This document shows, one piece after another, positions 1 to 64,000 of a stretch of DNA of 64,000 nt (position 1 is its first letter; the number at the start of each line of letters is the position of its first letter). A model generated the notes under the pieces. That model was not told the origin of the DNA. It did not search any database and saw nothing but the letters and a program-made list of their open reading frames with translations. This stretch comes from an uncultured Bacilli bacterium (lineage in GTDB: Bacteria > Bacillota_I > Bacilli_A > RF39 > UBA660). Location: the NCBI GenBank assembly GCA_944358675.1, contig CALVRN010000004.1, positions 10,276-74,275 of the forward strand, in the 5' to 3' direction. Both the position numbers and the translations under genes were made by a program.

Positions 1-1221
1 TTCCAAAACACCAGTTTGTCTAAACTTAAATATTTCTTTTTGTTTAATTTCGCCGTTTTCAAGACCAATTATTTCATTTATACTACTGACTCTTCTTCGG
101 CCATCAGATAATCTTTGAACTTGAACAACTATTTGAATAGCGCTTTCAATATACTCTCTAATGGCTGTAACCGGTATTTCAACTCCATTCATCAATACCA
201 TTGTCTCAAGTCGGTTTAAAGCATCAGCTGGCCCGTTTGCATGCATTGTTGTCATACTACCTTCATGACCTGTATTCATCGCTTGGAGCATATCAAAGGC
301 TTCTTTGCCCCTAACTTCTCCAACAATAATTCTATCTGGACGCATTCTTAAAGAATTGATAACTAAATCTCTAATAGTGATAGCTCCTTCACCCTCGTAA
401 TTAGTGGTTCTAGTTTCTAGAGAAATAACATGTTTTTGTTTTAATTTTAACTCTGCGGCATCTTCAATTGTAATAATTCTATCATCTGGATCACAAAACG
501 ATGACAGAACATTTAATAATGTAGTCTTTCCGGCACCAGTTCCGCCAACAACCAAAATGTTTAACTTTGCGTGTACACAGGCTTCTAAAAACCTGGCCAT
601 ATAAGGTGTTAAGGTACCAGTTCTAAGCAAATCCTCTATATTAGCAAGTTCACTTTTAAATTTTCTAATAGTAACTACCGGCCCATTTAATGAAAGTGGC
701 GGTAAAATAGCATTTAATCTCGAACCATCTTCTAATCTTGCATCTACCATTGGATGAGCAATGTCAATGGTTTTTCCAATTGGTTGAATTAATCTTTGAA
801 CAACTCTAACAATATGTGCATCATTAATAAAACTTACACTGTCATCTTTAATAACCTTACCATTTAATTCAATATATATTTCATCGGGAGCATTAACCAT
901 TATTTCAGTAATTTCTTTATCCCTAAGTAACTCTGTTAATGGTCCATAACCATTAACTTCATTATCGATAAGATTATAAATATAACTTCTTTCTTCAATA
1001 GATAAATCATAGCCTTCAATAGATTTATCTATTTCATCTTTAACAAAATCTTTCATGTCCTCACTAGTTTTATCTTTATTATCTATGAGGTTTTGAATTA
1101 TTTTACTACGAAGTTCATCAAGTAATTTTTTATTAGGAAACTCATCATAATCATCTATTTCTTTAGGTATATTTTGTTCTAAGGTTGTTGCAAATTCATC
1201 AATAAATTTTTTACTTTCCAT
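1..1221 (-). CDS. tadA: CpaF/TadA-family pilus-assembly (type II/IV secretion) ATPase, partial; C-terminus lies beyond the window edge
   Basis: Minus-strand frame is open to position 1, with ATG at 1219-1221 behind GGAGG. My translation shows Walker A VVGGTGAGKTTLLN and the CpaF-type motifs RPDRIIVGEVRG and MNTGHEGSMTTMHAN. Confidence 0.9.
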   Translation of the reverse strand, partial: MESKKFIDEFATTLEQNIPKEIDDYDEFPNKKLLDELRSKIIQNLIDNKDKTSEDMKDFVKDEIDKSIEGYDLSIEERSYIYNLIDNEVNGYGPLTELLRDKEITEIMVNAPDEIYIELNGKVIKDDSVSFINDAHIVRVVQRLIQPIGKTIDIAHPMVDARLEDGSRLNAILPPLSLNGPVVTIRKFKSELANIEDLLRTGTLTPYMARFLEACVHAKLNILVVGGTGAGKTTLLNVLSSFCDPDDRIITIEDAAELKLKQKHVISLETRTTNYEGEGAITIRDLVINSLRMRPDRIIVGEVRGKEAFDMLQAMNTGHEGSMTTMHANGPADALNRLETMVLMNGVEIPVTAIREYIESAIQIVVQVQRLSDGRRRVSSINEIIGLENGEIKQKEIFKFRQTGVLE

Positions 1222-1233
1222 GATTTTCCTCCT

Positions 1234-1968
1234 TTATTTTAAAATTTTATCTAATAATTTAGTTAATATAAGTGTACTTTTTTCTTTGGGATTTTCTAAG
1301 GTTAAAATTTTTCCTTCCATCAACACTTTTCGCATATTTTTAGCAAAAGAATTACTAGGTAAAATATAATCAACATTTCTTTCCAAAAAGGTGTTGATTT
1401 CATATTTTCCGGCATGTTCTTTGGATAAAGCTTCATTCAAAACTAAAGTATAATTTGTTAAATTCATATCTTTATAAATTGAAAGCATTGTTTTCATGTT
1501 TTTTAAATCCATTAAATCGCTTGTTATAACATAAATGATTTCATCACTATTATCAAAGGTAATTAAATTAATGTCATCAATAATATGGTTTGTGTCAACT
1601 AAAATAACATCATACTTGTATTTTAGTTTTTTTAAAGTTAAATCAACATAATATGAGTTAATTTTTCCGACACTTCTAGGATCTTTGGGAGCTGCTAAAA
1701 CATCGATATAATCATTGTATTTAGTAATATATTCATCTAAATCTTTTAAGCCATGATTCATATAATCATTAACTAAAGTATAAAAATCTTTTTTGGGTTT
1801 TAGATTCAAAGAAGCAGCTATAACACCTGCGTGCAAATCCATATCAACAATTATTGTTTTAATTTGTTTGTTTGAAAGAATACCTGCTAAAGATAAAGTC
1901 GTGGTGCTTTTACCTGTACCACCTTTAACAGATGTTACTGTAATAATTTTTGCTTGTTTTAGTGTCAT
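1234..1968 (-). CDS. ParA/MinD-like ATPase, TadZ/CpaE-type pilus localisation protein
   Basis: Deviant Walker A VKGGTGKSTTT near the N-terminus. Lies immediately upstream of the CpaF gene and downstream of the TadE-like genes. Confidence 0.8.
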   Translation of the reverse strand: MTLKQAKIITVTSVKGGTGKSTTTLSLAGILSNKQIKTIIVDMDLHAGVIAASLNLKPKKDFYTLVNDYMNHGLKDLDEYITKYNDYIDVLAAPKDPRSVGKINSYYVDLTLKKLKYKYDVILVDTNHIIDDINLITFDNSDEIIYVITSDLMDLKNMKTMLSIYKDMNLTNYTLVLNEALSKEHAGKYEINTFLERNVDYILPSNSFAKNMRKVLMEGKILTLENPKEKSTLILTKLLDKILK

Positions 1969-1978
1969 AATTATCCCT

Positions 1979-2350
1979 CTATTCTTTGCTTATAATCATC
2001 TTATCATTTTCTAAATATCCATTATAAGTTAAATCAATGTCAAATCTATGATTAAATAACTTATTAAATAGCGCATCATATCTTTCTTTAACATTTACTG
2101 TAATAATGTTATTATTAATTTTGATTTCAATATTTCCTTTAATATTTGCTTTTAATAAATTAGTTAAAATGGTTTCTAGATTATTATCATCTAAATGATT
2201 TAGACCATATTCAATAGTATCTTTAATTTCATTTTCATATTTGTTTACAGTTACACTTAAATTTCCTACTTCCCATATTAAAGCGAATAATATAAATAAT
2301 ACAGGTAAAATTAATACAAATATAACTAATGATTGCCCTTTACTGTTCAT
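1979..2350 (-). CDS. TadE/TadG-like pseudopilin
   Basis: N-terminus MNSKGQSLVIFVLILPVLFILF matches the TadE-like N-terminal hydrophobic segment. Sits in the Tad operon. Confidence 0.7.
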   Translation of the reverse strand: MNSKGQSLVIFVLILPVLFILFALIWEVGNLSVTVNKYENEIKDTIEYGLNHLDDNNLETILTNLLKANIKGNIEIKINNNIITVNVKERYDALFNKLFNHRFDIDLTYNGYLENDKMIISKE

Positions 2351-2696
2351 TTATTTCCTCATAATTTTCATATATTGTTTTACTAGTTTTTATTTCATAA
2401 TTTTTACCTAATATATTTGTTAAACCAGGGGCAGATATTTCAACATTCTTTTTTAAAGTTAGTGTAATCATTCCATTTTTGTTTTCATCTTCTAAAGTTA
2501 AATTTTCATTAGCTAGATAAACTCCTAACTGTTTGGTATCATTGTTTTTATATAATTCGGTTACTGTTTCTAAATCATTATTTAAATCAAATTTCTTCAA
2601 AAAAATATTACCAATATCAATCATTGCCATAGCAATTAATAGTAAAACTGGTAATATCAATATGAATTCAACTAATGCTTGCCCCTTCTTATTCAT
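2340..2696 (-). CDS. TadE-like pseudopilin, paralogue of 1979..2350
   Basis: MNKKGQALVEFILILPVLLLIAMAMID is a classic TadE N-terminus. The ORF track starts at 2717, but the ATG at 2696 parallels the paralogue and has AGGAAAG upstream. Confidence 0.65.
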   Translation of the reverse strand: MNKKGQALVEFILILPVLLLIAMAMIDIGNIFLKKFDLNNDLETVTELYKNNDTKQLGVYLANENLTLEDENKNGMITLTLKKNVEISAPGLTNILGKNYEIKTSKTIYENYEEINEQ

Positions 2697-2845
2697 ATTA
2701 TCACGCTTTCCTATCATAATAAATTATATCAAAAAAAAAGAGTAATAACAATAACATTACTCGATTTTGTTGAAACAATAATTGCATCAATGTGTCCGAA
2801 TTATACTTTTTAAATAGTCTAATTTAAAAATACTAAAGTATGTAT

Positions 2846-3448
2846 TTATATTTTTTTAACAAAATCGACAAACTGATTATATCCATGTTCTTTTTTATTT
2901 ATATATTTTGCCGATAAATTATCATACCATAATTTTTTACCTTTTTCTTTTTCAAATAAAACAAAGTAATTTGTACCTTTTAATTTTTTTAAATTGTCGT
3001 GACTATTAGAAGACATTAAAATAACGATGAAAAATTTACATTTATCTGAAATAGAAAAATTCATATTTATTTTAGATATTGATAAAATACCTTTATTAGA
3101 AGCCTCTTTTAACATTTTTATTTTTTTATTATAATCTTTTACATTAAAGTTTCCAGCGTATCCAAGTTGAGATTTAATTTCCGCAATTCCAATAATAACA
3201 TTGTTTTTATCATAAATTATAATATCCGGTCTGATGATTTTGCTTTTACATACAGATAATTGAGAGTCGATTAAATAATTTAATTTACTTTTTTTAATAT
3301 TATCTATTAACAAAGCTATAGCATTTTCTGTATAACTAGCCATAGAAGGTTTTGTGTAACGTTTAATATTTTCTTTTCCACCGATTGTGCTTTCTAAAGA
3401 GGTGTATTTTTGTGATAGATAATCAATTAAAATATTTATAGAGTTCAT
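2846..3448 (-). CDS. PD-(D/E)xK (restriction-endonuclease-fold) protein, function unknown
   Basis: Motif RPDIIIYDKNNVIIGIAEIKS has the pattern D...E-x-K. The start overlaps the mutS stop by 4 nt (ATGA). Confidence 0.55.
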   Translation of the reverse strand: MNSINILIDYLSQKYTSLESTIGGKENIKRYTKPSMASYTENAIALLIDNIKKSKLNYLIDSQLSVCKSKIIRPDIIIYDKNNVIIGIAEIKSQLGYAGNFNVKDYNKKIKMLKEASNKGILSISKINMNFSISDKCKFFIVILMSSNSHDNLKKLKGTNYFVLFEKEKGKKLWYDNLSAKYINKKEHGYNQFVDFVKKI

Positions 3449-5970
3449 ATATTCTCCTTTAATTTATATAAAATGTTTAAGGCTTCCATCGGTGTAATTT
3501 CAAGTGGATTTATTTTTTCTAATTCTTCTTCTACTTTAGATTTTTTTGGCATTAATTCATCGATTGGTAAAGCTTCTTGAACTTTGATATCTCTTTTATG
3601 TTCTTTATCTTCATAGACTTTTAAAATTTCTGATGCTCTTTTAATTACAGAATCTGGTAAGTTAGCTAGTTTAGCTACATGAATACCATAACTCTTATCA
3701 ACGCTTCCTTCTTTAATTTTGTGTAAAAATGTTATTTTCCCATCTTCTTCATAAGCTGAAACATGAATGTTTTTTAAATGTTTTAGGGTTTTATCTAAAT
3801 CCGTTAATTCGTGATAATGGGTAGAAAAGAAGGTTTTACCTTTAATATTTTGATGAATATATTCAATTATACCTTGAGCTAAAGCCATACCATCAAAGGT
3901 GGCAGTACCCCTTCCTAATTCATCAAATAGAAGTAAACTTTTATCGGTAGCTGATGTAATAGCGTTGGCGGCTTCAGTCATTTCAACCATAAATGTTGAT
4001 TCACCACTTACTAGGTCATCAGAAGCACCAATTCTTGTATAAATTGCATCGAAAATAGGTAATTTGGCCACTGTTGCTGGAATAAATGAACCAATTTGAG
4101 CCATGATTGCTATAATAGCCATCTGTCTCATGTATGTCGATTTTCCTGCCATATTTGGTCCAGTTATTAATAGAATATTTGTGTTTTTATCCATAATAAT
4201 ATCATTAGTAACAAATTCACCATTAATAACTTTTTCAACAACTGGATGGCGAGATTCTTTAATATATATTTCGTTATTAGTTAGTTCTGGTCTTACGTAA
4301 TTATTGGTTTCTGCTATGGTTGCGAAAGATTGTAAAACATCTATTTCACTAATTATTTTAGCGGTGTCTTGAAGTTTTGGAATATAGGTTTTAACTTCAT
4401 CTCTAATATTACAGAATAAATCATATTCTAGTTCGATGATCTTTTCTTCAGCATTCAAGATTAAAGCTTCTTTTTCTTTTAAAATTGGGCTGATATATCT
4501 TTCGCAGTTAGTTAGAGTTTGTTTTCTTTGATAGCCCCATTCATCTTTAACTAAGTTGGTATTACCTTTACTGATTTCGATATAATAGCCAAAAACTCTG
4601 TTATAACCAACTTTTAAATTTTTGATACCAGTCTTTTCTCTTTCTTCGGTTTCGAATTTAGCGACAAAGTCTTTACCACCTTTTCTTAAGGTTTTTAGTT
4701 CATCTAGTTCTTTGTTATATCCTTCTTTAATTAAATATCCTTCTTTGGTGCTGACAGGTGGATTTTCATAAATACTTTTTTCGAGTAATTTATATAAATT
4801 AGAAAAGTCTGTTATTTTTTTTTGATAATTTATCTTTTCTAATATTTCAGAAATTAATGGTAAAACTTTTAAGGATGATTTTAACTGAAGTAAATCTTTA
4901 CCATTCGCATTACCAAAAGCTATTTTACCGCTTAATCTTTCTAAGTCATAGATTTCAGTTAGATATTTTTCTAAATCGCTTTTATAAATAAATTCCTTGA
5001 GTAAAATATCTACAATATCATATCTTTTTTCTATTTCCTTTTTATCAATTAATGGATTTAATAAGTAATTTTTTAAAAGTCTGGCTCCCATAGCTGTCTT
5101 AGTTTTATCTAAAAGCCAAATTAATGAATAATTTCTTTGCTTTAGCCTTAATGTTTCAGTTAATTCTAAATTTCTTTTAGTATGAACATCCATCCTTAAA
5201 TGATCTTTGGTTTCCCTTATTTGTAGTTTTTGCAAATGAGATAAATCTCTTTTTTGATTATGGATGATATAGGCGATTAAGTGTTTAACTGCGGTTATAT
5301 ATCTTTGGTCTATAATATCTTCATAAATATATGAATATTCATCAGAAATCTCATCAGTAATAGTTAAGGTTAAATGAAATTGATTTTTTAAAATGGAATA
5401 AATTTCTTTATCGGTTTTACTATCTAATATTACTTCTTTAACACCTAAATTAATAATTTCTGAAATTAGTTTAGTTTTATTTTTTTCGAGTAAAAAGGCG
5501 TATATTTCACCAGTTGAAACATCTGCATAACTTACTGCATATTCATGTTTAAAATCAGTAATTGAAGCAATAAAATTAAAATCATCAGCTTTTAAAGTGT
5601 CGGTATCCATAATGGTTCCAGAACTAATTATTTGTACGATACCTCTTTTAACAATTCCTTTAACTCCTTTAGGGTCTTCTAATTGTTCAACAATACCTAT
5701 TTTATGTCCGTTTTCAATTAATTTATCGATGTATGTACTAGCGGCATGATAAGGAATACCACACATAGGTATTCTTTCTTCTAAACCGGCTGATTTGCCT
5801 GTTAAAGTTAGTTCAAGTTCATGGCTAACTTTTATAGCATCATCAAAAAACATTTCATAAAAATCACCTAATCTAAAAAATATGATTAGGTCTTCATTTT
5901 CGTTTTTTATTTCCAAGTATTGTCTCATCATTGGAGTTACTTTTTCTATATTAACATCTTTTCTTTCCAC
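3445..5970 (-). CDS. mutS: DNA mismatch repair protein MutS
   Basis: 841 aa. N-terminal TPMMRQYLEIK, Walker A GPNMAGKSTYMRQ, and STFMVEM / DELGRGTATFDG motifs. Confidence 0.97.
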   Translation of the reverse strand: MERKDVNIEKVTPMMRQYLEIKNENEDLIIFFRLGDFYEMFFDDAIKVSHELELTLTGKSAGLEERIPMCGIPYHAASTYIDKLIENGHKIGIVEQLEDPKGVKGIVKRGIVQIISSGTIMDTDTLKADDFNFIASITDFKHEYAVSYADVSTGEIYAFLLEKNKTKLISEIINLGVKEVILDSKTDKEIYSILKNQFHLTLTITDEISDEYSYIYEDIIDQRYITAVKHLIAYIIHNQKRDLSHLQKLQIRETKDHLRMDVHTKRNLELTETLRLKQRNYSLIWLLDKTKTAMGARLLKNYLLNPLIDKKEIEKRYDIVDILLKEFIYKSDLEKYLTEIYDLERLSGKIAFGNANGKDLLQLKSSLKVLPLISEILEKINYQKKITDFSNLYKLLEKSIYENPPVSTKEGYLIKEGYNKELDELKTLRKGGKDFVAKFETEEREKTGIKNLKVGYNRVFGYYIEISKGNTNLVKDEWGYQRKQTLTNCERYISPILKEKEALILNAEEKIIELEYDLFCNIRDEVKTYIPKLQDTAKIISEIDVLQSFATIAETNNYVRPELTNNEIYIKESRHPVVEKVINGEFVTNDIIMDKNTNILLITGPNMAGKSTYMRQMAIIAIMAQIGSFIPATVAKLPIFDAIYTRIGASDDLVSGESTFMVEMTEAANAITSATDKSLLLFDELGRGTATFDGMALAQGIIEYIHQNIKGKTFFSTHYHELTDLDKTLKHLKNIHVSAYEEDGKITFLHKIKEGSVDKSYGIHVAKLANLPDSVIKRASEILKVYEDKEHKRDIKVQEALPIDELMPKKSKVEEELEKINPLEITPMEALNILYKLKENI

Positions 5971-6226
5971 TATAAATCACTTCCATTTTTTGGTTATATT
6001 ATAACATTTGAAAATATTATTTTCAAGAAATGTAATGATATTAATTGGATTATATGCAGATTTACTTTTTCCTATTTCTTTATTTTATCAGCTAAAAAAT
6101 TATATATAAATCTTGAACATTCTATTGTTTTATTAATTAACTCTTCTTATTTTTCATTTGAATACATCCTAAATACATAACCTTTTGCAAGCGTTTGTTT
6201 TTTACAAAGCAAATTCCTAATAAATA

Positions 6227-6255
6227 AAAAAGGTAAGATTTCTTTTTACCTTTTT
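6227..6255. terminator. Bidirectional hairpin terminator downstream of ylbL
   Basis: AAAAAGGTAA-loop-TTACCTTTTTT sits just 3' of the ylbL stop at 6260. Confidence 0.6.
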
Positions 6256-6259
6256 TATT

Positions 6260-7270
6260 CTACTGATTTTCCAAATATTTTAAAGCTTCTTCAAAAGTTT
6301 CAACAGGCACTAAATCAATGTTATATCCTCTTTCTTCTTTTATTTTTTTGGCATCTTCATAATTTTTACCCTTAGGCACTAGAAATATATCGGCATGTTT
6401 ATTAACCGCCCCTATTAATTTATATTTAATACCGCTTATTTCTCCAACATTTCCATTTATATCAATTGTACCTGTTCCAACTATAGTCTTACCATCAGTT
6501 AAATCAATTTTATTTAAATGACTATATATAGTTAGTGTTAACATTAGGCCACCAGAAGAACCTGATTCACTTTCTTTAAAATTAAACTTAACATTTTTAT
6601 TAGATTTAACATCAAATGTTTCTGTAATGATTGCTCCTACTTTTGGTTCATCTGCCACATTAATTAATGTGGCTTTTCTTGTCTTTTTTTCACCATTTAT
6701 GTCAAGTACTTTTAAAGTAATTTTATCTCCTACTTTTTTAGAAGCAATATATGACTGCAATGAATTTTTATCAATAACTTGTTCGTTATCAACTTTTAAA
6801 ATTTGATCTCCTATTTTTAAATCTGTTTTGGAAAGTTCATCAATATAAGTTATATAAACTTTATTATTTGTAACTTCATAATGAATGTCAGAATGTTTAT
6901 AAGCAACAAGTAAAGCAATATCATTCGATTCTTCTAAAAGCATCTTATTTCTATAATTTTTTTCTTCAATGGTTTCATTATCATTTTTTATTTCTTCTTC
7001 TTTCTCTACATCCCAATCGTTATTAAAAAGAGAAACGATTAAAGTTGGTATTGTTGCGTGAATTTCAGATACATAAGCCATATTTAAAGTTCCGGACATT
7101 TTAAAGTTTTCTTTTGTTTGAATTTTGTTATCTGTATTAATGAGTCCACCTGGGGCTGAAATATAATAAGGAAATTCTACTAAAAAAGTAACTAGAATTA
7201 AAATATATACAATTATAACTTTATAGTATTCTTTTATATATTTTTTAATATTATTAAATAGGTTTTTCAT
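6260..7270 (-). CDS. ylbL: YlbL/SepM-like membrane-anchored PDZ + Lon-protease-C-terminal (S16) serine protease
   Basis: N-terminal TM segment, PDZ-like stretch (GDQILKVDNEQV), and a C-terminal Lon-like GSSGGL...KL.GA motif region. Adjacent to ylbJ, as in Bacillus. Confidence 0.8.
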   Translation of the reverse strand: MKNLFNNIKKYIKEYYKVIIVYILILVTFLVEFPYYISAPGGLINTDNKIQTKENFKMSGTLNMAYVSEIHATIPTLIVSLFNNDWDVEKEEEIKNDNETIEEKNYRNKMLLEESNDIALLVAYKHSDIHYEVTNNKVYITYIDELSKTDLKIGDQILKVDNEQVIDKNSLQSYIASKKVGDKITLKVLDINGEKKTRKATLINVADEPKVGAIITETFDVKSNKNVKFNFKESESGSSGGLMLTLTIYSHLNKIDLTDGKTIVGTGTIDINGNVGEISGIKYKLIGAVNKHADIFLVPKGKNYEDAKKIKEERGYNIDLVPVETFEEALKYLENQ

Positions 7271-7316
7271 ATTGTACCCCTTTCTTTAATAGGTTTATTT
7301 AATAGCAGGTGAAATT

Positions 7317-8291
7317 ATGAGAAAAATGACTAGTATTTTTATAATGGTTATTTTAATTTTTATTGGATATGAAATTTTAACGGAATCTGAAAGTATTTTA
7401 AATTCAGTTAATTTTTCACTTAGTATTTTTAAAAATAATATTTTTCCTTCATTATTTCCATTTTTTGTTTTATCAAATATTTTAATTAAATGTGGTTTGC
7501 CTGAATTTATGGGTAATTTATTTAAAGGAGTTATGAATAAAATTTTCAAGATTAAAGGTATCACCGCATTTATTTTCTTCATGAGTATTATATCAGGAAA
7601 TCCTGCGAATGCAAAATACACAAGAGAATTATATTTAGAAAATAGAATAGATAAATATGAGGCAACTAAAATTTTATGTTTTACTTGTTTTTCTAATCCT
7701 TTATTTATTTTAGGAACGATATCTTTGCTTTTTTTGAATAATAAAGAGGTCGGTATGTTAATATTGGTATGCCATTATATTGGTAATATATTTATTGGAA
7801 TTGGAATGAGAAACTACCATCCAAGTAAAGATGAACATAATAAAGTTAGTTTTAGACAGGCAATCAATGAAATGCATAAAAAAAGAATTAGTAATAAAGA
7901 AAGTTTTGGAGAAATGATTACTAATTCTTTAATTAATAGTATAAATACTCTTTTGTTAATATTAGGGGTAATTACTTCGTGTTTAGTAATTACTACAATT
8001 ATCGATAATAATTTAAACTTAGATAGTGTATTAGGCAGTGTATTAAATGGTTTTATTGAAATGACTCAAGGATTAAAATATATAAGTTTGGAGGCTATAC
8101 CATTAAAACTAAAGTGTGTTTTAACGGTTATGATTTTATCTTTTGGAGGACTTTCAGTGCATATGCAGATTATGAGTATATTAAGTGATACGGAAATTAG
8201 ATATTTACCCTTTTTATGCGCGAGAGTATGTCACGCAGTTATTTCATCATTATTTATGTATATATTATTTGATTTTTGGATGAATCTATGA
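7317..8291 (+). CDS. ylbJ: YlbJ-like nucleoside-recognition-domain integral membrane protein
   Basis: Polytopic membrane protein, divergent from ylbL. Has the typical GLPEFMG..F....K and ISGNPANAK motifs. Confidence 0.75.
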   Translation: MRKMTSIFIMVILIFIGYEILTESESILNSVNFSLSIFKNNIFPSLFPFFVLSNILIKCGLPEFMGNLFKGVMNKIFKIKGITAFIFFMSIISGNPANAKYTRELYLENRIDKYEATKILCFTCFSNPLFILGTISLLFLNNKEVGMLILVCHYIGNIFIGIGMRNYHPSKDEHNKVSFRQAINEMHKKRISNKESFGEMITNSLINSINTLLLILGVITSCLVITTIIDNNLNLDSVLGSVLNGFIEMTQGLKYISLEAIPLKLKCVLTVMILSFGGLSVHMQIMSILSDTEIRYLPFLCARVCHAVISSLFMYILFDFWMNL

Positions 8292-8726
8292 TGAATAAAA
8301 GTAAGTTACATCATAATTATAGGCTTGTTTTAAATTGCCACTATCTAAAGTCATTTGAACATATAAATAACAATTTCTTCCATTACAAGTGTTACTTAAA
8401 CTATAATTTTTAATGTCAACTGTATCAGGCATTAAAAAATTTTGCCCATTAATAATAACTTTTTTACCACTTTGATCTATTTTTAAAGTCTTACCATTAA
8501 TTGTACAAGCGGAGCCTGAGCAACTCACAGTGCTTCCGACTGTCGACAAGGTATTTTCAATGTTTTTTGAAATAATACCAAATTTTTGCTGGATAGCTGT
8601 TTTAACACTTGTGTCAGCAAAAATATCTTTAACCTCAATTAAAACTTCAAATAGAAAGACAGTAATAACCATTGTAAGCGCAAAAGATGCGATTAATTCA
8701 ACAACTGTAAAACCTTTATTGTCCAT
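8286..8726 (-). CDS. Prepilin-type N-terminal cleavage/methylation domain protein (minor pilin / pseudopilin)
   Basis: MDNKG|FTVVELIASF has the G-F-T-x-x-E prepilin signal followed by a hydrophobic helix. Confidence 0.8.
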   Translation of the reverse strand: MDNKGFTVVELIASFALTMVITVFLFEVLIEVKDIFADTSVKTAIQQKFGIISKNIENTLSTVGSTVSCSGSACTINGKTLKIDQSGKKVIINGQNFLMPDTVDIKNYSLSNTCNGRNCYLYVQMTLDSGNLKQAYNYDVTYFYSS

Positions 8727-8739
8727 TTATTTGCCTCCT

Positions 8740-10122
8740 TTATCTTTTAGTTACTGATGATGTTCCACAGCCTTTAAACATATCAGTTGCACTAGCAGAA
8801 TTTAAGATTGCCCAGCCATCTCCAACGTAAATTGTTTTTAAATTTGAATTTCCAGAAAACATACTATTTAAATTAGAAACTTTTGCAATATCAAAACTAG
8901 TTATATCTAAGCTAGTTAAACTTGAGCAGTTTTCAAACATACTATTCATACTAGTTACTTCGCTAGTGTTAAAGCTGTTTAAATTTACATTTGTTAATTT
9001 AGTATTACTATAAAACATTTGACTCATATTTGTAACACTGGATGTGTCAAATGAACTCAAATCTAAATTATTAATATTAGAACAACCATAAAACATATTG
9101 CTCATGTTAGTCACTTTACTAGTATTGAAGTTATTAAAATTAATACTTGTAAGAGCTGTATTACCATAGAACATGTTTGACATGCTTGTTACATTAGATG
9201 TATTAAATGAGCTTAAATCAAGATTAGTTAAACTACTACATCCATAAAACATCGCATCCATATTAGTTGCAGTCATAGTATGAAGGTGCTGAAGAGTAGC
9301 TGTTTTTAAGGCAGTAAATCCATTAAATAAATAACTAGAATTGGCGTTTGCCATTACTCCACTATATCCACCAATATATAAATCATATTTAGAACTATCA
9401 CTAGAGTTAGGAACAACCCATGCCATTACTCCACCATCTTTGGCACTTGAAACATCCCAACTTGCTGTTGCTGTGGATGGAACTGTATTATTATCTAAGA
9501 AAGTTACACTTACTATGTTTGTTTTATATTGAGGTGCGTGAAAATCACTAGAAGCATTTTGGGCCCAACTTTGTAAAAGATTACTAATCACTGGTTCATC
9601 TGGATAAGCTCCAACTTCATCCATTGCTATAGTTGCATAAGTACCATTGTTAAATTCAGCAAATAATCTTCCTTTATTTAAAACAGTGTTTGTTTCTACT
9701 CTAGAAATAAATTCTCTCATTTTTTGATTTATATTAGTATCTTCTGTTGTTGAAACGTAATTTTTAATTATACTTATATCAGAATAAGTATAAATTATCT
9801 TTTTTGCATCCATCTTATTAATAAGATTATCACAAAAGCTATCAACAATACCTGCAGACATGTTACAAGAACCATTTTCAAAAACGATTACATATGGCTT
9901 TGACTCAGATAATTGTGTGGTTAAATTATAATTGTTATCTTTTAAATAATTAGCAACAGATGACAAATCGTAAATTGACTCAACATTATTATAATTATAA
10001 CTGTTTTTATAATTTGTGGTTAAATTACTAAATTGTACATAAAGTAATATTAATATCGTTAAAACAAAGGTTGATACAACCAATGATTCTGCAAGTAAAA
10101 AGCCCCTATTATTTATTTTCAT
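8740..10122 (-). CDS. Prepilin-like N-terminus fused to DUF285/BspA-type leucine-rich repeats (putative pilus-borne adhesin)
   Basis: MKINNRG|FLLAESLVV has Glu at +5. The C-terminal roughly 160 aa consist of about six repeats of the type MFYGCSSLTNLDLSSFNTSNVTSMSN. Confidence 0.75.
   Translation of the reverse strand: MKINNRGFLLAESLVVSTFVLTILILLYVQFSNLTTNYKNSYNYNNVESIYDLSSVANYLKDNNYNLTTQLSESKPYVIVFENGSCNMSAGIVDSFCDNLINKMDAKKIIYTYSDISIIKNYVSTTEDTNINQKMREFISRVETNTVLNKGRLFAEFNNGTYATIAMDEVGAYPDEPVISNLLQSWAQNASSDFHAPQYKTNIVSVTFLDNNTVPSTATASWDVSSAKDGGVMAWVVPNSSDSSKYDLYIGGYSGVMANANSSYLFNGFTALKTATLQHLHTMTATNMDAMFYGCSSLTNLDLSSFNTSNVTSMSNMFYGNTALTSINFNNFNTSKVTNMSNMFYGCSNINNLDLSSFDTSSVTNMSQMFYSNTKLTNVNLNSFNTSEVTSMNSMFENCSSLTSLDITSFDIAKVSNLNSMFSGNSNLKTIYVGDGWAILNSASATDMFKGCGTSSVTKR
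8802..9267 (-). repeat. Coding tandem repeats (about 25-aa DUF285/BspA LRR units)
   Basis: The periodic L(D/N)LSSF(N/D)TS.VT.M..MF pattern is visible in the translation and as recurring DNA words. Confidence 0.7.
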
Positions 10123-10228
10123 GATTTTTCTCCTTTTTATAATTGTTTTTATTCTAAATATATTATATAATATATCTAGGATAAAATCTAGTCCTAAAAA
10201 TAAAAGAAAGAAAGGTAGGCAAACATAT

Positions 10229-11593
10229 ATGATGAGAACATTTGACTTTGCAAAAATGCCAATAGTTGATATAATAAATGAAATTTTAGTTGATTCTTCA
10301 AAAAGAGGTGCGAGTGATATTCACTTTGATCCATATGAAGATCATTTACTTATTAGAATAAGAATTGATGGTGTTCTAATGGATTACGCATCAGTTCCTG
10401 ATGCTTATCGCGATTATTTAGTAACTCGCATTAAGACAATTTCTAAAATGAATATTACGGAGTCTAGGTTACCTCAAGATGGGGCAATTAAAGAGACATT
10501 AGAAGGTATTGATTTAGATTTACGTGTTTCTTCACTACCAGTTAGTACTGGTGAAAAAATTGTTATTCGTATTTTAGACTATACGAGAAGTATGGCAGGA
10601 TTAGATGAACTTGGCTTTAGCGAAGAAAATTATAAAAAGGTGCTTGAGATGATTGGGGTTCCAAATGGAATAATCTTAGTTACTGGAGCAACCGGTAGTG
10701 GTAAAAGTACAACTGTTTATTCTATGCTTCAGCACTTAAATACATCAGCAACCAATATTATTACTGTTGAAGACCCAATTGAAATGGATATAACTGGTAT
10801 TAACCAGGTTCAAACAAATTCAAAGATTGGTTTAACTTTTGCAACTGCTTTAAGATCTATTTTGAGACAAGACCCTAATATTATTATGATTGGTGAGATA
10901 CGTGATACAGAAACAGCAAAAATCGCTGTTCGTGCTTCTATTACTGGACACCTAGTATTATCTACATTACATACTAACACGGCTTTAAATACTATTGAAA
11001 GATTAATTGATATGGATGTCCAAAGATATTTACTAGCTTCAGCTTTAGAAGGAGTTATTTCTCAAAAATTAGCAAGACAATTATGTCCACACTGTAAAGT
11101 CAAAAGAAAAACTAGCGAATATGAAAGAATGGTTTTTAAATCAGTTTTAAATAAAGATATAGATGAAATATATGATACTGAAGGTTGTGAACATTGTCAT
11201 GATGGATATAGTGGTCGTATTGCTATTCACGAAGTTCTTAGAATCGATCAGGATATCCGTGATGCTTTAAGTAATGAAAAATCAAAAGAAGAGATTAGAA
11301 GATTGGTTTATGGAACAGGACATGTAACAACAATGCTTCAAGATGGATTAGAAAAAGTGGTTGAAGGTCTTACTACATTTGAAGAAATACTTAAATTAAT
11401 AGAACTTGAAGATGATGATAAAATAAGTAGTAATAGTGAATTAAAAGAAGCTATTATGGAGCAAAAAGAAAATTTAATGGCCGAAGAAAGAACTCAAGGT
11501 GAATACATGGGACAACGTGAAGAAAATACAAATAATGAAACAGACCAAAAAAACATCTACAGTTATGAAGATGTTGAAAGTTTAAATATTTAA
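10229..11593 (+). CDS. GspE/PilB/ComGA-family type IV pilus / competence pseudopilus assembly ATPase
   Basis: Walker A GATGSGKSTT, Asp box, tetracysteine CPHC...CEHC, and GEIRD. The ATG at 10229 behind AAAGGTAGG is preferred over the ORF-track start at 10121. It also has an unusual acidic C-terminal tail. Confidence 0.9.
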   Translation: MMRTFDFAKMPIVDIINEILVDSSKRGASDIHFDPYEDHLLIRIRIDGVLMDYASVPDAYRDYLVTRIKTISKMNITESRLPQDGAIKETLEGIDLDLRVSSLPVSTGEKIVIRILDYTRSMAGLDELGFSEENYKKVLEMIGVPNGIILVTGATGSGKSTTVYSMLQHLNTSATNIITVEDPIEMDITGINQVQTNSKIGLTFATALRSILRQDPNIIMIGEIRDTETAKIAVRASITGHLVLSTLHTNTALNTIERLIDMDVQRYLLASALEGVISQKLARQLCPHCKVKRKTSEYERMVFKSVLNKDIDEIYDTEGCEHCHDGYSGRIAIHEVLRIDQDIRDALSNEKSKEEIRRLVYGTGHVTTMLQDGLEKVVEGLTTFEEILKLIELEDDDKISSNSELKEAIMEQKENLMAEERTQGEYMGQREENTNNETDQKNIYSYEDVESLNI

Positions 11594-11618
11594 AACACAG
11601 CTTATTGAGCTGTGTTTT
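11592..11618. terminator. Bidirectional terminator between convergent genes
   Basis: AAAACACAGCT-tattg-AGCTGTGTTTT; it overlaps the last codons of 11602..12075. Confidence 0.7.
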
Positions 11619-12075
11619 CATATTTGGCAATTGCTTTTGCAGTAACGTTTTTTAAATCTCCTTTAGTTACTGCTGTAATGGTCCTAGTTTCATTAGGCTT
11701 TAAATTTTCACCGATGTTACCACGTAAAGTGATGACTTCATTACCATCTTTATCTTGTAATACAATATCGACATCACTTATATTACAATCAGTTGTAGTT
11801 GTATTTGTAACATCTGCGGTAAATGTGCTATAACCATCTTCTGTAATTAAAGAAATATTTGTAAATTTTAGGCCTTCATAGTTTTCTTCTTTAATAACTC
11901 CTTCTGAGGTGTTTGCGACAGTTTTAGGTGTTCCACTGGCTATTTTTTCTTTATCAAAACTAAATGATATAATAAGTCCTATAACTATTGCAACAATTGC
12001 AACAATTAGAATTATTAAAGGTAACCTGTTTTTTTTAATAAAATTAATAATTTCTTTTTTATTTATATTTCTCAT
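11602..12075 (-). CDS. Membrane-anchored small beta-rich protein, unknown function
   Basis: N-terminal TM helix and a C-terminal domain with the FTADVTNTT...ITAVTKGDLKNV pattern. Paralogous in pattern to 39441..39878. Confidence 0.6.
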   Translation of the reverse strand: MRNINKKEIINFIKKNRLPLIILIVAIVAIVIGLIISFSFDKEKIASGTPKTVANTSEGVIKEENYEGLKFTNISLITEDGYSTFTADVTNTTTTDCNISDVDIVLQDKDGNEVITLRGNIGENLKPNETRTITAVTKGDLKNVTAKAIAKYENTAQ

Positions 12076-12130
12076 TCAGTCCCCTACTTTCTTAATTTTA
12101 TTATAACTTATTTTGAGACCAAATTCAATA

Positions 12131-12568
12131 TTATAAATATTCTTTTAATTTTTCTATATATTCTTCACCAAATTTTCTTAAGGATTCGGCTAAATTCATG
12201 ACTTTTTTATCGGCTGTTTTTTCATAGTTATCAATGTGTTTTGTTAATTCTAAATTACCCATAGTTAGTCCTTGAATTAACATATCTGCAATATTAGCAT
12301 CACTATTATCACTAATCATTTCTTTTGTGATACTCATTTTAGACATAGCTTTAGCCATCATTCCTATAGGCTTTGCTTTTAGATCTTTTTTATTTAATAA
12401 TTTTTGAGTTTCTTTCGCATATTTTTCATAGTTTTTTTCGATTTCTTCTATTAGTTTTTTTATTTTGTTATCTTTTCCTTTTAAACTATTTATTAAATCT
12501 TTAGTACTTTCCATACCCATATTACTTGTTTGATAAATATACTCTAATATTTCTTCATTTTCATTCAT
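12131..12568 (-). CDS. Hypothetical all-helical protein
   Basis: 145-aa ORF with helical heptad-rich composition. I did not recognise a family. Confidence 0.5.
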   Translation of the reverse strand: MNENEEILEYIYQTSNMGMESTKDLINSLKGKDNKIKKLIEEIEKNYEKYAKETQKLLNKKDLKAKPIGMMAKAMSKMSITKEMISDNSDANIADMLIQGLTMGNLELTKHIDNYEKTADKKVMNLAESLRKFGEEYIEKLKEYL

Positions 12569-12627
12569 TTTATCATTCCTTTCAGCTTTATTATGTGTTT
12601 AGTTTACTGTTTTATACAAAAAAACAA

Positions 12628-12972
12628 TTACTTTTCGTGAGTAATTGTTAAAGTACATGGTTTAGCTTCTTTTCTAATTCTTGTTATTTCAATTTTGTTA
12701 CCGGTTATTTTTATTTTGTAATCTTTTGAATTAGAATAATTATTTTTTATTTTTTCTTTTAATTTGTTTATAAAAGTATTTTCATCAGAAATATGCGTAT
12801 TAAAGTGTCTTATGAAATTAGTTTGAAAAACATATATATCCATAGCAAGGGTTTCTTCGTTATCAATGTTTTTATTTATAAATTTTATTAGACCCCCAGT
12901 TACTCTACCATCTGATGATATTTGGTCAATATATTCGGTAGTTAAGTTAATTATTTTATTTATATTATCCAT
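12628..12972 (-). CDS. Hypothetical protein, last gene of the ogt-tag operon
   Basis: ATG at 12970-12972 behind GAAAGGAAAT overlaps the tag stop by 8 nt. The longer ORF-track start at 13047 would run inside tag. Confidence 0.5.
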   Translation of the reverse strand: MDNINKIINLTTEYIDQISSDGRVTGGLIKFINKNIDNEETLAMDIYVFQTNFIRHFNTHISDENTFINKLKEKIKNNYSNSKDYKIKITGNKIEITRIRKEAKPCTLTITHEK

Positions 12973-13519
12973 TTTGATTTCCTTTCTTATATTTAAAGCA
13001 GTTTTCATCATGAGAGTTGACGATGCCGATGGCTTGCAGGTAAGCATATATTATAGTTGTCCCAACGAAGGTCATACCTCTTTTTTTCAAATCTTTAGAT
13101 ATTTGATCTGAGAGTTTGGATGATGCTTTATTTGTTTCATATATTATTTTACCATTTGTAAAACCCCAAATATATTTAAAAAAGGAGCCATATTCCTTTT
13201 CAATTTTTTTAAATATTTTAGCATTATTAATAGATGCTTTTATTTTTAATTTATTTCTAACGATACCTTTATTTTCTTTTAATTCATTTATTTTTGCCTC
13301 ATCATAACAAATTATTTTATCAATATCAAAATTATCATAAGCATGTCTAAAATTTTCTCTTTTATTTAAAATACATTCCCAAGATAATCCTGCTTGAAAT
13401 GATTCTAAGATTAAAAGTTCAAACAGTTCTTTATCATCATAAGTAGGTTCTCCCCACTCTTCATCGTGGTATTTAACATAAAGCGGATTATCTAGATTAC
13501 ACCATTTACATCTTTGCAT
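12965..13519 (-). CDS. tag: DNA-3-methyladenine glycosylase I
   Basis: RCKWC....Y.KYHDEEWG, FELL.LE.FQAGLSW and VNSH...C are typical Tag motifs. Confidence 0.92.
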   Translation of the reverse strand: MQRCKWCNLDNPLYVKYHDEEWGEPTYDDKELFELLILESFQAGLSWECILNKRENFRHAYDNFDIDKIICYDEAKINELKENKGIVRNKLKIKASINNAKIFKKIEKEYGSFFKYIWGFTNGKIIYETNKASSKLSDQISKDLKKRGMTFVGTTIIYAYLQAIGIVNSHDENCFKYKKGNQNG

Positions 13520-14033
13520 ATTTGTCTCCTTTTGGTATTTTGTATTTTGTTATATCTAATCCTTCTAATTTTAATAATTTTATTTTAACATCTATTCCAC
13601 CAGTAAACCCTGTTAGATTGTTATCAGTACCCACTACTCTATGACAAGGGATAATGATTGGAATAGGATTATGGCCGATTGCACCACCTACAGCTCTAGC
13701 TGATGTTTTAGAGTTTATTTTTTGGGCTACAAAACCATAGGTTACAGTTTGACCATAGGAAATAGTTTTTAATGCATTCCAAACTTTTATTTGAAAAGGT
13801 GTGCCTTCTAGTTTTAATTTTAAATCATCTATATTAGGGTTTTCTTTATTAAAATATTTATCTAACCAAATTTTGGTTTGTTTAAATATCTCTAAGTTGT
13901 CATTTGTTTTAGCTTCTTTTTTTATATTCTGATAGTATGATTCTTTTTCTAATATGATATGAGTTAGATTTGTTCCATCACTAATTAAAGTTAGATTACC
14001 TATAACCGATTTATAGGTAGTTTTATATTTCAT
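13506..14033 (-). CDS. ogt: Methylated-DNA--protein-cysteine methyltransferase
   Basis: Active-site IIIPCHRVVG and upstream F..KVW..L..I.YG.T.TY motifs. Overlaps tag by 14 nt. Confidence 0.92.
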   Translation of the reverse strand: MKYKTTYKSVIGNLTLISDGTNLTHIILEKESYYQNIKKEAKTNDNLEIFKQTKIWLDKYFNKENPNIDDLKLKLEGTPFQIKVWNALKTISYGQTVTYGFVAQKINSKTSARAVGGAIGHNPIPIIIPCHRVVGTDNNLTGFTGGIDVKIKLLKLEGLDITKYKIPKGDKYAKM

Positions 14034-14101
14034 ATAAGCACCTCAAATAAATAATATGAAATTTTATAATTAAAGTCAAGAAAAGCATCTTTTTTAGATG
14101 C

Positions 14102-14929
14102 TTAACCAATGTTTATATCTCCATATTTAGTAACAGATGTTAAAGTGTAATTACCTAAATTAGATGAATTATTTATTTTTATTTCACCCCATTTGGTATC
14201 ACCTAAGGCTTTACCGTTTGAAAGTTTTTCGACAGTAATTTCCCCATATTTTGTTTCTAGTTTTGAATTATCTGTTAGAAATATGTTATTAATTTTTATA
14301 TCTCCATAAGTTGTTTTAATAGAGGTATAACCATTAATAGTACTAGCTTTTACTTCACCATAAGTGTTTTTTACGGTTAAAACGTTTGCGTTTTCCGTTA
14401 AAACATCACCATAGGTTGTTTCAATATTAATTCTACTTGCTTTATTTACAGTAATATCTCCAGTAGTAGATTTAACATTAATGTTGCCGTTTGTTTTTGC
14501 AATTTCTATATCACCATTATTATTTTTAACATTTAACTTTTTACTAAATGTTTTTGGTATATATATGATTAGATGTGGGCTTTTTTGAAGGCATATGCCA
14601 AAACATTTTTGCGCATCAAATTCAATGTTTAAAGTGTTTTCTTTTTGATTTATTTTAGGTTTTTCTTTTTCACTATAAACATCTATTTTTATTTTATCAT
14701 CTGAAGAGTTTTTAAATTCAATATCAGTATTTGTGATGTCTAGTTTAATTTCATTAAATATATTATCATAAGTTTTAGATAGAGTTAGGTTATCGCTTTG
14801 TCCTAGGCTTATAAATTTAACATTAATTAATGAGGGATTTAAGATTCCCCATATCATGATAGCTAGTAAACTTATAGTGCATAAAGATAAAAGGATTATT
14901 GATACGATGATTAATTTTTTATTCTTCAT
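14102..14929 (-). CDS. Membrane-anchored DUF4097-like (putative adhesin / beta-helical repeat) protein
   Basis: N-terminal TM helix, then repeated (N/T)..GDI.V / TYGD(I/V) strands typical of DUF4097 repeats. Confidence 0.65.
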   Translation of the reverse strand: MKNKKLIIVSIILLSLCTISLLAIMIWGILNPSLINVKFISLGQSDNLTLSKTYDNIFNEIKLDITNTDIEFKNSSDDKIKIDVYSEKEKPKINQKENTLNIEFDAQKCFGICLQKSPHLIIYIPKTFSKKLNVKNNNGDIEIAKTNGNINVKSTTGDITVNKASRINIETTYGDVLTENANVLTVKNTYGEVKASTINGYTSIKTTYGDIKINNIFLTDNSKLETKYGEITVEKLSNGKALGDTKWGEIKINNSSNLGNYTLTSVTKYGDINIG

Positions 14930-15548
14930 CTACGTCATTTCCTTTTAAGTTAAAAACTAGTTTTATTATTTGCATAATTAAAGCATAAATAATCCACATT
15001 ATCCAGGTTATGTGCCAAGCCATGGTTAAAAAACTAATAAACATATAAATGATGAGAGTTAGGAGTGCGAGTGCTTCATCGATGGTTTTATATAAGTTAT
15101 TTTCTTTTGTTTTTATTTTAATTTTTTTAGTTTCTTTATTATCATAAACCATGCTTGTATAAATGATTATGCCAGTTGCGATGGCGATAATAATTAAGAA
15201 TAAACAAATACCTAATATTTCTAAATCTTTTATGTTACCAAAGATAATTACAAATACAACTGATAAAATATATAGACTTACTGATATAGAATACATGAAA
15301 GCTTTTTTCTTTTGAATTTCTCTTTTAAATTCATGAGGAGTTTGCTCTTTTTTATTGCCTGTTAATAGTTCATCAGTAGTTATTCCATATAAGTTACATA
15401 GCGGAACTATTTTATCAAAGTCTGGGGTTGTCCCGCCTGTTTCCCACTTACTAACTGTTTGCCGGCTAACATTTAATATATTAGCTACTTCTTCTTGTGA
15501 TAGATTTTTTTCTTTTCTTAGTTCATATAATTTTTCTCCTAATTTCAT
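14919..15548 (-). CDS. XRE-family HTH regulator with C-terminal transmembrane segments
   Basis: N-terminal LSQEEVANILNVSRQTVSKWETG, followed by 3-4 hydrophobic helices. Confidence 0.85.
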   Translation of the reverse strand: MKLGEKLYELRKEKNLSQEEVANILNVSRQTVSKWETGGTTPDFDKIVPLCNLYGITTDELLTGNKKEQTPHEFKREIQKKKAFMYSISVSLYILSVVFVIIFGNIKDLEILGICLFLIIIAIATGIIIYTSMVYDNKETKKIKIKTKENNLYKTIDEALALLTLIIYMFISFLTMAWHITWIMWIIYALIMQIIKLVFNLKGNDVDEE

Positions 15549-15664
15549 TTTTTCACCTCGAGATAATTTTATAATGAAACGTGTTTACAATACTAGCATT
15601 TTCACTTTGCAATTTGTCAACTAAGTTTAACATTGTTTGTTTTCCCTTTAAATATAAGGGTGTT

Positions 15665-17242
15665 TTATGCTCTTAATTTAAAGGTTTTTGGAGCTTTATT
15701 ATAAACTAAAATTAAAGCAATTATACAGTATAAAATACTAAATATGATGGTTGCTAGTCCAAAATAAAAGGTTGGTAGTTTTTCTCCGATAAAGAAATAA
15801 CATACAAAGTAAGTTAAACCTTGGACTAGTGAATAAGTACTACTTTTCATTTCTGTGTTTACGTTATATGGCTGTAAAAGATAATACATAACTAAATAAT
15901 GAACTGAGAAAAAGATACTCATGGCTAAGATAGATACAAATATGATGACATAGTTTAATGGTTCGGCCACTCCTCCAGATAAATATAGAAGTAAGGTTAA
16001 TCCCCCACCGATTAGGAGTGCTGGAATTAGATTTAAGGAAATTAAAGTTTTTAATCTTTCTTTAAAGACACCTAATATTACTTTTGGAGTTCTATAAATT
16101 CTATATGTCAGCATACTATGATCACAGTTCATAAACATAGCCTGAGTTACAGTGGTTCCACGGTTTAAGATATACATAACAAAGACAAAGTATGGTAAAT
16201 AAACTAGTAATAAGGCATTTAGGCCTTCGGCTACTGTTTTATTTTTTAAGGTGAGAACTATCAAAATAGCAAATATTAAAGTGATAACAATTGATTGTTT
16301 TTTAATAGCTTTAGTTAATATTTTGCTATGTCTTTTAACAAATAGTTCGTGGAAGTAGGCAAATCCATGTTTATTACTTTTAAAGTTTTTGTCTAGTTCG
16401 ATTTGCTTAGAAACATTTTCTTTAATGGCTTTTGTACTACTAGCATTTTCGACTGCATATACATTTTCGTTTGTTAAGATTTGTTTATACATTTGTTTAT
16501 ATTTATCAAATGAATTGATTACTTTAATACTTAAAAGGCCAGTGATTAAACTTATGATAAAACAAATAATGAAGATAAATGGATTAATTACAATTTTAAA
16601 ATAAGGCATTCCATAAGCACATAAAAGTAATATTCCAATTACTAGCCAAGTTAGTTTATTTAATAAGTTTTCATTTTTAGCTATTTTAGTTTTTTTAAAA
16701 TCAGTTATAACATAGGCACTGAAAGTTATTTTTACCATAACGACAAAAATAGGCATAATTATGCATAGCCAAAGTGGAACTTTTAACATTAAACCAAAGA
16801 TTATGGTAAAGGGCATAAAACCGATGAAGGTTTTTAGCATGGCATATATATAATTAGACAATGTGTATTTTTTGGCATCCATATTCATAATCATCATAGC
16901 ATAATATTTATCTTTAGTTGGGTTAAACATATAAGTGTTCATAATGCCACCAATGATGGTTAAAAATAAGAATATATGTATAAAAGTATTGACATTATTT
17001 AGTTTAAATACTGGAAGCATGGCAAAGATGCAGAAGAATATGTATAGAAATTTACCTAAGAAAATCGTGCATAATTCCATAATTATACTGACAATATTAC
17101 CAATGATTTTTAAGGCTTTATTTTTATATAAGCTTTCAGGTAATATTTTTCTTATTATTGGCAATTGTTTAATCGAATAAATAACACTATTGACACGGTA
17201 TGTGTTTTTTAATTTAAAGGAAGTAATAAATGCTTCTAACAT
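15665..17242 (-). CDS. Polytopic membrane protein, putative permease partner of the upstream ABC ATPase
   Basis: 525 aa with many TM helices. Starts 2 nt after the ABC ATPase stop. Confidence 0.6.
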   Translation of the reverse strand: MLEAFITSFKLKNTYRVNSVIYSIKQLPIIRKILPESLYKNKALKIIGNIVSIIMELCTIFLGKFLYIFFCIFAMLPVFKLNNVNTFIHIFLFLTIIGGIMNTYMFNPTKDKYYAMMIMNMDAKKYTLSNYIYAMLKTFIGFMPFTIIFGLMLKVPLWLCIIMPIFVVMVKITFSAYVITDFKKTKIAKNENLLNKLTWLVIGILLLCAYGMPYFKIVINPFIFIICFIISLITGLLSIKVINSFDKYKQMYKQILTNENVYAVENASSTKAIKENVSKQIELDKNFKSNKHGFAYFHELFVKRHSKILTKAIKKQSIVITLIFAILIVLTLKNKTVAEGLNALLLVYLPYFVFVMYILNRGTTVTQAMFMNCDHSMLTYRIYRTPKVILGVFKERLKTLISLNLIPALLIGGGLTLLLYLSGGVAEPLNYVIIFVSILAMSIFFSVHYLVMYYLLQPYNVNTEMKSSTYSLVQGLTYFVCYFFIGEKLPTFYFGLATIIFSILYCIIALILVYNKAPKTFKLRA

Positions 17243-17243
17243 A

Positions 17244-17939
17244 TTATTCCTCCTTTAGGGCTTCAATTATTTTGTTTTTGAAGCTTTCAGTGTCTAGATT
17301 ATCTTTGGTTATCTCTTTTAAAATGCCTTTATTTAAAACAACTATTTCATCACATAAGTCTAAAGCTAGTTCCATAATATGGGTTGAGAAAATAATGATA
17401 TGATCTTTTTTTATATTTTTAAACATCTGTTTCATTTCTTCTTGGGCTACAACATCAAATGAGGTTAATGGTTCATCTAACAGTAAAATATTTGGTCCGG
17501 CTATGATGTTTACTAACATCTGCATTTTGTTTTTCATGCCGTGAGAGTAGTCTTTCATAAGTTTGTCTCTATCTTCTTTTTCTATCTGCATGAAATCAAA
17601 GTATTCATCAATATCTTTTTCATTTTGAATATGATTTTTATTTATTTCGATGAAGAATTTTAAGAATTCTCTTCCGGTTAAAAACTCTGGAACATTGGGT
17701 GTAGATAAAACGTATCCAATATCTTCTGGTTTAATTTTTCTATCTACTTCATCATTTATATAAAATTCGCCACCATCTAACTCTAAGTCTTCATTTAGAC
17801 AGTTAAATAAGGTGGTTTTACCGGCACCGTTTCGCCCAAGTAAACCATAGATTTTTCCTTTTTCAAATTCAAAGTTTATATCTTTTAAAACTTCTTTTTT
17901 TTCAAAATTTTTCTTTAAATGTTTAATAACTAATTTCAT
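17244..17939 (-). CDS. ABC transporter ATP-binding protein
   Basis: Walker A GRNGAGKTT, signature-like YSHGMKNK, and Walker B LLLDEP. Confidence 0.9.
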   Translation of the reverse strand: MKLVIKHLKKNFEKKEVLKDINFEFEKGKIYGLLGRNGAGKTTLFNCLNEDLELDGGEFYINDEVDRKIKPEDIGYVLSTPNVPEFLTGREFLKFFIEINKNHIQNEKDIDEYFDFMQIEKEDRDKLMKDYSHGMKNKMQMLVNIIAGPNILLLDEPLTSFDVVAQEEMKQMFKNIKKDHIIIFSTHIMELALDLCDEIVVLNKGILKEITKDNLDTESFKNKIIEALKEE

Positions 17940-18040
17940 GTGTACCTCCTACTATTTCACATCTATTTCATTATACATTATGGGTATATGTTTGACAATA
18001 ATTTTTGATAAGAAAAAAATTCTAGATTTTTTCTAGAATT

Positions 18041-18772
18041 TTAATTAAAACTATTTTCATAAATATCTAAAAACGCGCTGACAAATCTTGCCTCTTCTTT
18101 TGCTTTCTTTGTTCCTTTAGTTACTTGCCAGCCATAGGTTTTATAATCTTTATAAGTGAAGTTAGTAAGTGGAAGTAAATTGAATTCATCTTTAATTAAT
18201 CTAATGCCTTCAGAATAATTCTTTTTTAGTCTAACAAAGGCTTTACTTGGGTTTTTGAAAACAGCCATGCCATATTTATTAGCTCCTATATCGAAGTCGA
18301 TACTTATTTTACCAAATTCATTTATGTCGACATCACCTTTTATGTTACTTTCACCACTGATGTAAACCTGAGTGTATTTTAAATTATCGTCATAGGCAAA
18401 GCCATATTTTACGAGTAACATTTTACCAATTAATATAAGAAAGAATATTGTCAATATAACAACAATTGTGATAAGAATTTTTCTTTTATTTTTCCCATTA
18501 TAATTTAGTTTTAAAAGTTCTAAAAGATTTTTTTCAGATTCTTTTTTTATATCTTTTTCTTTGATTTTCTCACCAGCAAAAAGTTCATTTAAAGAAATAC
18601 CTAAAATATTGCATAGATCTTGCATAATTGAAATATCAGGCATACTTCTTCCGTTTTCCCACTTACTAACTGCTTTATAGGATACATTTAATTTTTCTCC
18701 GAGCTTTGCTTGGGTTAAATTTTTTTCTTTTCGGCTCCTTGCAATAAACTTACCTATTTTTTCTTGATTCAT
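18041..18772 (-). CDS. XRE-family HTH regulator with a single TM helix and an extracytoplasmic domain
   Basis: LTQAKLGEKLNVSYKAVSKWENG, followed by the TM segment ILITIVVILTIFFLILIG. Confidence 0.85.
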   Translation of the reverse strand: MNQEKIGKFIARSRKEKNLTQAKLGEKLNVSYKAVSKWENGRSMPDISIMQDLCNILGISLNELFAGEKIKEKDIKKESEKNLLELLKLNYNGKNKRKILITIVVILTIFFLILIGKMLLVKYGFAYDDNLKYTQVYISGESNIKGDVDINEFGKISIDFDIGANKYGMAVFKNPSKAFVRLKKNYSEGIRLIKDEFNLLPLTNFTYKDYKTYGWQVTKGTKKAKEEARFVSAFLDIYENSFN

Positions 18773-18873
18773 AGTCTTCTCTCCTTTTGACTACATTATA
18801 AAACAGTTTTTATTTTTTTGAACACCTACTGGTGGTAGAGTTTTTACAAATTAATAAAAATAACGTATTGTTA

Positions 18874-18902
18874 TTGTAATTGGTGTCATGGTTTGTTATA
18901 CT
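18874..18902 (+). promoter_or_regulatory. Sigma-A-type promoter of small-peptide module copy 1
   Basis: TTGTAA-17 nt-TATACT. Same architecture and flanks as 32582..32610. Confidence 0.6.
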
Positions 18903-29138: not shown

Positions 29139-29870
29139 TTAAATTTTAGTAATTTCAGTTTCTACTTTTTTTACAAGATTATTATATTTGTCTAAAATAT
29201 TATTATCTGAAAAGACAATGTTTTCTCCTTGTATGGTCCAACTATTTGGATTATCTGATAGAAGGTTTAATACTTCATCTTCTATTTTTAAAATAGAAAT
29301 AAGTTCATCTATAGAATTATCTAATTCAGACAAATCTAAGGAGTTTATATCACCAATATATTCTTTTTCGTATAAATCGGTGTAGTAACTATCTAGACCT
29401 TTATTTTCAATATAAGACATAGCTTTTTCTTTATTCATGTATTTATGATAATCTTCTTTATAGGTTTCTAATTTCTTGATCATATCGGAAATGTATTTTT
29501 TTGAATCTGTAAATTCTTTACCATCCTTACTATAATTTTCTACTGTTAACAAGGTTGTTATTTTTTCATCTTCTAGAACGTCTACAATTTGAAGCAAACT
29601 ATTAAAGGCATCTTTCATATAAGATTTAAAAGCTTTTTCAACGGTAGCATAATCACCTGTTGTGATAATATTATCTAGTTTTTCATTTATTTTATCAATA
29701 TCCATATCACTTAAATCAGCATTCGTTAAATCAACAATTTCGGATAATTCATTGCTTAATTTTTCTTCTTGTTTTAAATCAGATATAACCGTGTATCCTA
29801 CTATACCGGCAAATACCACTAAAATTACAATTATGGCGATTACAATTTTCTTTTTTCTACTTTTTTTCAT
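29139..29870 (-). CDS. Membrane-anchored hypothetical protein
   Basis: Lys-rich N-terminus plus a TM helix, then an acidic helical ectodomain. Confidence 0.55.
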   Translation of the reverse strand: MKKSRKKKIVIAIIVILVVFAGIVGYTVISDLKQEEKLSNELSEIVDLTNADLSDMDIDKINEKLDNIITTGDYATVEKAFKSYMKDAFNSLLQIVDVLEDEKITTLLTVENYSKDGKEFTDSKKYISDMIKKLETYKEDYHKYMNKEKAMSYIENKGLDSYYTDLYEKEYIGDINSLDLSELDNSIDELISILKIEDEVLNLLSDNPNSWTIQGENIVFSDNNILDKYNNLVKKVETEITKI

Positions 29871-29906
29871 TTAACTCCCTACTTTCTATATATATTGTAT
29901 CATAAA

Positions 29907-30467
29907 TTACTTATTAAATTTTAATTTTATTATTAATTTATTTTGATTTTTTAAAGCACTTATTTGACCTAGATGTTCAGATTTTAATTCGGTTACTTTT
30001 AGTGTTATTACTACATAACAGTTATAGTTGGTATTAAAAAATAAGAAGTCAATATAATTATAAGTATCACCTATTTTTATTTTTACTTCACTACCTACGT
30101 ATGTAAAACCTATACCAAGTTCTTTTAACGGTAATATTAAAGAATAATGACCCCATGTTAGATTTGGTAATTGTTGTGCCACTGGCGCACCTTTTTGAAA
30201 CATTAAATAAAACTGTCTCATTCTCTTTAAATTGGTCGCATTATATCCCTTACCAAGTTCATTAGTTAGCTTTTCAGAATATTCTTTAATAAGCTTATTA
30301 CCATATTTAGCTCTCTTTTCTCCGCCTTGGGCTTCAACTATTAATCTACCTACTTCGAAATAAGCATTTAAATCACTTTTATTTTTAGAGTAGTCTTTGA
30401 CTTTTTTATATATTTCGTTTTTAACTAAAGTTTCTTTTATTTCATTATAGTAGTTAATTTTAATCAC
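29907..30467 (-). pseudogene. Degenerate YhcG/DUF1016 paralogue (internal deletion, lost catalytic Glu, altered C-terminus)
   Basis: The N-terminus matches the other copies. About 110 central residues are missing, VVIELK has become VVITLK, and the tail is unrelated. Confidence 0.7.
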
Positions 30468-30599
30468 CTCTATTTATTAATATACGATGTTAAAGGCTTA
30501 AATCCTTTTTTATGTAAAAATATAACAAAAAAACTGCCATGAAAATTATTCATAACAGTTTTTAGTAATAACTTAAAAATATTTAAGTAAAATACATAT

Positions 30600-30674
30600 T
30601 GGTAGCCTGTACGAGAATTGAACTCGTGACTCCACCTTGAGAGGGTGGCATCTTAACCACTTGACCAACAGGCC
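30600..30674 (-). tRNA. tRNA-Glu (anticodon CUC)
   Basis: The reverse complement GGCCTGTTGGTCAAGTGGTTAAGATGCCACCCTCTCAAGGTGGAG...CAGGCTACCA folds as a cloverleaf. Anticodon loop CU-CUC-AA, encoded CCA. Confidence 0.85.
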
Positions 30675-30758
30675 ATATAAGTAGACATTTTGCAATGCCT
30701 ATTTAATATTAACATAAAATATTTATTTTTTCAATAGTCTTAGTGACTATTTACCTAA

Positions 30759-31316
30759 TTATAGCAAGTTACAAAGATTAAGGTAAACTTCGTTAGTTAA
30801 AATACAATCGTTTAAAGCACGGTGAAGATTTCTTGTGTTTAAATTAAAATATTCAATTAAATCATCTAATCTATGGTGAGCTAGAGTTGGAAGTATTTTT
30901 CTTGAAAACCTTAATGTGTCTATATAATCATTTGTTAAAGCTTCTCCAAGGTTTTCTTCCATACTGTCATATAAAAAATTAATGTCAAAATTTACATTAT
31001 GACCAATAATTACATCATTTTCTAAAAAGTTACTAAATGAAATTAGAACATCTATTAAATCTTCACCTTCATTTAAAATCATTTCATTAGTGATACCAGT
31101 TAGATTGGTGGTGAATGGTCCTATTTCTTCATTTACTTTGATTAGTTTTGAAAAGGTATCTACTACTTGTTTATCTCTTACTTTGATTGCACTAATTTCT
31201 AAGATTTCACCTGATGCGGAATCTAAGCTAGTTGTTTCAATATCAATAACTGTATAATCACTTATATTTTTAATTAAGCTTTTTCCTTTATATATTCTTT
31301 GATTATAATATGCCAT
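30759..31316 (-). CDS. DEDDh 3'-5' exonuclease (DnaQ/PolC-exo-like)
   Basis: Exo I VIDIETTS, Exo II GHNVNFDINFL, and Exo III HRALNDC. Confidence 0.85.
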   Translation of the reverse strand: MAYYNQRIYKGKSLIKNISDYTVIDIETTSLDSASGEILEISAIKVRDKQVVDTFSKLIKVNEEIGPFTTNLTGITNEMILNEGEDLIDVLISFSNFLENDVIIGHNVNFDINFLYDSMEENLGEALTNDYIDTLRFSRKILPTLAHHRLDDLIEYFNLNTRNLHRALNDCILTNEVYLNLCNLL

Positions 31317-31340
31317 ACTGCTTCCTTTCTATTTTTATAG

Positions 31341-32339
31341 TTACTTATTTAATTCTTTACTTAATTTACTGGGAATCCTTCTAGCACTTCTAACAGAATT
31401 TAAGCCATATTCTTTTAATTTGGCAAATTGATATTCTTTTGGGTCATATTTTTTTATTAATTCTAAATTCATTATTGGATTTTTAGGTTCATCATATAAA
31501 TCAAGTTCTATTACTTTACATTTATATAAAATAGCAGAATATGGTGCGCCTAAATATATATAAACAGTGTCACCTAGTTTTATGTTTTTAGGCTGTTTCC
31601 ATGAAAATACAGGTAAGCTTTCGATATAGGTAATGACATCAAAATATTTAGGATTGGCGGGAATTATCCATTCATCTTTTATATCAGATAGTTCATAGCT
31701 AATATCTACTAACTTCATTATTTCTTCATCAGTTAAAGTGCCATCTAAAATAATACTTACCCATGATTTTTTATTCATGTGGTATGCGGGGTATATACCT
31801 TTTCTTTTTAAGTAATTTATATCATCTAATTTAAGATTTAATATTTCTATTTCACCACTTTGAGATGGAATGATTTTACTTTTGTCAATGTTCATAATAA
31901 TGGCAAACCATTTTTCACTTTTTTGGTTTCTAAAAACACCGAAAGTGGGATTTTTCTCCCATAGAAATTTTGGAGTTACTTTATATTTGTTTATGATTAA
32001 TTCAGCTAATTTATTTGTCTTTTTAAATATAAAGTATTTTTTATCAAAGCAGTTATTTCTGATATCTTTTAAAATGTTTTGATATTCTTCTTTGATGGTT
32101 AAAGCAAAACTTCCAGTGATGTTTTCTATTCTAAAGTTCGTATATTCACTTTCAGCATCTAAATCATAGATCTTACCTTCTACTTTGCCATCTTTATTGA
32201 TAATAATGTTTGCCTTGAAAGTATCATCCATGAATTTTTTAGAATATTTATAAGCATCTTTTTCTTTAATAAAACCATATTTAATTAATTTGTTTTCATT
32301 CAATATATATGTTTTAAATATTTCTTCTTCTATTTTCAT
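31341..32339 (-). CDS. MmcQ/YjbR-family DNA-binding domain protein with a C-terminal PUA/EVE-like extension
   Basis: Central IYPAYHMNKKSWVSIILDG is the YjbR signature. The call for the C-terminal 110 aa (IKLGDTVYIYLG...) is weaker. Confidence 0.7.
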   Translation of the reverse strand: MKIEEEIFKTYILNENKLIKYGFIKEKDAYKYSKKFMDDTFKANIIINKDGKVEGKIYDLDAESEYTNFRIENITGSFALTIKEEYQNILKDIRNNCFDKKYFIFKKTNKLAELIINKYKVTPKFLWEKNPTFGVFRNQKSEKWFAIIMNIDKSKIIPSQSGEIEILNLKLDDINYLKRKGIYPAYHMNKKSWVSIILDGTLTDEEIMKLVDISYELSDIKDEWIIPANPKYFDVITYIESLPVFSWKQPKNIKLGDTVYIYLGAPYSAILYKCKVIELDLYDEPKNPIMNLELIKKYDPKEYQFAKLKEYGLNSVRSARRIPSKLSKELNK

Positions 32340-32581
32340 AATGCATCTACTCCATAGAGATTATATCACGTATAATATTGATTAGTAAATTGATAAAATT
32401 ACAGATCATCTTTTTACAAGTATAATAAAGTTGCTCTTGTTGGGTAAATTATACGATTGATTTTAATTTTCAATATTTTACTAAAAGGTCGTACAAACTT
32501 TTCGTATTTGATAGCCACACATTAATTAAGTGTTTTCAATCAAAAAGACACAAGATTTTATTCTTATTTCCTGTTTTAATA

Positions 32582-32610
32582 TTGTAATTTATATAACTGT
32601 TTGTTATAAT
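32582..32610 (+). promoter_or_regulatory. Sigma-A-type promoter of small-peptide module copy 2
   Basis: TTGTAA-17 nt-TATAAT with TGT upstream of the -10 box. Homologous to 18874..18902. Confidence 0.65.
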
Positions 32611-32671
32611 TATATCAAGGAATATTCAATAGAGTTGGTGCGACCTCTTTTTAAAAAAGGAGGTGGTGTTT

Positions 32672-32749
32672 ATGACTAAAAGAGAAAAAGCTCTTTATGC
32701 CATAATCTCCCTTCTATTTATTTTAATATTTATTATATTATTTAAATAG
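32672..32749 (+). CDS. 25-aa hydrophobic peptide MTKREKALYAIISLLFILIFIILFK (type I toxin-like candidate)
   Basis: AAGGAGG SD can pair with the upstream CCTCTTTTT tract. The leader AAGGAATATTCAATAG(A)GTTGG is shared with copy 1. Followed by a long hairpin at 32756..32789. Confidence 0.5.
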   Translation: MTKREKALYAIISLLFILIFIILFK

Positions 32750-32807
32750 AAAAAGGCACCTAACTCATTTGCTTCAATGATTTAGGTGCGGCAATCAAAT
32801 TGGTTTT

Positions 32808-32912
32808 AGTAGAGTTTATCTAGGAGTTCATTATGTCAGTGATGAGTGTATGGGCTTTATTATTTCTGTTTTCTATTTAGTTTTGTTTATTAAAAGCATG
32901 AATAAAATTTAA
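32808..32912 (+). pseudogene. C-terminal remnant of a PAP2-family phosphatase
   Basis: Translates to SRVYLGVHYVSDE..., the third PAP2 motif SR-x5-H-x3-D, plus a final TM helix. No upstream part of the gene is present. Confidence 0.65.
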
Positions 32913-32926
32913 AAACCAAGTCTTTT

Positions 32927-33193
32927 TTAAGATTTGGTTTCTTTGTATTTTAAGAAGTCTTCAAAGGCTTTTAGACCATATTTTTTATTATAATAGTTTG
33001 GAAATTCATTTAGGTGCGCTAAAGCGATTTTAGCTGTTATTATTAAATCATTATTAGTAACATTGGTTTTTGGATTAATTAAACCGTGTTCTAGTTCAAT
33101 ATTTATACCATCCAAAAATTCTTCTATAGTATATTTATCAAAGGTTACCCCTAATATATTAGCGGCATATATGGCATCATTTATATTAAACAT
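32927..33193 (-). CDS. Small conserved hypothetical protein (ELEHG motif, DUF5661-like)
   Basis: 88-aa ORF with EFLDGINIELEHG. The family assignment is from memory only. Confidence 0.5.
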   Translation of the reverse strand: MFNINDAIYAANILGVTFDKYTIEEFLDGINIELEHGLINPKTNVTNNDLIITAKIALAHLNEFPNYYNKKYGLKAFEDFLKYKETKS

Positions 33194-33215
33194 ATTATCA
33201 CCAATATATTATATG

Positions 33216-34202
33216 TTATTTTTTTGATATGTTTTTTGATGTTTCTTTTTTATAATGATTTTTATGAATGATTATTAATGTAATAATAGTTACAAGAATA
33301 ATTACTACATCGATTATAATAACTATTATCAAATTTGTATAATTGGTTTCAGATTTTTTTCTAGATACTTTTTCTTTTATATCTCTAATTACTTTAATTT
33401 TATATTCTTTAACTGTTCCATCTTCGGCTTTGACAGATAATTTTATTTCATTAATTCCAGTTTTAAGTTCGTATTCACCATTACCTTCAACTGATGATTT
33501 TGAATCTTCTAAAGTAGAATTAACTTTTATTTTTTCAACTTCATTTTTAACATTAATGGTATACTCTAAAGTATCTTTATTAAATTCTATTTTTCCTTCG
33601 CTTAGTTCAATAGTTTTTAAATTGGCATTGTTTGATTTTGTTTCTATAACTGTTTGTGTAATGTTTTGTTTACTAGATGAAGTAGAACTCTTTTTAGGAG
33701 CATTACTCAAATAAATGTATCCAGTTATTCCATACCTATCTGGGGAAATGGTATATTCACAGGCAGCTTTTGGAGCTTTTGCTTTACAAGCTTTATCAGT
33801 GTCTTCGCACCAACTGCTTGCCATACATTCTTTATAAGTTGGATCGCTTTCATCTATACATGGTCCAGTTGAATCCCATACATAAAGGGTATTTCCAGAT
33901 ACTCTTTCAACATAGCCAACATGACCATATGAAGTCCAGCCACCCCAAACAATAATAGAGTTAGCTTTTGGTGTAGTTCCTACACTATATCCAGCATTTT
34001 TGGCATCACTATACCACTCTTTAGCATTACCCCAGCCCGGTAAAGTTACACCAGCTTTTTCATAGGCCATTTTCCATGCATACCACGTGCAATTTGTACC
34101 ATAAGGACCGCTTTGTTTATAAGGATTACTGGCTGCACTTACCCCGCTAATGCTTAATACATTAATAATAAGCAATAAAATAATTATTTTAATTTTTTTC
34201 AT
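33216..34202 (-). CDS. Secreted CHAP-domain peptidoglycan amidase/peptidase with a cadherin-like beta-sandwich domain and a C-terminal TM anchor
   Basis: Signal peptide, CHAP Cys (NCTWYAW) and His (YGHVGYVE), NLKTIELS...YKIKV beta-sandwich, and a hydrophobic tail. Confidence 0.8.
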   Translation of the reverse strand: MKKIKIIILLLIINVLSISGVSAASNPYKQSGPYGTNCTWYAWKMAYEKAGVTLPGWGNAKEWYSDAKNAGYSVGTTPKANSIIVWGGWTSYGHVGYVERVSGNTLYVWDSTGPCIDESDPTYKECMASSWCEDTDKACKAKAPKAACEYTISPDRYGITGYIYLSNAPKKSSTSSSKQNITQTVIETKSNNANLKTIELSEGKIEFNKDTLEYTINVKNEVEKIKVNSTLEDSKSSVEGNGEYELKTGINEIKLSVKAEDGTVKEYKIKVIRDIKEKVSRKKSETNYTNLIIVIIIDVVIILVTIITLIIIHKNHYKKETSKNISKK

Positions 34203-34331
34203 AATACTCTCTCCACTACATTTAAATTCATTCTCATTATATCATATATTATTCATGTATTAATATAACTTGGATAATTTTACAAACAATTTAATTTCAT
34301 ATATAATTATTCCTTGTAAAGGACTGATATT

Positions 34332-35082
34332 ATGAACAGTGCACTTAATTACTATGAATTTTTGGGAGTTAGTGAGATAGCAACTAAAGAAGAAATTAAA
34401 AAAAGCTTATAAAGTGCAGATGAAAAAATGGCATCCTGATATTAATAAATCGAAAGAAGCTCCCGAGATGTCTATTAAATTAAACGAAGCAAAAGAAACA
34501 CTTTTAGATGATGATAAAAGAAAAGCTTATGATTTAAGTTTGAAAAAAGAAGTGAATCAGAATTATAATAAGTTTAATTATGGACAAAAAAGTAATGAAA
34601 ATACTTATACTAATTATGATACTTCATATAATACATATGAAGAAGCTAGAAAGGTTACTAAATGGGAATATTTCAAAGAATATTTAAAGTATAGTACTGA
34701 TTCTAAATTCAGAAAGTTTTTGGCTATTATTGGTGTCGGCTTAGAAAGTTTTATGTGTTTTATCATAAAAACTTTATTAATTGGGCTTGCTATTTTTGGT
34801 AGTTTTAGTAGTTATTTAATAATGATGACATTTAGTTTATTGGCGCCTATTTTAGGATTACTTTTAATAATTGTTGTCGGTACTTTTCTAATGAAAGGTT
34901 TTATTAACACTATTACTGGTTCTTCAGTTGTTCAAGGAATACTTATATTTGGAAGTTTATATGTATTGATGTTGATACTACCAATTTTATCTAGAAAAAT
35001 TATATCACCAAAAGTATTTGATATTTTGTATAATAAAATAGATATAAATTTGTTTAAAAAGTGTGTGGGTTATAAAAATTAA
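34332..35082 (+). pseudogene. J-domain (DnaJ-like) membrane protein, frame broken in an A7 run
   Basis: MNSALNYYEFLGVSEIATKEEIKK then a stop. Removing one A from 34398..34404 gives AYKVQMKKWHPDINK, which continues the J-domain HPD motif. The C-terminal half has TM helices. Confidence 0.75.
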
Positions 35083-35101
35083 AACACCTTATTTGGCGTT
35101 T

Positions 35102-35350
35102 TTATAATTCAATATCAAGATTTTTAAAAAGCTTATCATCAAAAAATTCGTTTAGTTCAATATTTAAACTATCACATATTCTAGCAATAGTTAAAACCGT
35201 TGGATTATGACTTTTACCGCTCATGATTGACTGTAATGTAGACTGTGTAAGTCCACTCATTATAGATAGTTTATTTATACTTAAATTATGTTCCGCACAT
35301 AATTTTTTTATTTTTCTAGCAACTGCTTTTGATACGGTCATAACCATCAC
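35102..35350 (-). CDS. Small XRE-family HTH regulator
   Basis: LSINKLSIMSGLTQSTLQSIMSGK helix-turn-helix. Divergent from 35452..36390. Confidence 0.8.
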   Translation of the reverse strand: MMVMTVSKAVARKIKKLCAEHNLSINKLSIMSGLTQSTLQSIMSGKSHNPTVLTIARICDSLNIELNEFFDDKLFKNLDIEL

Positions 35351-35401
35351 ATCCTATAAATATTATAGGATATTCGTTTGTCATCTTTTAGCGATATATC
35401 G

Positions 35402-35430
35402 TTGACATTGGCTTGTTTGTATACTATAAT
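35402..35430 (+). promoter_or_regulatory. Consensus sigma-A promoter
   Basis: TTGACA-17 nt-TATAAT, a perfect match, lies 21 nt upstream of the ATG at 35452 and precedes the SD GAAAGGAG. Confidence 0.8.
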
Positions 35431-35451
35431 TACCTTGAAAGGAGTGTAATT

Positions 35452-36390
35452 ATGAATGGTGAGAGAGTGCGTGCAATTGTTAATCAAATAAGTACGTTTT
35501 ATCCGGACTTTTTGAGTGTAGAAACCGAATATAATTTGAATATCAAAAACAAAGTTGGAGAGTTGCAGTCAACAGCAAATGTTTTTCGCAAAAAATTGCC
35601 AGAAAATATTATATTGTTAAGATTTGCTTATGACATAGCTCTTATAAAAAATATGACTGCTAATTTTATAAGTAATATTAATGATGATATTAACAATTAT
35701 GACTTTGATCAAAATAGTGATTTTTCTATAACTTTTAAAATTAAAAATAACAATATTTCAGTTATTTCTGAAAATACGCAAAATAATTGTGATATTGATA
35801 CTGCCCTTGCTTATGATGAATTCTTTGAGGCTTTAAAAAGATATTTAGTAGCTATATCATTGGAAGGTGAATATACAGAATTAAAACGTATAAATGAATA
35901 TATTGATTATGCTAATGGTAGTGGAATAGAAGATTTTTATAATTTTATCGATTACAATATAGACCTATATAGTCAATTTGATTCTAATAGAACTATAACT
36001 GTTCAAAATAATTCAATCCCTGAATTTGCAGATTTTAAACATTATCAAAGTGATAATTCTAATGATGTTAATTATAATTCTTATAATGTAACAAATTATA
36101 GCCAAGAACAACAATTCACAAATAATCAACCACTTCCCTATTACATGCAGAAAAGTAATGGGATGTGTATTGCTTCATTTGTTTTTGGAATACTTTCAGT
36201 ATTTATTTGGCAACTTGTAATTCCTCCACTTTTGGCTTTGACATTCGGTATTGTTGGTGTTAAAAATTTTGATATTAAACGTGAAAAAAACAAAAGTTTA
36301 GGATATATTGGTTTGGGATTTGGTGCATTCTTTTTAGTTTTAGATGTATTTTTGATTATTTTACCAATATTATTTTATGTATCAGGATAA
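35452..36390 (+). CDS. Hypothetical protein with a C-terminal DUF4190-like double-TM domain
   Basis: ATG at 35452 behind GAAAGGAG. The C-terminus is a small Gly-rich TM hairpin, GILSVF...FGIVGV...GYIGLGFGAF. Confidence 0.6.
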   Translation: MNGERVRAIVNQISTFYPDFLSVETEYNLNIKNKVGELQSTANVFRKKLPENIILLRFAYDIALIKNMTANFISNINDDINNYDFDQNSDFSITFKIKNNNISVISENTQNNCDIDTALAYDEFFEALKRYLVAISLEGEYTELKRINEYIDYANGSGIEDFYNFIDYNIDLYSQFDSNRTITVQNNSIPEFADFKHYQSDNSNDVNYNSYNVTNYSQEQQFTNNQPLPYYMQKSNGMCIASFVFGILSVFIWQLVIPPLLALTFGIVGVKNFDIKREKNKSLGYIGLGFGAFFLVLDVFLIILPILFYVSG

Positions 36391-36417
36391 AGTATTTGGT
36401 ATAGAAAGGATAGAAAA

Positions 36418-36762
36418 ATGTTTTTAAAGAGTAATGATGTAATATTTAAAATTACTAACTTTGTTTTAATTATAATAGCTTGTTTATCATTAGGAATTGG
36501 TATCGGGTTAAATTATTATTATAATAAATTTGACTATGACTGTTCTTTATATTTAACTTCTTATTCATTAGATGATGATTATAAAAATATAGAACACGAG
36601 TATAGAGAGATGTGCCAGTTACAAAGCGAAGAACATCAAACAGCTTCTCAAAAAGGTATGTTTATAGCATACGGTATTACTATAACTTCTATTTGTACAA
36701 CCATTCTAATTAATATGATTAATACTGTACAGAAAAATAAGCTATCAAACAATATGAAGTAA
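36418..36762 (+). CDS. Small membrane protein, unknown function
   Basis: Two TM helices. Same operon as 35452..36390. Confidence 0.5.
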   Translation: MFLKSNDVIFKITNFVLIIIACLSLGIGIGLNYYYNKFDYDCSLYLTSYSLDDDYKNIEHEYREMCQLQSEEHQTASQKGMFIAYGITITSICTTILINMINTVQKNKLSNNMK

Positions 36763-36784
36763 TTTGTTGAATTTGAAAAACGCC

Positions 36785-37972
36785 TTAATTGGCGTTTTCT
36801 TTTATTAATTTTAATGTATCTCTTGCAATCATTAGTTCTTCATCAGTTGGAATGACATATACTTTTATTTTAGAGTTAGGTGTACTAATTAAAGCTTCTC
36901 CATAACAATTGTTATTCTTTTCATCATCAATTTCAACACCTAAACATTTTAAGTTTTCACAAACTAATCTTCTAACTACAAAACTGTTTTCACCGATTCC
37001 AGCAGTAAATACTATAACATCTGCTCCACCTAATAAAACATAATACTGGGCAATATAATCGGTTATTCTTCTAGCATATTTATGCATAGTGAGTATTGCT
37101 CTTTCCTCACCTTTATTATAAGCTTCGGTTAAATCTCTCATATCACTACTAATACCACTTAATCCTAAAATGCCGCTATGTTTATTTAAATCGTTAATAA
37201 TAGCATTTATATCTTTATTCTCAGCTTCCATAACAGGTGGCAATAATGATGGATCAATATCTCCTGAACGGGTTCCCATCATAACTCCAGCTAGTGGTGT
37301 GAAGCCCATAGATGTGTCGACACATTTACCATCTTTAACCGCGGTAATTGAAGCACCATTACCAATATGACAACTGATTAATTTAAATTTATCGGTATTT
37401 AATATTTCAGACATTGTTTCAGTAATATATCTATGACTTGTTCCATGAGCGCCATATTTCCTAATACCATATTTTTCATACCATTCATATGGTACTGGAT
37501 ATATATAGGTTTCTTTATCCATTGTTTGATGGAAGGCTGTATCAAAGACAACAGTGTTTGGAACATTTGGTAAAGCTTTCATAAATGCTTCAATTCCAAG
37601 CATATTAGCTGGATTGTGAAGTGGTGCGAAGTGTTTAATTGATTCAAGTTTTTGCATAACTTCATCATCAACTATTACTGATTTATCAAAGACATCTTTA
37701 CCTTGAACTACTCTATGTCCAACGCCTTCGATTTCATCTAATAATTTTACAATATTTAAACTAATTAGTTTTTCAAGTAATAAATTAACAGCATCAACGT
37801 GTGTTTTTAACTTAGCATCTTCTTCATATTTTTCTCCATTAAATTTAATTTTATAGTGTCCATCAATACCAATTCTTTCAAAGACACCACTAGCGATGAC
37901 ACTTTCATCATCCATGTTTATTAAACTAAATTTAAGTGAACTACTTCCTGCATTAATAGAAATTATTTTCAT
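36785..37972 (-). CDS. ackA: Acetate kinase
   Basis: INAGSSSLKF at the N-terminus, HRVVQGK, HLGNG-like CHIGNGASI, and the EELMIA C-terminal motif. Confidence 0.95.
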   Translation of the reverse strand: MKIISINAGSSSLKFSLINMDDESVIASGVFERIGIDGHYKIKFNGEKYEEDAKLKTHVDAVNLLLEKLISLNIVKLLDEIEGVGHRVVQGKDVFDKSVIVDDEVMQKLESIKHFAPLHNPANMLGIEAFMKALPNVPNTVVFDTAFHQTMDKETYIYPVPYEWYEKYGIRKYGAHGTSHRYITETMSEILNTDKFKLISCHIGNGASITAVKDGKCVDTSMGFTPLAGVMMGTRSGDIDPSLLPPVMEAENKDINAIINDLNKHSGILGLSGISSDMRDLTEAYNKGEERAILTMHKYARRITDYIAQYYVLLGGADVIVFTAGIGENSFVVRRLVCENLKCLGVEIDDEKNNNCYGEALISTPNSKIKVYVIPTDEELMIARDTLKLIKENAN

Positions 37973-38865
37973 TTTACTTCCCCCTTTATATATTGTTTTC
38001 CTTTAATTTCTTTAGTTTGTATAAGTTCTTTTTGTTTTTCAGCGGCTGTTATTGTATTTTCAAGTAGTGTTGCAATGGTTACTGGTCCTACTCCACCTGG
38101 TACTGGAGTATAAAAACTAGCTATACCTTCTGGATTTTCAGCATCTCCTACTGATTTACCATTTACGTAATTATATCCGGCATCGATAAGAATTACTCCT
38201 TCTTTGAGCCAATCTTTTTTAATGTATTCTGGTTTTCCTAAAGCAGCAATTACGATGTCAGATGATTTAATTTCATCTTTTAGATTTTTAGTTTTAGAAT
38301 GACATACTGTAACGGTCGCATCCCTATTTAAAAGCATTAAAGCCATAGGTTTACCTAATATTTGACTTCTTCCAACAACACAGACTTTTTTGCCCTCAAG
38401 TTTTATGTTATAGAAATCTAAAATATTAATTATTCCCTTTGGAGTTGCGGCACCAAAGGATTCTTCTTTAAAGGACATTTTACCAAAGCTATGAGAACTT
38501 AAACCATCGACATCTTTTTCTGTAGCAATCACATCAAAACATTTTTGTTCATCAATTGTTTTAGGTAGCGGATGCTGGATCAAGATGCCATTAATTTCGG
38601 GGTCTTCATTAAGCATTTGAATTAATGTTATTAAACCTTCGGTTGTGAATTCTGGCAGAGAGTATTCTCTTGTTCTTATACCTACTCTTCTACATGCTTT
38701 TGATTTCATTTTGACATATGTTTTTGATGCTTTATTATCACCAACAATAATTGTAGCTAAAGTTATACTATCATCATAGTTATCTTCATAATCATAGACT
38801 CTTTCTCTAACATTATTTTCAATTTCTTTCGCAACTAATTTTCCATCTAAAATTGTACTTCTCAT
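37969..38865 (-). CDS. folD: Bifunctional methylenetetrahydrofolate dehydrogenase/cyclohydrolase
   Basis: LATIIVGDN.AS..YV..K, VVGRS.ILGKP and PVPGGVGP motifs. Its stop overlaps the ackA start (ATGA). Confidence 0.93.
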   Translation of the reverse strand: MRSTILDGKLVAKEIENNVRERVYDYEDNYDDSITLATIIVGDNKASKTYVKMKSKACRRVGIRTREYSLPEFTTEGLITLIQMLNEDPEINGILIQHPLPKTIDEQKCFDVIATEKDVDGLSSHSFGKMSFKEESFGAATPKGIINILDFYNIKLEGKKVCVVGRSQILGKPMALMLLNRDATVTVCHSKTKNLKDEIKSSDIVIAALGKPEYIKKDWLKEGVILIDAGYNYVNGKSVGDAENPEGIASFYTPVPGGVGPVTIATLLENTITAAEKQKELIQTKEIKGKQYIKGEVK

Positions 38866-38881
38866 GTTTTCACCTACTTTA

Positions 38882-38956
38882 TGGTGTTCGAAGGGAGAAT
38901 TGAACTCCCACCTTTCCCTTCGGAGGGGAAAACTCTATCCATTAAGCTATTCGAAC
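38882..38956 (-). tRNA. tRNA-Arg (anticodon CCG)
   Basis: The reverse complement GTTCGAATAGCTTAATGGATAGAG...TTCCC-CTCCGAA-GGGAA...TTCGAACACCA forms a cloverleaf with encoded CCA. Confidence 0.85.
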
Positions 38957-39027
38957 AACTATATATATAGTATAACATAAAACCACTCAGGATAAAACCT
39001 GGGTGGTTAATGTTTTAAACAATGTTT

Positions 39028-39420
39028 TTATAATACATAAGTTGTTCCATATACAAAGTTTGAAACCTTTATTATATATGTACCATTATATGGAGAATGT
39101 CCAACTTCAATTTCTCTTTCTTCGCCTTCTTTTAATTTGAATTTTTTGTCTTTTTCATTTATATATGGACTATCAAAAGTAAAAGTTATTTCATCTTCAT
39201 TTGCATCTATAACGGAAATTCCATATAAAACATCATCTTTTATAGTTGAAGATTTGAACTGATAAAATTCATGTCTTTCAATAATTTTTTCTCTTTTTTT
39301 GACTATAAGATCAATTTCAAAGGTCATACTAACTCTTCCTTTATTCATTTTTTCTTTTCTTTCTTCATTTGATAAATCTTTCCATTCTTTTAATTCATTT
39401 TCATTAAACTCTTGAAACAT
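39028..39420 (-). CDS. Hypothetical soluble protein, last gene of the HerA-like cluster
   Basis: 130-aa ORF lying 20 nt downstream of 39441..39878. No recognised motif. Confidence 0.5.
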   Translation of the reverse strand: MFQEFNENELKEWKDLSNEERKEKMNKGRVSMTFEIDLIVKKREKIIERHEFYQFKSSTIKDDVLYGISVIDANEDEITFTFDSPYINEKDKKFKLKEGEEREIEVGHSPYNGTYIIKVSNFVYGTTYVL

Positions 39421-39440
39421 ATTTTTTAAATTTTAATTGT

Positions 39441-39878
39441 TTATGATAAAACTTGAGTGGTTATGTTTAATTCAACACTTTTAATATTTTTTAAATTTTT
39501 GTTTGTTTTAACTGTAATGTTTTTTTCTTCTTCACCATTTATAATATCACCTAAATAACTTGTCATAGTAGTTTTATTATTTTGATTATCTTTTAAAGTT
39601 ATAGTTATTGGAGATATTTTTAACATATTTGAAGTCATATTTGTAGCTTTAGCTGTAAAATAGAATTCATCATCTTTTTTAAATATTTTGATATCACTAA
39701 ATAATATGTGATTTTGAACAGTGTTTTCAAAAGTTATGTGGATAAGTTCTGGTTCTTTTTCTATTTCTTCGTTTTGATGTTTTGGAATAAAGATATAAAT
39801 TGTACCTATTATAATAATTAATATAATGGAGATTATAGCTATTTTCATTGGTGTAATAGCTTTAATATCTTGTTCCAT
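39441..39878 (-). CDS. Membrane-anchored small beta-rich protein, translationally coupled to the HerA-like ATPase
   Basis: TAATG stop/start overlap with the upstream gene. N-terminal TM helix, and the FTAKATNMTSN...ITVKTNKNLKNI pattern resembles 11602..12075. Confidence 0.6.
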   Translation of the reverse strand: MEQDIKAITPMKIAIISIILIIIIGTIYIFIPKHQNEEIEKEPELIHITFENTVQNHILFSDIKIFKKDDEFYFTAKATNMTSNMLKISPITITLKDNQNNKTTMTSYLGDIINGEEEKNITVKTNKNLKNIKSVELNITTQVLS

Positions 39879-41632
39879 TAATTAGCCTTCCAAGTTTCGA
39901 AGACATTACAACTACTTGATGAAGGTGCTGGATCTGGCATTTTCATTCTGACAATAGTTGGTATTTTGAAAGCACCACCAAAGGCCATACATGTTCCTGG
40001 CTGCAAGGTTTTTTGTTTTTCAACAATATCTGCTGAAATATTTGGAAGCATTTTTGTTATATAATCTAAATCTCTTGGATGGGTAATCTTAAAAATTAAG
40101 AAGTTCGCACATTGTGAAATAACGGTATCAGATATTTCAACTGGTCTTTGAGAAATAAGATTGAAAATCAAACCATATTTACGACCTTCTTTAGCGGCTC
40201 TTTCGAATATATTATAGCCTATTAGAGCAACATCTCCATCATTTTGAACATATCTGTGAGCTTCTTCAACAAATATATGGAATGGAATAGATGCTCTGTT
40301 TTTAAGACTTTTAGTAAAATTAAATAACATTTTTGTGTAAATTTTAACAACTACTTTGGCAAACCAATCTTCTACATCTTCTAGATTAAAGTTAATAACT
40401 TGAGCTTTCTTGCTATTTTTAGCAACTAATGTAGCTATATAATTTTCCATGGTTATAAATGTAGGATAACGTAAATACCTTGAATTTTCAGATATAGTTA
40501 GTGAATGAAGTCTTACTTTTAGTTCAATAGCATCTGCATAGGTATCTGTATTATTTAATAAACCTTCACTGATTAAAGTAAATTCTAATGCTTTTTCTAA
40601 ATCTTCTAATGTATAAAATTTAATTTCTTTTGGTTCATATTTATCTAATGATTCATCTATGAAACCGGTAATATATTCGGTCATTAAGATACTTTCAGGA
40701 AATTGCCCTTGAGTATCAATTGTAAAACATTCTCTAAATTTTCTAGTATATCCAATACCTTGAACTGGTGCTTCTAAATTAAATTCATTAGTTGAACAAT
40801 TAGCTAAAATGGCAAAAACATCGTTTCTTTTACTACTGGCTGTTTGATTTGTGTATAAAATTGTCATTATTGCTTTGGCGATTAAATGATTTTTGTATTT
40901 TGTACTCATTTCATCATCAGATGCGAATATATTAACTAGTTTTAACATTCTTTCAATGATTGTCAATTGTGAGTGTTTATCAGCACGTAATAACAAAGCC
41001 ATATCATCAATATCAAGTAACCAAAGTGGTATAGATAGTATTTCGCCATCAGTTTGATGAACGTTAGTTGTATAGAATTTAAAGTTTAAGTTGGGATTTA
41101 TTTGATTGATGTTTTGTAAGGCATTATGGTATTCACCATAAGCATCAAATATAAAGAAATTAGATCTAAATGGCAATAATTTAGGATTTTCAAAAACATT
41201 TTGAAGTAATCTTGCGACACCACATGATTTACCAGAACCACTGTTACCAAATATAGCCATATGACTACTGAATAAATCATTAATATCAACATAAATTGGA
41301 TGACTATCGTAAAGCGGACTTTCACCAATTACAAATGATGAAGATGTATCTGCACCTAATATTAGGCCCACTTCTTCTTGACTTATTAATCTTAAATGTG
41401 AATTAAAAGTTGGTTTTCTGATAACACCACCTACGAATTTCCCATTAGTGATCTCACCTAAAAATCTAATTTTGATTATTTCATTCCCAACATCTTCTAC
41501 TTCACCTAAAATTTTCTTTTTTTCATCTTCAAAGATAACATGCATATTCATGATGTTTGTTGAAATCGAACCATCTTTTGGTGTTTCAACATGTGCTTCA
41601 GTATCACTGATATAAAGTATTTTCCCAAACAT
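39878..41632 (-). CDS. HerA/DUF87-like (FtsK-HerA superfamily) ATPase
   Basis: N-terminal barrel-like segment, Walker A IFGNSGSGKSCGV, Walker B-like HIFVEEAHRYV, 584 aa. SD GGGGAGG upstream. Confidence 0.75.
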   Translation of the reverse strand: MFGKILYISDTEAHVETPKDGSISTNIMNMHVIFEDEKKKILGEVEDVGNEIIKIRFLGEITNGKFVGGVIRKPTFNSHLRLISQEEVGLILGADTSSSFVIGESPLYDSHPIYVDINDLFSSHMAIFGNSGSGKSCGVARLLQNVFENPKLLPFRSNFFIFDAYGEYHNALQNINQINPNLNFKFYTTNVHQTDGEILSIPLWLLDIDDMALLLRADKHSQLTIIERMLKLVNIFASDDEMSTKYKNHLIAKAIMTILYTNQTASSKRNDVFAILANCSTNEFNLEAPVQGIGYTRKFRECFTIDTQGQFPESILMTEYITGFIDESLDKYEPKEIKFYTLEDLEKALEFTLISEGLLNNTDTYADAIELKVRLHSLTISENSRYLRYPTFITMENYIATLVAKNSKKAQVINFNLEDVEDWFAKVVVKIYTKMLFNFTKSLKNRASIPFHIFVEEAHRYVQNDGDVALIGYNIFERAAKEGRKYGLIFNLISQRPVEISDTVISQCANFLIFKITHPRDLDYITKMLPNISADIVEKQKTLQPGTCMAFGGAFKIPTIVRMKMPDPAPSSSSCNVFETWKAN

Positions 41633-41644
41633 AATTTTCCTCCC

Positions 41645-41935
41645 CTATAATAAATCTTCTATTTGTTTTTTAATTTTTGGATTTATATCTTTAATTATTT
41701 CTTTTATTTTTTTACTATTTTGATATTGTTTTAATATATTTTCATAATGTAATAGTTTATTTTCAGCCTCTTTTACTTGTTTATGGACAGCATTTCTCGA
41801 TACATCTTCATTTTCTGCTATTTCTGATAGTGTTAGATTATTGAAGTAATAGTCTTTGAAATAGGCTTGCTGCTTATCTGTGAGTAGCTCTCCATAATAA
41901 TCAAATAGGTTACTTAAATAGATTGTCTTATCCAT
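41645..41935 (-). CDS. ylxM: YlxM/p13-like putative DNA-binding protein (UPF0122)
   Basis: LFDYYGELLTDKQ...YY..LTLSEIAE...SRNAVHKQVK, located directly after ftsY. Confidence 0.88.
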   Translation of the reverse strand: MDKTIYLSNLFDYYGELLTDKQQAYFKDYYFNNLTLSEIAENEDVSRNAVHKQVKEAENKLLHYENILKQYQNSKKIKEIIKDINPKIKKQIEDLL

Positions 41936-42909
41936 TATTTATTCATTCCTTTAAATAAACCATATATGTATTTTTCAATATCAAATACTCTTAAATCATC
42001 TTTAGTCTCACCTAGACCAACATATTTAACAGGTATACCCGTTTCTTCTTTGATAGCTAAAACTATTCCACCTTTAGCTGTACCATCTAATTTAGTTAAA
42101 ACAATACCAGTTATATTGGTTATTTCTTTAAAGTTTTTAGCTTGACTAATACCATTTTGCCCAGTAGTAGCATCGATTACAAGTAGTGTTTCGTGTGGTG
42201 CATTTTCTATTAATTTTCCAATAACTTTATTTATTTTTTCTAACTCTTTCATTAAACCTACTTTGTTTTGAAGTCTACCAGCAGTATCGATTAAAACAAC
42301 ATCATAGTTTTCTTCTTTGGCTTTATTAACCCCATCGTACATGACACTTACGGGATCAGCATTTTCTCTTGAGACAATGTCAACGCCAATTCTTTTAGCC
42401 CATTCATCCAACTGTTCGATAGCTCCAGCTCTAAAGGTATCACCAGCAACCATTAAAACTTTCTTACCTTCTTCTTTTAATTTATAAGCTATTTTACCGA
42501 TAGTTGTTGTTTTACCAGCACCGTTTACCCCAACAAATAAGATAATGGTTGGCCCTTCTTTAGCATAATTAATTTTATTTGTTATGATATCACCATCAAC
42601 ATATATAATGAACATTTCATCTACTATAATATCTTTTAACTCATCAGCTGTTTTGATGTTTTCTTTTTTAACACGTTTTTTTAGTCTATCGATTATCTCC
42701 ATTACGGTGTTTACTCCAATATCAGACATAATCAATATTTCCTCTAGGTTTTCAAAGTATTCATCATCAACTATTTTGTGGTTTTTATTTAAGTTTAATA
42801 AAGCTGATAAGAAATTATCTCTTGTTTTTTCTAATCCTTTATCATAAATTTGTACTTCTTCTTTTTCTTCTTTTTTAAAGATGTTTTTAAATTTGTCAAA
42901 TAATCCCAT
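41935..42909 (-). CDS. ftsY: Signal recognition particle receptor FtsY
   Basis: GVNGAGKTTTIGK, DTAGRL and TKLDGTAKGG motifs. ATG at 42909 (MGLFDKFK) behind AGGGTGA. Confidence 0.95.
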   Translation of the reverse strand: MGLFDKFKNIFKKEEKEEVQIYDKGLEKTRDNFLSALLNLNKNHKIVDDEYFENLEEILIMSDIGVNTVMEIIDRLKKRVKKENIKTADELKDIIVDEMFIIYVDGDIITNKINYAKEGPTIILFVGVNGAGKTTTIGKIAYKLKEEGKKVLMVAGDTFRAGAIEQLDEWAKRIGVDIVSRENADPVSVMYDGVNKAKEENYDVVLIDTAGRLQNKVGLMKELEKINKVIGKLIENAPHETLLVIDATTGQNGISQAKNFKEITNITGIVLTKLDGTAKGGIVLAIKEETGIPVKYVGLGETKDDLRVFDIEKYIYGLFKGMNK

Positions 42910-42983
42910 GTTTATCACCCTGTTACTATAATAATTCTACACTATTTTTTTCGAAACCGCAATAAATATAGAGAAATTTCAAC

Positions 42984-43007
42984 AAAAAGACTGGATTAAC
43001 CAGTCTT
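42984..43007 (-). terminator. Intrinsic terminator after the coiled-coil paralogue cluster
   Basis: On the minus strand, AAGACTGG-ttaat-CCAGTCTT is followed by a T-run, just 3' of the stop at 43011. Confidence 0.7.
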
Positions 43008-43010
43008 AAA

Positions 43011-43703
43011 TTAAAAACGAAATGTTTTGCGGGGCAAGGTCATAACTAGAACTTTTTTCCCATCTTCTGCATTAATAAATTGACAGTCTTCTGGAAGCTT
43101 TTCTTCTGGTGGTGTTAGACTTTTAACTTCTTCTTCTGTCATATATTTTTGTTTCTTTAAACAGTTTATAATAGCTTTATTTTCTATATTATCTGTTTGA
43201 GCTAATTTTTTAAAGTTTACTTTAAATATGACAGTCGGAATGTACTCTTCGATTACTTTTAATATCATTAAATCTATGAAATCTATATATGAGGCTAGGC
43301 TATGGTCAATAAGAGTCTTTCCGTCAGATGTTTTATCAGCAAAATTTAAATCTAATGATGTGTTTACAAATATATTGCCCATCCTATCACATATTTTAAG
43401 CATTAAAGTTACTGGAGTATCTTTGTATACTTCTAAAAGGTGATATTTTGGAAAACGTGAAAAAGTATTTCTCATATATTGTAGTTCGGTTGTAAGCTCA
43501 TCTTCCGGAATATTTGTAATGGCAGAAACTTCTTGAACTAAATCGCCTATGCTTATGTATATTTGGGAATCTTTATTTAAGTCTGCCATTTTACTTTTTG
43601 TTTTTTGAATCTCACTTTCTAAAGAATTTAACTTTTCAGTTAAACAACTAATTTGTTCTCTTTGAGAGAGAGATGTTTCAACTGTTTCATTTTCTTTTTT
43701 CAC
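43011..43703 (-). CDS. Coiled-coil protein, paralogue 1 of 3, unknown family
   Basis: GTG at 43703 behind AAAGGAG overlaps the stop of paralogue 2 by 17 nt. Shared motifs are IGDLVQEVS, SDGKTLIDHS and AIINCLKKQKY. Confidence 0.6.
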   Translation of the reverse strand: MKKENETVETSLSQREQISCLTEKLNSLESEIQKTKSKMADLNKDSQIYISIGDLVQEVSAITNIPEDELTTELQYMRNTFSRFPKYHLLEVYKDTPVTLMLKICDRMGNIFVNTSLDLNFADKTSDGKTLIDHSLASYIDFIDLMILKVIEEYIPTVIFKVNFKKLAQTDNIENKAIINCLKKQKYMTEEEVKSLTPPEEKLPEDCQFINAEDGKKVLVMTLPRKTFRF

Positions 43704-44424
43704 TTTTACCACTCCTTTTAAGTGTTTTTTGCATTCCAATTTCACACTCTTTTTGTTTATTTAGAATATTTAAAATTGCTTTCAGTAATAATTCTCTTGG
43801 ATGAAAAGAGTTAAGCTCTTTAGAGGCGGCTAAAGAATATAAATTAAATTTGCATATAATATTATCCATGTCCTCTTTTTTAATTAGAAGTTGTGTTGTT
43901 ATTTTTTTATTAGGATACTCCCCAATATAATAAGCGATTGTATGTGTGTGTCCAAACAGTGTTTTACCATCTGCCTGAAGAGTGAATAAATAACTATAAA
44001 AACTATGGTTATAATAAAATTCCATGGAAGTTTGTTCATCGTATGAAGCAAAATTTTCTGTTTTTTGACTTTGGATTGTTAAAAATAGGCGGACCGGTTC
44101 TTCTGTCCAAAGTTCTTCGCGTGATTTTTCGCTACAGGAACTTTTTTCTGTTTTACAAATATTGCTGATATTTACATCATAGTCCATATTTTCTACACTT
44201 ATACCTGTTAAGTTAGATAATTCTTCTATTAAATCGCCTAACCTTACAGAGACAACCTCATTTCTTTCAAACATTTCTTTTTTTGCAGTTTCTAACTCTT
44301 CTTTTAGTGGCTCAAGTGTCTTTTCAAACTTTTCTCGAAGGTTTTGAATTTGAATTTCAATGTTTTGGACTCTTTTTTCTTTTTCCTTATATTCTTTTAC
44401 TAATTCTTCTAATGATTTTTCCAT
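43687..44424 (-). CDS. Coiled-coil protein, paralogue 2 of 3, unknown family
   Basis: N-terminal heptad-rich 55 aa, then LGDLIEELSNLT, QADGKTLFGHT and NIICKFNL. Confidence 0.65.
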   Translation of the reverse strand: MEKSLEELVKEYKEKEKRVQNIEIQIQNLREKFEKTLEPLKEELETAKKEMFERNEVVSVRLGDLIEELSNLTGISVENMDYDVNISNICKTEKSSCSEKSREELWTEEPVRLFLTIQSQKTENFASYDEQTSMEFYYNHSFYSYLFTLQADGKTLFGHTHTIAYYIGEYPNKKITTQLLIKKEDMDNIICKFNLYSLAASKELNSFHPRELLLKAILNILNKQKECEIGMQKTLKRSGKSEKRK

Positions 44425-44500
44425 ATTATTTCCTTTCTAAATTTTGAAAATATATTACACTCTTAAAAATTTGTATAGTATTTTAAAACTTATATATAAT

Positions 44501-45319
44501 TTATTTTCTATATTTTAGTTTTTTCATCATTTTGCTTTGAGAGTTGTTTTCCTTGGCCATAGGTGTTTGTATAATCTCTTTTATTGTATATTTATGTTTA
44601 TGTAGACAGTCTATAACGGCTTTTGATAATAAGTCATTATCATAGTTATTTTTAAAATTTACTATTTGTTTTAAATTAAATGAACATATAATATTTTCGA
44701 TTGACGTTTTATCAATTATGCAAAATAATCCAAGTATTTCGATTTTCTTATGATCTTCAGGTCTAACAAATGAGGATACTTTGACAGGTCTTTTTTTACT
44801 ATGTTCTAATAAGGTTTTGCCATCAGCTTGGATATCTGATAAATGTCCATCAAATGTAATATTTAATGGTGGCTGACCTTTCGCATATATATTTATATTT
44901 ACATTTACTGTTTCTTTGGTATTTTTGGCAATATATTTTATAAATTCATCTTTATTTGAAAGTTCTTTATATGATTCTATCGGTTGGTAGTTAACATAAG
45001 AGCGATGTCCTGATGTTTCGATATCTTTGATATTTATTTTTGTTATGTTTGATATTTCATTTATAATATCTTTGAGTTTAATATGTGTTTTATAAGTTAA
45101 TATACATTTATTTAAATTTTGTCTTGCTTCATCAAGTTTATCATTTATTGGAGATGTTTCCTGTTCGAATATTTTGTTTAAAAAAGTTATTTGTTCTTCT
45201 AATGCTGTTACTTTTTCATCTAATGCTATTCTTAAACCATTAATTTTTTGTTCATAATCATCTATTTGATGTTTAATTATTTCGTATTCACTAATATATT
45301 CTTCTATGTTTTTATACAT
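44501..45319 (-). CDS. Coiled-coil protein, paralogue 3 of 3, unknown family
   Basis: N-terminal coiled coil, then LKDIINEISNIT, QADGKTLLEHS, NIICSFNL and AVIDCLHKHKY. Confidence 0.65.
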   Translation of the reverse strand: MYKNIEEYISEYEIIKHQIDDYEQKINGLRIALDEKVTALEEQITFLNKIFEQETSPINDKLDEARQNLNKCILTYKTHIKLKDIINEISNITKINIKDIETSGHRSYVNYQPIESYKELSNKDEFIKYIAKNTKETVNVNINIYAKGQPPLNITFDGHLSDIQADGKTLLEHSKKRPVKVSSFVRPEDHKKIEILGLFCIIDKTSIENIICSFNLKQIVNFKNNYDNDLLSKAVIDCLHKHKYTIKEIIQTPMAKENNSQSKMMKKLKYRK

Positions 45320-45388
45320 ATAAATTCCTCTTTCTTTTAGGTAATATTATATAGAAATATCAATTTAATTGTCAATTATTAATTTGCT

Positions 45389-46429
45389 TTAAACTGTTTT
45401 TCTTAAAATTTCTAATAGTTTTTTTGAAATATTTTCTTTATTTTTAATTAAATAACGACATATATTAGTTCTTTCCCTACCAAATTCTAACATATTTAAA
45501 TCACCCGTGTTCAAGTACTGTTTATACCCATAAGTACTTGATAAAACTTGAATTAAATAAATGTATGGTAAATATTTTAAATCTTCTTTAGTTAAGCTGG
45601 AATATTTCATAAATTCTTCTATATATAAAACTAAATTATCAGTGTTAAATTTGCCATTTTTACACTCTTTATCCATATAGTTATATGAACGAGCTATTTC
45701 CCAAGCTATGGGAAGTTCACCAGATGCCGAGAAATCTAAAATAGCTTTTATATTATCGTTTGAATCATAAATAAACTGAAGAACATTATAATCTCCGTGG
45801 GTTTTCTTTATAGTTATATTGGTTATGGCTTGAAATGTTTGATTTTGTTTTACTTCATTTAAAAAGTTTATTTTATCTATTAAATCTCTTTTTATTGCTT
45901 CTCCATAAATATTATCTTTTTCAGCTAACAATATTAAAGCTTGGTGTTTAGCTATACTTTCATCTATATCTTGAGCGCTTTTAAACTTGTTTATATTAGC
46001 TTTAAACATATCATCATAAGGGTAATCTTCTAAGGCGTTGATGATAAGTCCTAAATTTTTTGCAGACTCTAAAAGGTCTTTTATCTCGCCGGTATATTTA
46101 TCTTTGGTTATGCCTTCGATATATTTTTGAAGGATAATAATTCTATCATTATATTCAAAATAGTTTTGATTATTAGTGCATGGAATATATTCTGGGACTG
46201 GCAAGCCTTTTTGTCTTAAATGGTTAATCACATGCACTTCTTTGAGTATCATTTTAGAGTTAAACTTAGACTGAAATTCTTTTAAAATATACTTTCTATT
46301 ATGTATATCAGTAAGTTTATATATATTCGCATTTCCACCATTAATTACCTCTATTTTATCGATGTCTAGATTGTAATGTTTTTTTACTTCGGCTTTGATT
46401 ATTTTTTTATTTAAACTTTTTTCTATCAT
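45389..46429 (-). CDS. Aminoglycoside-phosphotransferase-fold (APH/choline-kinase/CotS-like) kinase
   Basis: Catalytic loop HGDYNVLQF (HGD...N) and the ILDFSAS metal-binding Asp. Confidence 0.8.
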   Translation of the reverse strand: MIEKSLNKKIIKAEVKKHYNLDIDKIEVINGGNANIYKLTDIHNRKYILKEFQSKFNSKMILKEVHVINHLRQKGLPVPEYIPCTNNQNYFEYNDRIIILQKYIEGITKDKYTGEIKDLLESAKNLGLIINALEDYPYDDMFKANINKFKSAQDIDESIAKHQALILLAEKDNIYGEAIKRDLIDKINFLNEVKQNQTFQAITNITIKKTHGDYNVLQFIYDSNDNIKAILDFSASGELPIAWEIARSYNYMDKECKNGKFNTDNLVLYIEEFMKYSSLTKEDLKYLPYIYLIQVLSSTYGYKQYLNTGDLNMLEFGRERTNICRYLIKNKENISKKLLEILRKTV

Positions 46430-46430
46430 A

Positions 46431-46856
46431 CTAACCCCTATTTAAAACGGTTTTAACTTTTTCCAAGACTTCTTTTTGTTCTTGATATGTTACTTTATTA
46501 ATTGCTTTTTGGAGTGGTAACCATTTACCTTCTGTAAAGTTTTCTTTTTCTAAAGGAATAATGTTTTGTGGTTCATCTATTTTAAATAAATAGACTTTTA
46601 TGTTTTTATCACTATTTTCGGTGTCAGAAAAATAATTAAATTCACCTATTTTATCAATTAAATCTTCTTTTTTTAATTTTATTTGAGTTTCTTCTAGTAC
46701 TTCTCTTATAGCTGTTTCTACAAAGGTTTCTTCTTCTTTAAAATGACCTTTAGGTAATACCCAATTATCATCTTTGTCTTTTAAAAGAACAGTATAAATT
46801 TGCCTATTTTGAATATGTGTGACAACTCCCATGCACGAAATTATTGGTTTAGACAT
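46431..46856 (-). CDS. NUDIX hydrolase
   Basis: Nudix box GHFKEEETFVETAIREVLEETQI. Its stop lies 1 nt from the kinase start. Confidence 0.88.
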   Translation of the reverse strand: MSKPIISCMGVVTHIQNRQIYTVLLKDKDDNWVLPKGHFKEEETFVETAIREVLEETQIKLKKEDLIDKIGEFNYFSDTENSDKNIKVYLFKIDEPQNIIPLEKENFTEGKWLPLQKAINKVTYQEQKEVLEKVKTVLNRG

Positions 46857-47069
46857 ATAATCACCTCTTATTTAAGATATTATCATTTAATTATAGTATT
46901 TTCAATGTTTAAGTATAGATTATAATATTTCTTAAGCAATTTCTTTTATTTTAATTTTCTTACAATTTATATGTTTTCAAATAAGTCTATTATATGTGAA
47001 CTTGTCAAAGATGGAAAAAAAGGATATAATGTTATAGTCAGTTTTAACTTTTAAAGAAAGGAGTTTATA

Positions 47070-48755
47070 ATGAAGTTTAACAAGGATGAGACTTACGTTT
47101 TCGCTTTAGGCGGACTTGGTGAAGTCGGAAAAAATATGTATTGTGTAATGCATAATGATGAAATTATTATTACTGATGCGGGTGTTATATTCCCCGGTGG
47201 GGAACTTTTAGGAATTGATTATGTTATTCCAGATTTTACTTTTTTGAAACAAAATGAAAGTAAGATAAAAGGTTTATTTATTACTCATGGTCATGAAGAT
47301 CATATTGGAGGTATCCCATTTTTACTTTCAGAAGTTAATATTCCAGCCATTTATGCGCCTAATCAAGCTGCGGCTTTAATTAGAAAAAAATTAGAAGATA
47401 GAAAGCTTAAATATAATAATCTATTTATATATAAAGATGACAGTGTTTATAGATTTAAAGATATGTGGGTTGAATTTTATAGAACTACCCACTCTATCCC
47501 GGATTCACATGGTATAGTTATTCATACTCCAGATGGTGTAATTATGACAACTGGTGATTTTAAATTTGATTTGACACCAATTGGCCCGATGGCTGATGTC
47601 GGTAAAATTGCAAGACTTGGTTCTGAAGGGGTTACTTTACTTTTAAGTGATAGTACTAATGCGATGAATCCTGGTATAAGTATTAGTGAATCTAAAGTGG
47701 ATGATGCTTTGGAGGAATTATTTAATAAACATGATAGTAGAATTATAATTGCAACATTTGCTTCAAATATATATAGATTAAAACATATTGTCGACACTTG
47801 TAAAAGACATGGAAGAAAGATTGCAGTGTTTGGTAGAAGTATGGAAAATAATATTGAAATTTCTATCGAAGGTGGTTATATTAAACATAAAGAAATATTT
47901 ATTACACCTGATGAAGCGACAAAACTTCCTTCTAATAAAGTATGTTTACTTTGTACTGGTACTCAAGGAGAACCACTTGCTGCTTTAAGTAGACTTGCGA
48001 ATGGGACATTTAGACATATTAAATTACGCAGTGATGATGTGGTTGTATTTTCTTCATCAGCTATACCAGGTAATGCTTTAAGTATTTCAAGGACTATTAA
48101 CAAATTATATTTAAAAGGAATAACAGTTTATACTAACACTTCTTTAAGTGACATTCATGCTTCTGGACATGCGAATGAAGAAGAGCTTAAATGGATGATT
48201 AGACTTGCTAAACCTAAATACTTTATGCCTTTCCACGGAGAATACAGAATGCTTAAAAAACATGCAGATATTGCAATAGAATGTGATGTTCCTCGTGAAA
48301 ATACTTTTGTACTTACTAATGGTGATGTACTTTCTATAAAAAAAGGTGTTGTTACTAAAGCCGGACATATTCAGGCTGGAGATACATATGTGGATGGTAA
48401 CCGTATTGGTGAAGTTAGTAATGCAGTAATGAAAGATCGTAAGATAATGGCTAATGATGGAATTGTCGTTGTTATTGCAAATATAGATGTTAAAAATGGT
48501 AAATTGCTTACTAACCCAAATATTATTACAAGAGGTTTTGTACTGGTGAATGATAATTTAGATTTACTTAAAAAATTAGAACTTATAGCAAGAGATGCGA
48601 TTAATAATAAAATTAAAACTGGCGTAAATTATACAGATGTAAAAACTGAAGTTATTAATAATTTAAGTAGTTATATTAATTTACACACTGGTAGAAAACC
48701 AATTATATTGCCGGTTATTATGGATATTAAAAAAGACGTTAAATTGAATTCTTAA
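47070..48755 (+). CDS. rnj: Ribonuclease J
   Basis: Metallo-beta-lactamase motif THGHEDHIGG, beta-CASP region, 561 aa. Confidence 0.93.
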   Translation: MKFNKDETYVFALGGLGEVGKNMYCVMHNDEIIITDAGVIFPGGELLGIDYVIPDFTFLKQNESKIKGLFITHGHEDHIGGIPFLLSEVNIPAIYAPNQAAALIRKKLEDRKLKYNNLFIYKDDSVYRFKDMWVEFYRTTHSIPDSHGIVIHTPDGVIMTTGDFKFDLTPIGPMADVGKIARLGSEGVTLLLSDSTNAMNPGISISESKVDDALEELFNKHDSRIIIATFASNIYRLKHIVDTCKRHGRKIAVFGRSMENNIEISIEGGYIKHKEIFITPDEATKLPSNKVCLLCTGTQGEPLAALSRLANGTFRHIKLRSDDVVVFSSSAIPGNALSISRTINKLYLKGITVYTNTSLSDIHASGHANEEELKWMIRLAKPKYFMPFHGEYRMLKKHADIAIECDVPRENTFVLTNGDVLSIKKGVVTKAGHIQAGDTYVDGNRIGEVSNAVMKDRKIMANDGIVVVIANIDVKNGKLLTNPNIITRGFVLVNDNLDLLKKLELIARDAINNKIKTGVNYTDVKTEVINNLSSYINLHTGRKPIILPVIMDIKKDVKLNS

Positions 48756-48762
48756 CGTCTTT

Positions 48763-49137
48763 TTATTCGCATGAAGCTTTGTTATATTTGTAGCTATATT
48801 TTGTGTTATTGGCTGTTTTTGTAATTGTTATAGTGACAGATGCGGTATCTAAACTACAACTTGAATTTGATGGTAACTTAATATTTTTGGGTAAATAGCC
48901 TCCACTTTGTAATGTAGATACATTAACGGTATATGAGGTTTGATCTTTTACTGTCGCTTTATTGTCACTTAGCCAATTTCTTGCTCCCAAAATAATTGAA
49001 TCTCTGGTATTATCATCGGCATTATTTTGTCCTTTTTTTATACTACTTGTTACACTCGGAACAATAATTAGTAGTAGTAGTGACAAGATTACGATAACGC
49101 CTAATAATTCAATTAAAGTAAAACCTTTATTTTTCAT
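48763..49137 (-). CDS. Type IV pilin / ComGC-like major pseudopilin
   Basis: MKNKG|[20 protein letters not shown] is a canonical prepilin signal. Overlaps the enolase stop by 11 nt. Confidence 0.85.
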
Positions 49138-50365
49138 CACCAATTACCTCTTCAATTCGAAGTAGTTCATTGTATTTGCAAGTTCTATCGGTTCTTGAAA
49201 GTGAACCTGTTTTTATTTGACCTAAATTTAATCCAACAGCTAAATCAGCAATTGATGTATCTTCTGTTTCCCCACTACGATGAGAAATTATTGTTTTATA
49301 ACCGTGCTTCTTAGCTAAGTTAATAGTATCTATTGTTTCAGATATAGTTCCTATTTGGTTTATTTTGATTAAAATAGCATTACCAGCATGCATTTCAATT
49401 CCTTTTTGCAAGTATTTTTTATTTGTTACAAATAAGTCATCACCAACCAATTGAACTTTATCTCCATATCTTTCAGTCATTTTTTGGAAACCTTCCCAAT
49501 CGTTTTCATCAACTGGATCTTCGATTGAAACAATTGGATATTTATCTAATAATGTTTGATAATAATCAATTAATTCATCAGTTGTTAATTTTAGGTTTGC
49601 TCCTTTTAAATTATAAATTCCATCTTCATAGAATTCACTAGCGGCTACATCGATGGCAAAGTTAACATCTTTACCCGGTGTATATCCAGCTTCATTAATA
49701 GCTTTGATAAGTAAATCTAATGCTTCTTCATTTGTATTTAAGTTAGGGGCAAAACCACCTTCATCCCCTACTCCTGTATGATATCCTGCATTATTTAAAA
49801 CACTTTTTAGATGATGGAATACTTCGCTTCCTATTTGTAATCTTTTACTAAATGTTTCAGCAACAGGCACAATCATAAATTCTTGAAAATCTAATCCGTT
49901 ATCAGCGTGAGCTCCACCATTTAAAATGTTCATCATTGCTCTTGGCATGGAATATTCTTTACCAACATATTTGAATAATGGTTCACTACTATCTAAGGCA
50001 GCTGCTTTTAAATTAGCAAGTGAGATACCTAATATAGCATTCGCACCATATTTTGATTTTGTTTCTGTTCCATCTAATTCTAATAATGTTTCATCAATTT
50101 TTCTTTGATTATGTGGGTCCATGCCTATTAATGCATCTTTTAAGATATTATTAACATTATTTACAGCAGTTAATACTCCTTTCCCCATGTATCTTGATTT
50201 GTCATTATCTCTTAGTTCTAAAGCTTCTCTTTCTCCTGTTGAGGCTCCTGATGGAACAGCAGCTCTACCTATAATTCCATTTTCTAAAATAACATCTACT
50301 TCAACAGTAGGATTTCCTCTTGAGTCTAAAATTTCTCTAGCTTTTATATTTTTAATTTTTGACAT
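49127..50365 (-). CDS. eno: Enolase (phosphopyruvate hydratase)
   Basis: [30 protein letters not shown] and LLRIEE motifs. Confidence 0.97.
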
Positions 50366-51068
50366 GTTTTTCTCCTCCCTCAAAATTTTTTAAAATATCT
50401 TTCTGACTTAAAAAATATTTTAAACCTCGATATTTATTTAACCAATATCTGTAGTCATTTAAATCTTCCAAAAAGTCTTCTGAATGTGTTTTTTCGAATG
50501 TATCAATATAATTTTGAATGTTTTCTTTAAATTTTAACCAATAATCTAGGCTATATTCAATAGTATAGTTTATGTGTGGTCCTCTTAGATTGGGATCTCC
50601 TTTTGGTGGTCTAAAGAAAATATCATCATTGGTGATTATTTCGGCGACTTGATAGTTTATAGGTATTTCTTTTCCTGTAATTTTACTAATGAATTTGTTT
50701 TGTGTACTATCATGTGAATTTACAAAATCAAAATCAAATAAATATAAAACATCAGAACAGGCCGCATTAGTTACTTTTAAAACCTCATCTTTTCCTTTGT
50801 TGTTTAAACTTTCTTTTGTTTGAACAAAATTCAAAATTTTATCCATGGCATTACATAAAATATTTTTATAATAATTATAGAAAAATATTTCTGAAAAATT
50901 ATTATAAAATTCGTTTTCATATTCTTTAATTATAGATTCTAATACCTGTTTTATTTCTTCATCTGATAAATCTTCATATGTGTTCAATTCTGATTTTAAT
51001 TCTTCCATAAAATCATTAAATAGTTTTTCATCAAAATAAGAAGTATAACTATTCTTTTCGTTTTCCAT
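50352..51068 (-). CDS. Hypothetical acidic protein
   Basis: 238-aa ORF overlapping the eno start by 14 nt. No recognised motif. Confidence 0.5.
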
Positions 51069-51223
51069 ATAATCACCAGTATAATTATAACATTTTTTTT
51101 GAAATTTTAATAACTATTTTAGTGTCTTTTGTAATTTTTATTGTTTTACAAATATTTTTTTAAAAAAATTATTTCCTTGACTTTGAACTTTAGCGTGTTT
51201 ATAATGAATTTAGGAGGGTTAGT

Positions 51224-51781
51224 ATGAGTTTATCAGTAGTAGATATTGAAAAAGGGGCTGATGAATTAGTAAAATCATATGATCAAAAAATTTTGGAGCT
51301 AACGGCTCTAGAACAACAACTTTTAAAAGATAAGAACGTACAATTATATGTGCTTTTGCATGAGAAAATTAAAAATTTGAAAAATAAAGAAAGTGTAGAT
51401 CTCAATGATTATTTTAGTAGTATTAAACAAAATTGTAATCATCCACTTTATGTATGTGTTGCAAATGGGATGAGTAGTAATTATAAATATAAATGTATTT
51501 GTGTGAACTGTGGTGAGGCTAAATATTTTAAGAAGTATGAAATGGATGAATTATATAATAATCATAGACTAATTATTGAAAAAATATTTGAAGATACTTT
51601 TAATAATTCTTTGGATTTATTTAATTATACAGATGTGGTTAACTATTATAAAGAAATGTATAATCATTTAAAAGGTTTGCGTGATACTGATGATGATTCT
51701 GTAGAAATGGCTACTGCGGAAGCTACTTTTAATCACTTTATGTGTAAAGATAAAAGTAAAATAATTAAGAAAACTTTGTAA
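51224..51781 (+). CDS. Hypothetical protein with a Cys-rich (zinc-ribbon-like) centre
   Basis: CNHPLYVC...CICVNCGE. SD AGGAGGG upstream. Confidence 0.55.
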   Translation: MSLSVVDIEKGADELVKSYDQKILELTALEQQLLKDKNVQLYVLLHEKIKNLKNKESVDLNDYFSSIKQNCNHPLYVCVANGMSSNYKYKCICVNCGEAKYFKKYEMDELYNNHRLIIEKIFEDTFNNSLDLFNYTDVVNYYKEMYNHLKGLRDTDDDSVEMATAEATFNHFMCKDKSKIIKKTL

Positions 51782-51859
51782 TTTTGCTGTTCTTAGAGGT
51801 ATTTTGATACCTTTTTTTATTTTTTTAGTGATGTTTTGCTTGGAAAACACAAAAATCTA

Positions 51860-51888
51860 TTGAAATTTTTTTAAATATATAGTACAAT
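51860..51888 (+). promoter_or_regulatory. Promoter of tRNA-Arg(UCU)
   Basis: TTGAAA-17 nt-TACAAT, ending 18 nt before the tRNA 5' end. Confidence 0.65.
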
Positions 51889-51906
51889 TATTTTGTTGCA
51901 TGAGTT

Positions 51907-51986
<80 letters not shown>

Positions 51987-52000
51987 TTGACTATATAAAA

Positions 52001-52032
52001 ACTTGGAAAAATAAGCATTTCCAAGTTTTTTT
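52001..52032 (+). terminator. tRNA terminator supplied by the element
   Basis: CTTGGAAA-loop-TTTCCAAG followed by T6. Confidence 0.7.
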
Positions 52033-52076
52033 CTGTAATAAAGTAATGATCACAAAGTATCACATATTTACATATT

Positions 52077-52118
52077 ATGGCACTATTTTGGGCACTCTTT
52101 GGGCACCAATTTCGGCAC
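52077..52118 (+). repeat. Four phased GGCAC boxes (11-12 nt spacing)
   Basis: GGCAC at 52079, 52091, 52102 and 52114. The words ATGGCACTATTT and GGCACCAATT recur at 58114..58138. Confidence 0.7.
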
Positions 52119-52197
52119 TCGTTAAAATCACTAATTATCTGTAAAAAAATATGAGCAAAATTTAATGAGTGAAAACCAAAGTTAGTAAACAAAATGC

Positions 52198-52476
52198 GTG
52201 CTAAAATTATTATATAAAGGAGTTAGAAATGGAAAAACAAAATATAAAAGATATACCACTTATCTTTACAGAAAAAATGAAAAAATTGTTAAGGAACTTA
52301 TAACTGTTAAATTTTTGCTAGATAGTGATGCTTTATCTATACAAGATAGGAACGATTTACAAAAGCATTTTGAAACACTTATAAAAGAGTTTAGAAAAGA
52401 GTTAAATCATAACAACCCTAGCGAAATGGAAATGTTAAAAAAATATTTTCAAGATAATAATGAGATAGACAAATAA
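52198..52476 (+). CDS. Small hypothetical protein of the element (start uncertain)
   Basis: The ORF track gives a GTG start. A far better AAGGAG-6 nt-ATG at 52229 is in the +1 frame and would join this frame if the A6 run at 52272..52277 were A7. Confidence 0.4.
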   Translation: MLKLLYKGVRNGKTKYKRYTTYLYRKNEKIVKELITVKFLLDSDALSIQDRNDLQKHFETLIKEFRKELNHNNPSEMEMLKKYFQDNNEIDK

Positions 52477-52525
52477 AATGCCTATCTCCTTTTTGTACCA
52501 ATCTACTAATTAAGTGAGAGGAAAA

Positions 52526-53065
52526 TTATTTATTCCAAAAATTAAATTTAGAATTTTTAAATTTTTCGTATTGTAAACGTGTTATCTCATTTGTTTTCAT
52601 AAATATAAAAGGGTTTACTAAAATAGCATTGCCTTTGCCTTGTCTATTTTTTTCTAATATGATTATTTCTTTTTTTTCTAATTCTTTTATTGCTCTACTA
52701 AAAGTTTTCTTTGGCATATCAACCATTTGTCTTAATTCTTCCTCATTAAGATACCCATTAAATGTATTACACTTTATACTTATTAAATAACCACTATATT
52801 CTTCAAAACCTATGTGGCTTAACATTGCAAAGATTATTTGATATTCGCTTGGTGTTAAGTGTAATTGGGCTAATATATCACTTGCTTTACAAAAGATTTT
52901 ACAAAAAGTATAATTTTTATTAACTTTCATGTACTCTTGTAAATGCTCTACTTGTGAATTTCTCATGATGTGTACTTTATCGCCTTGATGTATTTCTTTA
53001 CACGCTTTTCCGTTTGTATCAACAATATAACCCTCACTAGGTATTGTTTTTGGTAATTGCAACAT
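52526..53065 (-). CDS. RepL-like winged-helix replication/maintenance protein
   Basis: ATG at 53065 behind AGAGGTG. LTPSEYQIIFAML...MPKKTFSRAIKELEKKEII is wHTH-like and resembles firmicute plasmid RepL. The assignment is from memory. Confidence 0.5.
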   Translation of the reverse strand: MLQLPKTIPSEGYIVDTNGKACKEIHQGDKVHIMRNSQVEHLQEYMKVNKNYTFCKIFCKASDILAQLHLTPSEYQIIFAMLSHIGFEEYSGYLISIKCNTFNGYLNEEELRQMVDMPKKTFSRAIKELEKKEIIILEKNRQGKGNAILVNPFIFMKTNEITRLQYEKFKNSKFNFWNK

Positions 53066-53215
53066 GTTATCACCTCTTGTTAATAATTTTGGTGTCAAAA
53101 ATGACATACGTTTTTCGGTAAAATTGTACAAACATGGCATATAGCAAAATGTCTTTTTTTATTGTAATAAAATGGTAAACAAGTAAAAAGAGGTGTTTAT
53201 CTATCTTATATCTTA

Positions 53216-53563
53216 TTACATAACTCCTCTAGTAGAATAAGAACCATAATTTTTTTCGGCAAACATACAACCTATACAATTTCTCTCAAAGCCTGCCACT
53301 TCTAACTCTCTATAAAATTTCTCTCCAAACAAACCTTTACCTCTTAACATTTTTTGCATTTCTTCTTTAATTGTCTGTTTGATAAAATCTTTCAACTGTT
53401 CTTGTTCCTCTCTTTGTTTTTGATATTTTTCTCTTTCTGATTGTTTGTTCTCATTGTGCCACTTGTCCATAAGTTTTAAAATATCAAATTCTAGTGTTTG
53501 TTCAAAGACTTTCTCAATGTCTTTCGTATCAAAAATATCATTAAAGCCAATTTTTTTATTCAT
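53216..53563 (-). CDS. Hypothetical protein of the element
   Basis: 115-aa ORF with a charged helical centre. Confidence 0.45.
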   Translation of the reverse strand: MNKKIGFNDIFDTKDIEKVFEQTLEFDILKLMDKWHNENKQSEREKYQKQREEQEQLKDFIKQTIKEEMQKMLRGKGLFGEKFYRELEVAGFERNCIGCMFAEKNYGSYSTRGVM

Positions 53564-53637
53564 TTGTTATCACTCCTAAAATTATATTTTTTAACTTTCA
53601 AAGCAATTATAAAAAATGGTGCTAGTGTCTGTATAGT

Positions 53638-53802
53638 CTATACTTTGCGATTGTTTATATATTCTTTTAGTGTTTCTTCACTAACTAGGTAACGACCACC
53701 AACCCTAGATGCTTGTAACTGTTTCTCTCTGATTAACTTTTGTATGGTCTTAATAGATAACCCTAAAATACAACTTATTTCCTTTGTAGTGTAAAATGTC
53801 AT
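53638..53802 (-). CDS. Excisionase-family / MerR-like small HTH DNA-binding protein
   Basis: Not in the ORF track (54 aa): MTFYTTKEISCILGLSIKTIQKLIREKQLQASRVGGRYLVSEETLKEYINNRKV. SD AGGGGG lies 9 nt upstream. Confidence 0.7.
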   Translation of the reverse strand: MTFYTTKEISCILGLSIKTIQKLIREKQLQASRVGGRYLVSEETLKEYINNRKV

Positions 53803-54068
53803 ATATTCATACCCCCTATAACTTTAAAGTAGATAGATAAACCACCTCTTACTTAAAAGTAGACTATTACAACCATAATTCCACAAGACACGAAAAAAAG
53901 GCTATTTAAAGCCTTTTGACAATAGTTAAGCTATTATGGGGTAACTTTCAAAAAAGTTAAAAAAAGTCCCACGTACCAAATAAAACTTGTTTATTGATAC
54001 ATGGGGGCATAGTTTTGTAGATGTGCACTTGACTTTGTTGGAAAAAAGGTGCTACCTCGTTTATAAAT

Positions 54069-54734
54069 TTAATCAACTGTCATTGTTCCAGTAACATTCG
54101 TTATATCATAACTAAAATCACTTATATTTTTAGTTTTACCGCCAATATCTAACCAACCACTTGAAGTGTCATTATAGTTACAACCACTATCTAAAGTAAC
54201 TGTTTCGGTAAAACTTTCCCATGTTGAAGAAGAAGTAGTCCAAGGTATGTATTCCATAGTAATTTCAAGTTCAAAAGAAACATTATCACATCTTGAACCA
54301 TTTACTGATGGTGTTATCTCGGTATCTACATTGTATTTTTCATAACTATAAGTTGTTGGCTCTAAATCGCCATCTGATTTAATAACAATATAATCTTCAA
54401 TATTGTCATCATTCAAATTAATTGTTTCACCGCTACCAATTGTAGGGCTTGATGATGATTTATTTGACATAAACAGTACAAAGATAATTAAAGCAAAAAG
54501 AATTACTATGACTATACCAAACAATAGATTTTTGTTTTCAAAAAACTTATTCATGTTGTTTTGAATTTTTACTCCACATTTTGGACAAAATTTTACTTTT
54601 TTATCTGTTATTATTTCGCCACATTCTGGACACACAATAACATTATTCTCACAACCACAATGAGGACAAGTTTTAGCTTTATCACTCATTTGTTTACCAC
54701 ACTCACTACATTTTATTAATGCCATATATTTCAA
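54069..54734 (-). CDS. Zinc-ribbon (double CxxC x2) membrane-anchored protein
   Basis: CSECGK...CPHCG and CPECGE...CPKCG, then a TM helix and an ectodomain. Confidence 0.65.
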   Translation of the reverse strand: MKYMALIKCSECGKQMSDKAKTCPHCGCENNVIVCPECGEIITDKKVKFCPKCGVKIQNNMNKFFENKNLLFGIVIVILFALIIFVLFMSNKSSSSPTIGSGETINLNDDNIEDYIVIKSDGDLEPTTYSYEKYNVDTEITPSVNGSRCDNVSFELEITMEYIPWTTSSSTWESFTETVTLDSGCNYNDTSSGWLDIGGKTKNISDFSYDITNVTGTMTVD

Positions 54735-54789
54735 ACTCCTTTCTACAACTTCTTACAATGTTTATTATAAAGATTTTATATTCTTTCAC

Positions 54790-55698
54790 TTAATTTTTAT
54801 GATAAATATTACCATCTTTATCTATGATGTCACTGTTACTTACTATGGCGATTTTATCATAGTTTTCGGTTAAATATTTTGCCTTTTCTATTTTATATTC
54901 GTATTGACATTTTACATCAGCATATTTTTTACACTCATCTTTATTTGTCGCATATTTACTGATTTTATAATATGCTTTATCGGTTTTAATATAATTATTA
55001 ATAATAGCTTTTACTGTTTCACCTTTAAAATCATAATTAATGTCTTTATATTCACCAATTTCATTGCCATTATTATCAAAAGTTGGTTTATATAATTTAA
55101 TTTTATTGTCTACCGATAAAATTAAAACATAGTCTTCCAAATTTACAAATGTTCCAATATTTTTTATAACATTATTACCTAATTTACTGAATTGACCAAA
55201 GTCTTTGTAATATATTTCCATTTCTTCTTCCATTTTAGTTATTTTATCATCCGTTGCACTATACGTATAATAGTTGTTTTGGGTTTCAATACTACATCCA
55301 CCCCAATCACAACTAGCATCAAATATTTCAGAATCAAAGTTTTCGGTAATAATAGATTTACAGTTTGTATCATTAGAAAATAGTTTCGATTTATTAAGGA
55401 CATATACAGTATTTTTGGTTACAATGTACTGTGTAGTCCCACTAGCACTACCACTATCATACCCAATAATATCTTCCTCATTTAAAATTGGACAGTTTAT
55501 CGTTTTGTAATATGTGTGCCTTTTTTGAAAGCCTTCACTTAATTTACTTTTTGGTCGATTTTCATTTGTATTTTTGCTTTGCTCTTTGTCTATTGTTTCT
55601 TTTGAGCCTCTAGAAGAACTATCAATAAACATAGAAAGAGCAACCAATAAAGCAATGGCACATAATATTGCTATAAAAATTATTATTCTTCTTTTCAT
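54790..55698 (-). CDS. Membrane-anchored/secreted protein, paralogue of 56453..57274
   Basis: ATG at 55698 behind AGAGGATG. Shares the blocks INCPILNEEDIIGYD / IVTKN.VY / KLFSNDTNCK / IINNYIKTDKAYYK with the paralogue. Confidence 0.65.
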   Translation of the reverse strand: MKRRIIIFIAILCAIALLVALSMFIDSSSRGSKETIDKEQSKNTNENRPKSKLSEGFQKRHTYYKTINCPILNEEDIIGYDSGSASGTTQYIVTKNTVYVLNKSKLFSNDTNCKSIITENFDSEIFDASCDWGGCSIETQNNYYTYSATDDKITKMEEEMEIYYKDFGQFSKLGNNVIKNIGTFVNLEDYVLILSVDNKIKLYKPTFDNNGNEIGEYKDINYDFKGETVKAIINNYIKTDKAYYKISKYATNKDECKKYADVKCQYEYKIEKAKYLTENYDKIAIVSNSDIIDKDGNIYHKN

Positions 55699-55807
55699 TA
55701 TTTTCACATCCTCTATAAATGGCAAATTATTTTATATTTATCCAAAAATATTTATCATTGTCGGAAAAAAGGCGCTACCTCGTTTATAAATTTACATAAT
55801 ACAATAG

Positions 55808-56428
55808 TTATTTTAAATCTTCAAAATTTAATACTTTATCATTTGGTGGAGCAATTTTAAACTCAATACGCTGTAATTTTACGGTTTTATTTCCAAAGCT
55901 ATCTGTTACAGTATACTGTATCCAATATTGAGGTCCCGGTCTATCTTCTGGCTTTTCCTCTTTATATACTTGATATTTTATGTCATAGTCAGAATCTTCC
56001 TCAATTTCCAAGTGAGATGTATCAATGGTGTCGATACTTTCGGTTTTATATGTTTCATCATAATACTTTACGATAGGGGCTTTATAGTCCACAACATAAT
56101 CTTCTTTACCTTTTCCATTAGGGTTATTAATTTCTTTTACATAAGGGTTATTTCTATCACTTGAAATCCACCCCTCTTTTCCCCTTACTTTTATTTTATA
56201 CCAAACAAATTCGTTATCCTTTAAATATATATCAATAACTTTATAAGTTTCACCTTTATTTACTGTATCCAATTTTGCCTTATATCTTGAGTGGTCGCTC
56301 CTTACGTTAATAAAATCATTTGTAATTTCAACTTTCCAACTTTCATTTTCTTCTTTTATTTTTTGGGCTATAAACACCCCACCTATAATAATTAAAACTA
56401 TCACTACTATAATTACTACTTTTTTCAT
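55808..56428 (-). CDS. Membrane-anchored SH3b + Ig-like (DUF5011-type) domain protein
   Basis: INVRSDHS...KGETYKVI...WYKI...GKEGWIS is SH3b-like. The C-terminal YWIQYTVTDSFGN is Ig-like. Confidence 0.6.
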   Translation of the reverse strand: MKKVVIIVVIVLIIIGGVFIAQKIKEENESWKVEITNDFINVRSDHSRYKAKLDTVNKGETYKVIDIYLKDNEFVWYKIKVRGKEGWISSDRNNPYVKEINNPNGKGKEDYVVDYKAPIVKYYDETYKTESIDTIDTSHLEIEEDSDYDIKYQVYKEEKPEDRPGPQYWIQYTVTDSFGNKTVKLQRIEFKIAPPNDKVLNFEDLK

Positions 56429-56452
56429 TACAACCTTACCTTTCACTTAATA

Positions 56453-57274
56453 TTAGTTATAATAAACATTTCCATCTTTATCTATAATGTAAGCATGATT
56501 TATTGCTTTAATTCCGTTATAATTTTCACTCAATATTTTTTCTTTACTTATCGTGTAATTATATTTACATTTGATGTCTACATATTTGTCACATTCTTCT
56601 TTATTAGTTTTATATCTTTTTACTTTATAAAATGCTTTATCTGTTTTAATATAATCATTAATAATACTTTTTACAGTTTCATCTTTAAAGTTGTAATCAA
56701 TATTTTTGTATTCGTCTGTACTCGTTCCACTGTCTATATCATAGTTTTCTTTATATAATCTTATTTTATTATCGACAGATAAAATTGTGTATCCTCTAAT
56801 ACCTGACATAATTGACACAATAACATTGTTACCCAAATGATTAAATTTTTTATGAATTAATTGTCCATTTGTAGATTTATAAAACTTTTTACTTTTTTCA
56901 TCATAAATATATTCACTATCTTTTGTTTCAAATGCACTTGCTTTATAATAAACTATTTCAGAATTAAGGTTTTCAATGGGTATTTCTTTGCAATTTTTAT
57001 CATTAGAAAATAATTTTTCAATATTATATTGATATACTTTATTTTTTGTAACAATATAATCATCATCAAAACCTATAATGTCTTCGCTTAATGCTGGACA
57101 GTCTATTGTAGCAACATACTCATGTTTTTGTTTAAAATCATTACTGATTTTATTTTCATTTGTATTTTGACTTTTATTTTCAATTTTACTTTGGTTATTT
57201 ATATTAATACTAAAAAATATAAATAAACTGACAAATAAAACAATAGATATTAAAATAATGGCTCTTTTTTTCAC
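56453..57274 (-). CDS. Membrane-anchored/secreted protein, paralogue of 54790..55698
   Basis: GTG start, signal-anchor, and IDCPALSEDIIGFDD / IVTKNKVY / KLFSNDKNCK / IINDYIKTDKAFYK blocks. Confidence 0.65.
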   Translation of the reverse strand: MKKRAIILISIVLFVSLFIFFSININNQSKIENKSQNTNENKISNDFKQKHEYVATIDCPALSEDIIGFDDDYIVTKNKVYQYNIEKLFSNDKNCKEIPIENLNSEIVYYKASAFETKDSEYIYDEKSKKFYKSTNGQLIHKKFNHLGNNVIVSIMSGIRGYTILSVDNKIRLYKENYDIDSGTSTDEYKNIDYNFKDETVKSIINDYIKTDKAFYKVKRYKTNKEECDKYVDIKCKYNYTISKEKILSENYNGIKAINHAYIIDKDGNVYYN

Positions 57275-57344
57275 TTAATCCAACACAATATATCATTTTT
57301 ATTCATATATATTTCACTCCTTTCTGTAAGTATTATATCACATT

Positions 57345-57365
57345 TTATCTACGAACGGTAGATAA
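57345..57365. promoter_or_regulatory. Candidate operator (8-5-8 perfect palindrome) in the divergent switch region
   Basis: TTATCTAC-gaacg-GTAGATAA lies between the leftward operon and the XRE gene. Confidence 0.5.
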
Positions 57366-57412
57366 ATAATGAATAAGGTTTTTGAGATAATAATATAAAA
57401 GGTGATGAAGCT

Positions 57413-57667
57413 ATGAACAATGATAAAAATGACGAAAATTATATATATTATGTCATAGGTCAAAATTTAAAAAAGCAACGTAAATTAAAAGGCTTTACCC
57501 AAGAAAAACTAGCAGAGGCAAGCAATTATAATTTGAGTTTTATTGGTAATTTAGAAAGTAGTAAAGTGTTTCAAACTATTTCAGTTGGAAGTCTTTACCA
57601 CCTAGCCAAAATATTAGGAGTATCAATAAAAACATTTTTTGATGACATAGATAATGATAAAAATTGA
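57413..57667 (+). CDS. XRE-family (cI-like) HTH regulator of the element
   Basis: FTQEKLAEASNYNLSFIGNLES helix-turn-helix. Divergent from the cargo operon. Confidence 0.8.
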   Translation: MNNDKNDENYIYYVIGQNLKKQRKLKGFTQEKLAEASNYNLSFIGNLESSKVFQTISVGSLYHLAKILGVSIKTFFDDIDNDKN

Positions 57668-57679
57668 ATGTGCAAAAAA

Positions 57680-57713
57680 GCATATTTTTTATTACCAAAA
57701 ATATGCTCTTTTT
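57680..57713 (+). terminator. Intrinsic terminator of the XRE gene
   Basis: GCATATTTTT-loop-AAAAATATGC followed by TCTTTTT. Confidence 0.75.
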
Positions 57714-57855
57714 AGCTACTATATAAGTGATTTGTTATAGGGGTAATATTTTTTATATTAGAATATATTAAAAAGCACAAAAAAAGTCTAATTCTTAACT
57801 TAAATCACGAATTTAGACCCTGTGTACTCTGCAAAATCAATTTTGTCGACATTTT

Positions 57856-58100
57856 TTTAATCAACATTATCAATGTTTTCTTTAATGTAGTCATATAACA
57901 TTTCGGCTATTTCTTTTTTCTATCCTTATTATCACTATATAAAAAGTCCCAATCATTTACATAATCGACTCCATATAGATTTTCAAATAACAACATCGTA
58001 ATTGCTTGCTTGGTATTATCTTCAATAAATTTATCAGCTAGCTTATTTATTCTATTGGTGGTTAGCTTTGTTTTATTATCAGAGGTATTAAGTTTTGCTT
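57856..58100 (-). pseudogene. Decayed ORF remnant at the right end of the element
   Basis: An open stretch with no usable start, broken at the T6 run 57914..57919, and followed by a hairpin/T-tract at about 57785..57820. No integrase motifs. Confidence 0.35.
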
Positions 58101-58113
58101 AAAAAAAATTAAA

Positions 58114-58138
58114 ATGGCACTATTTATCGGCACCAATT
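58114..58138 (+). repeat. Two GGCAC boxes matching the left-end array
   Basis: ATGGCACTATTT and GGCACCAATT are the same words, in the same orientation, as at 52077..52111. Confidence 0.65.
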
Positions 58139-58262
58139 AAAAAATCAAGTTCAAAAATAGTTACAGGAAAAAATATATAATGCTTATAAAGCCCTTTAAA
58201 TTCAAGGCTAAATCAATGTTTAGAAAAGTTAAAATATTGGCTCTTCGGATATACGGTCATAA

Positions 58263-58312
58263 CCCTTCTAAGGCGTGGGTCGCGAGTTCGAATCTCTCCG
58301 GGGACGCCATTT
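58263..58312 (+). repeat. attR-type direct repeat (orphan 3' part of tRNA-Arg)
   Basis: Identical 50-mer to 51937..51986. No matching tRNA 5' half upstream. Its own terminator is at 58325..58348. Confidence 0.85.
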
Positions 58313-58677
58313 ATGAAATTAAGGCCCTTTTATTTTAAAGGGTTTTTTCGTGTAAAATTTTCACAAAACTCCCAGAATTTAAAAACAAGTCAATTTTTAT
58401 TATTAAATTTTATAACATAACACTTTGTCATTATGCTGCTGAAAATTAATAATTTTAGAAACATCATATGTAATTTAAAGAACAATAAATAGCATTATAT
58501 ACATCACCATGCCAAATTACATATAATTCCATATCTATCTTTATATAATAGTTTACTAATTTCTTTTAAAGTTGTAAAAAAAATTATTTGACTTTTAATT
58601 TTCTTTTGTTTATGCAATGATTTTCAGATAAATTTCACAAAAAATGGTTATTATATTTATATAAGAAGGAGATGTAT

Positions 58678-64000: not shown

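Follow-up and report, generated by a model that had tools for sequence, protein, structure and literature searches.

To our knowledge, bacterial HerA is known almost only alongside an effector, be it NurA, SIR2 or DUF4297. It was reportedly Iyer et al. who, in 2004, proposed HerA as the archaeal analogue of FtsK. Three described systems are relevant here. In Sir2-HerA (9c1m, 8ziq, 8j4u/8su9; PMC11514289), which is patchily distributed and found in defence islands, the HerA subunit comprises an N-terminal barrel, a RecA-like core and a C-terminal brace, and the Staphylococcus aureus HerA forms, in isolation, a trimer devoid of ATPase activity and assembles as a hexamer only together with Sir2. 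In the second system, HerA is paired with the Cap4-nuclease protein DUF4297 (8xau; PMC11291478). The third is HerA-NurA, the end-resection pair of archaea and Deinococcus-Thermus (4d2i; PMC9960219, PMC3326311).

We analyzed a HerA gene, herA1, located in a stretch of 64,000 nucleotides (here called the window) from an uncultured Bacilli bacterium. The host family consists of uncultured gut Bacilli with reduced genomes of 0.7-1.5 Mb. As the earlier note had described, five genes are arranged head to tail; all are on the minus strand, and the stated coordinates of the last three proved correct. The transcription unit starts with ftsY (41935-42918), encoding the SRP receptor (TIGR00064, 365 bits, above cut-off), upstream of which are a promoter-like site (42954-42925) and a terminator-like hairpin (43007-42987). 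The second gene is ylxM (41645-41935), coding for the UPF0122 helix-turn-helix protein of the SRP operon (PF04297, 88 bits; NF045758, 87.4 bits against a cut-off of 80), so that both proposed identities are upheld. A gap of 12 nt, as claimed, separates the ylxM stop codon from the ATG of herA1 (39878-41632, 584 aa) and contains a GGGAGG Shine-Dalgarno sequence. The herA1 stop codon overlaps the start of p145 (39441-39878, 145 aa) in the predicted TAATG, and p130 (39028-39420, 130 aa) comes last, its start having no evident Shine-Dalgarno sequence. The unit ends in a terminator-like hairpin at 38981-39008 on the minus strand (11-bp stem, 6 GC pairs), followed by TTTTATGTTAT. HerA1 is presumably transcribed together with ftsY-ylxM, and constitutively so. 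The hairpin and a tRNA-Arg(CCG) gene (38882-38956, minus strand; ARAGORN), both lying between p130 and folD, had been overlooked previously.

The assignment of the 584-aa protein to the HerA clade was confirmed by Pfam, PADLOC and solved structures alike. HerA1 matched DUF87 (PF01935) with 78.6 bits (cut-off 23.2; 9.5e-22), and the PADLOC HerA profile PDLC04102 covered aa 3-581 (2.4e-103). Its best PDB match was the Sir2-HerA structure 9c1m (1.4e-43), the HerA subunits of Sir2-HerA being its best sequence matches, and further matches were 8ziq, 8xau (8.7e-36), 4d2i (the ring ATPase of HerA-NurA, 3.7e-26) and 8j4u. In sequence, HerA1 is nearer to bacterial HerAs of the defence type than to the archaeal protein. 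The PDB HerAs align from aa 42-53 of HerA1, and the full-length PADLOC profile aligns from aa 3. These alignments extend over the barrel, core and brace of Sir2-HerA, so that HerA1 may have the same three-part layout, with a putative HAS-type beta-barrel ahead of the ATPase core, and the two have a C-terminal P-x-P-x-P...W motif in common.

Both motifs quoted in the earlier note are present. Over 16 HerA1 and HerA2 sequences (HerA2 being the paralogue described below), the Walker A motif GNSGSGKS (aa 129-136; 41225-41248, minus strand) has invariant G129, G132, G134, K135 and S136, and the Walker B region HIFVEEAHRY (aa 452-461; 40250-40279, minus strand) has invariant H452 and E457-Y461. A third block, KEGRKYG ... 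ISQRP (aa 481-497; 40142-40192, minus strand), is invariant at K481-G487 and Q495-P497 and, by analogy with the family, would represent the sensor/arginine-finger region of HerA-type ATPases. The catalytic motifs are intact in both paralogues. The FtsK/SpoIIIE motor domain (PF01580) reached only 18.3 bits in HerA1 against a cut-off of 24, covering the P-loop only, and no transmembrane segment was predicted in HerA1. Judged from its sequence, HerA1 is thus a genuine P-loop ring ATPase of the HerA clade. In other genera, long open frames at herA1 were considered as possible HerA-membrane protein fusions, but the extensions turned out to be disordered P/Q/N/S-rich tails; HerA1 of the window's genus does not carry this long C-terminal tail.

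We then looked at the distribution of HerA1. A full-length syntenic copy was found in 22 of the 24 species genomes of the genus, and one more genome harbors a partial gene, cut off by the end of its contig. HerA2, a paralogue that is likewise core (48% identical to HerA1; DUF87 score of 93.5 bits), is located after yqeG-yqeH and is full length in 23 of the 24; in some genomes it adjoins sepF or sits between a dacF-like gene and spoIIAA. In the other genera of the family, 32 of the 34 genomes sampled encode at least one of the two, usually both; some genera kept only one paralogue, and two genomes show none. In the rest of the class we found one copy with 46% identity (genome G030, from another family) and otherwise only sporadic matches of 24-39%. 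The order ftsY-ylxM-herA1 is retained in all 11 other loci of the genus. In a tree of 83 sequences, HerA1 and HerA2 form two clades with 100% support each, and the genomic context requires 6 changes on this tree, compared to 34 in shuffles. The dN/dS values, which are only rough given the nearly saturated synonymous sites (pS 0.5-0.7), were 0.02-0.08 for herA1, 0.02-0.12 for ftsY, 0.11-0.18 for folD and 0.15-0.38 for p145. On these comparisons, herA1 belongs to the core genome, is inherited vertically and is strongly constrained by purifying selection, unlike a defence cassette.

In this respect it differs from Sir2-HerA, to which it is only about 30-37% identical, and which has not been duplicated into two conserved paralogues as the core HerA has. 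Nevertheless, its origin seems to lie there. Of the nearest non-core relatives, 12 were examined, and in 8 of them a SIR2_2 gene immediately precedes HerA, several of these pairs lying in defence islands; no SIR2 was seen on three short contigs of near relatives. In a tree rooted at the midpoint, without an archaeal outgroup, the core family is a clade with 100% support and a long stem, nested among the non-core and mostly SIR2-linked HerAs. Together, these two observations suggest a domesticated defence ATPase. HerA1 thus appears to have been recruited from a Sir2-HerA system active against phages and to have become fixed within the SRP operon.

The note's statement that none of the usual partners adjoins the ATPase holds: no NurA, SIR2 or DUF4297 domain was detected in the neighbors using Pfam, NCBIfam and PADLOC, the upstream gene being ylxM rather than SIR2. 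We extended the search beyond the locus. SIR2_2 (PF13289) is absent from the window's own genome and 24 relatives (25 genomes), in a search validated by its detection of SIR2_2 beside distant HerAs. NurA (PF09376) gave no match at E <= 1 in the own assembly, which is 85% complete, while 7 control genomes were positive; there is also no mre11-rad50 linkage, in contrast to HerA-NurA. A genome-wide search for DUF4297/Cap4 gave no match, but neither did the control set. Furthermore, the genes after the 79 HerA genes of the family are mutually unrelated, and no conserved downstream partner was found among them, nor any consistent pattern of non-homologous membrane proteins at this position.

HerA could alternatively replace a missing DNA motor, but this was rejected, since FtsK/SpoIIIE, SMC, an AddA-like protein and RecA were all found in the lineage by profile search. 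The FtsK/SpoIIIE protein, from the same superfamily as HerA1, is a canonical one of 737 aa and coexists with HerA1 in the same genomes. RecG, RuvB, PriA, Mfd, PcrA and RecD2 were assigned from reading N-terminal sequences only. With the usual DNA motors all present, no missing function points to HerA. In a motif scan of the own assembly, recA, radA and recN appeared to be absent; for recA, this merely reflects the 85% completeness of the MAG, because all 30 relatives carry the gene. Our literature searches turned up no publication that connects HerA with ylxM or with the lineages studied here.

We consider it probable, although far from certain, that HerA1 is an effector-less core ring ATPase of this gut Bacilli family, derived from Sir2-HerA and endowed with a housekeeping role, and that p145 and p130 are not its subunits. 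According to this proposal, an ancestral lineage would have retained the Sir2-HerA motor and lost SIR2, and a gene duplication would have given rise to the ancient paralogues HerA1 and HerA2. One copy would have been fixed within the SRP operon between ylxM and ffh; ffh would then have moved off in the window's genus, leaving ftsY-ylxM-herA1, and the genus-specific p145, followed by p130 in one strain group only, would have been added ahead of the terminator and the tRNA-Arg gene. HerA1 may assemble into hexamers, possibly mixed with HerA2, and its ATP-driven movement along, or remodelling of, double-stranded DNA could serve in housekeeping, for instance in chromosome segregation, septation clearance or repair. 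Most likely, HerA1 is a constitutive effector-less ring ATPase acting as a DNA translocase. HerA-NurA, likewise chromosomal, offers by analogy the favored functional model, that of a housekeeping role in DNA metabolism. Since apo S. aureus HerA is an inactive trimer, a stand-alone descendant such as HerA1 may need a further partner. We also put forward, as a tentative possibility, a more specific scenario in which the Sir2-HerA ATPase, after the loss of SIR2, became an indispensable motor: HerA1 and HerA2, encoded in the SRP and yqeH operons and perhaps forming mixed rings, would act as a soluble septal chromosome translocase in division or sporulation, recruited in some genera through short motifs located at the tip of the long disordered C-terminal tails.

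Several other explanations have to be weighed against this. HerA1 and HerA2 could be core proteins and still be immune, acting as phage sensors or abortive-infection ATPases either alone or with unlinked effectors. This would fit with most of the nearest relatives examined being Sir2-HerA defence ATPases, with anti-phage HerAs giving the best profile and structure matches, and with the presence of other conflict-type genes in the window. We nonetheless regard it as rather unlikely: near-universal presence, fixed positions in housekeeping operons and ftsY-like dN/dS values are atypical for defence genes, SIR2 was found in 0 of 25 genomes, and no neighbor is conserved. In addition, the NCBIfam anti-phage HerA equivalogs NF042944 and NF042943 score only 160.8 and 145.6 bits on HerA1, compared to cut-offs of 850 and 800.

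The position of herA1 raises the question of a link to the SRP. The earlier note had placed the gene in the slot normally held by ffh, which is imprecise: ffh is indeed not in the window's operon, but sister genera carry herA1 between ylxM and ffh. As anticipated, an intact ffh is present elsewhere in the assembly (614 bits; positions 26769-28037 of contig C14 in G000, the window's own genome), and there it is not accompanied by ylxM. Many other genera have the order ftsY-ylxM-herA1-ffh, from which we conclude that herA1 apparently entered the operon between ylxM and ffh before the latter relocated in the window's genus. HerA1 might work with FtsY, YlxM and Ffh, for instance on nascent or membrane proteins, or use the helix-turn-helix protein YlxM as an adaptor. 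Its tight coupling to ylxM in many genera agrees with such a role, as does the existence of protein-translocating ATPases within the FtsK-HerA superfamily. However, 18 sequences that make up a sister subclade of HerA1, as well as the entire HerA2 clade, occur in other contexts, free of ylxM, ffh is unlinked in the window's genus, and the characterized HerA-clade members that we know of all act on DNA. In small genomes, moreover, sharing an operon says little about function, and we find this explanation unlikely.

The earlier note had instead seen in herA1, p145 and p130 a three-gene module, either a membrane-associated translocation module or a defence system with novel effectors. Neither version is borne out, as the trio does not recur and its members differ in distribution: HerA1 is core, p145 is genus-restricted and fast-evolving, and p130 is a strain-level orphan. 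As described before, p145 has one predicted N-terminal helix (aa 10-30) and p130 is soluble, without a hydrophobic segment. Neither protein matched a family in Pfam, NCBIfam or PADLOC. The AF2 model of p145 (pLDDT 86) comprises this single-pass helix, preceded by about 9 residues, and an all-beta domain (aa 48-143), for which Foldseek returned generic Ig-like matches only (E about 2e-3). This predicted Ig-like beta-sandwich is probably extracytoplasmic. In protein cluster searches, p145 is represented by 65 clusters, one of them from Firmicutes bacterium CAG:822, and p130 by 5 among 5.8 billion proteins, all from very close strains. The AF2 model of p130 (pLDDT 77) is beta-rich, without any Foldseek match better than E 0.03.

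A genus-specific module in which the short cytoplasmic stub at the N-terminus of p145 tethers HerA1 to the membrane could account for the TAATG translational coupling, for p145 coming after herA1 in 9 out of the 12 loci of the genus that were read downstream, and for HerA1 of this genus having no long tail. We consider it very unlikely, since p145 is missing in three of these loci (L006, L011 and L012) and was not found outside the genus, its evolutionary rate is 5-10 times that of HerA1, and its model leaves only the short stub before the helix, the folded part being generic and most likely extracellular. As for a defence system with p145 and p130 as effectors, the relation of HerA1 to anti-phage HerAs and the lack of a known function for the small proteins speak for it, but it is close to refuted by distribution and scarcely credible to us, as p130 occurs only in near-identical strains and in none of the 11 other genus loci, the core and syntenic HerA1 recurs without the trio, and AF2 and Foldseek predict no enzymatic or toxin-like fold in either small protein. 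We infer that p145 and p130 are recent, dispensable additions, operon hitch-hikers rather than subunits.

Returning to the effector-less core ATPase that we favor, this HerA clade behaves like an essential gene, being duplicated, syntenic in dozens of genera, embedded in the SRP operon and constrained like the SRP receptor. For annotation, this means that herA1 and herA2 should not be labelled as anti-phage HerA or as a defence system. If the descent from Sir2-HerA is true, the family would show clearly how an immune ATPase can become a core cellular component, and would offer a handle on the role of the HerA ring by itself.

HerA1, the 584-aa ATPase of the window, is very probably a vertically inherited HerA of the core genome rather than one component of the three-gene module that the earlier note had proposed. 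The window's own assembly (1.2 Mb, 85% complete) also carries the paralogue HerA2 on contig C38 (C38:2962-4731). Full-length HerA1 was found in 22 of the 24 genomes of other species of the genus (81-96% identity) and as a fragment at a contig end in a 23rd, and HerA2 was found in 23/24 (46-51% identity). The remaining genome, in which neither was found, is 74% complete. At least one copy, and usually two, occurred in 32 of the 34 genomes sampled from the family's other genera. Single copies of 42-46% identity were present in one genome of another family of the order (G025) and one of another family of the class (G030), while the remainder of the class gave sporadic 24-39% matches only.

Profile and structure searches bore out the HerA class of the ATPase. 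Pfam reported DUF87 (Helicase HerA central domain, 9.5e-22) and left FtsK_SpoIIIE below threshold, and the PADLOC HerA profile covered residues 3-581 (2.4e-103). The best matches among solved structures were 9c1m (1.4e-43), 8ziq and 8xau, with Sulfolobus HerA (4d2i, 3.7e-26) and the Sir2-HerA entries 8j4u/8su9 ranking lower. Walker A, Walker B and the KEGRKYG...ISQRP motifs are intact and invariant across 16 aligned relatives. By these sequence criteria, HerA1 belongs to the HerA clade, where the defence-type HerAs of bacteria are closer to it than archaeal HerA is. The window's HerA1 is tail-less; in many other genera (L023-L031, L052, L055-L058, L060, L062, L067 and L075, L numbers denoting loci read in genomes) the protein ends in a disordered, P/Q/N/S-rich C-terminal tail of 40-430 aa. 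Motifs recurring near the tail ends are IPE(I/M)(N/D), AIPDF, (L/M)PTTDxGxPL(I/V)xL, LNIDxxINAPD and acidic runs ending in F. In this they are reminiscent of the docking tails, a linker plus a peptide, that FtsZ and SSB carry, for example.

Searching 1.84 billion representatives exhaustively with HerA1 gave about a dozen clusters at 39% identity or above, which we took as the core family itself; full-length proteins at 30-37% formed the next tier. We inspected the contexts of 11 representatives (P numbers) from this tier and beyond, and of a sporadic 26% homologue in G126, another member of the class. A SIR2_2 gene lay directly before herA in eight look-ups (P0206, P0207, P0218 on two contigs, P0223, P0260, P0272 and the G126 homologue), that is, with P0218 counted once, in 7/11 distinct relatives or 7/10 outside the core clade. 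Several of these SIR2_2-linked relatives sit in defence islands of the restriction, GmrSD or PLD kind. The partner of P0297 is an AAA_15/AAA_21 ATPase, and three relatives, among them P0208, which falls inside the core clade, are on short contigs with no SIR2 visible there. A more distant HerA (551 aa, matching HerA_C weakly), paired not with SIR2 but with a 596-aa AAA_15/AAA_21 ATPase (L133:776-4225, L134:605-4054), may represent a different two-gene HerA system.

In an IQ-TREE phylogeny of 56 sequences, the core family and P0208 grouped together with 100% support, on a stem that is long (0.68), and the Sir2-linked P0207 was sister to this clade. The clade was nested in successive clades containing SIR2-linked HerAs, which occur on either side of the midpoint root. 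The core HerA thus probably descended from Sir2-linked HerAs; in the simplest reading, the lineage would have acquired its ATPase from a Sir2-HerA system and then lost SIR2, which is well supported but not proven, since the tree has no archaeal outgroup.

Such an origin leaves residual immunity, in itself unlikely, as the strongest rival explanation for what HerA1 does. The defence-island settings of its relatives favor it; on the other side, HerA1 scored only 161 and 146 bits against the NCBIfam anti-phage HerA equivalogs, falling far short of the 850 and 800 that these set as cut-offs, and the usual partners are missing, as the earlier note had noticed. NurA was not found in the window's own 85%-complete assembly, SIR2_2 was not found in 25 genomes, and a DUF4297 search, run without a positive control, gave no matches. 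Gene absences from this assembly are not reliable, since RecA was not found in it yet was detected by profile in 30/30 relatives; the missing recA reflects incompleteness. Profile searches of the lineage also found a 737-aa FtsK/SpoIIIE, SMC and an AddA-like protein. The N-terminal sequences of P-loop ORFs suggest RecG, RuvB, PriA, Mfd, PcrA and RecD2 as well, and the ORFs as read include the sporulation genes sigF, spoIIAA/AB, spoVA and SpoIVA. DNA metabolism thus shows no obvious gap that would indicate HerA's job. EssC-like FtsK-family proteins of ~1260-1540 aa, typical of type VII secretion, are encoded in several genus and family genomes (G004, G005, G008, G012, G002), and at L078:201-3986 such a gene, with WXG-like small genes, lies just upstream of herA1.

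A second rival, an SRP-related function, is suggested by the locus but is likewise unlikely. On the minus strand, ftsY (41935-42918) and ylxM (41645-41935), which both pass curated cut-offs, are followed by the ORFs of herA1 (584 aa, 39878-41632), p145 (145 aa, 39441-39878) and p130 (130 aa, 39028-39420) and then by folD and ackA. The order and junctions are as the earlier note described, the herA1 stop overlapping the p145 start in TAATG; a GGGAGG lies within the 12-nt ylxM-herA1 spacer. Given a terminator-like hairpin and a promoter-like site upstream of ftsY, and, downstream of p130, a terminator-like hairpin (38981-39008) with a T-rich tract after it, the five genes likely form one transcription unit. 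In any case, herA1 is placed where co-transcription with ftsY-ylxM would occur. Some species of the genus have, overlapping ftsY as well as ylxM, an ORF of 78-81 aa with two TM segments (L011:982-1218, L012:959-1201, L013:961-1206, L044:3382-3627); the window lacks it, and its ftsY and ylxM abut at 41935.

The ftsY-ylxM-herA1 order was kept at 11/11 other genus loci. ffh is unlinked from herA1 in this genus and lies, in the window's genome, on contig C14 after tex, a lipoprotein gene, uppP and a surface-protein gene, with no ylxM there. To say that HerA occupies the slot of ffh is imprecise: other genera have the order ftsY-ylxM-herA1-ffh. Insertion thus placed herA1 between ylxM and ffh, and its junction with ffh turned into a variable spot afterwards. 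The ffh start is often within ~100 nt of the herA1 stop (L024, L025, L027, L028, L036, L048, L077), and at other loci outside the genus a variable insert of 0.5-5 kb separates the two. At L059, herA1 is duplicated in tandem after ylxM (4135-5883 and 6001-7752, 55-57% identical to the window copy), with ffh further on.

FastTree analysis of 83 HerA sequences gave two 100%-supported clades, HerA1 and HerA2, the single copies of G030 and G025 falling in the latter. In the HerA1 clade, an SRP-operon subclade (28/29 rows) is sister to a subclade of 18 whose genes lie near gatCAB...tcdA-rarA-xerD, and three further rows are basal. The gene for HerA2 comes after yqeG-yqeH; in many cases a dacF-like gene is found upstream and feoB downstream. 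Genomic context required 6 changes on the tree versus a mean of 34 in shuffles, which fits vertical inheritance at stable positions. Nei-Gojobori dN/dS between the window and 11 genus orthologues, for which the ranking is more reliable than the values because synonymous sites are near saturation, was 0.02-0.08 for herA1, 0.02-0.12 for ftsY, 0.07-0.15 for ylxM, 0.11-0.18 for folD and 0.15-0.38 for p145. The constraint on HerA1 equals that on the SRP receptor. Against an SRP-related role, the sister subclade and HerA2 lie in other neighbourhoods.

A third, still less likely possibility is that p145 serves as a membrane anchor for HerA1. Its predicted model (pLDDT 86) has one TM helix (residues 10-30) and an Ig-like beta-sandwich, whose fold matches were generic only (DUF1425, ApaG, TRAP-beta). 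At genus loci p145 is 37-76% identical where HerA1 is 87-96%, and it is missing downstream of herA1 at L006, L011 and L012. A homologue search gave 65 clusters, one of them from Firmicutes bacterium CAG:822, and no homologue outside the genus was found in this search or downstream of 79 family HerA genes. Immediately downstream of p145 in G009, a complete genus genome, a J-domain gene, ackA and folD are flanked by two transposase-like ORFs of 514 aa that share their first 60 residues (L020:1848-3392 and 6813-8357), which shows that the region downstream of herA1 is rearrangement-prone.

p130 is narrower still: a search of 5.8 billion proteins gave five clusters, all at least 68% identical, and the gene was not found at any of the 11 other genus loci. 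No evident Shine-Dalgarno sequence precedes it, and its predicted model (pLDDT 77) had no structure match better than E 0.03. A tRNA-Arg(CCG) gene (38882-38956, minus strand), absent from the earlier note, lies between the hairpin and folD, with the strain-specific p130 directly upstream, on the other side of that hairpin. p145 is a genus-level and p130 a strain-level addition, both beside this tRNA gene. As the genes downstream of the 79 HerA genes were ffh, sepF, transporters, assorted hypothetical proteins or none, and p145 and p130 are so narrowly spread, the trio is not a conserved unit; a defence trio, the last of the rivals, is very unlikely.

What remains is a duplicated core ATPase of the HerA clade, under strong constraint and effector-less, whose catalytic apparatus is intact. 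Its neighbourhoods give weak hints toward septation or sporulation, in that division or sporulation genes recur: sepF comes next after herA2 in one subclade (L107, L110, L117, L118, L120), L022 has the order sepF-divIVA-ileS-dac-yqeG-yqeH-herA2, and the G030 copy (L015:7066-12301) is flanked by a gene for a dacF-like carboxypeptidase and by spoIIAA-spoIIAB-sigF, and is followed by a DUF308 membrane protein. rarA and xerD lie near herA1 in the gatCAB context. Full-text searches gave no paper linking HerA or DUF87 to ylxM, the SRP operon or these lineages. New here are the ylxM-herA1-ffh order across the family, a tree of two clades onto which genomic context is mapped, estimates of selection, the restricted spread of p145 and p130, and the nesting of the core clade among SIR2-linked HerAs.

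In Staphylococcus aureus, HerA without Sir2 is a trimer and inactive, and becomes a hexamer only with Sir2 (PMC11514289). The core HerA1 has no linked SIR2. Its stand-alone kind, the descendants of Sir2-linked HerAs, must have become autonomous or use an unlinked partner, and HerA1 and HerA2 together are one candidate partnership. From what HerA-clade proteins do (PMC3326311, PMC9960219, PMC11514289), HerA1 would form a ring in which ATP drives movement on, or remodelling of, duplex DNA. We tentatively propose that it acts as a housekeeping DNA translocase in these bacteria, where it would serve a process such as chromosome segregation, clearance or repair.
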